A DNA stretch of 64,000 nt from an uncultured Desulfosarcina sp. (GTDB taxonomy: Bacteria; Desulfobacterota; Desulfobacteria; Desulfobacterales; Desulfosarcinaceae). Below, one piece after another: positions 1 through 64,000 of this stretch. The position numbers were made by a program, and so were the translations under genes. The notes beneath the pieces were generated by a model. The model had not been told where the DNA came from, ran no database searches, and saw only the letters and a program-made list of their open reading frames with translations. The DNA is taken from positions 1,376,001 through 1,440,000 of the forward strand of contig CAXXWQ010000004.1 in NCBI GenBank assembly GCA_963674945.2, in the 5' to 3' direction. Every line of letters begins with the position of its first letter. Positions within the stretch are counted from its first letter, which is position 1.

Positions 1-2
1 TC

Positions 3-833
3 ACACCGGATATCAAGGAAATTCTCATCGACGATGAGGCCATTTACCAGGAGGTGAAAAATTTCGTTCATATCATTGCGCCCAAGCAGACCGGTATCAT
101 CAAACTCCATACGTCGGATAAACCCATCTTCACCCGTTTCCAGCTGGAAGATCAGATCGCGACCATCTTCAACAACCGCGTACACTTAAAATCGGGCGGT
201 TCCGTCGTATTGGAACGGACCGAAGCACTGGTGGCCATCGACGTCAACTCAGGCAAAGGGACCCAGAAAAAAAACATCGAGGAGACCGCATTGATGACCA
301 ATCTCGAAGCGGCATCGGAAATCGCCCGCCAACTTCGGATTCGGGATCTGGGTGGACTCATCGTCATCGATTTCATCGACATGCGGGATCAAAAACACCG
401 CAGTCAGGTGGAAAAAGCTCTTCGCAGCGCCATGAAACAGGATCGGGCCCGGGTAAAAATCGGAAAAATTTCCAAATTCGGCCTCTTGGAACTCTCACGA
501 CAACGCCTGCGCCCCTCCATCGATTTCGGAAACATGGAGACCTGCGCCCGTTGCGGCGGCAAGGGCCAAGTACCATCGACGGAGTCGCTGGGCTTGAAAT
601 TTCTTCGAAAACTGAAATTGGATACCCTGAAAGGGGATATCCTGCAAGTCACCGCCCAACTGCCGGTGTCCATCGCCACCTATCTGCTCAATCGGAAAAG
701 AAAAGAGCTTTTTGCCCTGGAAGAAAAACGGGACATCTGCATCACAATCATAGCCCGGGACGATCTGATTCCCGGGCAGATGGAAGTGGCGTACGACAGG
801 AAAAACAAAAGCGAAGAGAATACCAACGCGTAA
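3..833 (+). CDS. Rne/Rng family ribonuclease (RNase E/G), 5' end outside the window
   Basis: Frame is open from position 3 (TPDIKEILIDD...). Motifs AIDVNSG, TNLEAA, RLRDLGGLIVIDFIDM-like and a CxxC Zn-link (CARC). Confidence 0.93.
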   Translation, partial: TPDIKEILIDDEAIYQEVKNFVHIIAPKQTGIIKLHTSDKPIFTRFQLEDQIATIFNNRVHLKSGGSVVLERTEALVAIDVNSGKGTQKKNIEETALMTNLEAASEIARQLRIRDLGGLIVIDFIDMRDQKHRSQVEKALRSAMKQDRARVKIGKISKFGLLELSRQRLRPSIDFGNMETCARCGGKGQVPSTESLGLKFLRKLKLDTLKGDILQVTAQLPVSIATYLLNRKRKELFALEEKRDICITIIARDDLIPGQMEVAYDRKNKSEENTNA

Positions 834-946
834 GGGCCGGTTTGCTTGCGCAAACCCTGTCACCTGGCTTGTAAAACCAGGATGATCGCATGTAGATTTG
901 ATTCACGGCATAGGCTTGTCCGGCTGAACACGGGGAAGGCGGATGG

Positions 947-1061
947 AAGTGCCTATCGTGTGCGAAAGTGCCTAACGTTGATGTATTCTGCCTTTTACCA
1001 TAAAACGGGAAAGTGAAACGACTCCTGAACTTTAGCGCACCTTAGTTCGCTTTGGGCACTT
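947..1061. repeat. Degenerate palindromic intergenic element with roughly 9-nt periodic arms
   Basis: Left arm aagtgccta..aaagtgcctaacgtt (947-979) is an imperfect reverse complement of aactttagcgcacctt..tttgggcactt (1028-1061). The core resembles that of the 49429 element. Confidence 0.6.
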
Positions 1062-1249
1062 GAGTTCACTACATCATCGCCACTTGCGATTCCCCTGATC
1101 GCAAAACAAGAACCAATTGACGGGGCCGGTGTTTTGCAGTATACCAGCGCCACAGCCGGATGATGATCCTACGGCAAAAAATGGCCGCGTGTGCCCTACA
1201 AAATGGCACCGGGCCTTACTTTGTTACAACAGAGGAGGTTTTTTCACCG

Positions 1250-1612
1250 ATGAATATCGCTTATGCAATGGGACAGGCAGGAACAGGCGCCCAGGGGGGA
1301 GCTGGAGGATTCGCATCGTTTGTTCCGCTGATTCTCATGTTCGTTATTTTCTATTTTTTGCTGATTCGCCCCCAGCAGAAAAAGACCAAAGCACACCGGG
1401 AGATGATCGACAACCTTAAAACAGGTGACAGAATCATCACCAGCGGCGGCCTCCATGGCCGGGTCACCGGTGTATCCGACAACACCTTGACGGTGGAAAT
1501 CGCCGAGAAGGTTCGCGTAAAGGTGAACCGCGCCAGTGTATCCGCCCTTTTGCAGACCAACGCAACTGCGGCCCCGTCGAAAAAAGATAAAAAAGACAGC
1601 GGCAAAGCCTAA
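1250..1612 (+). CDS. yajC: Preprotein translocase subunit YajC
   Basis: FYFLLIRPQQKK and GDRIITSGGLHG motifs. ATG at 1250 follows the SD GAGGAGG. Lies upstream of secD. Confidence 0.95.
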   Translation: MNIAYAMGQAGTGAQGGAGGFASFVPLILMFVIFYFLLIRPQQKKTKAHREMIDNLKTGDRIITSGGLHGRVTGVSDNTLTVEIAEKVRVKVNRASVSALLQTNATAAPSKKDKKDSGKA

Positions 1613-1748
1613 ATACACCTCGTTTTCCCTTATATTGCCCCAATGCCATCGATAAACCGCCCCTGTAGGCGCCCAATCGCCAGCGGTAGTGCACGGAATC
1701 AGGCGTCCAATGGGGTTTTGGCAGTAAGGTCATGAAAGGAACGATGCA

Positions 1749-3326
1749 TTGAAGAATCTTTCGTGGAGACTGGTACTGATTGCTGCAGTGATCGTGGTTG
1801 CGATCATCTATGTAATCCCGACATTCAAGCCCGGCATCTGGCCCCACAAGAAAATCAACCTGGGTCTCGATTTGCAGGGGGGGATGCACTTGGTGCTGGC
1901 GGTGGATGTCGAGAAGGCCGTCGAAAACACCGTGGAGCGCATCGAGCAGGAACTGCGGGAGCAGCTTCGGAAAGAACGAATCCGAACCCTTGGTATCGAT
2001 CGGGTGGAAGGCATCAAGTTGGCCGTGAAGGTGGAACAGCAGGATAGTATTCAGCGTTTCGACAATCTGCTCGATGACGAATTTCCCGACCTGCGCACGT
2101 CCCACCGCAAAGTCGAAAACGGAGTCCTCTCCCTGGTGCTTGACATTCCCGAAAAGGAATCCGAGCGGATCCGAAAACTGGCCGTGGACCAGGCCTTGGA
2201 GACCATACGCAACCGTATCGACCAATTCGGCGTCAGCGAGCCGGACATCCGCATTCAAGGAGAACGGCGCATCCTGGTCCAACTGCCGGGAATCAAGGAT
2301 ACCCAACGTGCCAAGGAGTTGATTGGCAAGACCGCATTGTTGGAGTTCAAACTTTTGGACGAGACCCACGATGTGGATGCCGCACTGGCCGGTAATGTAC
2401 CCGCGGGCAGTGAAATCCTCTACGAAACCGAGAAGGATCCGAATACCAATCGAACCCGCAAGATCCCCTACCTGGTCAAGAAACGGACCAGCCTGACCGG
2501 TGCATACCTGACCGACGCCAGGGTACAGATCGACAGCCAGTATAACGACCCTTATGTCTCCATCACCTTCGATCGAAAAGGGGCACGGCTCTTCGAGCGC
2601 ATCACCGAGGAAAACGTCAAGAAGCGCCTGGCCATCGTCCTGGACGACAATGTCTACTCGGCGCCGGTGATTCAGGAAAAGATCGCGGGCGGGGAAGCCC
2701 GTATCACCGGCAGTTTCACGACGGAAGAGGCGCGTGACCTGGCGATCATCCTGCGGGCCGGTGCCCTTCCGGCACCCGTTGAGATCCTGGAAGAACGGAC
2801 CGTCGGCCCCTCCCTGGGAACCGACTCCATCCGCATGGGTCTTTGGAGCATGTGCGTGGGAGGGATCCTGGTGGTGGTGTTCATGGTGATCTACTACAAA
2901 GGCTCAGGATTGGTGGCTGATTTTGCCCTGGTTCTCAACATTTTGTTAATCGCCGGTGGGTTGGCCGGCTTCGGCGCCACCCTCACCTTGCCCGGCATCG
3001 CGGGGATCATCTTGACCATCGGCATGGCCGTGGATGCCAACGTTTTGATTTTCGAACGCATCCGGGAAGAGATGACCCTGGGCAAGACACCACGGGCCGC
3101 AGTGGACGCCGGTTACGACCGGGCGACCTTGACCATCCTGGATGCCAATGTCACGACCTTGATTGCCGCACTCGTGCTTTTTCAATTCGGTACCGGACCG
3201 GTAAAGGGCTTTGCCGTAACCTTGAGTCTCGGGGTCGTGGCCAGTCTGTTCACCGCCCTGGTGCTCACAAAGGCGATCTTCGATTATTTTCTGATGTATC
3301 GAAAAATTCGTGCCATCAGTATTTGA
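1749..3326 (+). CDS. secD: Protein translocase subunit SecD
   Basis: LGLDLQGG, RIDQFGVSEP, GMAVDANVLIFERIREE. TTG start. Confidence 0.97.
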   Translation: MKNLSWRLVLIAAVIVVAIIYVIPTFKPGIWPHKKINLGLDLQGGMHLVLAVDVEKAVENTVERIEQELREQLRKERIRTLGIDRVEGIKLAVKVEQQDSIQRFDNLLDDEFPDLRTSHRKVENGVLSLVLDIPEKESERIRKLAVDQALETIRNRIDQFGVSEPDIRIQGERRILVQLPGIKDTQRAKELIGKTALLEFKLLDETHDVDAALAGNVPAGSEILYETEKDPNTNRTRKIPYLVKKRTSLTGAYLTDARVQIDSQYNDPYVSITFDRKGARLFERITEENVKKRLAIVLDDNVYSAPVIQEKIAGGEARITGSFTTEEARDLAIILRAGALPAPVEILEERTVGPSLGTDSIRMGLWSMCVGGILVVVFMVIYYKGSGLVADFALVLNILLIAGGLAGFGATLTLPGIAGIILTIGMAVDANVLIFERIREEMTLGKTPRAAVDAGYDRATLTILDANVTTLIAALVLFQFGTGPVKGFAVTLSLGVVASLFTALVLTKAIFDYFLMYRKIRAISI

Positions 3327-3387
3327 GGATCCCGTATGCAGTCGGATATCGGACGGTAACGAAAAAAACCCATCGAGGAACGGATTC

Positions 3388-4422
3388 ATGCAGTTTATCA
3401 AGCCGGACATCAACATCGATTTCATCGGAAAACGGAAAATCGCCTTCGTCTTCTCCCTGATGATGATCATTATCAGCATCGCGTCATTGATTGTACACAA
3501 AGGCCCGCGTTACGGTATCGACTTTGCCGGCGGCACCCTGGTCCAGGTAAAATTCGAAGCCGCCGTTCCCATCAACCAGATCAAATCAGGACTTTCGGCC
3601 ATGGACCTGACGGCTTCGGCCGTCCAGCAGTTCGGCCATGCCGAAAACCACGAATATCTCATCCGCACCGATGCCACGATCTCGGCCATGGAGGATCTTT
3701 CCGAAAAGGTAGAAGATCAATTGAAGGCGGCAACCGGCGTACCCGTGGAAATCCGGCGTGTCGAAATGGTCGGACCGCAGGTGGGAAAGGATCTCCGGGA
3801 GAAGGCACTGTTCGCAATTTTCTACGCCCTTTTGTTCATCACCGTATACATCTCCGGTCGTTTTGAATTGAAGTGGGCCAAAAGCGCCATCGTCGCCGCC
3901 GCCATCATGGGAGCGGTTTACCTGCTCTCCCTGTTTCACGTATCCATTCCGTTTCTCATGCTGGCCGCGCTGGTGGTCTCCCTGGTCATCTTCTGGTTCT
4001 TCGAATTCAAATATGCCATGGGCGCCATCGTGGCCCTGATCCACGATGTCACCATCACCGTCGGCATTTTTTCCATCTTCGGCAAGGAGTTCACCCTGCC
4101 CATCGTAGCGGCGCTGCTGACCATCATCGGCTACTCCTTGAACGATACCATCATCGTATTCGATCGCATCCGGGAAAACCTGCGCAAGTATCACAAAGAG
4201 CCCTTGGGTACGATCTTGAACAAGAGCATCAACGAGACACTGAGCCGAACCATTCTCACCTCCATGACAACCTTGGTGGTGGTTATCGCCCTTTTCGTTC
4301 TGGGAGGCGGCATCATCCACGATTTTTCCTTCGCCCTCCTGGTGGGTGTCCTGATCGGAACCTACTCGTCTATCTACGTTGCCAGTCCCATCTTGCTGGC
4401 CTGGCAGGCCCGGAGAAAATAG
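3388..4422 (+). CDS. secF: Protein translocase subunit SecF
   Basis: GIDFAGG, IIGYSLNDTIIVFDRIREN, GTYSSIYVA. ATG at 3388 follows GAGG. Confidence 0.97.
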   Translation: MQFIKPDINIDFIGKRKIAFVFSLMMIIISIASLIVHKGPRYGIDFAGGTLVQVKFEAAVPINQIKSGLSAMDLTASAVQQFGHAENHEYLIRTDATISAMEDLSEKVEDQLKAATGVPVEIRRVEMVGPQVGKDLREKALFAIFYALLFITVYISGRFELKWAKSAIVAAAIMGAVYLLSLFHVSIPFLMLAALVVSLVIFWFFEFKYAMGAIVALIHDVTITVGIFSIFGKEFTLPIVAALLTIIGYSLNDTIIVFDRIRENLRKYHKEPLGTILNKSINETLSRTILTSMTTLVVVIALFVLGGGIIHDFSFALLVGVLIGTYSSIYVASPILLAWQARRK

Positions 4423-5535
4423 ATGTCCGGCCTGCGGCCCTGGTTCGCCTTAAAAAGCGTCCCGGGGATCGGCAACCTGTTATTTCGACGACTCGTTGAA
4501 CATTTTCAAACGCCGGAGTCCGTGTTTGACGCAGACGACAAGCAGCTTCTCGCCATTCGCGGCGTCACGGCAAAGGTGGTGGCGGGCATACGCCGGCACC
4601 GCAATGGATCCGATGCTATCGACAGGGAAATGGCATCGGTACGAAAAAAGGGATACACCGTCGTCACTTGGCAAGATCGGCGCTACCCCTCTCTTTTACG
4701 ACAGATACCGGATCCGCCCCCTTATCTGTATGTCTATGGCGCCCTGCCCGACACCGGACTGCACATCGCCGTTGTCGGCTCCCGCAATGCCACCGCATAT
4801 GGTATTTCGGCGACAAGACGGCTGTGCGGGGATTTAGCCAGACACGATGTCGCCATCGTCAGCGGCATGGCGCGTGGAGTGGATACGGCGGCCCATACCG
4901 GCACCCTCGCCGCAGGCGGTGTTACGATCGCGGTATTGGGAACCGGTTTGAACATCGTCTACCCTTCGGAAAACAGACGACTGTCCCATCAAATCGCGGA
5001 AAATGGCGCCGTCGTTACCGAATACCCCCTGGAAACCGGCCCGGATGCCCACCACTTTCCGGCCCGAAACCGCATCATCAGCGGCATGTGCCACGGCACG
5101 GTGGTGGTGGAAGCCACGGGGCGGAGTGGCTCGCTGATTACCGCCCGCCTGGCCGCCGAACAGAACCGGGAGGTATTCGCCGTTCCCGGCAATATCCACT
5201 CGTTCAAGAGCGTCGGTACCCATGACCTGATCAAACAAGGGGCAAAACTGGTGGCCCATGCCGGAGACATTTTAGAGGAATTCCAAAACACTGGAACCTT
5301 TGGTCCACCGCCATCCCAGCATTTTCCGCCTGAAGTTTCATTGACGGATGACGAAGAGGTGGTTATGGATAGTCTCGACGCCGAACCGGTTCACATCGAT
5401 GTACTGGTTCGGAAGCTGAACATGACACCGGGACGCCTGTCCGGCATCCTCGTGCAACTTGAACTAAAGGGACTGGTGGAAAACCATCCGGGCAAACGAT
5501 ACGCCCGGATTCCCGGCCCCCTGCGAAAAACGTAA
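4423..5535 (+). CDS. dprA: DNA-processing protein DprA
   Basis: AVVGSR, VSGMARGVD, FPARNRIISG, SGSLITA and a C-terminal winged helix. The dprA-topA synteny is typical. Confidence 0.96.
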   Translation: MSGLRPWFALKSVPGIGNLLFRRLVEHFQTPESVFDADDKQLLAIRGVTAKVVAGIRRHRNGSDAIDREMASVRKKGYTVVTWQDRRYPSLLRQIPDPPPYLYVYGALPDTGLHIAVVGSRNATAYGISATRRLCGDLARHDVAIVSGMARGVDTAAHTGTLAAGGVTIAVLGTGLNIVYPSENRRLSHQIAENGAVVTEYPLETGPDAHHFPARNRIISGMCHGTVVVEATGRSGSLITARLAAEQNREVFAVPGNIHSFKSVGTHDLIKQGAKLVAHAGDILEEFQNTGTFGPPPSQHFPPEVSLTDDEEVVMDSLDAEPVHIDVLVRKLNMTPGRLSGILVQLELKGLVENHPGKRYARIPGPLRKT

Positions 5536-5554
5536 AATAAAAAAGAGGTATCCA

Positions 5555-7831
5555 GTGAGTAAACCCCTGGTTGTGGTGGAATCACCCACGAAGGTCAGAA
5601 CCATTAAAAAGTATCTGGGAGGAGACTACAACGTCGCTGCCACGGTAGGCCATATCAAGGATCTGCCCAGCAAGGATCTCGGGATCGACATCGAAAAGGA
5701 TTTTACCCCCCACTACCGTACCATTCCCGGAAAGTCGAAGATACTCAGTCAGCTGAAATCCGCCGCCGGAGATACGACAGATGTGTATCTGGCCCCGGAC
5801 CCGGACCGGGAAGGGGAAGCCATCGCATGGCATACGTCGGAAGTTTTGAAGAAAAAGGGCCGCCGGTTCCACCGGGTGCTGTTTCACGAGTTGACCAAAA
5901 AAGCGATCCTGGAAGCCATGGGAAAGGCCCAGGAACTGGACCGTGACAAATACGAGGCCCAGCAGGCCCGACGGATTTTGGACAGATTGGTGGGGTACCA
6001 GATCTCCCCTTTGCTTTGGCGCAAGGTAAAAGGCGGCCTTAGCGCGGGACGGGTACAAAGTGTCGCCGTTCGCATTATCTGCGACCGGGAACGGGCCATC
6101 CATGCCTTTACACCCGTGGAGTATTGGTCCATCACCGCCAACCTCAAGGGCGAAATACCCCCCAATTTTTCCGCCAAACTGGCGCGAAAAGCGGGAAAGA
6201 AAATCGAGATTCCCGATGAGACCACTGCCAAGGCCATTTTGAAGGAACTGGAATCGGCCTCCTTCATCCTCGACAAAGTGGTCAAGCGTACCACCAAGAG
6301 AAACCCGCTGCCGCCGTTTATCACCAGCAAACTCCAGCAGGAATCCATCCGGAAACTTCGTTTTTCGGCCAAAAAAACCATGATGGTTGCCCAGCAGCTC
6401 TACGAAGGAATCGACCTGGGGCCCGGCGAGCCGGTCGGTTTAATTACCTACATGCGTACCGACTCTACCCGAATCGCCGACGAAGCGGCCTACGAGGCGC
6501 TCGGGTTAATCGAGGAAAAATACGGCAGAAACTACGCCATTGCCAAGCCGCGATTTTTCAAGAACAAAAACAAGGCCCAGGATGCCCACGAAGCCATTCG
6601 TCCGACATCGGTCTATCATACACCGGAGAAGCTCAAACCACATCTGAGCCACGATCAGCTTGCCCTGTACACCATTATCTGGCAACGATTCGTTGCCTCC
6701 CAGATGGCCCAGGCCCTGATCGACCAGAAGACGCTCTCCATCGCAGCCGGCGAATACACATTTACGGCCAGCGGCAGCTCGGTGAAATTTCCCGGATTTC
6801 TGGCAGTCTACCAAAGCGCCGACGACGAAGCGGAAAGCAATAAAAAGAGCCAGCCGCTGCCGGAATTGTCGGAGAAGACCATATTGACACTTCTGGGGAT
6901 CGACCCCAAACAGCACTTTACCCAGCCGCCGCCGCGATTCAGCGAAGCATCCCTGGTCAAGGAGCTGGAAGAGAACGGCATCGGCAGACCCAGCACCTAT
7001 GCCGCCATTTTGTCCACCATCCGGGACAAGGGGTACGTGGAAATGATCAATCGCTACTTTCGCCCGACGGAGCTTGGTTTCATCGTCAACGACCTGCTCA
7101 TGGACAACTTTCCGGAGATCCTGGACGTGGAATTCACCGCCCGTCTGGAAAACGACCTGGACCGTGTGGAACAGGCCGATGTGGAAGCACTGACCATTCT
7201 CAACCAGTTTTACGGCCCCTTCAGCAAAAAACTGGCCGAGGCCGCTGAAAACATGCTCAGCGTCAAAGGTGTCGGTATGCCCACGGACCTTACCTGCCCG
7301 TTATGTAAGAAAAATCCGTTGCGCATAAAGATGGGGAAAAACGGCCATTTTCTGGCTTGCAGCGGATATCCGGAATGTACCTATTCCAGCGATTACGAAA
7401 GGGACGAAAAGGGCGTCATCGCTCCGGTGGCGCCGGTTCAAAGCGAGGCCACCGATCAGGTCTGTGAGCTTTGCGGCAAACCTATGGTGATCAAGAGAGG
7501 CCGCTACGGCGATTTCATCGCCTGCACCGGTTATCCGGAGTGCAAGCACACGCAATCGCTCAACGGCGGTGCCAACGCCAAATCCATCGGCGTCCCTTGC
7601 CCCGAAAAAGAGTGTGATGGCGAAATCGTTGAAAAAAAATCCAAGCGGGGAAAGATCTTTTATGGTTGCAACCGCTATCCCAAATGTGAATTCGCCAGCT
7701 GGGATCGGCCCGTGGCCATCGAGTGCCCTGCCTGTAAGAATCCCTTTATGGTGGAAAAAACCACAAAGAAAGAGGGAACCATTCATGTTTGCCCCAACCG
7801 TCAATGCCGGCATAAGCAGCCGGTTGGATAA
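5555..7831 (+). CDS. topA: DNA topoisomerase I (type IA)
   Basis: VVESPTK, DPDREGEAI, SAGRVQS, catalytic ITYMRTDS, and C-terminal C4 zinc ribbons. Confidence 0.98.
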   Translation: MSKPLVVVESPTKVRTIKKYLGGDYNVAATVGHIKDLPSKDLGIDIEKDFTPHYRTIPGKSKILSQLKSAAGDTTDVYLAPDPDREGEAIAWHTSEVLKKKGRRFHRVLFHELTKKAILEAMGKAQELDRDKYEAQQARRILDRLVGYQISPLLWRKVKGGLSAGRVQSVAVRIICDRERAIHAFTPVEYWSITANLKGEIPPNFSAKLARKAGKKIEIPDETTAKAILKELESASFILDKVVKRTTKRNPLPPFITSKLQQESIRKLRFSAKKTMMVAQQLYEGIDLGPGEPVGLITYMRTDSTRIADEAAYEALGLIEEKYGRNYAIAKPRFFKNKNKAQDAHEAIRPTSVYHTPEKLKPHLSHDQLALYTIIWQRFVASQMAQALIDQKTLSIAAGEYTFTASGSSVKFPGFLAVYQSADDEAESNKKSQPLPELSEKTILTLLGIDPKQHFTQPPPRFSEASLVKELEENGIGRPSTYAAILSTIRDKGYVEMINRYFRPTELGFIVNDLLMDNFPEILDVEFTARLENDLDRVEQADVEALTILNQFYGPFSKKLAEAAENMLSVKGVGMPTDLTCPLCKKNPLRIKMGKNGHFLACSGYPECTYSSDYERDEKGVIAPVAPVQSEATDQVCELCGKPMVIKRGRYGDFIACTGYPECKHTQSLNGGANAKSIGVPCPEKECDGEIVEKKSKRGKIFYGCNRYPKCEFASWDRPVAIECPACKNPFMVEKTTKKEGTIHVCPNRQCRHKQPVG

Positions 7832-7969
7832 TTAAGAATAGAGAATTGATAATTGAAACGGAATCACACCATCTTCCCAAATTCGGTGATCAGTTCTCAG
7901 TAAAAGAAACCATGCGCTTTCAACTTTCATTCATCAACAACCATGAACTGCGAACCGAGAACCGAGAAC
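7830..7969. repeat. Degenerate heptamer tandem repeats with an inverted pair
   Basis: aattaag-aatagag-aattgat-aattgaa at 7830-7857. ttcggtgatcagttctcagt (7882-7900) is roughly complementary to actgcgaaccgagaaccgag (about 7947-7966). Confidence 0.5.
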
Positions 7970-10276
7970 GTGGAAATTAAAACCGTAGATCCGTCCCACA
8001 TCAACCGCATCGGTGGCGAACTTTCCATTAAGACCGCTTCCATCGAAGCCGTGGCCCGATTGCTGGAAGAAGGTGCCACCGTGCCATTTATCGCACGATA
8101 CCGAAAAGAGGCCACCGGCAGTCTGGATGAAGTGGCGGTTTCCAGCATCCGGGATCGACTGATCCAACTGCGGGAACTGGATGGCCGGCGGGAAACCATC
8201 ATAAAGTCCCTCGAACAACACGGTCATCTGAACGACGAACTCGAAGGAAAAATCATGTCCGCCGAGACCATGGCGGAGTTGGAAGATCTCTACCTTCCCT
8301 ATCGGCCCAGACGCAGAACAAAGGCCACTATCGCCCGTGAAAAGGGGCTCGAACCCTTGGCCATGACCATCCTGGCCCAGGACGGTACCGAACCGCAAAA
8401 GATTGCATCCGACTACCTGGATGCGGACAAAAATGTGGGGTCCATAGAAGAGGCCTTGGCCGGCGCCCGGGACATCATCGCCGAAACCATTAACGAGGAT
8501 CAGGAAGTACGCAGCCGGGTGCGGGAGCTTTTCTTTCAAAAGGCGGTCATCGAAAGCAAAGTGGTTACCGGCAAAGAGGCCGAAGGGGTCAAATACAAAG
8601 ATTATTTTGATTGGTCGGAGCCCGTTTGCCATGCCCCCTCCCATCGAATCCTGGCCATGCGGCGAGGTGAAAAGGAGGACGTGCTTAGCCTTACCATCGC
8701 TCCCGAACCGGAGCCGGCCATCGCCATTCTGGAGGATCTGTTCGTCAAAGGAAACGGCCCCGATGGTGAGCAGGTTCGACTCGCCGCCCATGACGCCTAC
8801 AAGCGTCTTCTGTCCCGCTCCATGGAGACCGAAATTCGCGTAGCCCTCAAGGAACGCGCCGACACGGAAGCCATCGGCGTTTTTGCCGACAACCTGCGGC
8901 AGCTTTTGCTGGCTTCTCCTTTGGGAGCAAAAAGGGTGATGGGCATCGATCCGGGTTTTCGCACCGGATGCAAGTTGGTCTGTCTGGACCGGCAGGGGAA
9001 ACTGCTGCACAATGAGACCATCTTTCCCCATGGCTCACAACACCAGGCCGATGAAGCCGCAAAGACACTCCAAAATTTGTGCCGACAATTTCATATTGAG
9101 GCGGTAGCGGTGGGAAACGGCACCGCAGGCCGTGAAACACAGACCTTCGTGCAGAAAACCATCGACGCCAAAGCGGTGCCGGTGATCATGGTCAATGAGA
9201 GTGGCGCTTCGGTCTATTCCGCCTCACAAATCGCCCGGGAGGAATTTCCCGACCACGATCTCACCGTCCGTGGTGCTGTTTCCATCGGTCGACGCCTCAT
9301 GGACCCATTGTCCGAGCTGGTCAAAATCGATCCCAAATCCATCGGCGTGGGGCAATACCAGCACGACGTGGATCAGTTCGCCCTCAAAGGGACGCTGGAT
9401 GACGTGGTGATCAGCTGTGTCAACGGCGTAGGCGTCGAGGTAAACCGGGCCAGCGTCCAGCTACTCACCTACGTCTCGGGTTTGGGACCGCAACTTGCCA
9501 AAAATATCGTTGCATACCGGGATGAAAACGGTGCCTTCTCCGACCGCAGGTCCCTTACAAAAGTAAAACGGCTCGGCCCCAAGGCCTTCGAACAGTGCGC
9601 CGGTTTCCTGCGGATCAAAGACGGCAACGACCCCTTGGATGCCAGTGCCGTACACCCGGAGAGCTATGCGGTGGTGCAGACCATGGCCGACGACCTGGGA
9701 TGCGACGTATCCGATCTGATCAACGATGACGCCCTGCGAAAGAAAATCGATCTGAACCGTTACGTTTCCGAAACCATCGGCATCCCCACGCTTACGGACA
9801 TTATGGAGGAATTGGCCAAACCGGGAAGGGATCCACGGGAACCCTTCGAGCATTTTGCCTTCGATGAAAACGTTAGTACCATGCAGGATTTGATTCCTGG
9901 AATGAAACTGCCCGGCATCATAACGAACGTCACCAATTTTGGCGCATTCGTGGATATCGGCGTCCACCAGGATGGTCTGGTGCACATCAGTGAACTGGCC
10001 GATCGCTTCGTGAAGACGCCTTCGGACGTGGTCCAGGTCCAGCAAAAGGTCCAAGTCACCGTAATGGAGGTGGATATCCCCCGCAGTCGTATCTCCCTTT
10101 CCATGAAGCGCCGACCTGGCGAAAAGCCTCAGCCCAAGTCCCATAACAAGCCCCAGTACAAAACGGCGCCGGGCAAACGTCGCAACCGGGGCAAACAACC
10201 ACGGAAAGAGCCGTCGGGACCAAAACCCTTCAACAACCCCTTTGCAGACGCCTTTGGCAAGGCGTCGGAGCGATAG
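7970..10276 (+). CDS. tex: Tex family RNA-binding transcriptional accessory protein
   Basis: GATVPFIARYRKEATG, GIDPGFRTGCK, SIGVGQYQHDV and a C-terminal S1 domain. Start is uncertain (ATG 7943 inside a repeat, or GTG 7970). Confidence 0.95.
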   Translation: MEIKTVDPSHINRIGGELSIKTASIEAVARLLEEGATVPFIARYRKEATGSLDEVAVSSIRDRLIQLRELDGRRETIIKSLEQHGHLNDELEGKIMSAETMAELEDLYLPYRPRRRTKATIAREKGLEPLAMTILAQDGTEPQKIASDYLDADKNVGSIEEALAGARDIIAETINEDQEVRSRVRELFFQKAVIESKVVTGKEAEGVKYKDYFDWSEPVCHAPSHRILAMRRGEKEDVLSLTIAPEPEPAIAILEDLFVKGNGPDGEQVRLAAHDAYKRLLSRSMETEIRVALKERADTEAIGVFADNLRQLLLASPLGAKRVMGIDPGFRTGCKLVCLDRQGKLLHNETIFPHGSQHQADEAAKTLQNLCRQFHIEAVAVGNGTAGRETQTFVQKTIDAKAVPVIMVNESGASVYSASQIAREEFPDHDLTVRGAVSIGRRLMDPLSELVKIDPKSIGVGQYQHDVDQFALKGTLDDVVISCVNGVGVEVNRASVQLLTYVSGLGPQLAKNIVAYRDENGAFSDRRSLTKVKRLGPKAFEQCAGFLRIKDGNDPLDASAVHPESYAVVQTMADDLGCDVSDLINDDALRKKIDLNRYVSETIGIPTLTDIMEELAKPGRDPREPFEHFAFDENVSTMQDLIPGMKLPGIITNVTNFGAFVDIGVHQDGLVHISELADRFVKTPSDVVQVQQKVQVTVMEVDIPRSRISLSMKRRPGEKPQPKSHNKPQYKTAPGKRRNRGKQPRKEPSGPKPFNNPFADAFGKASER

Positions 10277-10285
10277 AGGGATGGG

Positions 10286-10726
10286 ATGATCGCAGTTATT
10301 CAGCGGGTCACCCATAGCAGCGTCGCCGTGGACGGCGCCACGGTTGGTGCCATCGGCCCCGGCATCAACCTGCTGCTCGGGGTGGCCGAAGGAGACAAGA
10401 AGGCCGATGCCGAATACATGGCGGCCAAAGTGGCCAACCTTCGCATCTTCGAAGATGACAATGGCAAAATGAACCGTTCACTGTTGGATACACGGGGAGA
10501 AATGCTTGTGATCTCTCAATTCACTTTGTTGGGAGACTGTCGCAAGGGAAGACGTCCCTCCTTTGTCAAGGCAGCAGCGCCGGCGGTCGCAAAAGAGCTT
10601 TACGAATATTTCATCGACCGGGTAAAAGCCCTCGGCATCGAGGTTCAGGCGGGCCGGTTCGGCGCCATGATGCAGGTCCAAATCGCCAATGACGGTCCGG
10701 TCACGCTACTGGTTCACAGTAAGTAA
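10286..10726 (+). CDS. dtd: D-aminoacyl-tRNA deacylase
   Basis: AVIQRV, SQFTL, KGRRPSF, NDGPVT. Confidence 0.97.
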
Positions 10727-10761
10727 TTGTTCGTTCATCACCCTTTACGCAAAGGAGACGG

Positions 10762-11214
10762 ATGGTACCCAGTGTTCCTGGAACTTACATGCTCTTACTG
10801 AAACTCGCCGCTCCCCGTACGGTAAGAATCGGAAAAATCGGAGAGAACGCATTCGAGCCTGGCTATTACTGCTACGTGGGAAGTGCGCTCGGTCCTGGTG
10901 GACTCAAGGCAAGACTTGGCCGTCACGCCAGAATACCGCGCAAGAAACATTGGCACATCGATTACCTTCGGCCCCATGTCGAAGTGGTGGGCGCCCTGAT
11001 CAAACAGAGCCCCCGTAAAGCAGAGTGCCATTTCTCTCAGTGGGTTGCGAAGAGAGCAGCGGCTTGTATAAAAGGGTTCGGGGCCTCGGACTGCCTGTGC
11101 CAGGGCCATTTATACTACCTCGGCAGGTCTTTTAAGAAGGGTGTCTTCACGAATCCGGCCGTGGCCGATCTCCATGTTTCGTGGGTGACGCCAACGGCCC
11201 TTCGGTCTTTTTGA
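10762..11214 (+). CDS. GIY-YIG / Uri superfamily endonuclease (DUF123-like)
   Basis: GTY...GYYCYVGSA, RLGRH, HWHIDYL, GFGASDCxC-x-x-HL. Confidence 0.85.
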   Translation: MVPSVPGTYMLLLKLAAPRTVRIGKIGENAFEPGYYCYVGSALGPGGLKARLGRHARIPRKKHWHIDYLRPHVEVVGALIKQSPRKAECHFSQWVAKRAAACIKGFGASDCLCQGHLYYLGRSFKKGVFTNPAVADLHVSWVTPTALRSF

Positions 11215-11323
11215 ATGATCCTCTTCTGGCCGCATCGGTAACCACCCGCATTTGTTCCGATTTCCATTGCGAAGATCTCTATTTCGGCGTCCATCCCCTC
11301 GGCAGTACCGTGGATAGGGCGGT

Positions 11324-11806
11324 CTACCGATTGTATGGATTGGTCTTGGAAAAGAGATGAAAGTAGATATCCGCGATATAGATGAGCCCGATGGGTCTTT
11401 CATCTACCAAAACAGGCAGTCGACGAAACTTGTTTTTGATCAATCGATCCAAAACAATCATGATGTGATCATCCATATTGGCACCCTGAACGTTGTAGGA
11501 CATGATATTGTGAACTTTTTTCCCCTGAAAGGAATCGATAAGGCTCTTGATTTGCCCTCTCCAGTTCAACGTTTCGCCATCGATGCCACAGTTCAAGTAC
11601 TCCGGCCGGAGATGGTACAACACATCAAACATCGTCACGATGCCGACGAGCTTTTGTGTATCGTCGACAACCAATAGCGTATCGTTTTTGTGCCCGGACT
11701 TCCTTACAGCACCGTTGGAAATCTTGAATATGGCTTCTTCGGCATGTGCGTCTTCATGAATCGTATCAAAATCCGTGACCATAATGTCTTTGACGAATAA
11801 TGTCAT
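11324..11806 (-). CDS. CBS-domain pair protein
   Basis: VKDIM, LVVDD...LVGIVT, RRLPV...IGLI. Confidence 0.85.
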   Translation of the reverse strand: MTLFVKDIMVTDFDTIHEDAHAEEAIFKISNGAVRKSGHKNDTLLVVDDTQKLVGIVTMFDVLYHLRPEYLNCGIDGETLNWRGQIKSLIDSFQGKKVHNIMSYNVQGANMDDHIMIVLDRLIKNKFRRLPVLVDERPIGLIYIADIYFHLFSKTNPYNR

Positions 11807-11985
11807 ATTCTTTTATTGCTCCTTTACCAATGAAAAGAAGACCAAGGGTACGCTGTACCAAAAGACTGACCGAAAAGACGATATATACCTTTTAGCGTCC
11901 ATGAAATGCAAGAATCTATTGAGACTTTTCGCCGTAGTATAAAAGAAAAAACCGGATCCACACAATCCCCGATTGCGATTCGCTG

Positions 11986-12981
11986 CTATGGCATGCTGGC
12001 GGACCCTGCCGTCAATAGGCGGAACCGGTCGATCAGTCCTGCCATATCGTCCGGAATGGGGGCCGTTGCCGTTATGGGCACTTTCGTTACCGGATGGGTG
12101 ATGCGAAGACGAAAGGCGTGAAGCATCTGGCGGCCGGCTTGCACAGCCGAATCAGCCATGGACCTGCTCTCTTTTTCCAGTTGTTTGATCGCTCCCCGGG
12201 TTTTGTATATGGAATCTCCGATCACCGGATGGCCAAGTGCCTGGCAATGTACCCGGATCTGGTGGGTCCGACCGGTGCGGATGTCCAATCTCAGAAGAGC
12301 TGCACCCACAAATGTTTCTTGCACACGGTAATGGGTAAATGCCCCCCTGGGCGTATGGGTATGAATGGACATTTTTTTTCGATCGTTATGGTGTCGGCCG
12401 ATGGGCAGGTCGATGGTTCCCTCAGCGGAGGATGGGATACCGTAGACCAGTGCCAGGTAGTGCTTTTGAACGGCCCGCGATTTGAATTGTGCCGCCAGAT
12501 GGCGCATGGCGCAGGCGGTCTTGGCAACCACCAGCGCGCCGGAGGTGTCCTTGTCCAGGCGGTGAACGATTCCTGGCCGGACGGTTCCGGAAATGCCCGA
12601 AAGCTGAGGACAATGATGCATCAAGGCGTTGACCAGCGTTCCCGTCCGATGCCCCGGAGCGGTGTGTACCACCATGCCCGGTGGCTTGTTGACGATCAGA
12701 AGTTCATTGTCCTCGAAAAGAATATCCAGGGGGATCGCTTCTGCCCGATACGAAGATTGTGTATCAGGGGGTGGAATCCGACCGAGGATCTCTTCTCCGG
12801 CTTTGACCGAATAACCGGGCTTTTTGGTGGTGCCATCCACGGTAACGCTGCCCTGGCGGATCAATGTCGCGGCGAAAGATCGGGAGAGTTGTTCGATTTC
12901 AGCAGCGATGATCGTATCCAGTCGGTACCCGGCCTGGACTTGCGCCACGCGGATCGTAAAAGACGACGGTATACTGGCCAT
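11986..12981 (-). CDS. rluD: RluA family pseudouridine synthase (RluD-like, with S4 domain)
   Basis: RLD S4 motif, VNKPPGMVVH, catalytic HRLDKDTSG, TGRTHQIRVH. Confidence 0.93.
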   Translation of the reverse strand: MASIPSSFTIRVAQVQAGYRLDTIIAAEIEQLSRSFAATLIRQGSVTVDGTTKKPGYSVKAGEEILGRIPPPDTQSSYRAEAIPLDILFEDNELLIVNKPPGMVVHTAPGHRTGTLVNALMHHCPQLSGISGTVRPGIVHRLDKDTSGALVVAKTACAMRHLAAQFKSRAVQKHYLALVYGIPSSAEGTIDLPIGRHHNDRKKMSIHTHTPRGAFTHYRVQETFVGAALLRLDIRTGRTHQIRVHCQALGHPVIGDSIYKTRGAIKQLEKESRSMADSAVQAGRQMLHAFRLRITHPVTKVPITATAPIPDDMAGLIDRFRLLTAGSASMP

Positions 12982-13005
12982 GTTGGGGGACGAAAGCGGT
13001 AAACG

Positions 13006-13554
13006 CTATGAGGCTTTATTGTCCTTGAAGAGTTTTTCGATCTCCTTTAGGACGGCCTTCTCGCTGGCATCTTTTGCCGTTGAAAGTTCTTTGACGAGGA
13101 GATTCTGGGCGGTATCATAGAGCTTTCGCTCTCCGAAAGAGAGATCCTTGGTCGTCTTCAAGAGAGACAGATCCCGGTAGACCTCGGCGACTTCGAACAA
13201 TGAGCCGGTCTTGATCTTTTCCATATACTCTCGGTAGCGTCGATTCCATGTCTGATTGTCCATGGGTTGTTCTTGCCTGGATCGCATCACATCGAATATT
13301 TTGGGAATTTCTTCCTTTTTAATAACGTCCCGCAATCCAACCGACTCGACGTTCCAAGTGGGAATCATGATGACCATGGCGTTTTCGATGATCTTCATGA
13401 TGTAAAAATTATGCTCTTCCCCATTTACCACCTTGGTTTCGATGGCTTCGATGCGCCCCACACCGTGGGCAGGGTAAACGGCGAGATCACCAACTTTGAA
13501 CTCTCTTTGTACTTCAGATTCTTTCGCGCTGTCATTGACCGATTTATCTGCCAT
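13006..13554 (-). CDS. carD: CarD/CdnL family transcription factor
   Basis: FKVGDLAVYPAHGVGRI, QTWNRRYRE, LSFGERK. Confidence 0.93.
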   Translation of the reverse strand: MADKSVNDSAKESEVQREFKVGDLAVYPAHGVGRIEAIETKVVNGEEHNFYIMKIIENAMVIMIPTWNVESVGLRDVIKKEEIPKIFDVMRSRQEQPMDNQTWNRRYREYMEKIKTGSLFEVAEVYRDLSLLKTTKDLSFGERKLYDTAQNLLVKELSTAKDASEKAVLKEIEKLFKDNKAS

Positions 13555-13799
13555 GTAGGTACCACTATAGGGGGGAAACACCACCCGTAAGCGAAGGGTT
13601 TTCCCGAATCATGTATCGGGACTCTTGGCGGCCACACCAACTTGTATTCTGTAAGTCTATTCCGTATTCTTAGCTTCCCGCCGCCTTCGTTGGGAAACGA
13701 AAACAAACCTATGGAATAACAAAATATACCACTGCCACTGCCAATAATCAATAAAAAAAGGATTGGCACCATCTCCGTGCCAATCCTTTTGGACAACAA

Positions 13800-13823
13800 C
13801 CTATGCGGGAAATCCCGCAGGGT
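13800..13823 (-). terminator. Putative terminator hairpin after hppA
   Basis: tgcggg-aaat-cccgca stem lies just past the hppA stop. The U-tract is weak. Confidence 0.45.
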
Positions 13824-13828
13824 TCACA

Positions 13829-15844
13829 TTACAGCAAGAACGGAACCATCAACAAGGCGACGACGTTGAGGATCTTGATCATCGGGTTGATGGCAGGGCC
13901 GGCGGTATCCTTGTAGGGGTCGCCGACAGTGTCACCGGTAACGGCAGCTTTGTGGGCATCACTGCCCTTACCGCCCAGATGTCCGTCTTCGATGTATTTC
14001 TTTGCATTGTCCCAGGCAGCACCACCGGTGGTCATGGACAGGGCCACGAACACGCCGGTAACGATGGAGCCGATGAGCAGTCCGCCGAGGGCGATCTTGC
14101 CGAGCAGGAGGCCGACGATTAATGGAGCGACGACGGGCAGCAGTGCGGGCACCAGCATCTCCTTGAGGGCGAACTTGGTGACGATGTCCACGCATGCACC
14201 GTAATCGGGTTTGGCGTTTCCTTCCATGATCCCCGGGATCTCGCGGAACTGACGGCGCACTTCCTCGACCACGGCGCCACCGGCCTTACCAACGGCCTTC
14301 ATGGCGATGGAGGCGAACAGGTAGGGCAGCAGACCGCCGATGAACAGACCGACGATGACGTTCACGTCAGAGAGGTCAAACTTGATGGCCTTCTCGGCAC
14401 CCTGCATCTGGAATTCCATAACATAAGCGGCAAACAGTACCAAGGCGGCCAGGCCGGCAGAACCGATGGCGTATCCCTTGGTAACGGCCTTGGTGGTGTT
14501 ACCCACGGCATCCAGCGGATCGGTGACGGCACGGACGCTCTCGTCCATCTCGGCCATCTCTGCGATACCACCGGCGTTGTCGGTGATGGGGCCGTATGCA
14601 TCGATGGCGATGACCATACCGGTCATGGAGAGCATGGACATGGCGGCCATGGCGATACCGTAAAGACCGCCAAAATTATAAGCAAGAAGGATGGAAACAC
14701 AGATGGCCAGTACCGGAGCTGCGGTCGCCTGCATGGAGACGGCCAGGCCGGCAATGATGTTGGTGCCGTGACCCGTCGTGGAGGCGTCGGCAATGCCCTT
14801 TACCGGAGAGTAGATACCGGTGTAGAACTCGGTGATAATGACGATGACGACGGTCAGCACCAGACCGATCAGCGCACAATAATAGATATTCATCGGAGTG
14901 ATGGCTCTTTCCCCGATAACCAGACCCGCCTCGGGCATGAACTTGATGCAAGCATAGTAGAAAGCGACAGCCGCGAGGATAGCGGAACCGAACATACCCT
15001 TGTACAGTGCGCCCATGATGTATCCGCCGCTGCCCAGACGGACGAAGAAGACGGCGATCATGGAGGCGATGATGGAAATGGCGCCGAGGATCAGCGGAAA
15101 CTCGGTGGCCATGGGGACATCGGGGAAGAGCAGGTGGCCGATGAGCATGGCGGCCACGGCGGTGACGGCATAGGTCTCGAACAGGTCGGCGGCCATACCG
15201 GCACAGTCACCCACGTTGTCGCCCACGTTGTCGGCGATGGTGGCGGGGTTTCTGGGGTCGTCTTCGGGGATTCCGGCTTCGACCTTACCAACCAGGTCGG
15301 CGCCGACGTCTGCACCCTTGGTGAAGATACCGCCGCCGAGACGGGCGAAGATGGAGATGAGGCTGCCGCCGAAACCGAGGGCGACCAGGGCGATGACGTC
15401 ATGGGTAGCGGTGTAGTATCCGGCGACGGAGGTCAGGGCCAGCCCGGCGACGATCATCCCGGTAACGGAGCCGCCTTTGAAGGCCATGGACAGGCCGGCG
15501 GACATGCCTTTTTTGGCTGCTTCGGCGGTACGCACGTTGGCCAGAACCGAAACGCGCATGCCGATGTAACCGGCGCAGAAAGAGGCAACGGCACCGATCA
15601 GGAAGCCGATGGCGGTTTTGGCGCCCATGGTGGCGAAGATAACGCCGAAAATAATGATACCTGCGATTCCCATGCTCTTGAGCTGCCGGTTCAGGTAGGC
15701 GATGGCGCCTTCCTGGATAGCGCCGGCGATGGCCTGCATTTTCTCATTTCCAGCCGGAGCGCCTCTGACGACACCAGCAAGAATAATCGAGAAGAGCACA
15801 CCAGCACAGCCGACCAGCGTACACACGAGCGGTATGTTGTTCAT
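13829..15844 (-). CDS. hppA: Membrane-bound pyrophosphatase, K+-independent H+-PPase signature
   Basis: [46 protein letters not shown]. Confidence 0.96.
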
Positions 15845-15886
15845 TACACCTTCCATTCTTTCCTCCATTCAGTATTTTGCGTGAAA

Positions 15887-16519
15887 TCAAGGTTTTCTGT
15901 TAAACCGATTCATAGCTTCCCTTGCACCTTCACAAAGGATCATGCGAGCAGCCTCCATGGCCCGTGATAGAAAAGGTTCCAGCGCCCTTTGCTGATCGGG
16001 ATCGAAACACCCGAGAACATAATCCACCACCCCAATGTCACCATCCGGCCGCCCAATGCCCATTCGCACCCTTACGAATGCGTCTGTCCCAAGGGCATCG
16101 ATTAGGGACCTTATTCCATTGTGTCCGCCATCCCCCCCTTTCTCTTTGATTTTTAATCTTTCATAAGCAAGGTCAATGTCATCATGGATAACGACCATAT
16201 CCTCGCATTGGATCCCATAGCGTTGAACGATCTTTCGGACCGGTTCACCGGACCGGTTCATGAAGGCCATTGGTTTTACCACCAGAACCGGTATGTCGTC
16301 GATTGTCCCTTCTTCAACCTCGGCATCGATCCGGCCACGCTCTCTTCTCAGCCCGTATCTCTTTGAGAGCCCGTCGGCGACCATGAAACCGATGTTGTGG
16401 CGTGTCGAAGCATATGCCGATCCCGGATTGCCGAGGCCGATGATCAGATGTCGCCGGAGAATCGACGCTTGACGGCGCCGCACCCGTTGCCAAAACCCGA
16501 AGAGACGTTTCCCTGGCAA
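15887..16519 (-). CDS. pth: Peptidyl-tRNA hydrolase
   Basis: IGLGNPG, TRHNIGF, FMNRSG, HDDID, GGHNG. Start uncertain. Confidence 0.95.
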   Translation of the reverse strand: MPGKRLFGFWQRVRRRQASILRRHLIIGLGNPGSAYASTRHNIGFMVADGLSKRYGLRRERGRIDAEVEEGTIDDIPVLVVKPMAFMNRSGEPVRKIVQRYGIQCEDMVVIHDDIDLAYERLKIKEKGGDGGHNGIRSLIDALGTDAFVRVRMGIGRPDGDIGVVDYVLGCFDPDQQRALEPFLSRAMEAARMILCEGAREAMNRFNRKP

Positions 16520-16521
16520 CG

Positions 16522-17175
16522 TTACTCGGCGTCAGGTGCTTCCGTTGCATCGGCAGCTTCGGCACCTTCTTCGGCCATCTCTTCCTCTTCACCCTCTTCC
16601 TCTTCCTCTTCTTCCACCTTAGTGGAAAGGATCGTCAGAATGGTGAAATTGACGTCTGCGGCGATCTCTATATCGCCTTCCAGTTCCAGATCTTCCACAT
16701 GGAAGGAATCACCGATATCCATATCGGTGATGTCGATGACAATATTTTCGGGGATTTGATCGGGCAGGCAAAACACCTCCAACTCCCGACGGATGATCTG
16801 CAGCATCCCGCCCATTTCCACGCCAACGCTCTTACCGGTGGTTGTCACCGGCACCATGACTTTGATCTTGTGATCCATGGAAACTTCGTACAGATCCAAA
16901 TGAAGCAGCTTCTGGTTGACGGGATTGCGTTGTATTTCTTTGATCATTACGTTGCGGTCACCGCCGGTGCCTTCGATTTCCAGCTTCAACAATTTCTGTG
17001 CAACGGCACCTTTTTTGAAAATCGGATCGAGGGCCGTTTTATCGATTGTCAGCTTGATCGGCTCTGTTTTGGGACCGTATAAAATGGCGGGTATCTTTTC
17101 CTTGGCCCGCAGAACTCTTGCGGGACCGTTTCCCACAGACACCCGCTGACTCGCTTTTAAATGCATTATCTCCAA
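16522..17175 (-). CDS. rplY: 50S ribosomal protein L25/Ctc
   Basis: IPAILYG, HLDLY, GVEMGG, acidic tail; prs-rplY-pth synteny. Confidence 0.95.
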   Translation of the reverse strand: MEIMHLKASQRVSVGNGPARVLRAKEKIPAILYGPKTEPIKLTIDKTALDPIFKKGAVAQKLLKLEIEGTGGDRNVMIKEIQRNPVNQKLLHLDLYEVSMDHKIKVMVPVTTTGKSVGVEMGGMLQIIRRELEVFCLPDQIPENIVIDITDMDIGDSFHVEDLELEGDIEIAADVNFTILTILSTKVEEEEEEEGEEEEMAEEGAEAADATEAPDAE

Positions 17176-17197
17176 AGGTCTGTACCTCCTTATTGGA

Positions 17198-18148
17198 TTA
17201 CACGAACAGGGATGTTACCGAATCCCCGGTGTAACTTCTGATGATGGCCTCCCCCACAAGATTGGATATGGAAAGCACTTTTATTTTCTGGCAAGATTTC
17301 GCCTTGGAATTCAATGGAATGGTATCCGTGCAAACGATGCTGGTGATAGGAGATGAATTGAGTCGCTCCACGGCGGGACCGGAGAGCACCGGATGGGTAC
17401 AGCAAGCGTGGACCTCCCGGGCCCCTTTTTCCACGAGTGCATTCACGGCTTCCATCATGGTACCGGCGGTATCGATCATGTCGTCTTGAATGATGACGGT
17501 CTTATCCTTCACTTCACCGATTACCGCCATGGCCTTGGCCTGGTTGGGAGCCGAACGTCGTTTGTCGATGATGGCCAAACCGGCATCGAGGCGCTTGGCA
17601 AAGGCACGGGCACGCTCCACACCACCAGCATCGGGGGAAACGACCACCAAACCTTCTCGAAATTTGTTTTTTAGGTATTCCAACAACACCGGTGCTGCAT
17701 ACAGGTTGTCAACCGGAATATTGAAGAATCCCTGAATCTGGCCGGCGTGGAGATCCATGGTGATCACCCGGGTGGCACCTGCTGTCGTCAACAGATCGGC
17801 GACGAGCTTGGCACTGATGGGTACCCGAGGCGCAACTTTTTTGTCCTGGCGGGCATATCCATAGTAGGGAATAACCGCGGTGATCCGACGTGCCGACGCC
17901 CGTTTCAGCGCATCCACCACGAGGAGAAGCTCCACGAGGTTGTCGTTTACCGGGTCACACGTGGATTGGACTACGAAGACATCTTTGGTTCGTACATTGT
18001 CTTCGATTTCGACTTGGATCTCGCCGTCGCTGAAACGATTCACGAGTGCGCCACACAAGGGACGGTCCAAATAACCGGCGATCTTGTCCGCCAGATCCGG
18101 ATTGGAATTGCCTGTGAAAATACAGAAATTATTCTTTTTTGAGGCCAC
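17198..18148 (-). CDS. prs: Ribose-phosphate pyrophosphokinase
   Basis: [41 protein letters not shown]. Confidence 0.98.
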
Positions 18149-18178
18149 TTTCTGAACGCGACTCCTGTTACGAAAAAA

Positions 18179-18253
18179 TGGCTGGGGCGGGAGGATTCGA
18201 ACCTCCGAATGCAGGAACCAAAATCCTGTGTCTTTCCACTTGACGACGCCCCA
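18179..18253 (-). tRNA. tRNA-Gln(UUG)
   Basis: Minus strand reads TGGGGCG...CAGGA-TTTTGGT-TCCTG...GGTTCGAATCC...CGCCCCAG-CCA: anticodon TTG, encoded CCA. Sits in the common ispE-tRNA-Gln-prs position. Confidence 0.97.
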
Positions 18254-18301
18254 ACAAAAAAATGCCGGTGTCTGAATCCGGACCCAGATGACGACCGGCC
18301 C

Positions 18302-19174
18302 TCATGTCAACAAATCCGCGACATAAAGCGCCCAATTTTGACTTTGATGATTGTTTTGTAACGCTTTACAAGCTGATTCGGCTCGATGGGAATCTTCGAA
18401 AAGCCCGAATACCGTCGAACCACTGCCAGACATCGACGCCCCAGCCGCGCCATTGGCCAGCAGCAGACGCTTTACCTCATTGATGACCGGAAACGCCGCA
18501 GCCGTCACGGATTCCAGGTCGTTCACCAGCTGTGTGGCGACGTTGAAAAACCGACCATCAAAGTGGAATTTTTTAAGGTCTTTTTCAACTTTTGTCAATC
18601 GTAAATTAAGATTTTTATAAACCCATTGCGTCGATACGGCCAAGTCTGGATAGACCATCAATGCTGTCCAGGGAAGAGTGTGGACAAAGGGTTCGAGCCG
18701 ATCTCCGATACCCGTTGCCACGGCAGGCCTGCCCAGCAAAAAAAAAGGGACGTCGGCGCCCAGCCGGGAAGCCACTTCCACCAGGACAGGCTTGGCGATC
18801 GGTCGGCCAAATTGATCGTTCAAGGCGGATAAGACCGCGGCGGCATCGCTGCTACCACCGCCGAGTCCCGCTCCGACGGGAATTTTCTTTTCGATGTGAA
18901 TGGCCACGCCACCCGATGGTGGAATTTTTCCATTGAAAGCGACATCGTAAAAGCGAAGAGCCGCTTTGGCCGTTAGATTCGATTCGTCTCCGGGAACCAT
19001 CGGGTGGTCACAGGTGACGGAAATTGTATCACCACCGATGGTCAAGGAAAGGGTATCATACAGGGCGACCGGACACATGAGGGAGACAAGGTCGTGATAG
19101 CCATCCGGACGCTTGCCGACGATTCGAAGAAACAGATTGATCTTCGCCGGCGCTTTAAGGGTAACCGATACCAT
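18302..19174 (-). CDS. ispE: 4-diphosphocytidyl-2-C-methyl-D-erythritol kinase
   Basis: APAKINL, GYH, KKIPVGAGLGGGSSDAA, GADVPFF, MSGSGS. Confidence 0.97.
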   Translation of the reverse strand: MVSVTLKAPAKINLFLRIVGKRPDGYHDLVSLMCPVALYDTLSLTIGGDTISVTCDHPMVPGDESNLTAKAALRFYDVAFNGKIPPSGGVAIHIEKKIPVGAGLGGGSSDAAAVLSALNDQFGRPIAKPVLVEVASRLGADVPFFLLGRPAVATGIGDRLEPFVHTLPWTALMVYPDLAVSTQWVYKNLNLRLTKVEKDLKKFHFDGRFFNVATQLVNDLESVTAAAFPVINEVKRLLLANGAAGASMSGSGSTVFGLFEDSHRAESACKALQNNHQSQNWALYVADLLT

Positions 19175-19176
19175 GG

Positions 19177-19320
19177 TTGACGAACTCGCAAAAAACTTTT
19201 CCAGGCCAAAAATAACCAAATAACAGTATTACAAGAGTAACGCATTCTTCCATCATTTGGTCGATGGATAGGAAACGCTTTTTATAAAAAGTCGATTTGA
19301 ATTTGTTTGATGAAGGAGTT
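19177..19320. repeat. Dispersed ~145-bp repeat, copy A
   Basis: Colinear similarity to 33770-33916 (cttttccaggccaaa, cattcttcca, gctttt, ttgatgaa). Confidence 0.8.
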
Positions 19321-19350
19321 CCCTGTACGTCGGATTTCGGATGTCTGGCC

Positions 19351-19665
19351 CTACCCGGTCTCCTTCACATAGTGAATCCGAAGATCATAAAGGATATTTT
19401 TCAGCATGGCGGCCTCGTCCTTGTCCAGATTTCCCCTCGTTTTTTCTTCGAGCATGGAAAGGATGTCGATGGTCTGTTTCGCCATGGCCAGATCCTTTGT
19501 TTTCTTCCCGCTTAGGGGGTCATCCATCATACCCAGTTGGACCAATGCCGACGAGTTGAGAGAGAAAATAAAAGTCGCAAAATTAATCGCAGGCAAGGGT
19601 GAACCCGTCCTTTTGCCCGGGGCCGTGGTCGCTTTGTTCTCCTGGTTTTCTTCTACCATGACCAA
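19351..19665 (-). CDS. DUF1844 family protein
   Basis: LPAINFATFIFSL, AKQTIDILSMLEEKTRGNL, LYDLRIHYV. Confidence 0.85.
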   Translation of the reverse strand: MVMVEENQENKATTAPGKRTGSPLPAINFATFIFSLNSSALVQLGMMDDPLSGKKTKDLAMAKQTIDILSMLEEKTRGNLDKDEAAMLKNILYDLRIHYVKETG

Positions 19666-19671
19666 GTTTCC

Positions 19672-21252
19672 TTAAAATTCGAGTGGGGTGACTGTTTTTA
19701 CCAGAGAAAGGTGTCGCATCTCCTCGACCACATTTTCGGGAATGGGGGTATCGGTGGTCAGGAAAATGATGTTTCTGTCTCCATCCTCCTCTTGGCCCAC
19801 CTGCATCCGGCCGATATTGATGTTGTACCGGCCCAAAGTGGTACCGATCTCTCCAATGGAGCCTGGCTTGTCGATATTTTGAATCAACGCCATGTGACCG
19901 TGGGGAATCATCTCCAGCCGGAACTTATCGATCTTGACGATCCGTGGTTCCTTCTTTCCAAAAATTGTTCCGGAAACGACGCTTTCCATCTCGGTGGTAA
20001 TGGCGCGGACGGTAATCTGGTTCACGTAATAATCCGACTCGGCACTGCTCGTTTCCGTCACCTTGATGCCCCGCTGCTGGGCCAGGACCTGGGCGTTGAC
20101 ATAGTTGACGTCGTCTTTGACCACCGGGGTCAGAATTCCTTTGAGCACCGCCGTCGACACGGGAGTCAGGTCCAGATCCTCAAAATCGCCGTGAAACTCG
20201 ACGATCACTTCCTTGATGGGGCCCTTGACCAGCTGCGCCTGTAAGCAACCCATACGATCGGCCAGCGTCAGGTAGGGACCGATTCTTTCCAGTACTTCTC
20301 CGGTAACCGATGGCATATTCACCGCATTGGTGACGGTACCAACGGTCAGAAGATCGATAATCTGCCGGGCAATGGCCACGGCCACATTGGTCTGCGCCTC
20401 CTTTGTGGAAGCACCCAAATGGGGAGTACAAATCACCCGTTCATGGGTGATCAGGGGGGTCAGCCCCGGCGGTTCAGTCTCGAACACATCCAGGGCCGCC
20501 CCTGCCACCTTACCCGAAACCAGTGCATCGTAAAGCGCCGCCTCGTTGACAATGCCGCCCCGGGCACAATTGATCACCATCACGCCGGGCTTCATTTTTT
20601 CAAATGCAGCCGCATCGAGCATCCCGATGGTATTTTTCAGCTTGGGAACATGAACGGAAATATAGTCGGCGCGAGCGTAGAGGTCGTTTAATTCGACGCA
20701 CTCGAATCCGGCTTTTTGAATCATATCGGGTGTGACGAAAGGATCGTGAATGATCACGTTCATCTTCAGCCCACGGGCACGGTCAGCCACAATGGCTCCG
20801 ATCTTTCCATACCCGATGATACCCAGCACCTTGTTGAAAAGCTCCCGCCCCTGTAGCTTTTTCTTCTCCCAACGGCCATCTCGCAGGGAAGCGGTTCCCA
20901 TGGGAATATTGCGGGTCAAGGCCAGCATCATGGCGATGGCGTGTTCCGCCGTTGTGACCACATTGCCGGTAGGCGTGTTCATTACCACGACGCCGTGACA
21001 CGTGGCTGCCGGGATGTCTACATTGTCGAGACCAATGCCGGCGCGACCGACCACCTTGAGACGCTTCGCCGCTTGTAAAAGATCTTCGGACACCTTGGTG
21101 GCGCTGCGAATCACCAAGGCGTCATAGTCTCCGATGATCGCTTTCAGGGCCTCCGGTGCAAGACCCGTTTTTACGTCAACCTCAATTCCCTGGGCATCCT
21201 GGAACATTTGGATGCCATCCTCACCCAGATTGTCACTTACCAGCACCTTCAT
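19672..21252 (-). CDS. serA: D-3-phosphoglycerate dehydrogenase (ASB and ACT domains)
   Basis: GRAGIGLDNVD, GYGKIG, NCARGG, TPHLGAST, DKPG ACT motif. Confidence 0.97.
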   Translation of the reverse strand: MKVLVSDNLGEDGIQMFQDAQGIEVDVKTGLAPEALKAIIGDYDALVIRSATKVSEDLLQAAKRLKVVGRAGIGLDNVDIPAATCHGVVVMNTPTGNVVTTAEHAIAMMLALTRNIPMGTASLRDGRWEKKKLQGRELFNKVLGIIGYGKIGAIVADRARGLKMNVIIHDPFVTPDMIQKAGFECVELNDLYARADYISVHVPKLKNTIGMLDAAAFEKMKPGVMVINCARGGIVNEAALYDALVSGKVAGAALDVFETEPPGLTPLITHERVICTPHLGASTKEAQTNVAVAIARQIIDLLTVGTVTNAVNMPSVTGEVLERIGPYLTLADRMGCLQAQLVKGPIKEVIVEFHGDFEDLDLTPVSTAVLKGILTPVVKDDVNYVNAQVLAQQRGIKVTETSSAESDYYVNQITVRAITTEMESVVSGTIFGKKEPRIVKIDKFRLEMIPHGHMALIQNIDKPGSIGEIGTTLGRYNINIGRMQVGQEEDGDRNIIFLTTDTPIPENVVEEMRHLSLVKTVTPLEF

Positions 21253-21432
21253 TGCCTGCTTCCTTCTGCGTAACGGGTTTGTTGGCGATACGTGGGGAAA
21301 GCCCATAACTCCTTATGATCATATGGAAAAACAAAAGCCTATTTGCATTTCGATCGAGTAGGTATAGTAGTGAAAAGAATCGGAATATTCAACCCATAAT
21401 TTTCCCCAAGGCGCCCTCTCGTACCGCTCTTT

Positions 21433-21849
21433 TCAGGATAAGGATGACTCGTGTCCCCCTTCAAGCCAGGGTGTGATGGCCACCCGTTCATTTTCCAATA
21501 TGGGCCGCCAACTGACCGTATGATTGGTAAGGGCATCATGGTATCTGGGAGTAAAGACCGCTACATACATGTCGTCCGGAAGATGTGCGAATGTTTCCAC
21601 CCACAAAAGATCCTTCACCTGAAGATTGAAATCCGAAAGGATTCGTTTGCCCAGACTTTCCGCACAACTCGTTTTGAAAAAACCACCCTCTTGTGCTTTT
21701 GCCAGGAGGGCAAACGGTCGAATATGGGGGTGATTGGGATCGGAAAGGGATAAATCGACAATCTTCACGTGCCAGGCACAAGCATGGGCCGGATTCGCCC
21801 CCGGGTCGTCTTTTCTCTCGAGTTTATAAATTCCATCGAAGAGCAACAT
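21433..21849 (-). CDS. Hypothetical protein
   Basis: ORF with SD GAGG before ATG 21849 that fills the gap between serA and the ligase. No recognised motif. Confidence 0.65.
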   Translation of the reverse strand: MLLFDGIYKLERKDDPGANPAHACAWHVKIVDLSLSDPNHPHIRPFALLAKAQEGGFFKTSCAESLGKRILSDFNLQVKDLLWVETFAHLPDDMYVAVFTPRYHDALTNHTVSWRPILENERVAITPWLEGGHESSLS

Positions 21850-22011
21850 CGGATCCTCATTTCTTCCAGTACACAAGATGTGTTCCTTGATTGCATTTTG
21901 ACATTTTGCTATTGTCCCATTTTTGCAAAACAGCGGTTCACCATTGCGGGTCGCAACACATTCCCTTCAATCGAAAGGGGCAACCGGAAAAACCACCCGA
22001 GGACATTGACG

Positions 22012-23595
22012 ATGCTCATCACCGAAATCCTGGCCCGAAACGCCAGAATGTATGGCAGCGAGACCGCACTCATCGAGAGAGAGCCGGAAAAAAAGCACCG
22101 CCAAGAGATCGATTGGCGTACCTTCGACGACCGTGCAAACGCCATTGCCCAGGGCCTTTTGGCCAAGGGCATCAGAAAAGGGGATCGCGTCATTCACCTG
22201 ATGATGAACGGCATCCAGTGGCTGCCCGTCTATTTTGGCATTCTTAGAACCGGCGCATGGGCGGTTCCCCTAAATTTTCGGTTCGTCGCAAAAACCATTG
22301 CCAATTGCACCCGTATGGCGAAAGCCAAGGCCTTCATTTTTGGTGACGAATTCGTGGAACGGGTTTCGCAGATCCGGAATGAGATCGAAGATACCGTTCA
22401 CACTTTTATCTATACGGGGCAGGAAAATCAATGTCCAAATTGGGCAACCCCGCTGGACAAATTGATTGCCGATCACCCTTGTAGCGACCCGAAGGTTCCG
22501 TTGGCATTGACCGACGACGCAGCCCTCTACTTCACCTCCGGAACCACCGGCACGCCGAAGGCCACCTTGTTGACCCACCGAAACCTGGAACATGCCTGCT
22601 ACGTGGAAAACCGTCACCACAACCAGACCCATGGCGACAATTTTCTCTGCATCCCCCCCCTTTATCATACGGGTGCCAAAATGCACTGGTTCGGAAATTT
22701 CATCGTCGGCGCCAAGGCGGTGATTTTAAAAGGCATCGATCCACGGTGGATATTGGAAGCGGTCTCCGAGGAGAAGGTAACCATCGTATGGCTGCTTGTC
22801 CCGTGGGCCATGGATATTTTGTTTGCCATCGAAAGCGGTGAACTGAAATTGCATCAATATCAATTGGATCAGTGGCGTCTCATGCACATCGGCGCCCAAC
22901 CGGTTCCCGCTAGTCTGATCAAAGAATGGCGTAAGATTTTCCCCGATCATCAATACGATACCAATTACGGCCTCACGGAGAGCACCGGTCCCGGCTGTAT
23001 CCACCTGGGTCTTGAAAACATGCACAAGGTGGGCTCCATCGGCATTCCCGGTTTCGACTGGGAGTTTCGGATCGTCGACGATCATTTGACCCCGGTCGAT
23101 CCCGGATGTCCCGGCGAACTGATCATCAAGGGGCCCGGCGTGATGAAAGAATATTACATGAATGCAGAGGCGACGGAAGCCGCCATGAAAGACGGGTGGC
23201 TGCTCACCGGTGACGTCGCCCGGCAGGATGAAGACGGATTTATCTGGCTGGTGGATCGCAAAAAAGACGTCATCATCACCGGCGGTGAAAATATCTATCC
23301 GGTGGAGATCGAAGATTTTCTCATGGGACATCCGAAAGTCCAGGATGCGGCGGTAATCGGCCTTCCCAGCTTGCGGCTGGGCGAGATCGCCACGGCCATC
23401 ATCCAGGCAAAACCCGGCCATGAATTGACCAAGGCACAAATCGACGATTATTGCAGTGCCCTGGCCCGTTTCAAGCGCCCGAGAAAGATCATATTCGACG
23501 ACGTACCGAGAAATCCCACCGGAAAGATCGAAAAACCCAAACTGCGAAAAAAATATGGGGGGGCGACGGAGAGTTTTTTGTCGGAAAAAAAATGA
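22012..23595 (+). CDS. Class I adenylate-forming enzyme (acyl-CoA synthetase)
   Basis: YFTSGTTGTPK, YGLTE, TGD, DRKKDVIITGGENIYPVEIE, TGKIEK. Confidence 0.93.
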   Translation: MLITEILARNARMYGSETALIEREPEKKHRQEIDWRTFDDRANAIAQGLLAKGIRKGDRVIHLMMNGIQWLPVYFGILRTGAWAVPLNFRFVAKTIANCTRMAKAKAFIFGDEFVERVSQIRNEIEDTVHTFIYTGQENQCPNWATPLDKLIADHPCSDPKVPLALTDDAALYFTSGTTGTPKATLLTHRNLEHACYVENRHHNQTHGDNFLCIPPLYHTGAKMHWFGNFIVGAKAVILKGIDPRWILEAVSEEKVTIVWLLVPWAMDILFAIESGELKLHQYQLDQWRLMHIGAQPVPASLIKEWRKIFPDHQYDTNYGLTESTGPGCIHLGLENMHKVGSIGIPGFDWEFRIVDDHLTPVDPGCPGELIIKGPGVMKEYYMNAEATEAAMKDGWLLTGDVARQDEDGFIWLVDRKKDVIITGGENIYPVEIEDFLMGHPKVQDAAVIGLPSLRLGEIATAIIQAKPGHELTKAQIDDYCSALARFKRPRKIIFDDVPRNPTGKIEKPKLRKKYGGATESFLSEKK

Positions 23596-23632
23596 GTGTT
23601 TTTGATCGGCGCGGTAAATACCGCAAAGATCA

Positions 23633-23867
23633 CAGTGTTAAGTGGTTACGTTTTAAGGGAAGAATAAAGATTCGATTTATATATCGAAAGCATTCCTTAA
23701 CTTATTAGTCTCAGTCGCCCAGAAATAGGAAAATTTGGTCGAGATCGAAGCGCAAGAAAAATTTTATCGGAGGCATATGGTTAATATTCCGAGGATAAAA
23801 TTTTTCTTGCAACAAAGATATCGGGCAAATTGGCCATTTCTGGGCATTAGCTTAACACTTAACACTG
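23633..23867. repeat. Heptamer-arm palindromic element interrupted by a second palindrome
   Basis: cagtgttaagtggttacgttttaaggg pairs with ccttaactta...cttaacacttaacactg. Confidence 0.65.
23704..23850. mobile_element. MITE/REP-like long palindrome flanked by ATTAG direct repeats
   Basis: Perfect inverted repeats gcccagaaat/atttctgggc (23717-26, 23836-45) and a 17-bp pair (23752-68, 23794-810). ATTAG at 23704-08 and 23846-50. Confidence 0.7.
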
Positions 23868-23873
23868 AGTTGT

Positions 23874-25793
23874 CTATTTATTATCTTTCACCTCTTCGAA
23901 ATCGGCATCCACAACATCATCATCATTTTTGGCAGCCTGTTCACCGGCATCCGGCCCCATGTCCGGTCCGGCCTGGGCACCGGCTTCCGAGGCCTGCTTG
24001 TACATGGCTTCGGCGACCTTATGGGAGGCCTGGGTAAGCTCCTCGCTGAGTCGTTGGATCTCCTGGACATCATCTCCTTCCATGGCCTTTTTCAAGGCGG
24101 TGGATGCGGTTTCGATATTGCTTCGGGTGGCATCGTCGACTTTGTTGCCGAGATCCTTTAAGGATTTTTCGGTCGTGTAAATAAGGGTGTCCGCATGGTT
24201 TCGTGCCTCGACGAGTTCCCTCTTCTTTTTGTCTTCATCGGCGTGCAATTCGGCGTCTTTGATCAGCTGATCGATCTCTTCCTTGGAAAGACCGCTGGAG
24301 GCCGTAATCTGGATGGACTGCTCCTTTCCCGTGGCTATATCCTTGGCGGAGACGTTGACGATGCCGTTGGCGTCAATATCGAAGGTCACTTCGATCTGCG
24401 GAATGCCGCGGGGAGCGGGGGGTATGCCCACCAGTTCGAACCGCCCGAGGGTCTTGTTGCTGGCCGCCATCTCCCGTTCACCTTGCAGCACGTGGATGGA
24501 GACCGCCGGCTGGTTGTCTGCCGCCGTCGAGAACACCTGGCTTTTTCGCGTCGGGATGGTGGTATTTTTCTCGATAAGGCGCGTCATGACACCACCCAAT
24601 GTCTCGATGCCCAATGAAAGCGGGGTGACGTCGAGAAGCAGCACGTCTTTTACATCCCCCTTGAGCACGCCACCTTGAATGGCGGCACCCAGGGCGACCA
24701 CTTCGTCCGGATTGACGCCCTTGTGCGGTTCTTTTCCGAAGATCTTTTTGACCCTTTCCTGAACCGCTGGCATACGGGTCATGCCGCCGACAAGGATCAC
24801 CTCGTTGATATCGCCCGTGGAAAGACCGGCATCTTTCAAAGCAGTTCTGCAGGGCGGCTCCAGCTTGTCCAGAAGATCGGCCACCAACCCTTCCAGCTTT
24901 GCCCGGGTAATCTTGACGTTCAGGTGTTTGGGACCACTTGCATCGGCTGTGATAAACGGCAGATTCACGTCCGTCTCCATGGAGGAGGAGAGTTCCATCT
25001 TGGCTTTCTCCGCAGCCTCTTTAAGCCGCTGCAATGCCATCTTGTCGGCCCGCAGATCGATTCCCTGGTCTTTCTTGAATTCATTGGCGAGGTAATCGAT
25101 AATTCGCAGATCGAAATCTTCGCCGCCCAGATGGGTATCCCCGTTGGTGGCCTTCACCTCGAACACCCCTTCACCGATCTCGAGAATGGAAATGTCGAAG
25201 GTACCGCCACCCAAATCAAAGACTGCAATTTTCTCTTCGCTTCGTTTGTCCAATCCGTAGGCCAAGGATGCGGCCGTGGGCTCATTGATGATGCGCAGCA
25301 CGTTGAGCCCGGCGATCCTTCCGGCATCCTTGGTAGCCTGGCGCTGACTATCATTGAAATACGCCGGAACGGTGATGACGGCATCGGTGACCGTCTCTCC
25401 AAGGTAATCCTCGGCGTATTTTTTGATGTGTGCCAGGATAAAGGAGGAAATCTCCGCCGGGCTGTGGAGCTTGCCCCGCAAATCGATTCGGACATCCCCG
25501 TTTTCCGCCTGTTTAATATGGTAAGGAAGAATCTTGATGTCTTTTTGCACCTCGGGAGAGGCGAACTTTCTGCCGATCAGCCGTTTGACGGCAAATACCG
25601 TATTTTCCGGGTTCGTGATGGCCTGCCGCTTTGCCACCTGCCCGACGGTTCGTTCGTTGCTCTCGCTAACCGCCACGATGGACGGGGTAGTGCGACCACC
25701 CTCCTGGTTTGTAATCACTTTGGCGTCGCCGCCTTCCATAATGGCCACACAAGAATTGGTGGTCCCGAGATCAATTCCGATAATCTTACCCAT
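23874..25793 (-). CDS. dnaK: Chaperone DnaK
   Basis: [26 protein letters not shown]-terminal DADFEEV. Confidence 0.99.
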
Positions 25794-25846
25794 CTGCGTT
25801 CCTCCTTACCTTCGAAGATCCTTCGGTCATATTATTTAAGTTCTTG

Positions 25847-26506
25847 CTATGCTTTTGTATCGACACTTTTTTCGGCGGATTGTCCGTTTTGTGCGGCCTT
25901 TGAAACCACCACCATTGCCGGACGAAGCAGCCGGTCATGGATCAAATATCCCTTTTGAAACTCCTGCAACACGGTGTTCGGCGGATGTGCATCGCTCTCC
26001 TCCTGGCACATGGCCTGGTGAAACGAAGGATCGAATGGTTCACCCAGAGCCGTAATGGGGCTGACATGATGTTTCTCCAGAAGTTTCATGACATCATCCA
26101 ATGTCAAAGAGATGCCATCCACAACCCCCTTTTCGTTTTCACCGTTGGGTGTCGCCGAAGCGATGGCCCTTTCCAGGTTGTCTACAACGGTAAGCATCTG
26201 CCGGAGCAGATTCTCCGTGGCATACTTTTTCATATCCTCCAGTTCGCGAGCGGCCCGTTTCTTGTAGTTTTCAAACTCGGCGGCCATGCGGAGCATACGC
26301 TCATGGTTCTCCTTGGCTTCCTTCTGGGCTCGGGCGAGCTGCGCTTCCAAATCCGCCTCCCCTTCCGGGGCGACCTCGTCATTTCCCTCATCCGCATTCG
26401 TGTCGGACGATATGTTTTCCGTCTCCTGCACTTTTTTTTCGTCCTCGTCCTCAATCACAATTTTCTTCGTATTTGCCATCGGCTCCTGTGTCTCCTGGTT
26501 TTTCAT
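25847..26506 (-). CDS. grpE: Nucleotide exchange factor GrpE
   Basis: AEFENYKKR, FDPSFHQA, QKGY...RLLRPAMVVV. Confidence 0.97.
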   Translation of the reverse strand: MKNQETQEPMANTKKIVIEDEDEKKVQETENISSDTNADEGNDEVAPEGEADLEAQLARAQKEAKENHERMLRMAAEFENYKKRAARELEDMKKYATENLLRQMLTVVDNLERAIASATPNGENEKGVVDGISLTLDDVMKLLEKHHVSPITALGEPFDPSFHQAMCQEESDAHPPNTVLQEFQKGYLIHDRLLRPAMVVVSKAAQNGQSAEKSVDTKA

Positions 26507-26600
26507 GATTGTCTCATCTTCACGGCGGTGGGGCCTCGATCATATTGAAACCCTTGAATATTAAGCTGTTGAATATGACCGGGTTGTAAATTTTGATAAA

Positions 26601-26629
26601 AAATAAGACCAGATGGTCGCTTGTCAAGG
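26601..26629 (-). promoter_or_regulatory. Possible promoter for grpE-dnaK (RpoH-like or sigma70-like)
   Basis: Minus strand reads CCTTGACA-N-GTCTTATTT. No CIRCE element seen. Confidence 0.35.
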
Positions 26630-26709
26630 AGACGTACGACCTCGAAGGAGGAATGATAAGGTATTGTAAATGTAACGGTTTGATGATGATGTAAAAGGCG
26701 GCGGGAAAG

Positions 26710-26961
26710 TTGGTTGTGCACCCCCCATCGAGATGATCCGATAAATCGGCGCCGAATTCTGACCGGGATCGATCCACGACACAGACCGCATCCCTTATCG
26801 CTGCTTCCTTCCGGACCTGACGAGGTTCGAGACCGTCTGTTGCATGGCGGCCGATCAGAGTGGCGCGATATGTTCGAAAAAACCCCTAAAGGGGGAGTTC
26901 AGCCCCGCATGAAGCGGATTTCGGGTAAAGGGCACCGCTGGCTCCCCGCCTAGCACAACCG
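26710..26961 (-). ncRNA. ffs: Signal recognition particle RNA, large bacterial type with Alu domain
   Basis: Minus strand has helix 8 TCAGGTCCGGAAGGAAGCAGC and a 5' Alu region GTGCTAGGCGGGGAGCCAGCGGTGCCC...AATCCGCT resembling Bacillus scRNA. Termini GGTTGTGC/GCACAACC pair. Confidence 0.92.
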
Positions 26962-27075
26962 CCGTATCTATAGTACAATCACCGAAACCTTTTCAAGAGG
27001 GAAGTGATTTAAAATTTCCAACGATCTTGTAGTATTGACTTCACTCGTGTCATGCAATAAGTCTGTATCACCGAT

Positions 27076-27227
27076 GACAGCTTTGTAAAAAGTCCGATAT
27101 CTGCGTTACGCTTCATCCCTCGTCACTGCGGAGTACTATGTGTACGCCTCATTCCTCGGGATTCGCAAGCCTTGATCTCGAACTTTTTACATAGCCGTCC
27201 AAAATCCGACGTTTTACGAGTTCATCA
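27076..27227. mobile_element. MITE/REP-like palindromic element
   Basis: 26-bp terminal inverted repeat (27076-27101 vs 27174-27199, 22/26 match). An extra related terminus ttttacgagttcatca ends at 27227. Confidence 0.7.
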
Positions 27228-27267
27228 CCCATGGGCCAGAAAAAATGATTCGAAGGAGTCACGCGAG

Positions 27268-27657
27268 ATGATGCGAACCGCAGGAAAGATACTGTTACTA
27301 TGCGCTGCAATCGTCACGACCGGCTGTGCCGCCGTCGTTGTCGGTGCAGGTGCCGGGGCAGGCGTGTATACCTATGTGAAGGGAGAGTTGACACGTTCTT
27401 ACCCCACGGGCTTCGACCAAACCGAATCGGCTGCCCTCGAAAGCCTGGCGTACCTGAAGATGGTCGTCGATGAAAAGGTACAGCAGGAAAGTGGCACGAT
27501 CATCAAGGCGCACATGAAAGACGGTGAGCCGGTAACGGTAAAGATTCGAACGATCCGTAATGACATGACGGAAGTGGCCGTCCGGTGCGGACACGTCGGT
27601 TACTGGAATCGAGAGAATGCCGAACTGATCCATGCCACCATCCTCAACACCATGTGA
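27268..27657 (+). CDS. DUF3568-like lipoprotein
   Basis: Signal peptide with lipobox-like TTGC followed by AAVVVGAGAGAGVYTY. SD AAGGAG. Confidence 0.8.
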   Translation: MMRTAGKILLLCAAIVTTGCAAVVVGAGAGAGVYTYVKGELTRSYPTGFDQTESAALESLAYLKMVVDEKVQQESGTIIKAHMKDGEPVTVKIRTIRNDMTEVAVRCGHVGYWNRENAELIHATILNTM

Positions 27658-29101
27658 CGCCAAAGATATCGAGACCACGGTCGAAAAGGCACTGACCGAC
27701 CACGCGATGGTAAGCCCTGGAGAACGTGTACTGGTGGGCGTTTCCGGTGGTCCGGATTCCATGGCACTTCTCTTCGTTCTTTATCGTTTACGGTCCCGGT
27801 TTCAAATTCAGATAGGTGTTGCCCATCTAAACCATTGCCTGCGGGGAGAATCTTCTGCCCAGGAGGCGACGTTCGTTCAACAGACGGCGGAGACACTGGC
27901 ACTTCCCTTTCATATGACCTCCGCCCGTGTGGCGAAAGTAAAAAAGAGACTCGGATTGTCCATGGAGGAGGCGGGACGCCTCTTGCGCTATGCCTTTTTC
28001 TCAAAGACCATGATGGACCATGGGTACGATAAACTGGCCCTGGGCCACAATTTGGACGACAACGCAGAACAGGTGCTATTGGCCCTGCTACGGGGAACCG
28101 GACCCCTTGGCCTCTCGGGTATCGCGCCAGCACGCAACAATCGGATGATTCGCCCCCTTTTGCGTGTCCGACGCGCACAAATCGAAGAATATCTCCGTGA
28201 AAAGGGAATTTCCGTCGTCCGGGATGCGTCCAACGAGGACCTCGCATTTCTTCGAAACCGTATCCGGCATCGCCTATTGCCCCTATTGGCCGAAGAATAC
28301 AATCCGCAGATCATCCCCGGGCTAGCCCATCTGGCCGACATCATGCGATGCGAGCAGGAGTGGATCGAATCCATGGTGGAGAAGTCATACGGAACCACCG
28401 TTACCGAGAATCAGGACGGAACCCTTTTGCTATCCGTTCCCCAGTTGCGCCTTGCACACCCTGCCCTGGCCCGCCGACTGGTTCGAATGGCCCTTTCTCG
28501 TCGTGCCGGATCCTTGCGTAAAATTACCTTCACCCACATTCAATCCGTGCTGGATTTAGTGTCCAAGGACATGGGAGAAAAAGGCATCCATCTGCCGCAA
28601 GGCATCCGCGTCCAGCGATCTGGAAATCGACTGGCGTTTTGCAAAACGGACGGACGGAAATCAAAGATGGCGGACGCATGGAATCCAAAGGCCGTTTCGA
28701 CCAGTATCGTTCCCTTTCCGCTGCCCACAACGATGGCCGTTCACCCTTTTGGCATCGGACTGCGGTTTTCCTGCTTTCGGTCCAGTCAATTGCCCTCTTG
28801 GGAACAGGTGGAACCAAACCAGGCCCACCTGGACTGGGCCAAGATATCGTTTCCACTCGTGGTTCGCCCCCCGGCACCCGGTGATCGATTCACGCCATTG
28901 GGCGCCGCGGGCTCTCAAAAGGTAAAGAAATACTTCATCGACCATCGTATCCCCCAAAAAATCCGGCGCTTCATTCCGATCCTTGCCGACCAGCGGCGCA
29001 TCCTTTGGGTGATGGGACAACGCATGGACGATCATTGCAAAATAACAAAAGAGACCGAAATCGTTCTCAGTATTGAATTTTTCTTGCTTGACAGTCGATG
29101 A
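27632..29101 (+). CDS. tilS: tRNA(Ile)-lysidine synthetase
   Basis: SGGPDS, HLNH, HNLDDNAE, RPLL, DASN, RNRIRH. Start uncertain. Confidence 0.95.
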   Translation: MPPSSTPCDAKDIETTVEKALTDHAMVSPGERVLVGVSGGPDSMALLFVLYRLRSRFQIQIGVAHLNHCLRGESSAQEATFVQQTAETLALPFHMTSARVAKVKKRLGLSMEEAGRLLRYAFFSKTMMDHGYDKLALGHNLDDNAEQVLLALLRGTGPLGLSGIAPARNNRMIRPLLRVRRAQIEEYLREKGISVVRDASNEDLAFLRNRIRHRLLPLLAEEYNPQIIPGLAHLADIMRCEQEWIESMVEKSYGTTVTENQDGTLLLSVPQLRLAHPALARRLVRMALSRRAGSLRKITFTHIQSVLDLVSKDMGEKGIHLPQGIRVQRSGNRLAFCKTDGRKSKMADAWNPKAVSTSIVPFPLPTTMAVHPFGIGLRFSCFRSSQLPSWEQVEPNQAHLDWAKISFPLVVRPPAPGDRFTPLGAAGSQKVKKYFIDHRIPQKIRRFIPILADQRRILWVMGQRMDDHCKITKETEIVLSIEFFLLDSR

Positions 29102-29172
29102 TGGTTAATATGATCCTTACATAAACAGCAAACCACGTCTCGCGCCAACGTTTCTCGAGGAGGAAATCGCTT

Positions 29173-31128
29173 TTGAATCCTTTTTACAAAAATCTCGCCC
29201 TGTGGCTCGTCATCACGCTGATGATGGTCATGCTGTACAACCTGTTCAACCAGCAGCAACTTTCCCAAAACGACATCAGCTATTCCGAATTCTTGTCCAT
29301 GATCGAAGCCGACCGTGTCGCGGAAGTCACCATTCAGGGACAGGAAATTCGGGTGACCGACATCAACCGAAGCCATTTCAAGATTTACGCACCACAGGAT
29401 CCGGCATTGATCCAACGATTGAAGGACAAGGGCGTCACCATCATCGCCAAGCCGCCTGCCGAATCCCCCTGGTACATGTCGGTGCTCATTTCCTGGTTTC
29501 CCATGATCGTACTTATCGGGGTCTGGATCTTCTTCATGCGCCAGATGCAAAGTGGCGGCGGAAAGGCAATGTCTTTCGGAAAGAGTCGTGCGCGCCTCTT
29601 GTCCGACCAGCAGGAAAAGGTAACCTTCGAGGACGTGGCCGGCATCGATGAGGCCAAGGAGGAATTGGGTGAGATCGTCGACTTTCTTCGGGACCCAAAG
29701 AAATTCACCAGATTGGGCGGACGCATTCCCAAAGGGGTGTTGCTCATGGGTCCGCCGGGGACCGGTAAGACCCTGCTTGCCAGAGCCATCGCAGGGGAAG
29801 CCGGCGTGCCGTTTTTCAGCATCAGCGGATCCGACTTCGTGGAGATGTTCGTCGGTGTGGGCGCCTCCCGGGTTCGGGATCTCTTCGTACAGGGAAAGAA
29901 AAACGCGCCGTGCATCATCTTCATCGACGAAATCGACGCCGTTGGCCGGCATCGGGGCGCCGGTCTCGGCGGCGGCCACGACGAACGGGAACAGACCCTG
30001 AACCAGCTTCTGGTGGAGATGGATGGATTCGAGTCCAACGAAGGAGTGATTCTCATATCCGCAACGAACCGCCCCGACGTTCTGGACCCGGCGCTGCTGC
30101 GTCCCGGACGATTCGATCGACAGGTGGTTGTCTCCCTGCCGGATATCAAGGGGCGGGAAAAGATCCTTCGGGTACACATGAAAAAGACGCCCATCGCATC
30201 GGACGTGGATCCTGTGGTTCTTGCCAAGGGAACCCCCGGCTTTTCCGGAGCCGACCTTGAAAACCTGGTGAACGAGGCAGCACTGCTTGCCGCCAAGCGG
30301 GACAAGGAGCGGCTGGACATGTTGGATTTTGAGGAATCCAAGGACAAGGTTTACATGGGCCTCGAGAGAAAATCCAAGGTAATCAGAGAGGAAGACCGGC
30401 TTACCACCGCATACCACGAGGGCGGACATGCCCTGGTCGCCCGATTCATTCCCGGCACCGATGTGGTAAACAAGATCACCATCATTCCCCGGGGCAGGGC
30501 CGCCGGCGTCACCTGGTTTCTTCCCGATGAGCGGGATTTCCGTTACAAGGACCAGTTGGAAGCCGAACTTGCCATCGCCTTCGGCGGCCGTGTCGCCGAG
30601 GAGATCGTTTTCAATCGCATCAGCACGGGTGCCGCAAATGACATCAAGAAGGCAACGGAACTGGCACAACAGATGATCCGCAGTTGGGGGATGAGCGAAA
30701 CCCTCGGACCGTTGTCCTTTGCCAAGGATGAGGAGCAGGTGTTTCTGGGCCGTGAAATCGCCCAGCACAGGGATTACTCCGAAGAGACGGCAAAGAAAAT
30801 CGATGCGGAAATCAATGATTTGGTCATGCGCGCATACGAGCATGCCAGAACCGTGCTGACCGATCATTTGGACGTCCTTCATGCTCTGTCCAAGGAGCTT
30901 TTGGAGAAGGAGACCATCCTCGGGGCGGAGATGGACGAAATCATCCGCAAGGTTCGGCCGGGCATCGAACTGCCGGAAAAGCCCACCGACAAGGAGGAGG
31001 CCGCAGATCCGGAGACAAATGCGGATGAAACGACCGGCCGCCCGGACACCACCGACGGCAATGATGACGGTTCGTCTCCAGATGATCCGGAGAAACCCTT
31101 CCCGGATGAAGATCCCGACACGCCGTAG
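29173..31128 (+). CDS. ftsH: ATP-dependent zinc metalloprotease FtsH
   Basis: Two TM segments, [19 protein letters not shown] ([10 protein letters not shown]), HEGGH. Confidence 0.98.
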
Positions 31129-31170
31129 TTCTTCCATCACAACCCATTGCACCGTCACCGGGAAATGTAA

Positions 31171-32058
31171 ATGAGCATTGCATCGCAAACGATTACCCTG
31201 ACGTGCGGCCCGTATATACTGACCTTGGGCCAAGGCACCCGAATTATGGGAATCGTCAACGTCACACCCGACTCCTTTTCCGACGGTGGCCACTTTTTCA
31301 CCACCCATCGGGCCGTGGACCAGGCCATGCGGTTGGTGGAAGAAGGCGCTGACATCCTGGATATCGGCGGTGAATCCACCCGTCCCTTTTCCGATCCGGT
31401 GGATGAGTCCGAAGAGATGGATCGCGTCCTTCCCGTCATCGAAGCGGTGGCAACACGCGTAACAATTCCCATTTCCATCGATACGACCAAGGCATCGGTG
31501 GCAAAAAAGGCGGTCGCCGCCGGAGCGACCATCATTAACGACGTAAGTGCCCTCCGAATGGATCCCAAAATGGCCGAAACAGCCGCCGAATGCAGGGTGC
31601 CCCTGATTCTCATGCACATGAAAGGATCTCCCAAGACCATGCAGGTGGCACCCGTTTACGATGACCTCATCGGTGAAATCTCGGCATTTTTCGCCACGGC
31701 CATGGATCGTGCCGTCGGGGCCGGTGTGGATCGCACCAGCATCATCCTGGATCCGGGCATCGGATTCGGCAAAACCATTGGCCACAACCTGACGATCCTT
31801 CGAGACCTCGAACAATTCTCGAAATTGGGGGCACCCCTCCTCGTCGGGCCGTCGCGGAAGATGTTCATTCGACAATTGCTGAAGCATCCAGAGGGAAAAG
31901 ACATGGATCCGCTCTCATTGGAAGTCGCAAGGGGAACCCAGGCCGCCATTGCTGCGGCTGCCATGAATGGGGCTCACATCGTCCGCGTGCACGACGTGGC
32001 GCGCAGTCGTGCAACCCTTACCATTATCGATGCAATCAATTCCCCTTGCATCCCATGA
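31171..32058 (+). CDS. folP: Dihydropteroate synthase
   Basis: MGIVNVTPDSFSDGG, DIGGESTRP, DPGIGFGK, SRK, RVHDV. Confidence 0.98.
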   Translation: MSIASQTITLTCGPYILTLGQGTRIMGIVNVTPDSFSDGGHFFTTHRAVDQAMRLVEEGADILDIGGESTRPFSDPVDESEEMDRVLPVIEAVATRVTIPISIDTTKASVAKKAVAAGATIINDVSALRMDPKMAETAAECRVPLILMHMKGSPKTMQVAPVYDDLIGEISAFFATAMDRAVGAGVDRTSIILDPGIGFGKTIGHNLTILRDLEQFSKLGAPLLVGPSRKMFIRQLLKHPEGKDMDPLSLEVARGTQAAIAAAAMNGAHIVRVHDVARSRATLTIIDAINSPCIP

Positions 32059-32996
32059 CAACATTCCGATATCGAAAAAACGTTTCACCGGTTCTATGGT
32101 TGTGGTGCCCGGTGCTGGTCCTGCTGATGGGTGTGATTTTTTCCGCAATCATCGCCAGGGCCGAGAAACAAAAGGAAATGGAGAGGGAGATCTCCGTTTC
32201 CGCGACGTTCACCAACCTTGCCGAAGATCTCCTGTTGATCGACGCGGGCAGCCATTCGGTCACATTACGATTTTCAGGACCACCTGCTACGCTGAATAAA
32301 ATCGATCCGGGCCAGTTCGCCTGCACGGTGGATCTGTCGGGATTTGAAGCGGGTACCCATCGGGTGCCCATTGACCCCAATGAAATCGATCTCCCCAAGG
32401 GTGTATCCGTAAAATCCCTGGTAACTTCCGAGTTGACGATCCGATTGGAAGCCGCATCCGAAAAAACCGTTGATGTGGTGGCCGCCCTGAAGGGGAAACC
32501 GGCATCTGGGTATGCGGTGGCAAATGTCATCATTGTACCGGAACGCATCAAGATAAAAGGAACCAAAACGGTGCTGGATGGAATCGACACGGTAAAGACC
32601 CGGATCGTCGACCTGGCCGATACTTCGGACGACTTCAAAAAGGAGGTCCCCTTACACCTTCCCGAAGCCATCGTCGTCGATCCACCGTTGGGAATCGTGG
32701 TCGTTACGATCGAAGTGACGGAACGAATCGTCACCAGGGTCCTGGAAAATGTGCCCGTATCGGGTAAAGGATGCACTACGGGATTTCGAATCGCGCCGGC
32801 GGACATCAACTTAACCGTTCGCGGCCCCGAATTGATCGTCCAAGCGATCGAATCCAATCCGGATTTTTCCGTTACCATCGATCTGGCCGGCTTGCCGGCA
32901 GGGTCGCACATGCTCAGTGCCACCATCCGGTTGCCGATCCGGACGACCCTTGTGGACGTTCATCCGGATCATTTCTCGGTAACCATTGAAAAATAG
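32055..32996 (+). CDS. YbbR/CdaR-like protein (TM anchor plus repeated YbbR domains)
   Basis: N-terminal TM segment, repeated V-x-x-x-G-P/T motifs and 'IDLAGL..G.H' beta repeats. ATGA overlap with folP. Confidence 0.8.
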   Translation: MTTFRYRKNVSPVLWLWCPVLVLLMGVIFSAIIARAEKQKEMEREISVSATFTNLAEDLLLIDAGSHSVTLRFSGPPATLNKIDPGQFACTVDLSGFEAGTHRVPIDPNEIDLPKGVSVKSLVTSELTIRLEAASEKTVDVVAALKGKPASGYAVANVIIVPERIKIKGTKTVLDGIDTVKTRIVDLADTSDDFKKEVPLHLPEAIVVDPPLGIVVVTIEVTERIVTRVLENVPVSGKGCTTGFRIAPADINLTVRGPELIVQAIESNPDFSVTIDLAGLPAGSHMLSATIRLPIRTTLVDVHPDHFSVTIEK

Positions 32997-33010
32997 TTGA
33001 GGGAACCACC

Positions 33011-33784
33011 ATGCTGCTTGTCATCGATGTAGGAAACACCAACACGGTAATGGGTATCTACGATGGAAAAAAACTGATCCAGGACTGGAGGATTCGAACG
33101 GAACGAAATCGAACGGAAGATGAGTTTAACGTTATCGCGGCAAGCCTTTTCGCCAATGGCGGTGTCGAGGCCGGTGCCATCAAGAAAACGATCATCTCCT
33201 GTGTCGTTCCCCCCATTGTCACGATTCTGGACGCTTTCTGTCGGAAATACCTGGGGAACGTGCCCCATTGGGTGAACGCGCGTTCCTATAAGCGGATGCC
33301 GATTTTGATGAACAACCCCCAAGAAGTGGGCGCAGACCGCATCGTCAATTCCGTTGCCGCTTACCATAAATACCGAAAGAGCCTCATCGTTATCGATTTC
33401 GGCACGGCCACCACCTTCGACCTCATATCGCAAAAGGGAGAGTATTTGGGTGGCGTCATCAGTCCCGGTATCATGATCGCTTCGGAGGCGCTTTTTCGGG
33501 AGGCATCCAAGCTGCCCCGGGTGGAAATATTCGAAACACCGCGAAACGTTGTGGGAAAGGATACCGCCGAAGCAATCAAATCCGGAATCATTTTCGGATA
33601 TGCCGGATTGGTGGACGGTATCGTACAGCGCTTGAAGCGGGAGGTAAGCCCTTCTCCGACGGTGTTGGCAACCGGCGGTCTGGCGCCGTTGATGGCCAAT
33701 GTCGCCCGCAGTATCGAAAAGGTGGAATCCGATCTTACCTTAGAAGGACTGAGACTGATCAGTGAAGAGTTGACGGCTTCGTAA
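33011..33784 (+). CDS. coaX: Type III pantothenate kinase
   Basis: LLVIDVGNTN, VGADR, IDFGTATT, ATGG. Confidence 0.97.
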   Translation: MLLVIDVGNTNTVMGIYDGKKLIQDWRIRTERNRTEDEFNVIAASLFANGGVEAGAIKKTIISCVVPPIVTILDAFCRKYLGNVPHWVNARSYKRMPILMNNPQEVGADRIVNSVAAYHKYRKSLIVIDFGTATTFDLISQKGEYLGGVISPGIMIASEALFREASKLPRVEIFETPRNVVGKDTAEAIKSGIIFGYAGLVDGIVQRLKREVSPSPTVLATGGLAPLMANVARSIEKVESDLTLEGLRLISEELTAS

Positions 33785-33916
33785 AAAGCTTTTCCAGGCC
33801 AAAGATGGCGAAAAAGTGTTACGAAAAAACTCATTCTTCCACTATGTTGCCGACGGGCTAAAATGGGAAAAGCTTTTTCTGAGAAGTTTACTTTGATTCG
33901 TATTGATGAACGAATT
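33770..33916. repeat. Dispersed ~145-bp repeat, copy B
   Basis: Similar to 19177-19320 and 55580-55650. Overlaps the coaX stop codon. Confidence 0.8.
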
Positions 33917-33932
33917 CCTTAGAAGCCCGAGA

Positions 33933-34091
33933 TCACATCCCCATCTGTCGCTCTAGTTTTTTGATCTCTCTGGCGATTCGCTTTCTCTCCGATTCGGTTA
34001 GTTCCGGATCCTGAAGCTTTCGCACCAATCCGAGCAAAATCATCTCCTGGCGGTATTCACTGCAGTTGACAGGCTTTTTCCGAGGGTTCAT
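33933..34091 (-). CDS. Small (52 aa) helical hypothetical protein
   Basis: MNPRKKPVNCSEYRQEMILLGL...IKKLERQMGM. Same strand as, and downstream of, the pilT cluster. Confidence 0.6.
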   Translation of the reverse strand: MNPRKKPVNCSEYRQEMILLGLVRKLQDPELTESERKRIAREIKKLERQMGM

Positions 34092-34161
34092 CGTTGCCGT
34101 TGCACCAATTTTCGAAAATTGGATAGGATCCTTTGGGGACCGGGTGGAACGGCTTTTTTTA

Positions 34162-34818
34162 TCACACCATCGACTCTTTGTACACATGATAAAAAATGCC
34201 GAAATCGGCCATACCTCTTCGCAGGATTTTATCGAAGTCTACAATATTGTCCACGTTGACCACCATGTTCACGCTTTTTTGAAACGCCTTCATGTGGTCC
34301 ATCGTTCGAAATCGCTTGGTGATCATGGTAACGAAAATGTTGCGGCGGATGGCCATGTTGAGACGCTCCAAGTAAATCAGGACACCGTTGGCTTCCGGGT
34401 CTTTGGTATCGAAATATTCGTTGACGATGATGAGGTCGTAGTCGTGATACCGCATCGTCTTGAGTGCATCCCGGCTGTTGTTGACCTCCGTGACATGGTA
34501 TTCGAGAACGTTCATTACCGGCAGGATGTTTTTCTTTATGATGGGATCGGATTCACAAAGCAGCATGCTTTTCCCTTCCTCCTCTACGAAATCGAAGGGT
34601 TTGTCACTGGCATCCTCTCCGTTTGCGTCATCCTCGTCGAAAGAAAAAAAATCATCCTCGAATTCCGGAGGATCTTCCGCGGCAACCTGTTCGGCCACCG
34701 GTGGCACACTGATTCGATTCTCACATCGTGGACATTTCACAAATGCCGTTTTGTTTTCTGGAAGTTTATCATCGGCAATTCTGAACTTACTCTTGCATTG
34801 TTCGCAGCTGATGTCCAT
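34162..34818 (-). CDS. Zinc-ribbon (MJ0042-type) plus receiver-like domain protein
   Basis: CEQC...F...KCPRC, an acidic linker, then a REC-like fold with LIIVN at the acceptor position. Confidence 0.8.
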   Translation of the reverse strand: MDISCEQCKSKFRIADDKLPENKTAFVKCPRCENRISVPPVAEQVAAEDPPEFEDDFFSFDEDDANGEDASDKPFDFVEEEGKSMLLCESDPIIKKNILPVMNVLEYHVTEVNNSRDALKTMRYHDYDLIIVNEYFDTKDPEANGVLIYLERLNMAIRRNIFVTMITKRFRTMDHMKAFQKSVNMVVNVDNIVDFDKILRRGMADFGIFYHVYKESMV

Positions 34819-34867
34819 GGTCTTTCATCCGATCCTTTCCGTTTTGCGGGTGATCCGTCTTTTGCAA

Positions 34868-36031
34868 TCAGTTTTTATCGTACGAGCGGTCGATCTCCAG
34901 GTTGTCAATGTCGGTTGTGGACTCACCCCTTGCACTCTTCACCTTGTCGATACCACGGCCGGCAACCCCTTTGTGGGAGGCGTAGGCCATTGCCGTCTCC
35001 TGGGTTATCATTCCCTGCTCGTATAACCCGACAATGTAATCGTCGAAGGTAGTCATGCCGAAGGGACGCCCCGCTTCCATGATTTCGTAAAAGGTTTTCC
35101 CCTCGGACTCGCCGTTTAAAACGGCATCCTTGACCCGCAAATTGGTACCCAGAATCTCGAAAGCGGCCACCCGCCCACCGCCGATCTTGGGCAGTAACCG
35201 CTGGCCCACGATCCATCGCACCGTATCGGCCAGCCGGATGCGAATCTGCTTTTCCTCTTCGTTCTGAAACATTCCCAAAATTCGGTTGATGGTCTGGCCG
35301 GCATCCACCGTATGCAAGGTGGTCAGCACCAGATGACCTGTCTCGGCGGCATTCAGACCGATTTCAATGGTTTCCCGATCTCGCATCTCCCCCACCAAAA
35401 CGACTTTGGGTGCCTGGCGCAAGGCAGCACGCAGGCCATTGGAAAAACTGTCGAAATCGGTGCCCAGTTCTCGCTGATTAAAAGTCGCCTTCTTGTGGGG
35501 ATGCTGGTATTCGATGGGATCTTCCAGCGTGACCACGTGAACGGATCGTGCCTCGTTGATCTCTTCCAAGATGGCCGCAAGGGAGGTGGACTTGCCCGAT
35601 CCGGTCGCACCGGTTACGAAGACGATGCCGTTGAGTTCCTTTGCGATCTTGTAAAATGTGTCCGGCAGATTCAAGTCACGAATCGTGGGAATCTTGGACT
35701 CCAGTTTTCGCAGTACGATGGAGTAGTGACCCGTTTGGGAAAAGATATTCACACGAAACCGGGCCTTACCGGGAAGCGAATAGGAAAGATCGCATGACCC
35801 TGTATTAATTAGGGTTTCCGTGAGTCTTCGATCCTGCCCGATGAGGTTCAACGCAAACGTCTCGGTCTGAAATGGCGTCAACTCCTTGAGTTCCGGCTTG
35901 ATTTCCACCGGGACCAGTTCTCCGGAGCTTTCCACCTGAAGCGGTTTGCCCACGGTGAGGTTCAGGTCGGACACATTGCTATGGGAATCGAGCATCCGTG
36001 TCAGGATATGATCCACTTCCTGCTTTTTCAT
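34868..36031 (-). CDS. pilU: PilT/PilU family retraction ATPase (PilU-like)
   Basis: GATGSGKST, TLEDPIE, LRQAP, GEMRD, ETGHLVLTTLHT. Lacks the AIRNLIRE motif. Confidence 0.85.
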   Translation of the reverse strand: MKKQEVDHILTRMLDSHSNVSDLNLTVGKPLQVESSGELVPVEIKPELKELTPFQTETFALNLIGQDRRLTETLINTGSCDLSYSLPGKARFRVNIFSQTGHYSIVLRKLESKIPTIRDLNLPDTFYKIAKELNGIVFVTGATGSGKSTSLAAILEEINEARSVHVVTLEDPIEYQHPHKKATFNQRELGTDFDSFSNGLRAALRQAPKVVLVGEMRDRETIEIGLNAAETGHLVLTTLHTVDAGQTINRILGMFQNEEEKQIRIRLADTVRWIVGQRLLPKIGGGRVAAFEILGTNLRVKDAVLNGESEGKTFYEIMEAGRPFGMTTFDDYIVGLYEQGMITQETAMAYASHKGVAGRGIDKVKSARGESTTDIDNLEIDRSYDKN

Positions 36032-36116
36032 GATGTACCTCTGTCAGTGCCCACAAGGATCGGCGTATTCGATCCGTTGGATGGAAAAGGTGAACGGAAA
36101 ACGTCCATCATACGCG

Positions 36117-37199
36117 CTAGGCCTCCGTGAAATCCGTGGGCGGAGATTTGAGCAGCGGCCGGAAACGCCCTTTTTCATTGGCTTTGGTGTAGGCGTCATC
36201 GGCACTGATTCTCCCTTTGTTGTAAAGCTCCATAATGGCGTCATCCAAAAGCTGCATGCCATATTTTTTACCAGTCTGCATCATGGAGGGAAGTTGATGG
36301 GATTTGGACTCGCGGATAAGATTTCGAACGGCCGGTGTGGCAATGAGTATCTCCATGGCCGGGGCACGCCCTTTCTGGTCGACCCGTTTGAAGAGGGTCT
36401 GTGAAATGATCGCCCGGATGCCGTCGGCCAGGGTCGAACGAATCTGTGCCTGTTCTTGGGCCGGAAAAACCTCCACGATACGATCCACGGTCTTGGGGGC
36501 ACTGGTGGTGTGCAGGGTTCCGAAAACCAGATGGCCGGTAGCGCTCGCCTCGATGGCCAGGGAAATGGTCTCCAGATCCCGCATTTCGCCCACGAGGATA
36601 ATGTCCGGGTCCTCGCGCAACGCCCCTCGCAACGCAGCACTAAAGGATTTGGTATGCAGCCCCACCTCCCGGTGGTTTACCAGGCACCCACGACTCTTGT
36701 GCACGAATTCGATTGGATCCTCGATGGTAATGATATGATCGCTTCGGGACCGGTTGGCGACATCGATGATGGCGGCCAATGTTGTCGATTTCCCCGAACC
36801 GGTGGGGCCGGTAACGATCACAAGCCCCCGCGGCAATGAAGCCAGTTTGGAAATCACCGGTGGTAAGCCGAGTTGTTCGGCGGTCAGAATCGTGCTGGGG
36901 ATTTCCCGGAATACGGCACCGATCCCGTTTTTTTGCATGAAATAGTTGGCTCGGTATCGGGCAAGTCCGGGAATCTCATATCCGAAATCCACGTCTCCGG
37001 TCTCTTCAAACAACTTTACCTTGTCTTCCGGCGTAATTTCATAGAGCATCTTTCTAAGATCGTCGTTGTCCAACACCTTGTACTTGACGCGCTCGATATC
37101 TCCGTGAATGCGCAAGGCGGGGGGCTGGCCGGACAAGAGATGAAGGTCGGATGCGCTTTGTTCGTGCATGAGCTTAAAAAAAGCATCTATTCTGGCCAT
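36117..37199 (-). CDS. pilT: Type IV pilus retraction ATPase PilT
   Basis: GPTGSGKSTT, EDPIE, LREDPD, TLHT, AVRNLIRE, GMQ. SD AGGAG. Confidence 0.95.
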   Translation of the reverse strand: MARIDAFFKLMHEQSASDLHLLSGQPPALRIHGDIERVKYKVLDNDDLRKMLYEITPEDKVKLFEETGDVDFGYEIPGLARYRANYFMQKNGIGAVFREIPSTILTAEQLGLPPVISKLASLPRGLVIVTGPTGSGKSTTLAAIIDVANRSRSDHIITIEDPIEFVHKSRGCLVNHREVGLHTKSFSAALRGALREDPDIILVGEMRDLETISLAIEASATGHLVFGTLHTTSAPKTVDRIVEVFPAQEQAQIRSTLADGIRAIISQTLFKRVDQKGRAPAMEILIATPAVRNLIRESKSHQLPSMMQTGKKYGMQLLDDAIMELYNKGRISADDAYTKANEKGRFRPLLKSPPTDFTEA

Positions 37200-37340
37200 A
37201 AACGTCTCCTGAGTATGGATAAATGCCGTGCCCTTCCGGCCCATGGGCAATACGCCACCAGGAGGACAGGAAGAGACAACGGTGCGTCCCTTATTTGTCA
37301 CAAATTATCGTGCGATGTATTGTAAAACTTTAGGATTTAC

Positions 37341-37838
37341 TTAGTGGTTGAGGACTTTGATTTTGGTATCTTCGGTGGTAACGTCCGCCAGGTCTTCCTT
37401 TCCGATCTCCAGGAGTTTGGCGTGTGCATCGATGATCGCACGAATCTGGACTTCGATTTGGATACGCTGGCGTTTGAGTTCAGTGATATCTTCGTGGAGT
37501 TGGGATAGGCGGGAGTGGGCCCGGTTAAGGATCTTTTCGGCCTTGACCTCTGCATCGGCGATGATAATCTCCGCCGATTTGCGGGCATTGTCTTTCATCT
37601 GTTCCAGGAGTTTCTGGGAGTTGATCATGGCTCTCTTGAAGGTCTCTTCCCTCTCTTTGAAGCCCTGTTTTTCCAGTTCCATGCGGCGAAGTTTTTCTTC
37701 CTGTTGGTTCACGGTCTCCTGGAGGGCGGAAACGGATTTGGCGATCTGTTCCAGAAATTGATCCACTTCGCGAATATCAAACCCTCGGAATCGGACCTTA
37801 AACTGTTGCTGCTGAATGTCCAGGGGCGTTAGTTTCAT
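37341..37838 (-). CDS. DivIVA domain protein
   Basis: LTPLDI...F...FRGFD..EVD.FL followed by a coiled coil. Confidence 0.92.
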   Translation of the reverse strand: MKLTPLDIQQQQFKVRFRGFDIREVDQFLEQIAKSVSALQETVNQQEEKLRRMELEKQGFKEREETFKRAMINSQKLLEQMKDNARKSAEIIIADAEVKAEKILNRAHSRLSQLHEDITELKRQRIQIEVQIRAIIDAHAKLLEIGKEDLADVTTEDTKIKVLNH

Positions 37839-37862
37839 GGTACGTTCCTGTCTTTGTGGTAA

Positions 37863-38162
37863 TCAGATAAGCGAAGAAGCCATTCGCAAAAGGCTGTTCA
37901 CGACAAAAGTACGCAAAAAGATGATGGCGAGAAAGACCACGATGGGTGAAAAGTCGATACCGCCATAGTTAATGGGCAGTCTGGATCGAATCGGGTAGAG
38001 CACCGGTTCGGTAACGTTGTGGATAAATCGTACAATGGCGTTGTAAGGATCCGGATTGACCCAGGAAAGAATGGCGCGAAAGATGACGACCCACATAAAA
38101 AAAAGCAGCAACACATCCATAACCTTGGCCGCAGCCATCAAAAAATAGCCGATGATATACAT
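37863..38162 (-). CDS. yggT: YggT family membrane protein
   Basis: RAILSWVNPDPYN, TEPVL.PIR, IDFSPI. Confidence 0.93.
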   Translation of the reverse strand: MYIIGYFLMAAAKVMDVLLLFFMWVVIFRAILSWVNPDPYNAIVRFIHNVTEPVLYPIRSRLPINYGGIDFSPIVVFLAIIFLRTFVVNSLLRMASSLI

Positions 38163-38551
38163 AAACAATCCTTGTCCATAAGGGTTGGTTCCGGGGGCAA
38201 CAAAGGGCGGTGGTTCCCATAATCTTGGAAAAAATATGATCTTTCTCTCACATAAGTCAAGATTTTTCATGGGTTGAGGCAGGAGCAGCGCATGGGAAAC
38301 AATGAGTTGAAATCGCGGGAAAGTCGGATAAATGCAAATTCGGTTGCCTTTCGGGTTGGGAAGAACGATGGGAAGAAGCCCGCCACTTCATGCCACTGCA
38401 CCGAACTCATGGGAATGTGGATGGTTTTCGCGCCGTCGGGAACTACCGTGGATTCGATGTTTTCCCTTGACACGGCAAAGGAGAACCGCGTAGGGGAAAT
38501 TCCTATCACCATAGACCATCAACGATGCATCGTGCAAGGAGAAGGATGTTA

Positions 38552-39403
38552 ATGTTAAAAAGCAAGAAAATCGGCATGATCGGAACTGGAAACATGGGGA
38601 TTGCCCTGATTGATGGAATGATCCGCTCCGGAGTGGCCCAGGCCGCCAATATCATCTGTAGCGATACAAGCCAGGAACAACTTTCAAAAATAAAGGAAAA
38701 ATACCCCGTTCAAACGACGACCAGCAATATCGAAGTGATTCAGGTATCGGAAGTCGTCATCTATGCCATCAAACCCCAGATCATGGCCGGCGTACTCAAG
38801 GAAACAGCCGAATATCTGGACATGAGCAAGTTGATCATCTCCATCGCCGCAGGTGTCCCACTGGCGGCAATCGAATCCCTTCTGCAAAAGGATCTTCGGC
38901 TGATTCGGGTTATGCCCAACGTAGCCGTCGCCGTAAGAGAAGGTGCCACGGCCATCGCCGCCGGTGAACATGCCGGCGAAGAAGATGTGAATCTCGCCAT
39001 GACCATTTTCGATTCCGTAGGAAAATCAATTTTTGTCAAAGAAAATTCCCTGGATGCCATCACGGGACTGAGTGGCAGTGGTCCGGCCTATATTTTCACG
39101 ATCGCGGATGCCCTGGCCGATGCGGGTGTAAAAATGGGCCTGTACCGACAAGACGCTCTCACCCTTTCTTCCCAAACGATATTGGGTGCCGCCAAACTGC
39201 TTTTGGAAACCGGAATGCATCCAGGACAGCTAAGGGATTCGGTCACCTCGCCCGGCGGAACGACCATCATGGGTCTTCACGCCCTGGAGTCAGGGGGACT
39301 GCGTACAACGCTCATCAACGCCGTGGAGGCCGCCACCAACCGATCCAAGGAGCTTGGGGAGGCGATGATTAAAAATTTTGCACACGATCAAACCCAGCCC
39401 TGA
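38552..39403 (+). CDS. proC: Pyrroline-5-carboxylate reductase
   Basis: GTGNMG, IKPQ, SIAAG, RVMPN, SGSGPAY, VTSPGGTT. Confidence 0.97.
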   Translation: MLKSKKIGMIGTGNMGIALIDGMIRSGVAQAANIICSDTSQEQLSKIKEKYPVQTTTSNIEVIQVSEVVIYAIKPQIMAGVLKETAEYLDMSKLIISIAAGVPLAAIESLLQKDLRLIRVMPNVAVAVREGATAIAAGEHAGEEDVNLAMTIFDSVGKSIFVKENSLDAITGLSGSGPAYIFTIADALADAGVKMGLYRQDALTLSSQTILGAAKLLLETGMHPGQLRDSVTSPGGTTIMGLHALESGGLRTTLINAVEAATNRSKELGEAMIKNFAHDQTQP

Positions 39404-39456
39404 CCGATTACCGTAATTGGGGTATGATGATGGGAAATGAATATCGGATGGGAGCG

Positions 39457-39900
39457 ATGCCACCTCGGATAGCAAAACGACTCACGACCCTGGTCCGGAT
39501 CGGAATAGGATTGGTATTCGCCTATTCCAGCGTACCCAAAGCCCTCGATCCGCATGCTTTCGCGACGATCGTGACCAACTATCGTCTCCTTCCCCCGCAA
39601 CTGGTACTGATGACCGCGGTTATCCTCCCCTGGGTCGAAGCGGTTTGCGGATTCGCCCTGATCTTCGGCCGGTGGGAAAAAGGAGCGGCGCTCTTGGTGT
39701 GTCTGATGATGGCCGTTTTCTTATGCCTTACCTGGTATAATGCCTACCGCGGGCTAAACATCGCCTGCGGCTGTTTTTCATTGACCGCAAGCGAACCTTC
39801 CCATATCCTTCTGAACACCATCAGAAATCTTTTCATTTTGGCTGCTGGAACATGGGTTCTTCTTTTCCCGCAGGATGGAAAATACGACTCCATTTCATAA
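39457..39900 (+). CDS. MauE/DoxX family redox-associated membrane protein
   Basis: R..IG.VF.YS...K..DP..F....NY, LPWVE, RGLNIACGCF. Start approximate. Confidence 0.85.
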   Translation: MPPRIAKRLTTLVRIGIGLVFAYSSVPKALDPHAFATIVTNYRLLPPQLVLMTAVILPWVEAVCGFALIFGRWEKGAALLVCLMMAVFLCLTWYNAYRGLNIACGCFSLTASEPSHILLNTIRNLFILAAGTWVLLFPQDGKYDSIS

Positions 39901-40007
39901 GCCAAAGGGCGATATTGTAACCCAATTCGTTTTTTCGGCTCAGATCTCAAATAAAGAAAGATGTGTTGTCAGCAGTCTAACGAATTAAGGAATTGCCACA
40001 AAATCAC

Positions 40008-40706
40008 ATGTTCACTGAATCCATATCATACCCAGCGGCGCTGATTGCCGGTTTGCTGTCTTTTTTTTCTCCATGCATATTGCCGCTGATTCCCGCCTAC
40101 TTCACCTTCATCACGGGCTTGTCCCTGGACGAACTGACCCACGCGCGTTCGGGACGCATGCGAAGGCGAATTGTACTTTCAACCGCGAGCTATGTCCTTG
40201 GATTCTCTCTTGTGTTTATACTCATGGGGGCGTCCGCATCCTACTTCGGCGGCACCATGTTCAAGTATCGGGAATGGATCCGGATCATCGGTGGCACGCT
40301 GATTATCATTCTCGGCATTCACATGACCGGATTGTTGCGTTTTAAATATTTAGAGTTCGAACACCGGTTTCATGTCCGGAAAAAGCCCCTGCATTTCATG
40401 GGCACATTTTTGGTAGGCATGGCCTTCGGAGCGGGTTGGAGCCCTTGTATCGGCCCGTTGCTGGGTTCCATTCTCATCGTGGCGGGTAACCAGGAGACGG
40501 TCACACATGGTATGATATTGCTTTCCATCTACGCGGCGGGCCTGGCCATTCCCTTTCTAATCCTTTCCATCTTCGTCGACTCTCTGCTGGTGTTCATAAG
40601 AAAGGCCTCTTGGTCGATTCGCTACATCAATATCACGGCCGGCGTGCTGTTGCTTATTGTCGGCGTCTTATTGGTTACGGATAAATTGATGGTTCTAAGC
40701 ACATAG
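40008..40706 (+). CDS. ccdA: CcdA family thiol:disulfide transporter
   Basis: AGLLSFFSPCILPLIPAY, AGWSPCIGP, GLAIPF. Confidence 0.93.
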   Translation: MFTESISYPAALIAGLLSFFSPCILPLIPAYFTFITGLSLDELTHARSGRMRRRIVLSTASYVLGFSLVFILMGASASYFGGTMFKYREWIRIIGGTLIIILGIHMTGLLRFKYLEFEHRFHVRKKPLHFMGTFLVGMAFGAGWSPCIGPLLGSILIVAGNQETVTHGMILLSIYAAGLAIPFLILSIFVDSLLVFIRKASWSIRYINITAGVLLLIVGVLLVTDKLMVLST

Positions 40707-40717
40707 GAAATAGGCAA

Positions 40718-41197
40718 ATGATGAAAAAATGGATATTGACGACCTTATCCCTTGCACTGATCCTTGTCTTCACCGACAAGCGTGACCAACTGTTCGCCTC
40801 CCAGGCCACCGGCGATGGCATTCAATGGTTATCCTACGAAGAAGGCCGGATGCAGGGAGAGGCGCAACACAAAAAAGTCTTTTTGGTATTTCTCGCCGAT
40901 TGGTGTCAGTATTGCCACAAAATGAACAAGGAAACGTTTCAGGACCCAACGGTAATCGCCTATGTAAACCAAAACTTCATACCCATTAGCGTCGACCTGG
41001 ACAAAGAGCAAGATATTGGAAACAAATACCAGGTCCGAGGCTTGCCCACCACGTTTTTCTTGTCCGAAAAGGGGCAACGAATCGCAAACCGACCGGGTTT
41101 CATCTCATCCGATGACATGTTGAACCTGCTCAAGTACTACGATACGGACAGCTACCAATCCATGAGCTATACCGATTTTTTAAAAAAGAAAAAGTGA
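40718..41197 (+). CDS. Exported thioredoxin-family protein
   Basis: Signal peptide, ADWCQYC, cis-Pro motif GLPTT. Confidence 0.88.
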   Translation: MMKKWILTTLSLALILVFTDKRDQLFASQATGDGIQWLSYEEGRMQGEAQHKKVFLVFLADWCQYCHKMNKETFQDPTVIAYVNQNFIPISVDLDKEQDIGNKYQVRGLPTTFFLSEKGQRIANRPGFISSDDMLNLLKYYDTDSYQSMSYTDFLKKKK

Positions 41198-41202
41198 ATG
41201 GA

Positions 41203-41463
41203 TCAGTATGATCCATTGCCACCTCTTCTGGTCATGCGAATGGAGGTGGAAATGGTGATCGCCAGGGAGAGGAGGGCCAGAAGGCCTGGAACCCAGACAT
41301 AGGGAAGGTAGCGGGGTGTCTCGAAAGCTGCGACGATGCCGTATATGCTAAATGAAAACACACAAGCGGCAAACACCAGGGTTACCACCATCACCGGTTC
41401 CGTATCGTACCACGGAATGAAGGCTTTTCGAAAAAGCAACTCGTTTTTGGTTTTCACTTTCAC
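41203..41463 (-). CDS. Small two-TM hypothetical membrane protein
   Basis: FRKAFIPWYD followed by two hydrophobic segments. SD GGAG before the GTG start. Confidence 0.65.
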   Translation of the reverse strand: MKVKTKNELLFRKAFIPWYDTEPVMVVTLVFAACVFSFSIYGIVAAFETPRYLPYVWVPGLLALLSLAITISTSIRMTRRGGNGSY

Positions 41464-41529
41464 TCGTATCTCCGGAGTTCACGCCATATGATTTCGTTTG
41501 TCAACGATCGATCCGGCTTCACCACGCCC

Positions 41530-42435
41530 ATGTCGATTTTTTATCTGATCGCCATTGTTATCCTTTTCCTCATTTCGAGTCTGATGGGATGCATGATGCC
41601 GCAAAAAGCGCTGACAATCAAGGAGAATGAAATGCAATTGACGGAAGATGCCATTTACCGGTCGGACACCGCTTCCGTCGTACCCCGCGAGGAAATGTTT
41701 CATGACCTGGCCCAATTCCGAATCATCTATGTGGGCGAGCAGCACACCAACCCCTCCCACCATGCCAATCAACTGGCGGTGATCAAAGCCATTTTCGAAA
41801 ATGACCCGAAGCTGACCATCGGTATGGAAATGTTCGACCACACCTACCAGCAGGTTTTGGATCAATGGATTGCCGGTGGTTTGGATGAAACCGCTTTTCT
41901 GGAAAAAAGCCATTGGTATGCCAACTGGCGCTTCGATTTCGATCTGTACCGGGGAATATTGGAATATGCGAAGGAAAATCGAATTCGGATCGTGGCCCTC
42001 AACCTGCCATTTCACATCCCCGGGAAAATCAGTACCGGCGGCATCGCAAGCCTCCAAAAGGAGGATCGCCGGCATCTGCCGAAAACAGTGAACCTCGATG
42101 ATGCCGAGCATCGGGCCTATGTGGAAAAGATATTTTCCATGCACGCCCTTCCGGGACGGGAAAACTTCGAACATTTTTATGAGGCCCAATGCGTCTGGGA
42201 AGATGCCATGGCCGAGGCCGTGGCGGAGAACCTGAGTGCCGGGAAAATGGTGGTGATCATCGGAAACGGCCACATCATCCGAAAATTCGGCGTGCCCAAT
42301 CGCGTCTTTTCCCGCAACCACCTGCCTTTCAGGACCATCTATATGGAACCGGTGGGCAACGAGATCGACGCGGACGACGGCGACTACATCTGGGTCACCC
42401 CAAAGACACCCATGCCCCGAATGCCCATGCGGTAG
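41530..42435 (+). CDS. ChaN family (heme-binding/uptake) lipoprotein
   Basis: Lipobox LMGC, YVGEQH...HH..QL, GMEMF, ALN, AQCVWEDAMA, GNGH. Start may be 41488. Confidence 0.85.
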   Translation: MSIFYLIAIVILFLISSLMGCMMPQKALTIKENEMQLTEDAIYRSDTASVVPREEMFHDLAQFRIIYVGEQHTNPSHHANQLAVIKAIFENDPKLTIGMEMFDHTYQQVLDQWIAGGLDETAFLEKSHWYANWRFDFDLYRGILEYAKENRIRIVALNLPFHIPGKISTGGIASLQKEDRRHLPKTVNLDDAEHRAYVEKIFSMHALPGRENFEHFYEAQCVWEDAMAEAVAENLSAGKMVVIIGNGHIIRKFGVPNRVFSRNHLPFRTIYMEPVGNEIDADDGDYIWVTPKTPMPRMPMR

Positions 42436-42477
42436 TTGTTTGACGGATTTCAGCAATCCCTCAGCCGATCCCAATGA

Positions 42478-42648
42478 AGTTTTTCCGTGTGCCCGGTCTT
42501 CGGCCTGCCCCCGGATGACGGCCGGCAGATCATCGACCGCCTCAAACAGACGTTTTTATCCCACTGGCAGTCGGTCTATGCCCGCTTCGGCGTATCAAAA
42601 AAAGACTTCCCCTTCCTGAAAAAAGCCCTCGTTACCCATCTGGTCTGA
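42478..42648 (+). pseudogene. C-terminal fragment resembling HipA-family toxin
   Basis: Reads SFSVCPVFGLPPDDGRQIIDRLKQTFLSHWQSVYARFGVSKKDF...; a TGA immediately upstream (42475) means there is no N-terminus. Confidence 0.5.
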
Positions 42649-42791
42649 CACATGGATATCCGTCGTTTTCGGCATTGCTGGATTATTGCAGGATTATTGT
42701 AGTAATCCAAAGGACTTACTGTTGGCTGTGGGTTGCATAACAATACCAAATACCCATCGGGCGTTGGTAGTGATACACTCTAATAATTTGA

Positions 42792-42980
42792 CTATAGTTT
42801 AGAAGGTATCTTAGGTTGATTGCCCGCTATTTCAACAATGGTTTCCAGGCGGACAATCCTTCTGTCATGGGATTGCAACTCTTTGGAAATTTCAGACAGC
42901 AACATCCCGGCGCGTTCAACCTTATCGGTTAACAGCATGACCTCTTTTACCGCCGCCATTACATCGGCAAAAGTACTCAA
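42792..42980 (-). CDS. Small coiled-coil hypothetical protein
   Basis: 62 aa, TTG start 1 nt after the upstream stop, SD GGGGAG inside the upstream gene. Contains HDRRIVRLET. Confidence 0.7.
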   Translation of the reverse strand: MSTFADVMAAVKEVMLLTDKVERAGMLLSEISKELQSHDRRIVRLETIVEIAGNQPKIPSKL

Positions 42981-42981
42981 A

Positions 42982-43248
42982 TCAACTCCCCCTTAATTGA
43001 TGTAACGCTTTTTCCGCATCGGCGATGCCTTTGTTTAAGGATTTCTTTGCCCTTTTGGCCGCCTGTTGAAGCTCGGCCGTTAAAAGCGCCAACATCTTCT
43101 CCTCATCATTTACCGGTCTTTTTTCGCAACGCTGACGGACAAGTTGAGAAACGCTAATGCCTTCCTTTTTGGCTTCTTTATGCAAATATGCCTTGAAGTC
43201 AGGCGTTCCTAAAATTGTTATGCGTTCCGTTTTAACCGATGTTTGCAT
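42982..43248 (-). CDS. RHH/CopG-like DNA-binding protein with coiled-coil tail
   Basis: KTERITI beta strand, then LHKEAKKEGISVSQLVR, matching the RHH pattern. SD AAGGGG. Confidence 0.72.
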   Translation of the reverse strand: MQTSVKTERITILGTPDFKAYLHKEAKKEGISVSQLVRQRCEKRPVNDEEKMLALLTAELQQAAKRAKKSLNKGIADAEKALHQLRGS

Positions 43249-43271
43249 GATCGACCCCTTTTTTATTCATA

Positions 43272-43314
43272 TTATCATTATCATGATAATATGATAAGGT
43301 GAAGTCGACGTCAA
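43272..43314 (-). promoter_or_regulatory. Sigma70-type promoter overlapped by a repeated operator
   Basis: Minus strand TTGACG-17nt-TATTAT. Four TTATCAT/ATGATAA heptamers (43272-43297) include the perfect palindrome ATTATCATGATAAT. Confidence 0.7.
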
Positions 43315-43342
43315 CTGGAAAAAAGATACTGTTTCTGCGCAA

Positions 43343-45823
43343 TTATCCGCACTTGGTGAACCCGCAGAAATGACAGGTCATACACCCTTCCTCGAAGCTG
43401 ATGGTCTGGCCGCACTCAGGACAGACCTCCCCCATAAGGCTGTTGCCGCGCTTCTTTTTCTTATCTTCCATGAGATAGCGCTTTTCCAGAACGCGTGCGA
43501 TGGCATCGGGTATGGAAAGTACGAGCCCCCCATTCTGAAAAACGGGATGTTCGCCGCCGATCCCTTTCAACTGCTCCACGACCTTGTCCACCGTCACACC
43601 GGATCGAAAGGCCAGGGAGACCAACCGACCGATGGCCTCGGTTTTGGCCGTGGTGGAGCGGCCCGACTTTCCGATGGTGGCGAAAACCTCGAAGGGCTTG
43701 CCGTGATACTCCGTCACCGTCACATAAAGCTGACCCAATCCGGTTTTCACCCTTGTCGTAAAGCCATCTAACGTGTCGGGCCGTTTTCGGACCGCAGTCA
43801 TGAAGGCGTCTTCTTTCCCCTGGGTCGTCGATATGGACAGCACCTGATTCTCCTTGCTGCCATCCCGGTAGATGGTGACCCCCTTACAGCCAAGTTCCCA
43901 GGCCAAGTCGTATATCTTCCGGACATCTTCCACCGTGGTGTCGTGTGCCAGATTAACGGTCTTGGACACGGCGTTGTCCGTGTATTTCTGAAAGGCCGCC
44001 TGCATTCGAAGATGCCACTCCGGGGTAATATCGTGTGCCGTGACAAATACCCCTTTGACCGTTTCGGGTATTTCGGCCATATTTGCGATGGAGCCCGTGG
44101 TCGCCACGGCCTCCATGAGGGCTTCGGAATAGATCCCCTCTTTGCGCACTGCGGCCTCGAAATGGGGATTGACCTCCATTAGCTTGTCATTGTCCATGAC
44201 GGTTCGAATGAAACTTAACGCAAACAGCGGTTCGATACCGGACGAACAATTGCTGATGATGCTCAAGGTGCCGGTGGGGGCGATGGTGGTGGTTGTGGCG
44301 TTGCGGTATGCGGCTTTTTCATCACCGGCAAAACGGCTTTGGCCGTAGTTGGGAAATACACCGCGCTTCCGTGCGAGGGCGAGGGAGGCCTGGTGGGACT
44401 CTTCCTGGATGAAAGCCATGACCTTCTCGGCGACGGCGATTGCCTCGTCGCTGTTGTAGGGGATGGACAGCTGGAACAGAAGATCGGCGAATCCCATCAC
44501 CCCCAATCCGATCTTACGATTCCCCTTGACCATCCGGTCGATGGCGGCAAGGGGATAACGGGACATGTCGATGGTGTTATCCAGGAAGCGAACCGCGGTC
44601 CAGACGGTATTTTTCAGTTCATCGAAATCGATCAACGCATACCCCTTTTCCTGGACCACGAACCTGGACAGATTGATGGATCCGAGGTTGCACGCCTCCA
44701 TGGGCAAAAGCGGCTGTTCGCCACACGGATTGGTACTCTCGATCTCTCCCAGCGCCGGAGTAGGGTTATCCCGGTTGAGGCGATCGAGAAAGACGATGCC
44801 CGGATCCCCGCTTTTCCAGGCGTGTTCGGTCAGGGCCGCATATACCTCGTTTGCATTCAAGGTACCCACGTGCTGCTGATCCCTGGGATCCACCAGGTCG
44901 TAGCTTTCCCCGTTTTCGACGGCTTTCATGAAAGTGTCGGTGATTCCCACGGAGATATTGAAATTATTCAACGATGCCGTATCGGCCTTGCAGTGGATGA
45001 ACTCCATGATATCCGGATGATCCACGCGTAGAATCGCCATGTTGGCACCCCTTCGGGTCCCCCCCTGCTTGACCTGTTCGGTGGCCGTATTAAAGATCTT
45101 CATGAAAGAAACCGGACCCGATGCGATACCGCCGGTTGTTCCCACCATGGAATTCTTCGGCCTCAGGCGGGAAAAGGAAAAACCGGTGCCACCTCCGGAT
45201 TTATGTATGATGGCGGCATTTTTCAGTGAGGAAAAAATCCCTTCCATGCTGTCTTCCACGGGCAGCACGAAGCACGCGGCAAGCTGTCCCAACCGTCTGC
45301 CGGCATTCATCAGTGTGGGCGAGTTTGGCAGAAATTTGAATTGTGTCATCAGTGAATAAAACTGCCCGGCAACTTCTTGGACATCCGCCTTTTCATCGTA
45401 TTGCAGCTCTGCCTGGGCGATGTGGTTGGCCACCCGATGAAACATCTGTACCGGCGTTTCCTTCAATCGGCCGTCCACGTCTTTTTTCAGGTAGCGTCTC
45501 TCCAGAACGGTCTTGGCATTGGTGGAAAGATGCAGACCGTTTTTGATGAACATATCCTTGGTCAGCCGCACGGAGGTTTTGGTGTCCAGGCCGTACTCGG
45601 AAAGTTTGGCCTTAATCAACTCATCCACCATGGGGCCGGTAACGTGACCGAGATCCATCCGTTCGATGGCCGATCGAATGAAATGATAAATCTCTTTGGC
45701 CTGTTTTTCATTCACGGCATTGGCGCCGATCAAGCTTTTACAAAAGGCATGATCATCCCAAACATAGGTGTTCAGGTCCACGTTTCCGTCATGGGTGATG
45801 ATGATTTTCTCTTTGGCGGCCAT
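43343..45823 (-). CDS. nrdJ: Class II (adenosylcobalamin-dependent) ribonucleotide reductase
   Basis: FLPNSPTLMNAG, LAACFV, TNPCGEQ, ACNLGS, TIAPTGT, then a C-terminal TSCPD-like domain and zinc ribbon. Confidence 0.95.
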   Translation of the reverse strand: MAAKEKIIITHDGNVDLNTYVWDDHAFCKSLIGANAVNEKQAKEIYHFIRSAIERMDLGHVTGPMVDELIKAKLSEYGLDTKTSVRLTKDMFIKNGLHLSTNAKTVLERRYLKKDVDGRLKETPVQMFHRVANHIAQAELQYDEKADVQEVAGQFYSLMTQFKFLPNSPTLMNAGRRLGQLAACFVLPVEDSMEGIFSSLKNAAIIHKSGGGTGFSFSRLRPKNSMVGTTGGIASGPVSFMKIFNTATEQVKQGGTRRGANMAILRVDHPDIMEFIHCKADTASLNNFNISVGITDTFMKAVENGESYDLVDPRDQQHVGTLNANEVYAALTEHAWKSGDPGIVFLDRLNRDNPTPALGEIESTNPCGEQPLLPMEACNLGSINLSRFVVQEKGYALIDFDELKNTVWTAVRFLDNTIDMSRYPLAAIDRMVKGNRKIGLGVMGFADLLFQLSIPYNSDEAIAVAEKVMAFIQEESHQASLALARKRGVFPNYGQSRFAGDEKAAYRNATTTTIAPTGTLSIISNCSSGIEPLFALSFIRTVMDNDKLMEVNPHFEAAVRKEGIYSEALMEAVATTGSIANMAEIPETVKGVFVTAHDITPEWHLRMQAAFQKYTDNAVSKTVNLAHDTTVEDVRKIYDLAWELGCKGVTIYRDGSKENQVLSISTTQGKEDAFMTAVRKRPDTLDGFTTRVKTGLGQLYVTVTEYHGKPFEVFATIGKSGRSTTAKTEAIGRLVSLAFRSGVTVDKVVEQLKGIGGEHPVFQNGGLVLSIPDAIARVLEKRYLMEDKKKKRGNSLMGEVCPECGQTISFEEGCMTCHFCGFTKCG

Positions 45824-46048
45824 GGATGCAAATTCTCCGTTGGTTGATGTCAATGGTAAAGACAGGTGTTTCGTATTCGAGACCCTACCTATCGATTCAA
45901 CGACCACCCGGAAAGCGGGTGGCTTGAAATAACGCCGATGGACCGGATTTCCAAAAGCACGTCAGTGCTGTAACGTTCGGGTTGTAACCGGAGGCAAAGC
46001 ACCCGGTTTGAATACTGCGAATAATGGAGGTTGAAGCCTTAAAATCCC

Positions 46049-46095
46049 ATACAACATATTGTATGTCAAGTTTATTTTAACACAACATATGTGGG
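46049..46095. promoter_or_regulatory. Tandem NrdR boxes, nrdJ side
   Basis: atacaacatattgtat (46049) and acacaacatatgtggg (46080), 31 bp apart, resembling acaCwAtATaTwGtgt. Confidence 0.75.
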
Positions 46096-46212
46096 TGTAA
46101 AAGAGGGCGTTGGGACCAAAAAATATTGACCGACAACCCGGGACCGGCACGGTGACGGCATTTTTTTCGCAGCAAACACAAGGGGTTGAACATTCCCACC
46201 GATCGTGTGTGG

Positions 46213-46259
46213 CTACTACATATGGTAAAAGCGTCTTGACAGACAACAACATCTTGTCA
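46213..46259. promoter_or_regulatory. Tandem NrdR boxes, nrdD side, flanking a TTGACA -35
   Basis: ctactacatatggtaa (46213) and caacaacatcttgtca (46244), 31 bp apart. TTGACA at 46236-41. Confidence 0.72.
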
Positions 46260-46345
46260 TATACAACCTACTATTGCCCCGGAACGCCATGGGGCTTTGC
46301 ATTCCCAAACAGTTCGTCGGCGACAGTCCGTCGTGAAGACGCCCT

Positions 46346-48634
46346 TTGGAACAAAATTCGTCGCAACCAATCCGTATTAACCAACTTTTTGCGCCTGAGG
46401 AGAGCCCCGTGATTGAAAAGATCAAAAAGCGTGACAATCGCATTGTCGAGTTTGACCCGTCCAAAATCACCGCCGCCATCGCAAAGGCCGGTCACGCCTC
46501 AAAGGAATTCGGGGAGCGGGAAGCCAAAAAGTTGACCCTTCGGGTCCTGACCCTCGCCCACGAGCTTCGCCTTGGGCCCACGCCTGAGGTGGAAGAGATA
46601 CAGGACATCGTGGAACGGGTGCTGCTGGACTCTCCTTATTACAAAACAGCCAAAGCCTACATCATCTACAGGGAGCAACATGCCCAGATCCGACGCATCG
46701 CCACAGAGGCCCAGGTGGATCTGGTGGACCACTATATCCGAAAACTCGATTGGAAAATCAAAGAAAACAGCAATATGTGCTACTCCCTGCAGGGACTCAA
46801 CAACTACATCTCCTCTGACGTCACGGCGGAGTACTGGCTCAACAAGATCTATCCGCCGGAAATCCGGCGAGCTCATGCCGACGGCGATCTTCACATCCAC
46901 GACCTGAGCCTGTTGTCGGTCTACTGTGTGGGATGGGATCTCACCGATCTTTTGCACAACGGATTCAAGGGTGTCGAGGGAAAGGTAGAGAGTGCCCCTC
47001 CCAAACACCTGCGGTCGGCCCTGGGCCAGATCGTCAACTTCTTCTACACGCTCCAGGGAGAGGCGGCTGGAGCCCAGGCCCTGTCCAATTTCGACACCTT
47101 GCTGGCACCCTTTATCAGATACGACAAACTCAACTATACCAAAGTCAAACAGGCCCTTCAGGAATTCGTCTTCAACATCAACATCCCGACGCGAGTGGGC
47201 TTTCAAACACCGTTTACCAACATTACCATGGACCTCTACGTGCCCGACATGCTGAAGGACAATCCGGTGATCATCGGTGGCAGGGAGATCGATGCCACCT
47301 ACGGTGAATTCCAAGAGGAAATGGATCTTCTGAACCGTGCATTCGCCGAGGTAATGATCGAAGGAGACGCCAAGGGGCGCGTTTTCACCTTTCCCATTCC
47401 CACATACAACATCACCAAGGATTTCGATTGGGACAACCCCAACCTGGACCCCATCTGGCGGATGACCGGGAAATACGGCATCCCCTATTTTTCCAACTTC
47501 GTCAATTCGGACATGTCACCGGAAGACGCCCGCAGCATGTGTTGTCGCCTTCGGTTGGATAACCGTGAACTGCTCAAACGCGGCGGCGGTCTTTTCGGTG
47601 CCAATCCCCTCACCGGTTCCATCGGCGTCGTCACCATCAACCTGCCCCGAATCGGCCACGTGTCCAAGGACGAAACCGAATTCTTCGATCATCTTCGCAT
47701 GCGGGTCGACCTGGCAATCGAGAGCCTGGCTATCAAACGAAAGGTATTGGAACAATTCACCACCAAAAACCTGTATCCCTATTCCAAATTTTACCTGCGC
47801 TCCATAAAGGAGCGATCCGGTGTTTTCTGGAAGAACCATTTTTCCACCATCGGCATCCTCGGCATGAACGAAGCCTGCCTGAACTTTTTGGGAGAGGAAA
47901 TCACGACGGCAAAGGGCCAGGCATTTGCCGTGAAGGTAATGGATGCCCTGCGCAGTATTCTCGCAGAGATGCAGGACCAAACGGGGGATATTTTCAATCT
48001 GGAGGCCACGCCGGCCGAAGGAACATCCTACCGTTTGGCCATGATCGACAAGAAACGTTATCCGGAAATAGTCTGTGCCAACGAAAAAGACGTCCAGATG
48101 GGTGCGGCACCCTACTATACCAACTCCACCCAGTTGCCGGTGAATCACACGGACGATATCTTCGAGACCCTCATGCTGCAGGACAATCTGCAAACCAAGT
48201 ATACCGGCGGTACGGTATTGCACCTGTTTTTGGGAGAACAGGTCTCCGACATCGAGACGGTGAAGGCCCTGGTTCGAAAAGTCTCCGCCAACTATCGACT
48301 CCCCTATTTTACCCTTACCCCCACCTTTTCGGTTTGTCCCTCCCATGGCTATCTCAGCGGAGAACAGACCCGTTGCGCCAAATGCGACCGTGAAACGGAA
48401 GTGTACAGTCGCGTGGTCGGTTACCTTCGGCCGGTAAAACAGTGGAACGACGGGAAACAGGCTGAATACCAGCGGAGAAAAACCTTCCGGGTGGAAAGGA
48501 TCACCGCGGGTGTATCCGCAGCCACGCCCATGAAGATCGGAAAGGGGAAGAAAAAAACCGTGGGTGTGTCACTGCATACGATGGACGCTTCCACCGATTT
48601 GGATGATATGAGCATCCGCCTCAAAACAGTATAG
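46346..48634 (+). CDS. nrdD: Class III anaerobic ribonucleoside-triphosphate reductase
   Basis: ATP cone (IKKRD...FD), HIHDL, SMCCRL, ATPAEG, zinc CxxH/CxxC, glycyl-radical YSRVVGYLRPV. Start 46346 or 46409. Confidence 0.96.
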   Translation: MEQNSSQPIRINQLFAPEESPVIEKIKKRDNRIVEFDPSKITAAIAKAGHASKEFGEREAKKLTLRVLTLAHELRLGPTPEVEEIQDIVERVLLDSPYYKTAKAYIIYREQHAQIRRIATEAQVDLVDHYIRKLDWKIKENSNMCYSLQGLNNYISSDVTAEYWLNKIYPPEIRRAHADGDLHIHDLSLLSVYCVGWDLTDLLHNGFKGVEGKVESAPPKHLRSALGQIVNFFYTLQGEAAGAQALSNFDTLLAPFIRYDKLNYTKVKQALQEFVFNINIPTRVGFQTPFTNITMDLYVPDMLKDNPVIIGGREIDATYGEFQEEMDLLNRAFAEVMIEGDAKGRVFTFPIPTYNITKDFDWDNPNLDPIWRMTGKYGIPYFSNFVNSDMSPEDARSMCCRLRLDNRELLKRGGGLFGANPLTGSIGVVTINLPRIGHVSKDETEFFDHLRMRVDLAIESLAIKRKVLEQFTTKNLYPYSKFYLRSIKERSGVFWKNHFSTIGILGMNEACLNFLGEEITTAKGQAFAVKVMDALRSILAEMQDQTGDIFNLEATPAEGTSYRLAMIDKKRYPEIVCANEKDVQMGAAPYYTNSTQLPVNHTDDIFETLMLQDNLQTKYTGGTVLHLFLGEQVSDIETVKALVRKVSANYRLPYFTLTPTFSVCPSHGYLSGEQTRCAKCDRETEVYSRVVGYLRPVKQWNDGKQAEYQRRKTFRVERITAGVSAATPMKIGKGKKKTVGVSLHTMDASTDLDDMSIRLKTV

Positions 48635-48653
48635 GGCTTTTTATCATATTTTG

Positions 48654-49355
48654 ATGCTTCTGGCCGGTTACCAAAAAAATTCCTTCATCGACTATCCCGG
48701 CAAGATCGCCTGCGTCTTGTTCACCACCGGGTGTAATTTCACCTGCCCCTATTGCCACAACCCGGCGCTCGCACGGGGCGAGTATCCCATGCGGATCGAA
48801 CCGGAGACGATCATGGCCTTTTTGCAGTCCCGCAAAGGACTGCTCGAGGGCGTGACCATTACCGGCGGCGAGCCAACACTGCATCGGGGGGATCTTCTCG
48901 ATTTGTGCAAATCCATCAAAGCCATGGGATACCCGGTGAAGCTGGACACGAACGGCAGCCGGCCCGAAGTGCTGGAAGCGCTGTTGGACCGACATCTGGT
49001 GGATTTTGTCGCCATGGACATCAAGGCACCGTTGGATGCCTACGGCCCTTTTTGCCCTGATCCGGATGTGGGCAAAAGGCTATCTGAAACCATCCGGCTC
49101 ATCCGCTCTTTTGCTCCGGCCTACGAATTTCGAACCACCTGCGTCGCCCCCTTCGTCGACGCCAAGGCAGTAAGAGTCATTTCCGAAACGATCAAGGGTG
49201 CAAAGCGGTACGTCCTTCAACCCTTCAATGGCCGAGGCGTTTGCCTGGATCCGGAATTCGGCCGCCGTCACGACCCTGCCGTGGATGGAAAAACCATGGA
49301 AGAATGGAAGGCGTCAATTCTCCCGAACGTTCCAAATTGTACGATCCGCGGTTAA
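48654..49355 (+). CDS. nrdG: Anaerobic RNR activating radical-SAM protein
   Basis: SFIDYPG, CNFTCPYCHN, TGGEPT, KLDTNG, EFRTT. Confidence 0.95.
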   Translation: MLLAGYQKNSFIDYPGKIACVLFTTGCNFTCPYCHNPALARGEYPMRIEPETIMAFLQSRKGLLEGVTITGGEPTLHRGDLLDLCKSIKAMGYPVKLDTNGSRPEVLEALLDRHLVDFVAMDIKAPLDAYGPFCPDPDVGKRLSETIRLIRSFAPAYEFRTTCVAPFVDAKAVRVISETIKGAKRYVLQPFNGRGVCLDPEFGRRHDPAVDGKTMEEWKASILPNVPNCTIRG

Positions 49356-49428
49356 AGAATAACAACTCACCCGCGGAGCAGGTTTTTTGATGAATCCCCC
49401 CCGAAAAGGGCGAAAAACCAGTTTTATA

Positions 49429-49594
49429 AACGTCGAACACTGAACGTCCAACTTCGAATATCGAATAAGGAATTCTGTCGTTTGTTACAACTTGCAGCCC
49501 GGCTTCACTGGCGGCAACAAACAAAATATTTTTATCAAATGACAGAGCGAAGCGATCTCATCATTCAACGTTGAACGTTCGATGTTCAATGTTC
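49429..49594. repeat. Palindromic element with heptamer-tandem arms
   Basis: Left arm aacgtcg-aacactg-aacgtcc-aacttcg-aatatcg; right arm caacgtt-gaacgtt-cgatgtt-caatgtt. Inner pair tctgtc/gacaga. Confidence 0.8.
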
Positions 49595-49720
49595 CTAAAA
49601 TCTGATGCGAACGGGATGCCTCGCAGGATCGGTCCAAACCTTTTCTGGACTCTCTGGTAGAGACCGAGGTTTCATTGACTGCAATTTTCCAAATCGTGTT
49701 GGAAGTAGATCTTTCCCCTT

Positions 49721-50533
49721 TTACTCTTTTTCCATACCCGCTTTCCGATACAGGTCGAAAAAATGGTGTGTGGGACCGCATCCCTTTCCCAGAGGAAACG
49801 CATTTTCGATGGCACCGGTAACGTACTCTTTCGCCCGCGCCACCGCATCGAAGAAAGTACATCCTTTTGCCATGTAAGCGGCGATGGCCGAAGAGAAGGT
49901 ACACCCCGTGCCGTGGGTATTGACGGTGTCGATACGCCGGCCTTCCAGCAGATTGAATTCTTTCCCATCGAACACCACATCCACGGCAGGTCCCTTTGAC
50001 AGGTGCCCGCCTTTAATCACCACCATTTTCGCCCCCAGGGTGGAAATTTCCCTGGCGGCCGATTTCATCTCTTCCACGTCGCTAATGCTCTTTCCCAAAA
50101 GGGCTTCGACTTCCGGAAGGTTGGGCGTCACCACCTGGGCCAGGGGAAAAAGGTGCTCGATCAACGCCGCCTGGGCATTTGCCTTTAGCAGGGCATAGCC
50201 GCTTTTGGATATCATCACCGGATCGAGAACCACCGGTGGGAGGGCCGAAACGGCGCACAGTGCCCGGCCGATGGCTTCGATGAGGGGTATGCTGGCCACC
50301 ATGCCGATCTTTACGGCATGAATGGAGATGTCATCGAACAGACAACGGATCTGGTCGTGGACGATCTGAGGCCGCATCTCCTGGATGTCATGCACCTTCT
50401 GGGTGTTTTGCACGGTCACCGCCGTCACGGCGCTCATGCCGAATACCCCCAACGCCTGAAAAGTCTTCAGATCCGCCTGGATGCCTGCCCCACCCGAAGA
50501 ATCGGATCCGGCAATGGTCAATGCGACGCGCAT
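49721..50533 (-). CDS. thiD: Hydroxymethylpyrimidine/phosphomethylpyrimidine kinase
   Basis: LTIAGSDSSGGAGIQADLKT, LDPVM, TPNLPE, KGGH, THGTGCT. Confidence 0.97.
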   Translation of the reverse strand: MRVALTIAGSDSSGGAGIQADLKTFQALGVFGMSAVTAVTVQNTQKVHDIQEMRPQIVHDQIRCLFDDISIHAVKIGMVASIPLIEAIGRALCAVSALPPVVLDPVMISKSGYALLKANAQAALIEHLFPLAQVVTPNLPEVEALLGKSISDVEEMKSAAREISTLGAKMVVIKGGHLSKGPAVDVVFDGKEFNLLEGRRIDTVNTHGTGCTFSSAIAAYMAKGCTFFDAVARAKEYVTGAIENAFPLGKGCGPTHHFFDLYRKAGMEKE

Positions 50534-50538
50534 GGTCT

Positions 50539-52008
50539 TTATTCCTTTTTTGATAACCCTAAAATTTCGCGAACCTGCCGTACGCCCCTGCGATTCATTT
50601 CCACCCAAGAGCCATCATCATCCGGTTTACGTTCGATATCCGTCAGCAATGCCTCAACCGCTTCACGTCCATCGGCCGTTCGGACCGCCTTGCGGGGCGT
50701 CTTCCCGTTCAACGCCGGCAGTTTCTCGTCAACCCACCCTATCCAATGCCGTTCCATCATCTCTTGGAGTTGGGCCATCACCTCCGGGTTCTTCATCAAT
50801 TCATCCGATTCGGCCAACGACGGAGGCTTTCCATCTCGGTCCATAGAGCGCTCCATCATGGCGTCCATATCCTGGATTTCATCCAGCCGGAAACGGGCGG
50901 TAGTCCCCAACCGCCGTTCCACTTCCTGACGAATCCTTTCGGCACGCCCGGCCGAATTGACATCGATGGTCATCTTCTCCTTGTCGATGCGGATATGACC
51001 AAAGATGGTGTTGTCCAATCCCGAATGCCCCTTGAATCCTTTTCCACTCCACGGGAATTCGACGGATATAATCTGTCCTTTGGCATCGAGTGTTGCCGCC
51101 TGCCGAAGCGTTTGCGGCGTTTCCGTCGCACATAACGAAGCCATCTTGCAGAAGGCCTCCTCCGACGACTCGATCTGGTACACCAGTTTATGGAATTCCA
51201 GAAAATCGCCGTCGGTATTGGTCAATTGCGGCGGTTGGTGAAGATGTTCCTCCATCGCCAAATAAAATTGACGGATGTCCATATCCCAGTCGTAAAGCTG
51301 TTCGTCGGTCACAGGCCTTCGCCCCTCGCGCAATCGGTTGCGTACATCGATGAGCTGCGGTTTGAATCCCGGCGGGATGATGGTGGTTCCCAGCCCGACA
51401 ATCATGCCAACCCCGTCAACCATCGCCGCGCGACCGAACACCATGTCCGTGGGTTGGAGGTACTCGGACCCCGCACACTCCTGAACGGTGATCTTCCAGC
51501 CGGTCAACACGTCTTTCAATACCATGGAACGCCCCAAATCCACCGACAGCACCTCGTAGAAACTATAGGGCTTTCGACCAAAGGCGGAGATGATTTTCGC
51601 TTCCAGGCTGTCGATGGCCGGACCGCGCTGCCGGGCATAATATTCCGCCACGGTCAGGTTGGCCGGACAATCCAGCGGCTCTTCGAAATCGTCGGGATCG
51701 TAATACCAGCTGAAAACAAACCACGGCCAGAACAAAGGACCGGCACGATCCAGCCTTTCGGCAGTGGGCACCAAATCATCCTCCGATTCCGGCCATCCCC
51801 AAAATTCATCGACTGCCGCCAGGATGGCCTCGTCGCCGAAGGCATCCCGGCCCTGTTTCATCAGCCGGTTCGCCAGCTTGTCGTGCGCCTTGGACAACCG
51901 GCGGTAATGCGCCTCTACCGAAGAAACGGCCTGCTGTTTCTGCAAACAGCATTTTTTGTATTTCTTCCCGCTACCGCAGGGACAGGGGGCGTTGCGGCCA
52001 ATATTCAT
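50539..52008 (-). CDS. SEC-C motif protein with C-terminal MbcA/ParS(Xre)-like antitoxin domain
   Basis: GRNAPCPCGSGKKYKKCC at the N-terminus; W.DEKLPALNGKTP...GREAVEALL at the C-terminus. Confidence 0.8.
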   Translation of the reverse strand: MNIGRNAPCPCGSGKKYKKCCLQKQQAVSSVEAHYRRLSKAHDKLANRLMKQGRDAFGDEAILAAVDEFWGWPESEDDLVPTAERLDRAGPLFWPWFVFSWYYDPDDFEEPLDCPANLTVAEYYARQRGPAIDSLEAKIISAFGRKPYSFYEVLSVDLGRSMVLKDVLTGWKITVQECAGSEYLQPTDMVFGRAAMVDGVGMIVGLGTTIIPPGFKPQLIDVRNRLREGRRPVTDEQLYDWDMDIRQFYLAMEEHLHQPPQLTNTDGDFLEFHKLVYQIESSEEAFCKMASLCATETPQTLRQAATLDAKGQIISVEFPWSGKGFKGHSGLDNTIFGHIRIDKEKMTIDVNSAGRAERIRQEVERRLGTTARFRLDEIQDMDAMMERSMDRDGKPPSLAESDELMKNPEVMAQLQEMMERHWIGWVDEKLPALNGKTPRKAVRTADGREAVEALLTDIERKPDDDGSWVEMNRRGVRQVREILGLSKKE

Positions 52009-52010
52009 TT

Positions 52011-52881
52011 TTACTTTTCGCTTCTCTGTGATGGTCTCTTTTTTCGGGCCTCTTCAAGAACCATTGCAATACGCGATATCTCTTTCACCAGCGCGTACTG
52101 CCACTGACCGTATTGGCCGCTGGTATTCACGGCATCGACCCAGCGCCGGGCCGCCGCCTTTTTCTCCGATTCGAGGGGATCGAAGCCTTTTGTTTCGAGA
52201 ATAAGATACGAGTTCTGTGGCGTACCGTTTTTCAGACGGCACCCCGAAGATTTTGGCCACCTCCTCCGAAAATTTGCCGTCTTCGTCGACCTGGTAATTC
52301 ATGCGCCGCAGGCCCCGCCCCACCACCTGTTCGCACAGCAATTGGGACATGAACGGCCGCAACCCGATGATGTGCGTTACGCTGTTGCAGTCCCAACCTT
52401 CGGTCAGCATGCCCACGCTGACAATGCAGCGCACGTCTCGTCCAGGCGGGTGCAGCGGCCGCTCCAGTTTACGGGCCAGGGTTTCGAAGCCTTCGGGATG
52501 GATGGGACGTCCCTGCCGGTCGGTCGGCCAGGCACTCTTGCCAATCGTATCGAGTGTATGCCGCATCCATTGGATCTCATCGGCCTTGGCTTCGCCGGTA
52601 TCGGTCTCGTAAACCACCTTGGTGTCCACGCGAATCGTCCGAATTTCATCATCCGTATTACGAAACTCCGGCAGATTGGCCTCGGTGCCCATGCGCGCCA
52701 GGTAAAAGGGCGTAGCCGAGAAGTCCGCACAGAAATTGATTCCGCGAAGCCGCTGGATGCGATCCAGCCCCTCCACCCACACGGTAGCCTCCGGTTTTAA
52801 GGCCTCCTCTTCGGCCGCATCCTCGGCATCGTCGAAAAGATCCAACTGCTCATCCGTGGTTCGATTGTGGATGCGGTAGGC
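52011..52881 (-). pseudogene. Internally deleted type III-like restriction helicase/endonuclease (Res)
   Basis: Fragments AYRI..., [25 protein letters not shown] and, in another frame, ILETKGFD...[10 protein letters not shown]...TAA at 52011. Confidence 0.8.
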
Positions 52882-53009
52882 GGCCGGTGGCCGGGATTTT
52901 CAAACTGCGCCTGGGTGCCCACTTCGGGCCGCATCAGTGAACTGGCCGTGGGATGCTGGTAGGTCTCCGTCTGGGTAGCTGCTTTGCGGGTGGTCCTTTT
53001 GCGCGCCAT
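52873..53009 (-). pseudogene. 5' fragment of the partner DNA methyltransferase (Mod)
   Basis: MARKRTT...ETYQHPTASSLMRPEVGTQAQF resembles N-termini of methyltransferases paired with this Res type (from recall). Frameshifted and fused to the Res fragment. Confidence 0.6.
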
Positions 53010-53284
53010 GGCAATTTCCTCAAGCCGTCTTCAAGTAAATCGATTCGTATCTCACGCATTCAATGGCGATCAGGCAAATGGATCATGAGCTATCACTGCT
53101 GTTTGGAAAACGAAATACGATTAAAGATATATCATATTGAGATAAACATTCAAAGTTATGGGATAACGCTTCTAATAAATTGTCGGCCATCGGATCGGCA
53201 AAAAATGGTTGATGCGTACAGATTTTCAAATGCCTGCCGATAAGATTGAATGAAAGAAAACCCATAACAAACAGGCAAAGGAAA

Positions 53285-53842
53285 ATGACCAGAAGACCCC
53301 ATTATCCACACCCCATGAAAAACGCCAGCGGCGGCGCCGTTTTCGTCATCGTGCTTCTGTTGGTTTTCATGTCCATCCTCGGCGGTGGCGGATACGTTGC
53401 CTATACCAAATTCATCAAAAAACCGCCATTACAGACCAAACTCGCCTGTGTAAAAATAAAACCGGAGTTGGTACAGTTCAGCCATGATCTGATATCTCCC
53501 ATACTCTACAACAACATGGTAATGATGGACGATATCTTGGTGATGATGGACAAGGAACTGGATCGTTTGAAGCGGATCGAAAAGAAATATCCCAATCAGG
53601 CAAAAATTGTCACGCCCCAAATCGAGGAACTTTCCGCCGCCCGCGATCGGCTGGGCGAGGCGCTCGAACGGGTGACGGCAAAAATCGAGAAGATCTACGT
53701 CACCTGGCTGGTCAATCAAAGAGACGGTGCCGTTCAGATTCGAGAAAACAGAAGCCTTTTGACCAATCAACTGGCCGAAACCATTCGCGATGAGGCCATG
53801 CTCATCGGCCGGGTCCGCAAGAACAAGGACGCAACCTCCTGA
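53285..53842 (+). CDS. Membrane-anchored coiled-coil hypothetical protein
   Basis: One N-terminal TM (VFVIVLLLVFMSILGGGGYVAY) followed by helical heptads. Start uncertain. Confidence 0.75.
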   Translation: MTRRPHYPHPMKNASGGAVFVIVLLLVFMSILGGGGYVAYTKFIKKPPLQTKLACVKIKPELVQFSHDLISPILYNNMVMMDDILVMMDKELDRLKRIEKKYPNQAKIVTPQIEELSAARDRLGEALERVTAKIEKIYVTWLVNQRDGAVQIRENRSLLTNQLAETIRDEAMLIGRVRKNKDATS

Positions 53843-53862
53843 CATAGAATTCTGGACGAGCG

Positions 53863-55386
53863 TTACCGGTATGTGCGGTAATCCACACCATACTTTTTCG
53901 CCTTGTAGGCAAATTTTCGTACCGTGGTTTTCAGGATATCCGCGGCAAGGGTGATGTTGCCGCGGGTATTTTTCAACGAATCGATGATCATCTCCTTTTC
54001 CAGTGCGGCCACGGCATCCTCCAAAGAGAGATCCGGCAGGGTTCCGCTCTCCGCTCCCGTCTGCAGGGTGGGAGGAAGATGGTAACTGTGGATGGCACCC
54101 TCCTCACAGAGAAGCACGGCCCGTTCGATGCAATTTTCCAGTTCCCGGACGTTTCCGGGCCAATGGTAGGCCATGAGCATGTCGATGGCCGGGGTGGAGA
54201 GGCGTTTGACCTCCCGCCCGTTCTCTTCTGCATAACGTTCCAGGAAGAAATCGGCCAACAGAAGAATGTCCGTTTTTCGTTCCCGCAAAGGCGGCATGTA
54301 TATGGGAAAAACGTTGAGTCGATAATAGAGATCTCCGCGAAAAGTGCCCTCATCCACCGCTTGTTCCAGGTTCTTATTGGTGGCTGCGATGATACGAACA
54401 TCCACCTTCAGGGTCTTGTGACCCCCGACACGTTCGAATTCCCGCTCCTGTAAAACACGCAACAGGCGAACCTGAACATCGGGCTCGATGCTGCCGATTT
54501 CGTCGAGAAAAATAGTCCCCTTATGGGCCAGTTCGAACCGTCCCATTTTCTGTTTGACGGCACCGGTAAAGGCTCCCTTTTCGTGTCCGAACAACTCGCT
54601 TTCGATGAGGTTGTTGGGAATGGCAGCACAATTGACTTTGACGAAGGGGCCCTTGGACCGGGTGGAGTTGTAATGGATGGAGTTGGCAACCAGTTCCTTT
54701 CCAGTGCCGCTCTCCCCGCGTATCAGTACGGTGGCGTTGCTTCGCGACACCTGACTGATCATCTGGAACACCTCTCTCATCTTGTTGCTGTTGCCGATGA
54801 TGTTGTTGATGCGGTACTTGTTTTCCAACTCGTCCCGAAGGCGTTTGTTCTCGTCCCGGAGCGCTTCCTTCTCAAGATGAATCGTCTCTAAATTGATGGC
54901 ATGGCGGGCCAGCATGGTGGCCACCACGGAGAGCAGTTTTGTGCCTTCGTCCAGCGGGTACTCCGGATCGTATGCCCGGTCCACGCTCAAGGCGCCGACG
55001 ACACGCTTTCCCTTTTGTACGGGAACACAGATGAATGAAATCTCTCCCATCTCCTTGAGTCGGCGGGATGCAGTCCGGTTCAGAAAGTGGGGTTCCTCGC
55101 TGATCTTGGGTATGGCCACGGCCTTGCCGGTCTGGATGACCCGGCCGATGATCCCCTCGCCCAGCTTGTATTTCACCCGATCCATGGCGCTTTTGGAAAG
55201 GCTGTGGGCCACTTCGATACTGATTTCATTGCGAAGTGGATTGAGGATCGATACGGTTCCACGTTCCATCTGCATGAAGTTGGAAAGAAGATCCAAGACC
55301 TTGAACATGGCTTTCTTCAGGTCCAGGTGCTCGTTGAGGGCATTGGATATCTCGTACAAGAGGGTGACCTGTTCAATGGTATTCAT
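53863..55386 (-). CDS. Sigma54-dependent activator, GAF-AAA+-HTH (NifA-like)
   Basis: GAF domain (GEGIIGRV), [39 protein letters not shown]. Confidence 0.93.
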
Positions 55387-55579
55387 TGTGTATCCTTTGG
55401 GTGTCCAGTCCGATCAGCGCATTTCGGGTCAGCATTTATCGGGTGCCAATCCATATGGAATGTGGCCGCGTCGGCCAACATCGGCATTGTATTGTGTCTA
55501 TGCTAAAATAAGTTTGCCTACAACATTTTTGTAATATTTTGCAACCCCATTGACGAAGATCGCCAATTTTTTACTACAT

Positions 55580-55650
55580 GTAAAACCTTTTCCAGGCCGT
55601 AGACGGCCAAAGAGTGTTACGAAAGAAACCCGTTCTACGTTGTTGAATCG
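55580..55650. repeat. Dispersed repeat, partial copy C
   Basis: gtaaaaccttttccaggccgtagacggccaaagagtgttacgaaagaaac aligns with 33781-33830. Confidence 0.7.
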
Positions 55651-55677
55651 AATACCGACCGAGCGTATAATGATTCG

Positions 55678-56853
55678 ATGATTTTTCATATCGACATGGA
55701 TGCATTCTTCGCATCGGTGGAACAAAAAGATTTCCCGGACCTTTCCGGAAACCCCCTGGTGGTGGGGGGCAAATCGGGGCGGGGAGTGGTGGCGGCGGCC
55801 AGTTACGAGGCGCGCCGATACGGCATTCACAGTGCCATGCCCATCTTTATGGCCCGACAGCGCTGTCCCGGTCTCATCATCGTTCCCCCGCGCAAACACC
55901 GATACAAAGAGGTTTCCCGGTCGATCATGGCCATCCTCGGCCGATATTCACCCATCGTGGAACAGGTCTCCATCGATGAGGCATATATGGACGCCGCCGG
56001 CTGCCATCGGCTGTTCGGCCCTGCCGAAGAGATGGCACGTGCCATCAAGGACGAAATTTATGCAAAAACCGCCCTGACCTGCTCCATCGGCGTGGCACCA
56101 CTGAAATTCCTGGCAAAAATCGCATCGGACATGAAAAAGCCCGACGGGCTGACCGTCATCCATGATGAGGACGTACCCGATTTTATCTTTTCTTTGCCCG
56201 TAGAAAAGGTGCAAGGCGTTGGAAAAAACGCATTTCAGCAATTGCGACAATTGGGCATCACTACCCTTGGAGATGTCAGGCGTTTCGAGACAGACGCATT
56301 GGTAAAACGACTGGGCATATACGGTCATCGGCTGATGGATCTCGCCTGCGGTCGAGATTCATCGACCGTAACACCGCACAGGCCCACAAAATCCATCTCC
56401 ACGGAACGGACCCTTTCCGCTGATACCCGCGACCGGAAACAATTGAGACAGCACCTGCTGTCCCAGAGTCAGGAGGTGGGCCGCCAGCTTCGCCACCAGG
56501 GTTTTCTGGCCCGCACCATCACACTAAAATTGAAGGACGCCGATTTCAGACAGATTACCCGCAGTGTTACCATCGATCATGCCACCCAGTGTTCCCAGCG
56601 CATCTATCAAATGGCCGAGACCTTGCTTTCGGGACAGGAAATTGATAACCCCATCCGGCTCATCGGCATCGGTGCGTCGGCATTGATCCGGGACACGGAA
56701 CCGATACAGATGTCCTTGTTTTCCCAGGCCACCCAACCAGTGAATCGATGGGACGAAATTGACAGGACCGTGGATCGAATCACCGAACGCTTCGGCAATT
56801 GCGCCGTTCACCGTGGTTCCCTCTCGCCAGTCGATGACATATCCATGGATTGA
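55678..56853 (+). CDS. dinB: DNA polymerase IV
   Basis: HIDMDAFFASVE, AASYEAR, SIDEAY, AKIASDMKKPDG. Confidence 0.97.
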   Translation: MIFHIDMDAFFASVEQKDFPDLSGNPLVVGGKSGRGVVAAASYEARRYGIHSAMPIFMARQRCPGLIIVPPRKHRYKEVSRSIMAILGRYSPIVEQVSIDEAYMDAAGCHRLFGPAEEMARAIKDEIYAKTALTCSIGVAPLKFLAKIASDMKKPDGLTVIHDEDVPDFIFSLPVEKVQGVGKNAFQQLRQLGITTLGDVRRFETDALVKRLGIYGHRLMDLACGRDSSTVTPHRPTKSISTERTLSADTRDRKQLRQHLLSQSQEVGRQLRHQGFLARTITLKLKDADFRQITRSVTIDHATQCSQRIYQMAETLLSGQEIDNPIRLIGIGASALIRDTEPIQMSLFSQATQPVNRWDEIDRTVDRITERFGNCAVHRGSLSPVDDISMD

Positions 56854-56881
56854 CGTTTTTTCGGAAGGAGGAAAAATACCG

Positions 56882-57955
56882 ATGAAAGAGTTTAAAACGG
56901 AGGTGGTCGAAGCATTGTCCAATGCCAACGGCATATCGGGATTCGAGGACGACGTCCTGGCCGTTGTCAGACGATTTGCCAAAAAATCCATCCACATCGA
57001 GGAAGACACACTTCGAAACCTCTACATGCGACGCAGCGAGAACGCAGGCAACCGGCCCATGGTGATGGTCGATGGCCACAGCGATGAAGTGGGTTTCATG
57101 GTGCAGTCCGTCTCCAAGAACGGCACACTGAAATTCGTACCCATGGGAGGCTGGATGGCCCAGGTGGCCATGGGGCAGAAAGTTCGGGTGATGAACCAGC
57201 ACGGAGGGACGGTCTTTGGCGTGATTGCCGCCAAACCACCCCACTTCGTAAAACCGGAAGAGAAAAACAAACTCGTTGAAATGGACCAGATGTTCATCGA
57301 TGTGGGCGCCACCTCCAAAGAGGAGGTGGTATCACAAATCGGTATCGCGCCCGGCGCACCTGTGGTACCGGATGTATGGTTCTCCTTCGATGAAGGCAAG
57401 GGGATCATGATGGGAAAGGCTTTCGATTGCCGCCTTGGTTGCGCCGCCGTGATCCAGACCCTCAACCGTTTGGAAGGGCAAACCCTTTCGGTGGATGTCG
57501 TTGGCACCCTCTCCGCCCAGGAGGAGGTGGGCCTTCGGGGGGCACAGGTATCGGCCAGGCGCGTCAAACCGGATGTGGCCATCATCTTCGAGGGAACACC
57601 GGCCGACGACATTTTCAAAGAGGGTGACCAGGCCCAGGCCGTGCTGAAAAAGGGTCCGCAGATCCGCCACCGGGACAACTCCATGGTGGCCAACCCCAGG
57701 TTCGTTCGATTCGCCCGTGAAATCGCCCGAAAGGCGAAAATCCCCTTTCAGGATGCGGTCAGGGAGAGCGGCGGAACCAACGGCGGCATGGTGAATCTTG
57801 CCGGCCAGGGCGTACCGGTTGTAGTACTGGGTGTTCCGGTACGGTATATTCATGCCCCCCACGGCATCGCTGCCATACACGATCTCAAATGGGCGGTGGA
57901 CTGGGCCTGCGCATTGATCGAAAATCTCGATGAAGATGTTATCAAAGGGTTTTGA
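56882..57955 (+). CDS. M42 family metallo-aminopeptidase
   Basis: [32 protein letters not shown]. Confidence 0.92.
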
Positions 57956-58793
57956 TCATCATATCTTTCAGCATCCGGATCTCCTCGGCCCATCTTTTCT
58001 CATCCGGGGTCTCCAGGATAAGGGGCATATCGTCGAATCGCGGATCGTTCATGATCATCTGAAACGGTGAAAGTCCCAAGGTTCCCTTTCCCAGGCTTTC
58101 ATGGCGATCCACGCGGCTGCCCAGGATCTTCTTTCCATCGTTCAGGTGAACTCCCCGTAAAAAGTGAAATCCCACCACCTTATCGAACCGGTCCAGGGTC
58201 TCTTCGTACCCCTCGCGGGTCACCAGGTCATAGCCGGCCGAGAAGCTGTGACAGGTATCCAGGCACACCCCCACCCGGGATGAATCGGTAACCTTTTCGA
58301 TAATCTCGGCCAGATGTTCGAAACAATACCCCACATTGGTACCCTGGCCGGCGGTGTTCTCGATCACGGCGGTCACGCCCCTTGTTTCGGCCAGGGCCAG
58401 GTTGATGGATTCGGCGATGCGGGCCAGGCACGCGCTTTCGGAAATCTTGTTCAGGTGGCTGCCCGGATGAAAATTGAGATAGACCAGTCCCAGCTGTTGG
58501 CAGCGGGTCATCTCGTCGATAAAGGCGTCGCGAGATTTTTCCAGCCCCTCTGCTTCCGGGTGACCGAGGTTGATCAGGTAACTGTCATGGGGAAGAATGG
58601 TTTCCGGTCCGTACCCGGCCTCGGCGCAATTTTTCTTGAACGCTGCAATGGACGCCTCTGTCAGCGGCTTGGCCTTCCACTGGCGCTGGTTCTTGGTAAA
58701 CAGGGCAAAGGCGGTGGCACCGATCTTTTTGGCATTCAAGGGAGCGTTTTCCACACCGCCGGCTGCGCTCACATGGGCGCCGATATATTTCAT
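57942..58793 (-). CDS. nfo: Endonuclease IV
   Basis: [47 protein letters not shown]. Confidence 0.97.
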
Positions 58794-59503
58794 GGTACAA
58801 GTTCCCTCTTTGGTTGAAAGATCCGTCCATGGAACTGTCGTGAAAATGTGTCTTCGCATTCTCGAACCGCCCCAAGAAACCGTCCGACCTTTTCCGGGTC
58901 TTTCCGACCGGGGGATGCCTCCACACCGGAACTCACATCCACGGCGGCGGGCAATGCGGCGGAGATGGCTTCGGCCACGTTGTCCGGTGAAAGGCCGCCC
59001 GCCAGGACCAATGGATACCGTTGCCCGAATTCTCTGGCAGCCCCCCAATCCCAAACCACGGCATTTCCTCCCGGAAGCGGTCCTTTGGAACACTCCACCA
59101 GGTATCCATTTACACGAAATGCGGCGGCCGCCGACAGATCCGGCACGCCATCCACGAACAGCGCCTTGATCACGGTTACCCCCTGCGATCTCAATCGCTT
59201 TGCCAGGCCCGGCGCCTCCTTTCCGTGCAACTGCACCACCGACAGGTTGCAGTGCTCCACTTGGGTCATGATCCCATCGTAGTCGGCATCCACAAAAACC
59301 CCCACCGTGGCCACCGATTTCGGCAGCGCCGCAACAATGGCCTTTGCCTGGCCCGTGTCGACATTTCGGGGACTCTTGGGGAAAAAGACCAACCCGATGG
59401 CGTCGACACCGGCCTCGGCGCAATACACCGCCTCGTCGGGCCGGGTCAGTCCGCAAATCTTTACCTGGATCGAGGATGTTGAATCAAACGTTTTAGAAGC
59501 CAT
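58790..59503 (-). CDS. trpF: Phosphoribosylanthranilate isomerase
   Basis: VKICGLT, SPR, VGVF, QLHG, LAGGL, DVSSGVE. Confidence 0.96.
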
Positions 59504-59512
59504 AATGTTTTC

Positions 59513-60310
59513 TTATGGACCCTTTTCCATTAGCCGTTGGATAAATCCCACCGGATCACCGGATCGAACGATGCTCTCGCCCACCAGAAAGTTGAAAATA
59601 CCGGCATCGAGGTTTTTTTGGATGTCGCCGTGCCCCGAAATTCCAGATGCGGCCACGGCCACCTGATCCGAAGCCAGCCGGGAGACCATGTTCATGGCCA
59701 CGGAAATGTCCGTATGAAAACTTTTCAGGTTGCGGTTGTTGATACCCACCAGTCGGACGCCCGAATCCGCCACCATGGCCGCGTCTTGTGGCGTGTGGAT
59801 CTCCACCAGGGCATCCATTTTCAGATCACGGCACAGGGCATACAACTCCGCCAGCTTCTCTTTTGTCAGGATCCGTGCAATCAACAAGATGGCATCGGCA
59901 CCGGCTGCCGCGGCCTCGACCACCTGGTAGGAATCGATGATGAATTCTTTTCTCAGCACGGGTATACTGCAGGCGGCCCTTGCCTTTTTCAGGTCATCGA
60001 GGCTTCCCTTGAAAAATGAGGAATCCGTGAGTACCGAAATGGCGGCGGCTCCCCCCTTATCGTAGTTCTCGGCGAAAGCGGCAGCATCCAGGTCAACGCA
60101 AATGTCGCCTTTGGAAGGCGAAGCCCGCTTGATTTCGGCGATGATGTTCACGCCGGTTTCACCGGGCCGGCACAAGGTTTGGAAAAAGGGACGAAAATCC
60201 GTCCGTTCTCTGGCCTGGTCCATCAGTCGGTCTTCCGATACAACCGATCGGGCCTTTTCGATTTCCCGTTCCTTCTGTTGTACGATGTTTTCTAAAATGT
60301 CAGTGGCCAT
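59513..60310 (-). CDS. trpC: Indole-3-glycerol phosphate synthase
   Basis: IAEIKRASPSKG, ISVLTD, LRKEF, GINNRNL, LVGES. Confidence 0.97.
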   Translation of the reverse strand: MATDILENIVQQKEREIEKARSVVSEDRLMDQARERTDFRPFFQTLCRPGETGVNIIAEIKRASPSKGDICVDLDAAAFAENYDKGGAAAISVLTDSSFFKGSLDDLKKARAACSIPVLRKEFIIDSYQVVEAAAAGADAILLIARILTKEKLAELYALCRDLKMDALVEIHTPQDAAMVADSGVRLVGINNRNLKSFHTDISVAMNMVSRLASDQVAVAASGISGHGDIQKNLDAGIFNFLVGESIVRSGDPVGFIQRLMEKGP

Positions 60311-60402
60311 GAAGATCTATCCAAAGGGCAGCGGTCAGCCTTTAGCGAATCGCTCAAATTAAGTCTTCTCTCTTGTGATGAAAAACTGATCGACGTCGAT
60401 GC

Positions 60403-61419
60403 CTACCCGTTGTTTTGTGTATAGTCAACGAGAGCAGTAAGCTTCTCCATCGCCGCGCCGCTGTCGATGGCCTGCGCGGCCATGGCGATGCCATCTTTCA
60501 GGTCCTGGACTTTCCGGCACGCCACCAGTGCGGCGGCGGAATTGAGAACGACCACATTCCGTTTGGGACCGGAATCACCGGACAGGATCTTTCGGGTAAT
60601 GTCCGCATTCTCGGACGGATCGCCGCCAACCATCTCCGCCGGCTCGGCGCGCTCTCCAAAGAATTGTTCCGGATAGATATCGAAGGTTCGGATCATGTCG
60701 TTTTCCAGTTGGGAAACACGGGTGGGGGCGCATACGGAAATTTCGTCCAGACCGTCGTGACCGTGAACCACATAGGCGCTTTTCGCACCCAGAAGGCGAA
60801 GGGCTTCGGCGAACATTTCGGTGAGTTGGGGAGCAAAAACACCCAACAGCTGGCAGCCGGCACCGGCCGGATTGGTCAACGGTCCAAGCATGTTGAAGAT
60901 ACTTCTTACGCCCACCTCCATACGCGCCTTGGCCGCATGGCGCATGGCACTGTGGTAGAGGGGAGCGAAGAGAAAACCGATGCCGATCTCGTTGACCGCC
61001 TCTTCCACAACCTCGGGATCCGTGTCCAACTTGATGCCCAGGGTTTCCAGCACGTCGGCACTGCCACATTTGGACGAAACACTGCGGTTTCCATGCTTGG
61101 CCACGGTTACGCCGCAACCGGCCACGACAAAAGCGGTGGTGGTGGAAATATTGAACGTCTGAAGTCCGTCGCCGCCCGTACCGCAGGTATCCACCACCGG
61201 TGATGCGGCCACCTGGATGCGATGGGCTTTTCTGCGCATGGCCCGTGCCGCACCGGCCAACTCCTCGAAGGTCTCTCCCTTGGTGGCGAGAGCCGCCATC
61301 ATGGCAGCCACCTGCGTATCGGTGGTCTTTCCGTCAAAAATGTCGGCCATCATCTCGGCCATCTGGGATTCGGTTAAATCGGTTCCATTGATAATGGTAG
61401 CAAGGTGGTCTTTGAACAT
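60403..61419 (-). CDS. trpD: Anthranilate phosphoribosyltransferase
   Basis: DTCGTGGDG, FNIST, KHGNRSVSSKCGSAD, FNMLGPL, GLDE. SD AAGGAG. Confidence 0.97.
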   Translation of the reverse strand: MFKDHLATIINGTDLTESQMAEMMADIFDGKTTDTQVAAMMAALATKGETFEELAGAARAMRRKAHRIQVAASPVVDTCGTGGDGLQTFNISTTTAFVVAGCGVTVAKHGNRSVSSKCGSADVLETLGIKLDTDPEVVEEAVNEIGIGFLFAPLYHSAMRHAAKARMEVGVRSIFNMLGPLTNPAGAGCQLLGVFAPQLTEMFAEALRLLGAKSAYVVHGHDGLDEISVCAPTRVSQLENDMIRTFDIYPEQFFGERAEPAEMVGGDPSENADITRKILSGDSGPKRNVVVLNSAAALVACRKVQDLKDGIAMAAQAIDSGAAMEKLTALVDYTQNNG

Positions 61420-61460
61420 GGTAAACATCTCCTTTTTGTCCATCCGGAGACGGACAATCG

Positions 61461-62036
61461 TTACGCATCGGGAATCATTTTCAGAAAATTTCGCAACAGC
61501 CGCTTTCCCACCGGGGTCATGATGGATTCGGGATGAAATTGAATGCCCTCGGTGGGGTGGGTACGATGGCGCAGCCCCATGATTTCCCCATCTTCCGAAG
61601 TGGCGGTTACCGTAAGGCACTCCGGCAGACTCTCTCTTTCCACCGCCAGGCTGTGATAGCGCATGGCCTGAAAGGCCTTTTGGATTCCGGTGAAAATCCC
61701 CTTTCCGTCTCCGGTAATTTCCGAGGTCTTTCCGTGCATCAGCCGTTTCGCGGCGATCACCGCGCCACCGAAGGCATGGGCAATGGACTGGTGCCCCAGA
61801 CAGACGCCGAGGATGGGGATATGGCCGGAAAATTTCGCAATCACATCCAAGGAGATGCCCGCAGAGGCGGGACGACCCGGTCCCGGTGAGATGACGATGG
61901 CCGCAGGCGACAGGGTTTGGATTTCGCCCACGGTGATCGCATCGTTCCGCGCCACGCGCACGTCTTCCCCGATCTGCCTGAGATATTGAACGAGGTTGTA
62001 GGTAAACGAATCGTAATTGTCGATCATGAGAATCAT
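61461..62036 (-). CDS. trpG: Anthranilate synthase component II
   Basis: IDNYDSFTYNL, SPGPG, GVCLGHQ, RYHSL, QFHPES. Confidence 0.96.
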   Translation of the reverse strand: MILMIDNYDSFTYNLVQYLRQIGEDVRVARNDAITVGEIQTLSPAAIVISPGPGRPASAGISLDVIAKFSGHIPILGVCLGHQSIAHAFGGAVIAAKRLMHGKTSEITGDGKGIFTGIQKAFQAMRYHSLAVERESLPECLTVTATSEDGEIMGLRHRTHPTEGIQFHPESIMTPVGKRLLRNFLKMIPDA

Positions 62037-63541
62037 GATGTCACCCCTTTCTTCGGATGGATGAGTTCCAGGGCCCGTTGAATGGCCATTGCCTTGTTGA
62101 TCGTTTCCATCCGTTCGGTCTCCGGGTCCGAGTCGGCCACGATACCCGCGCCTGCACGAACGGTAAGGACGCCGTTTTCGATGCATGCCGTCCGAATGGT
62201 AATGGCCAGGTCCATGTTGCCGGAAAACGATACATACCCCACCGCCCCGCCATACGGTCCCCGGGGACTTTGTTCCAGTTCATCGATGATCTCCATGGCA
62301 CGAACCTTGGGGGCCCCGGAGAGTGTGCCCGCCGGAAACGAAGCGCGCAACAGGTCCCAGGCGTCATGCCTGTCCTCCAGATCGCAGTTGATGTTGGAGA
62401 CCAGGTGCATGACGTGGCTGTACCGTTCCACCACCATCAGGTCCGTCACCTGGACCGTGCCGGTCTGGGCCACGCGTCCCAGATCGTTCCGCCCTAAATC
62501 CACCAGCATCAGGTGCTCGGCGCGCTCCTTTTCATCGGCCAGAAGCTCGGCGGCGAGCGCCCGGTCTTCCTGCTCGCTCCTTCCCCTGGGACGGGTGCCG
62601 GCGATGGGCCGCAGGGTGGCGACGCGGTTTTCCAGCCGTACCATGGTTTCCGGTGAAGAGCCCACCAGCGCCATCCCGTCGAAATGAAAAAAGTACAGAT
62701 AGGGAGAGGGATTTACGTACCGCTGGGAACGATACAAGGAGATGACCTCTTCGGGTGCGCCGCATTCGAAGGGCTGGGATATGACCGTTTGGATCACATC
62801 GCCATCTTGAATATACGCTTTCACTCTCTTCACCTGAGACCGGAAGGCCTCCGGTGCGATCACAGGGGTGATGACAAGTTGTTTTTCGCCGTCAATCGGT
62901 ACCGAATCCACCACGGCTTTCGTCATCTTTCGTTCCATGACATCGAGCCGGGCGAGGGTGTCGTCATAGGCCTTGCCCATATCGGCAAAATCATCGATAA
63001 AGGCGATGGCCACACAAATCAAGGTGTTTTTGATGTTATCGAATATCAGCAGTTCGTCACAGAGCATGAAATGGGCAAGGGGTTGGTCCGCCGGCAGCCG
63101 GTTTGGAATTTTCTCGAAAAAAGAAACCATCTCATAGGTGAGATACCCCACCAGTCCGCCCCAGAATCTGGGAAGATCGGTCACCTGCGCCGGTTTGAAC
63201 CGGCCCATGAAGTCCCGGAGGGTGGCAAGGGGATCACCGCCATGGTCGATCCTCTCCTCCCGGCCGTTTTTGGCGATCATGACCCGATCGGAAAAGACCC
63301 GCACCTGGCTTTTTGCCGAAATTCCCAGGAAACTATAGCGGCCCCATTTTTCCCCCCCCTCCACACTTTCCAGAAGAAAGATGGGTGTTTGCGGCCCCGA
63401 ACCATTGCCATCGTAACATTTCTTTAAAAGCGATACGGGCGTCTCCATATCCGCCAGAATCTCACGACAGGCGGGAATCACATTACAGGTACGGGCCATT
63501 TGATCAAACTGCGCCCGCGTGGGAAATGCCTTGAGTCTCAT
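62033..63541 (-). CDS. trpE: Anthranilate synthase component I
   Basis: Trp-feedback motifs LLES and NPSPY, plus PIAGTR, EHLMLVDLGRND, GAPKVRAM. SD AAGGAG. Confidence 0.97.
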   Translation of the reverse strand: MRLKAFPTRAQFDQMARTCNVIPACREILADMETPVSLLKKCYDGNGSGPQTPIFLLESVEGGEKWGRYSFLGISAKSQVRVFSDRVMIAKNGREERIDHGGDPLATLRDFMGRFKPAQVTDLPRFWGGLVGYLTYEMVSFFEKIPNRLPADQPLAHFMLCDELLIFDNIKNTLICVAIAFIDDFADMGKAYDDTLARLDVMERKMTKAVVDSVPIDGEKQLVITPVIAPEAFRSQVKRVKAYIQDGDVIQTVISQPFECGAPEEVISLYRSQRYVNPSPYLYFFHFDGMALVGSSPETMVRLENRVATLRPIAGTRPRGRSEQEDRALAAELLADEKERAEHLMLVDLGRNDLGRVAQTGTVQVTDLMVVERYSHVMHLVSNINCDLEDRHDAWDLLRASFPAGTLSGAPKVRAMEIIDELEQSPRGPYGGAVGYVSFSGNMDLAITIRTACIENGVLTVRAGAGIVADSDPETERMETINKAMAIQRALELIHPKKGVTS

Positions 63542-63562
63542 CGTTTCTCCTTCGTTTCCAAT

Positions 63563-63593
63563 AAAAAAGGCCGCGGTGACACCCACGACCTTT
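63563..63593 (-). terminator. trp attenuator terminator hairpin
   Basis: AAAGGUCGUGG-gugUCA-CCGCGGCC-UUUUUU, about 20 nt before the trpE start. Confidence 0.85.
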
Positions 63594-63653
63594 ATCTCTT
63601 GCCATCGCGGGCATCGAACGATGTGCCCGCGATCCTTATTTTTCCTTGCGTGT

Positions 63654-63758
63654 TTACCGAAACGGGATCCGAAGGGCACTATGACGGGGCCATCGCCACC
63701 ACAGCCACGCGTCGCACATCCCGAGATGGAAGCTACTGCATGCCCTTGTCAAATCCAT
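63654..63758 (-). CDS. trpL: trp operon leader peptide (34 aa)
   Basis: MDLTRACSSFHLGMCDAWLWWRWPRHSALRIPFR: 4 Trp within 6 codons, SD GGAGGAG, upstream of the terminator and trpE. Confidence 0.88.
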   Translation of the reverse strand: MDLTRACSSFHLGMCDAWLWWRWPRHSALRIPFR

Positions 63759-63792
63759 TGATCGTCTCCTCCGATGTTGTCGATTCCGGTCC

Positions 63793-63821
63793 TATGTAAG
63801 GGGTTTTTCCCACGGTGTCAA
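63793..63821 (-). promoter_or_regulatory. Putative trp promoter
   Basis: TTGACA-17nt-TACATA on the minus strand upstream of trpL. The -10 is weak. Confidence 0.4.
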
Positions 63822-64000
63822 GATTTTTTTGTTCTTATGGATAGAAACAAGGTTAAAATCCGGGTCCAGAGGGTCCGGCTCTGGGCTCCCCTGAAGTGGG
63901 AGATGCACTGCGATCACTCTTAAGCCACAGGAGTCAGAAGTGATACGCAAGTGCACGAAAGTTGCATATTGCATAGGTCGCAGGTGGATACCGGAAGGCT

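Follow-up and report, generated by a model that had tools for sequence, protein, structure and literature searches.

Toxin-antitoxin (TA) systems of type II with ribbon-helix-helix (RHH) antitoxins, including AtaRT, KacAT, ParDE/CopA-SO, MazEF-mt9, VapBC and RelBE, are coupled operons in which the gene of the RHH regulator comes first. Among the known type II toxins, nucleases, transferases and membrane proteins predominate. Antitoxins are described in a passage of PMC10440598 as a DNA-binding domain with an independent neutralisation domain, and a section of PMC2701414 lists MazF and PIN toxins each with RHH or AbrB antitoxin domains. One helical toxin, toxFtsL (NetFlax D9), is portrayed in a further passage of PMC10440598 as blocking cell division via a leucine-zipper-like region. 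Here we describe a two-gene cassette that follows the organisation of these systems and whose second protein is predicted to be a short three-stranded coiled coil.

Results

An AT-rich cassette between nrdJ and chaN

The window analysed is a 64,000-nucleotide stretch of the genome of an uncultured Desulfosarcina sp. ORF1 (43248..42982, minus strand) encodes 88 aa from an ATG start to a TGA stop at 42984-42982. ORF2 (42980..42792, minus strand) encodes 62 aa from a TTG start and is separated from the TGA of ORF1 by a single T. These coordinates confirm a preliminary description of the locus, which had given reading frames of 88 and 62 aa with a 1-nt gap. Its view of an AT-richer operon holds as well: the GC content of the cassette is 43.0% as compared to 53.6% for the window, and GC3 is 45% and 49% for the two ORFs as compared to 67-68% in the flanking genes. 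The promoter that it had assigned to the pair, TTGACG-17-TATTAT, is present on the minus strand at 43314..43286 and is a sigma-70-type candidate (-35 TTGACG at 43314-43309, 17 nt, -10 TATTAT at 43291-43286); with 10 of 12 matches it is the top scorer among 5 sites in 1.2 kb. A TTGACA-like hexamer is seen by eye at a comparable position in many relatives.

According to Pfam, the cassette is flanked by the class II ribonucleotide reductase gene nrdJ (43343-45907, minus strand) and by a convergent ChaN-family gene, chaN (41488-42435, plus strand). Among 27 congeners with chaN, 24 have chaN and nrdJ adjacent without the cassette, with a gap of 37-445 bp versus 938 bp here by the same measure; in the other three nrdJ is not in view, and none of the 27 loci holds the cassette. 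Rfam gives no match inside the cassette, and its edges show neither terminal repeats nor a bounding duplication. The stretch of about 350 bp from the chaN stop to ORF2 (42436-42791), partly AT-rich, has no match in the rest of the genome or in the fetched loci and may have arrived together with the cassette. The class II reductase gene is divergent from two genes at 46346-48634 and 48651-49355, which we take to encode an anaerobic reductase of class III and the corresponding activase. A weak Rfam match to CRISPR-DR15 at 45894-45930, below the gathering score, is probably due to chance.

Distribution and neighbourhood

The nearest relative, from an uncultured Desulfosarcina sp., has proteins 90% and 87% identical to ORF1 and ORF2. 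The DNA common to both loci is 492 bp long and 85% identical, extends from the operator to the end of ORF2 and lies between unrelated flanks. Across 76 RHH loci (75 genomic and one viral) no neighbour recurs except among close kin, and no third gene is conserved with the cassette. The partner family is present in 8 of 30 congeners, 19 of 65 genomes of the family, 12 of 301 genomes of the order, at least 2 of 401 genomes of the phylum and, in another class, 26 of 400 genomes of Proteobacteria; the phylum matches L081 and L082 were rejected as unrelated coiled coils. On plasmids the partner gene is found in four genera (Acidithiobacillus, Paraburkholderia, Marinobacter and Xanthomonas), every time behind an RHH-like gene, and cultured carriers include Paraburkholderia phytofirmans PsJN, Acidithiobacillus caldus and Marinobacter nanhaiticus (plasmids). 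The cassette is a patchy lone insertion at scattered sites.

On the Marinobacter plasmid pD15-8W (L084:501-893) the upstream regulator is about 40 residues longer at its C-terminus, and a DUF1778/GNAT pair lies 2.6 kb off. The sole viral-contig copy (L078:1-710) is immediately followed by a gene that, by eye, we take to resemble a Phd/YefM antitoxin. A Pfam scan of neighbouring ORFs of at most 230 aa (97 near and 63 far, on 86 locus sides) revealed TA-type genes (MazF, PIN and HTH_3 antitoxin-like) near (within 1.4 kb) three loci and far (2.8-4.2 kb) from one or two. Such genes are at most slightly commoner close to the cassette than far from it, with no clear enrichment.

Pairing of the two genes and broken copies

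Homologous pairs are the rule: the partner is found directly 3' of the RHH gene in 71 of the 76 loci by pattern, and in 72 counting L057, which was recognised by eye. The two genes overlap by 4 nt in 61 of the 71 paired loci, one of which (L049) is frameshifted. Elsewhere both genes are broken (L069), the RHH gene is broken with no partner in view (L070 and L074), or a slightly shortened ORF1 stands without partner (L061). Anchoring on the partner gave 63 distinct places from genome samples. Here 55 have a whole upstream regulator and six a tail remnant, one is at a contig edge and one holds a partner remnant.

Broken copies come mostly from metagenome assemblies, in which errors are possible. 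Whole ORF2 is kept beside a broken ORF1 at 6 of the 63 places (L079, L108, L117, L124, L138 and L143). Four of the six have lost the 5' region including the promoter; L108, with one premature stop, and the decayed L117 still have promoter-like DNA, and the genome of L124 carries a sister cassette. The converse, an ORF1 that is whole or nearly so but lacks a functional ORF2, occurred in three cases (L049, L061 and L239). This decay does not favour a strong toxin. Known TA systems include many orphan antitoxins and some orphan toxins too, as reported in a section of PMC7354431, so that the orphan ORF2 copies weaken the case for toxicity and do not exclude it.

ORF1 is a predicted RHH regulator with a long helical tail

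ORF1 consists of an N-terminal RHH domain (residues 6-42, approximately) and a 40-residue C-terminal helix (48-87), and 361 homologues were found. It scores 26.9 bits on the NikA-like Pfam family PF21983 (cut-off 27) and matches a PHROG Arc-like repressor with an E-value of 1.6e-4, and an atlas search with the homologue P0161 gave NikA-like/RHH clusters. The predicted model has helices at 16-29, 33-41 and 48-87. The monomer forms no strand, as expected, since the RHH sheet is made by two chains. Foldseek returned no row at E≤0.001; the rows listed are nearly all RHH proteins, with AtaR, Arc, KacA, MazE-mt9 and CopG as the best, and CopG overlays the model at 1.3 Å over 35 residues. The near-cut-off NikA-like score, these RHH-dominated rows and weak Pfam matches to HicB and RHH_1 all agree with the RHH protein of the preliminary description. 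In the model the tail is a helix of high confidence and not a disordered neutraliser, a point against a TA role. In 13 disjoint pairs of type A (see below), dN/dS is 0.10 for the RHH part, 0.26 for the tail and 0.17 for ORF2, the last indicating purifying selection. ORF1 is a candidate antitoxin and autorepressor.

ORF2 is a predicted trimeric coiled coil

For ORF2, Pfam gave no match at E≤1, and NCBIfam, PHROGs and PADLOC gave weak matches only (E≥0.007) that assign it to no family. A profile of 58 rows retrieved 787 clusters at 50% identity, 136 of them at E≤1e-10; the best 150 of the 787 were inspected, and some of those with weaker scores may be coiled coils of no relation. Any one Pfam family matches at most six of 127 aligned members, the scattered weak matches including Trimer_CC (5), TolA_bind_tri (2) and SlyX (2). 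In an atlas search with the homologue P0024, 30 of 30 clusters lacked a Pfam annotation, and sequence searches of the PDB reached E-values of 0.053 and 0.058 at best, with generic helices. As had been noted for the window copy, PIN, RelE/ParE, MazF, HicA, Fic/Doc and GNAT domains are absent from ORF2 in Pfam and NCBIfam, as are BrnT, HEPN and RES. No named toxin domain appears among the matches listed for its 127 relatives, and ORF2 shows no known toxin fold or catalytic residue set.

The monomer model is a single helix (residues 3-54) with a mean pLDDT of 92. From residue 17 to 49, large hydrophobic residues occupy heptad positions a and d, and a second hydrophobic stripe, off this core, runs along positions 4, 8, 11 and 15. 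R41 and E46, at g and e, are the sole invariant residues in the 58-row alignment, which was gathered mostly via the RHH gene. The strict R-h-x-x-h-E motif is present in 117 of the 127 members, a set chosen by a motif-bearing profile, and the stretch HDRRIVRLET pointed out earlier contains it in the window copy. The motif specifies parallel trimers and turns up in some dimers too, according to a passage of PMC3653964. ORF2 thus carries, at the level of sequence, the signature of a parallel trimeric coiled coil (heptads plus R(g)-h(a)-x-x-h(d)-E(e)) and is predicted to be three-stranded. Residues 41-52 are common to all subtypes of the cassette and residues 2-40 are type-specific, the N-terminus of type C being offset by three residues. 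A 1:1 complex of ORF1 and ORF2 predicted with alignments scored 0.13 (mark 0.32), which weighs neither way, and covariation between tail and ORF2 in a small set of 83 pairs (about 56 effective) revealed no register-like pattern. ORF2 is a candidate effector (toxin) of an unnamed family.

A palindromic operator candidate over the promoter

The operator candidate is a 28-bp palindrome (43267..43294) of the form 12-4-12, which spans the -10 hexamer and the likely start site. Its arms (43267-43278 and 43283-43294) are 100% complementary, and its core (43270-43291) consists of two 10-bp CATTATAATG-like boxes spaced 12 bp. Four heptamers had been described here as the operator. All of them are present, TTATCAT or ATGATAA occurring at 43272-43278, 43278-43284, 43283-43289 and 43291-43297, so that 26 bp hold 4 of the 13 copies in the window; as separate units they do not stand, since they overlap and form one perfect palindrome.

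The two-box unit is conserved across genomes. Tolerating up to two mismatches per box, two CATTATAATG boxes 12 bp apart are found in 43 of 72 type-A upstream regions, in 0 of 43 regions of other types and in 1 of 3600 shuffles; binding by ORF1 is putative. With a type-A operator profile, the cassette's own site ranks first in the 7.08-Mb genome by a small margin (23.4 versus 22.1 for the runner-up). The runner-up (G000:C2:649244-649265), with one perfect and one poor box, could be a secondary site or due to chance. We dropped an interpretation of GATAATGATAAT as a Fur box, as relatives hold a 10-2-10 box pattern that varies with the regulator subtype.

Five subtypes and an exchanged DNA-binding domain

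We sorted the 116 intact pairs into five types: A (73), B (14), C (17) and D (10), all four with RHH regulators, and E (2). Each of the five has its own upstream repeat; by eye these are GCACATGTGC palindromes in type B, TGTGTATG repeats in type C and TGTACAT/TGCACAT palindromes in type D. In type E an AbrB/MazE domain (PF04014, 30.2 bits, cut-off 24.7) replaces the RHH domain of the upstream gene. The partner follows this regulator at both loci at which type E pairing was checked (L126 and L148), and the swap counts as one event. Of 75 homologues of the type E regulator, 71 cover it nearly full length. A metagenome scan with the AbrB-type alignment yielded a single member of full length; 79 further loci were of the ordinary MazE-like kind and in every case lacked the partner, and a search of 78 other genomes across the order gave no further AbrB-type copy.

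The tail of type E aligns with that of type C in hhalign at 93% over 42 columns (reversed control 0.2%). Tail profiles also link A with D (96%) and B with D (93%), with reversed controls of 0.5% and 21%; C links weakly to A, B or D (28-44%), and between A and E no direct link could be detected. In an ORF2 tree of 78 rows, with 35 type-A rows plus that of the window and without L083, the type changes 6 times versus 38 when shuffled, and the E partners group with C (99/96); this tree rests on few columns and its bootstrap is not fully settled. Because kin share type labels, co-evolution is not shown by the tree on its own. The partner follows the tail and not the DNA-binding domain: both the tail and the partners of type E group with type C.

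Different types also meet in one genome: A and B (this genome, L022 and L069), A and C (L072) and A and D (L101). Near-identical copies of one type within a genome occur as well. The second cassette of this genome (L083, G000:C1, about 19757-20310, minus strand) is of type B with its own GCACATG palindrome, and its partner contains the R-h-x-x-h-E stretch twice. At L022:4306-5449, A and B stand back to back, at L101 D and then A are in tandem, and at L072:5001-6250 A is followed by C, the genes after these two cassettes presumably resembling an AbrB/MazF pair by eye.

Discussion

The reading towards which we lean, at somewhat better than an even chance, is a type II toxin-antitoxin-like module that belongs to an unnamed family and whose effector is a coiled coil without enzymatic activity. 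A coupled and conserved pair, a predicted DNA-binding regulator with a putative operator, and a patchy spread, the features that characterise type II systems, are all found. The anatomy also fits a modular antitoxin, the tail and partner being kept and the DNA-binding domain exchanged. We count the cassette as TA-like and do not file it as a member of the type II systems, because toxicity and neutralisation remain putative. Of the TA-like reading in the preliminary description, the conserved, coupled and mobile pair, the operator and the lack of a known toxin domain have stood, and the domain swap, out of reach of that description, adds a further TA-like trait; the four-heptamer parse has not stood, and neither a membrane-acting amphipathic helix nor a defence-island setting is supported.

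In such a module, ORF1 dimers would bind the two boxes of the palindrome and repress their own promoter. Their C-terminal tail helices would pack on ORF2 trimers and hold ORF2 in check, with ORF2 residues 2-40, including the second stripe at 4/8/11/15, as the likely tail-binding surface; the matching of tail and partner types lends such a contact indirect support. Freed ORF2 would block a conserved cell target via its conserved C-terminal face, by binding and not by catalysis; residues 41-52, of which R44, T47 and E50 lie off the a/d core, probably serve as trimer trigger and as the surface that meets the target. For an output, which a self-regulating, cargo-free cassette needs if it is to be under selection, ORF2 is the sole candidate. 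The toxicity of ORF2, its neutralisation by ORF1 and the cell target belong to this proposal. A bolder form of it, to which we give a little less than even chances, is a widespread, unnamed TA superfamily. Its toxin would be a bare 60-residue trimeric coiled coil, with neither enzyme activity nor membrane span, sheathed in a helical bundle by long helices of the antitoxin; the superfamily would be divided into five or more insulated subtypes, each with an operator of its own, RHH and AbrB domains would be interchangeable, and the conserved C-terminal face would meet a host or phage target new to toxins.

That whole ORF2 survives the loss of ORF1 would be accounted for by a conditional module of defence against phages or other mobile elements, in which ORF2 does no harm to the host at rest and acts solely on a protein from a phage or plasmid, for instance through the jamming of some coiled-coil assembly, while ORF1 sets its level. 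Purifying selection, patchy spread and plasmid carriage fit such a role, but no PADLOC family covers the cassette (one of 127 members has one weak match). No defence genes recur among the neighbours, a defence-island setting is not borne out, and only one viral contig carries a copy, with none in phage records. We regard this explanation as unlikely, if the most serious of the rivals. ORF2 might instead be a non-toxic structural co-repressor, its trimers linking RHH dimers on the two boxes of a small regulator with another output or none. ORF2 offers binding surfaces alone, a two-box operator suits cooperative binding, and orphan ORF2 copies are tolerated. Yet there is no conserved third gene and no clear regulon, the best operator site genome-wide being the cassette's own; a regulator of itself only gives no reason for dN/dS values of 0.1-0.26 or for spread across phyla, and residues 41-52 are kept although DNA-binding domains and operators differ by type. 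The chance of this reading is in our view small.

A membrane-active trimer would make use of the fixed N-terminus of ORF2, where position 2 is S, G, A or T in 124 of 127 members: on release, the N-terminal amphipathic helix would damage the membrane. A precedent is the BMFP protein YqiC, which forms a helical trimer and is active on membranes in vitro (PMC3107778). Residues 2-19, however, carry a mean net charge of -0.65 and are thus not cationic, only 5% of the 127 members pass the lipid-binding score, and there is no TM-like segment (maximum 19-residue hydropathy 1.29), which speaks against a membrane-acting amphipathic helix. BMFP is moreover absent among the matches listed for members (25 of 26 Pfam families), and we hold this mode of action to be improbable. 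The NikA-like top Pfam match of ORF1 and the plasmid copies could also be taken to mean that ORF1 is a NikA/MobC-type relaxosome or partition protein left from a mobile element, with ORF2 as a passenger. But neither a relaxase nor ParA lies beside the cassette in the window, where nrdJ and the ChaN-family gene are its flanks, and no neighbour recurs in the 76 loci, large neighbours elsewhere being annotated in part. The pairing persists even with the RHH domain replaced; fixed pairing and swap largely refute this last explanation, which we consider very improbable.

If the effector of the TA-like module is only a short coiled coil, it would add a new toxin architecture and probably a new target. 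The family comprises at least 136 clusters at 50% identity and escapes those TA and defence finders that work with profiles. Its subtypes are a ready set for studies of partner and operator specificity, and with both genes below 300 bp each and copies in cultured bacteria it is cheap to test. If ORF2 proves to be non-toxic, it stays of interest why selection maintains a cassette of two genes without cargo.

Comparison with known systems

The TA-like organisation is known; the effector family and the architecture are, judging from sequence comparison, uncatalogued. The literature and two NetFlax supplements contain no description of the cassette (subscription papers, bioRxiv supplements and TADB lie outside this scope, and a listing there is possible), and six RefSeq accessions of the family are absent from the full texts and the two supplements. 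To our knowledge, none of the short trimeric coiled-coil families (Trimer_CC, SlyX, TolA_bind_tri, BMFP/YqiC) partners a DNA-binding protein in a mobile operon. None of these families matches more than six of the 127 ORF2 members, while coronin Trimer_CC, SlyX, TolA_bind_tri and BMFP/YqiC share the same motif at g-a-d-e (PMC3653964). With the NikA-like, CopG and Arc repressors (PF21983, PF01402) the regulator has the N-terminal strand-helix-helix in common, whereas the cassette adds a C-terminal helix of 40 residues and a partner in a fixed place downstream, without adjacent relaxase or replicon.

The closest relation is to the type II systems with RHH antitoxins named at the outset. The regulator-first coupled operon and the RHH domain are the same, and so are the palindromic operator over the promoter, the patchy distribution and the carriage on plasmids. 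Here, however, the partner is a 60-aa single helix without a GNAT, PIN, RelE, MazF, HicA or Fic domain, the tail of the regulator is a long predicted helix, and toxicity of the cassette is putative. For a toxin acting through a helical region toxFtsL is a precedent, but its GAF domain, its TM helices and its pairing with Panacea set it apart, a comparison drawn from its description only. In combining the same partner with an RHH or an AbrB domain, the cassette resembles the MazF and PIN systems as listed in that section of PMC2701414.
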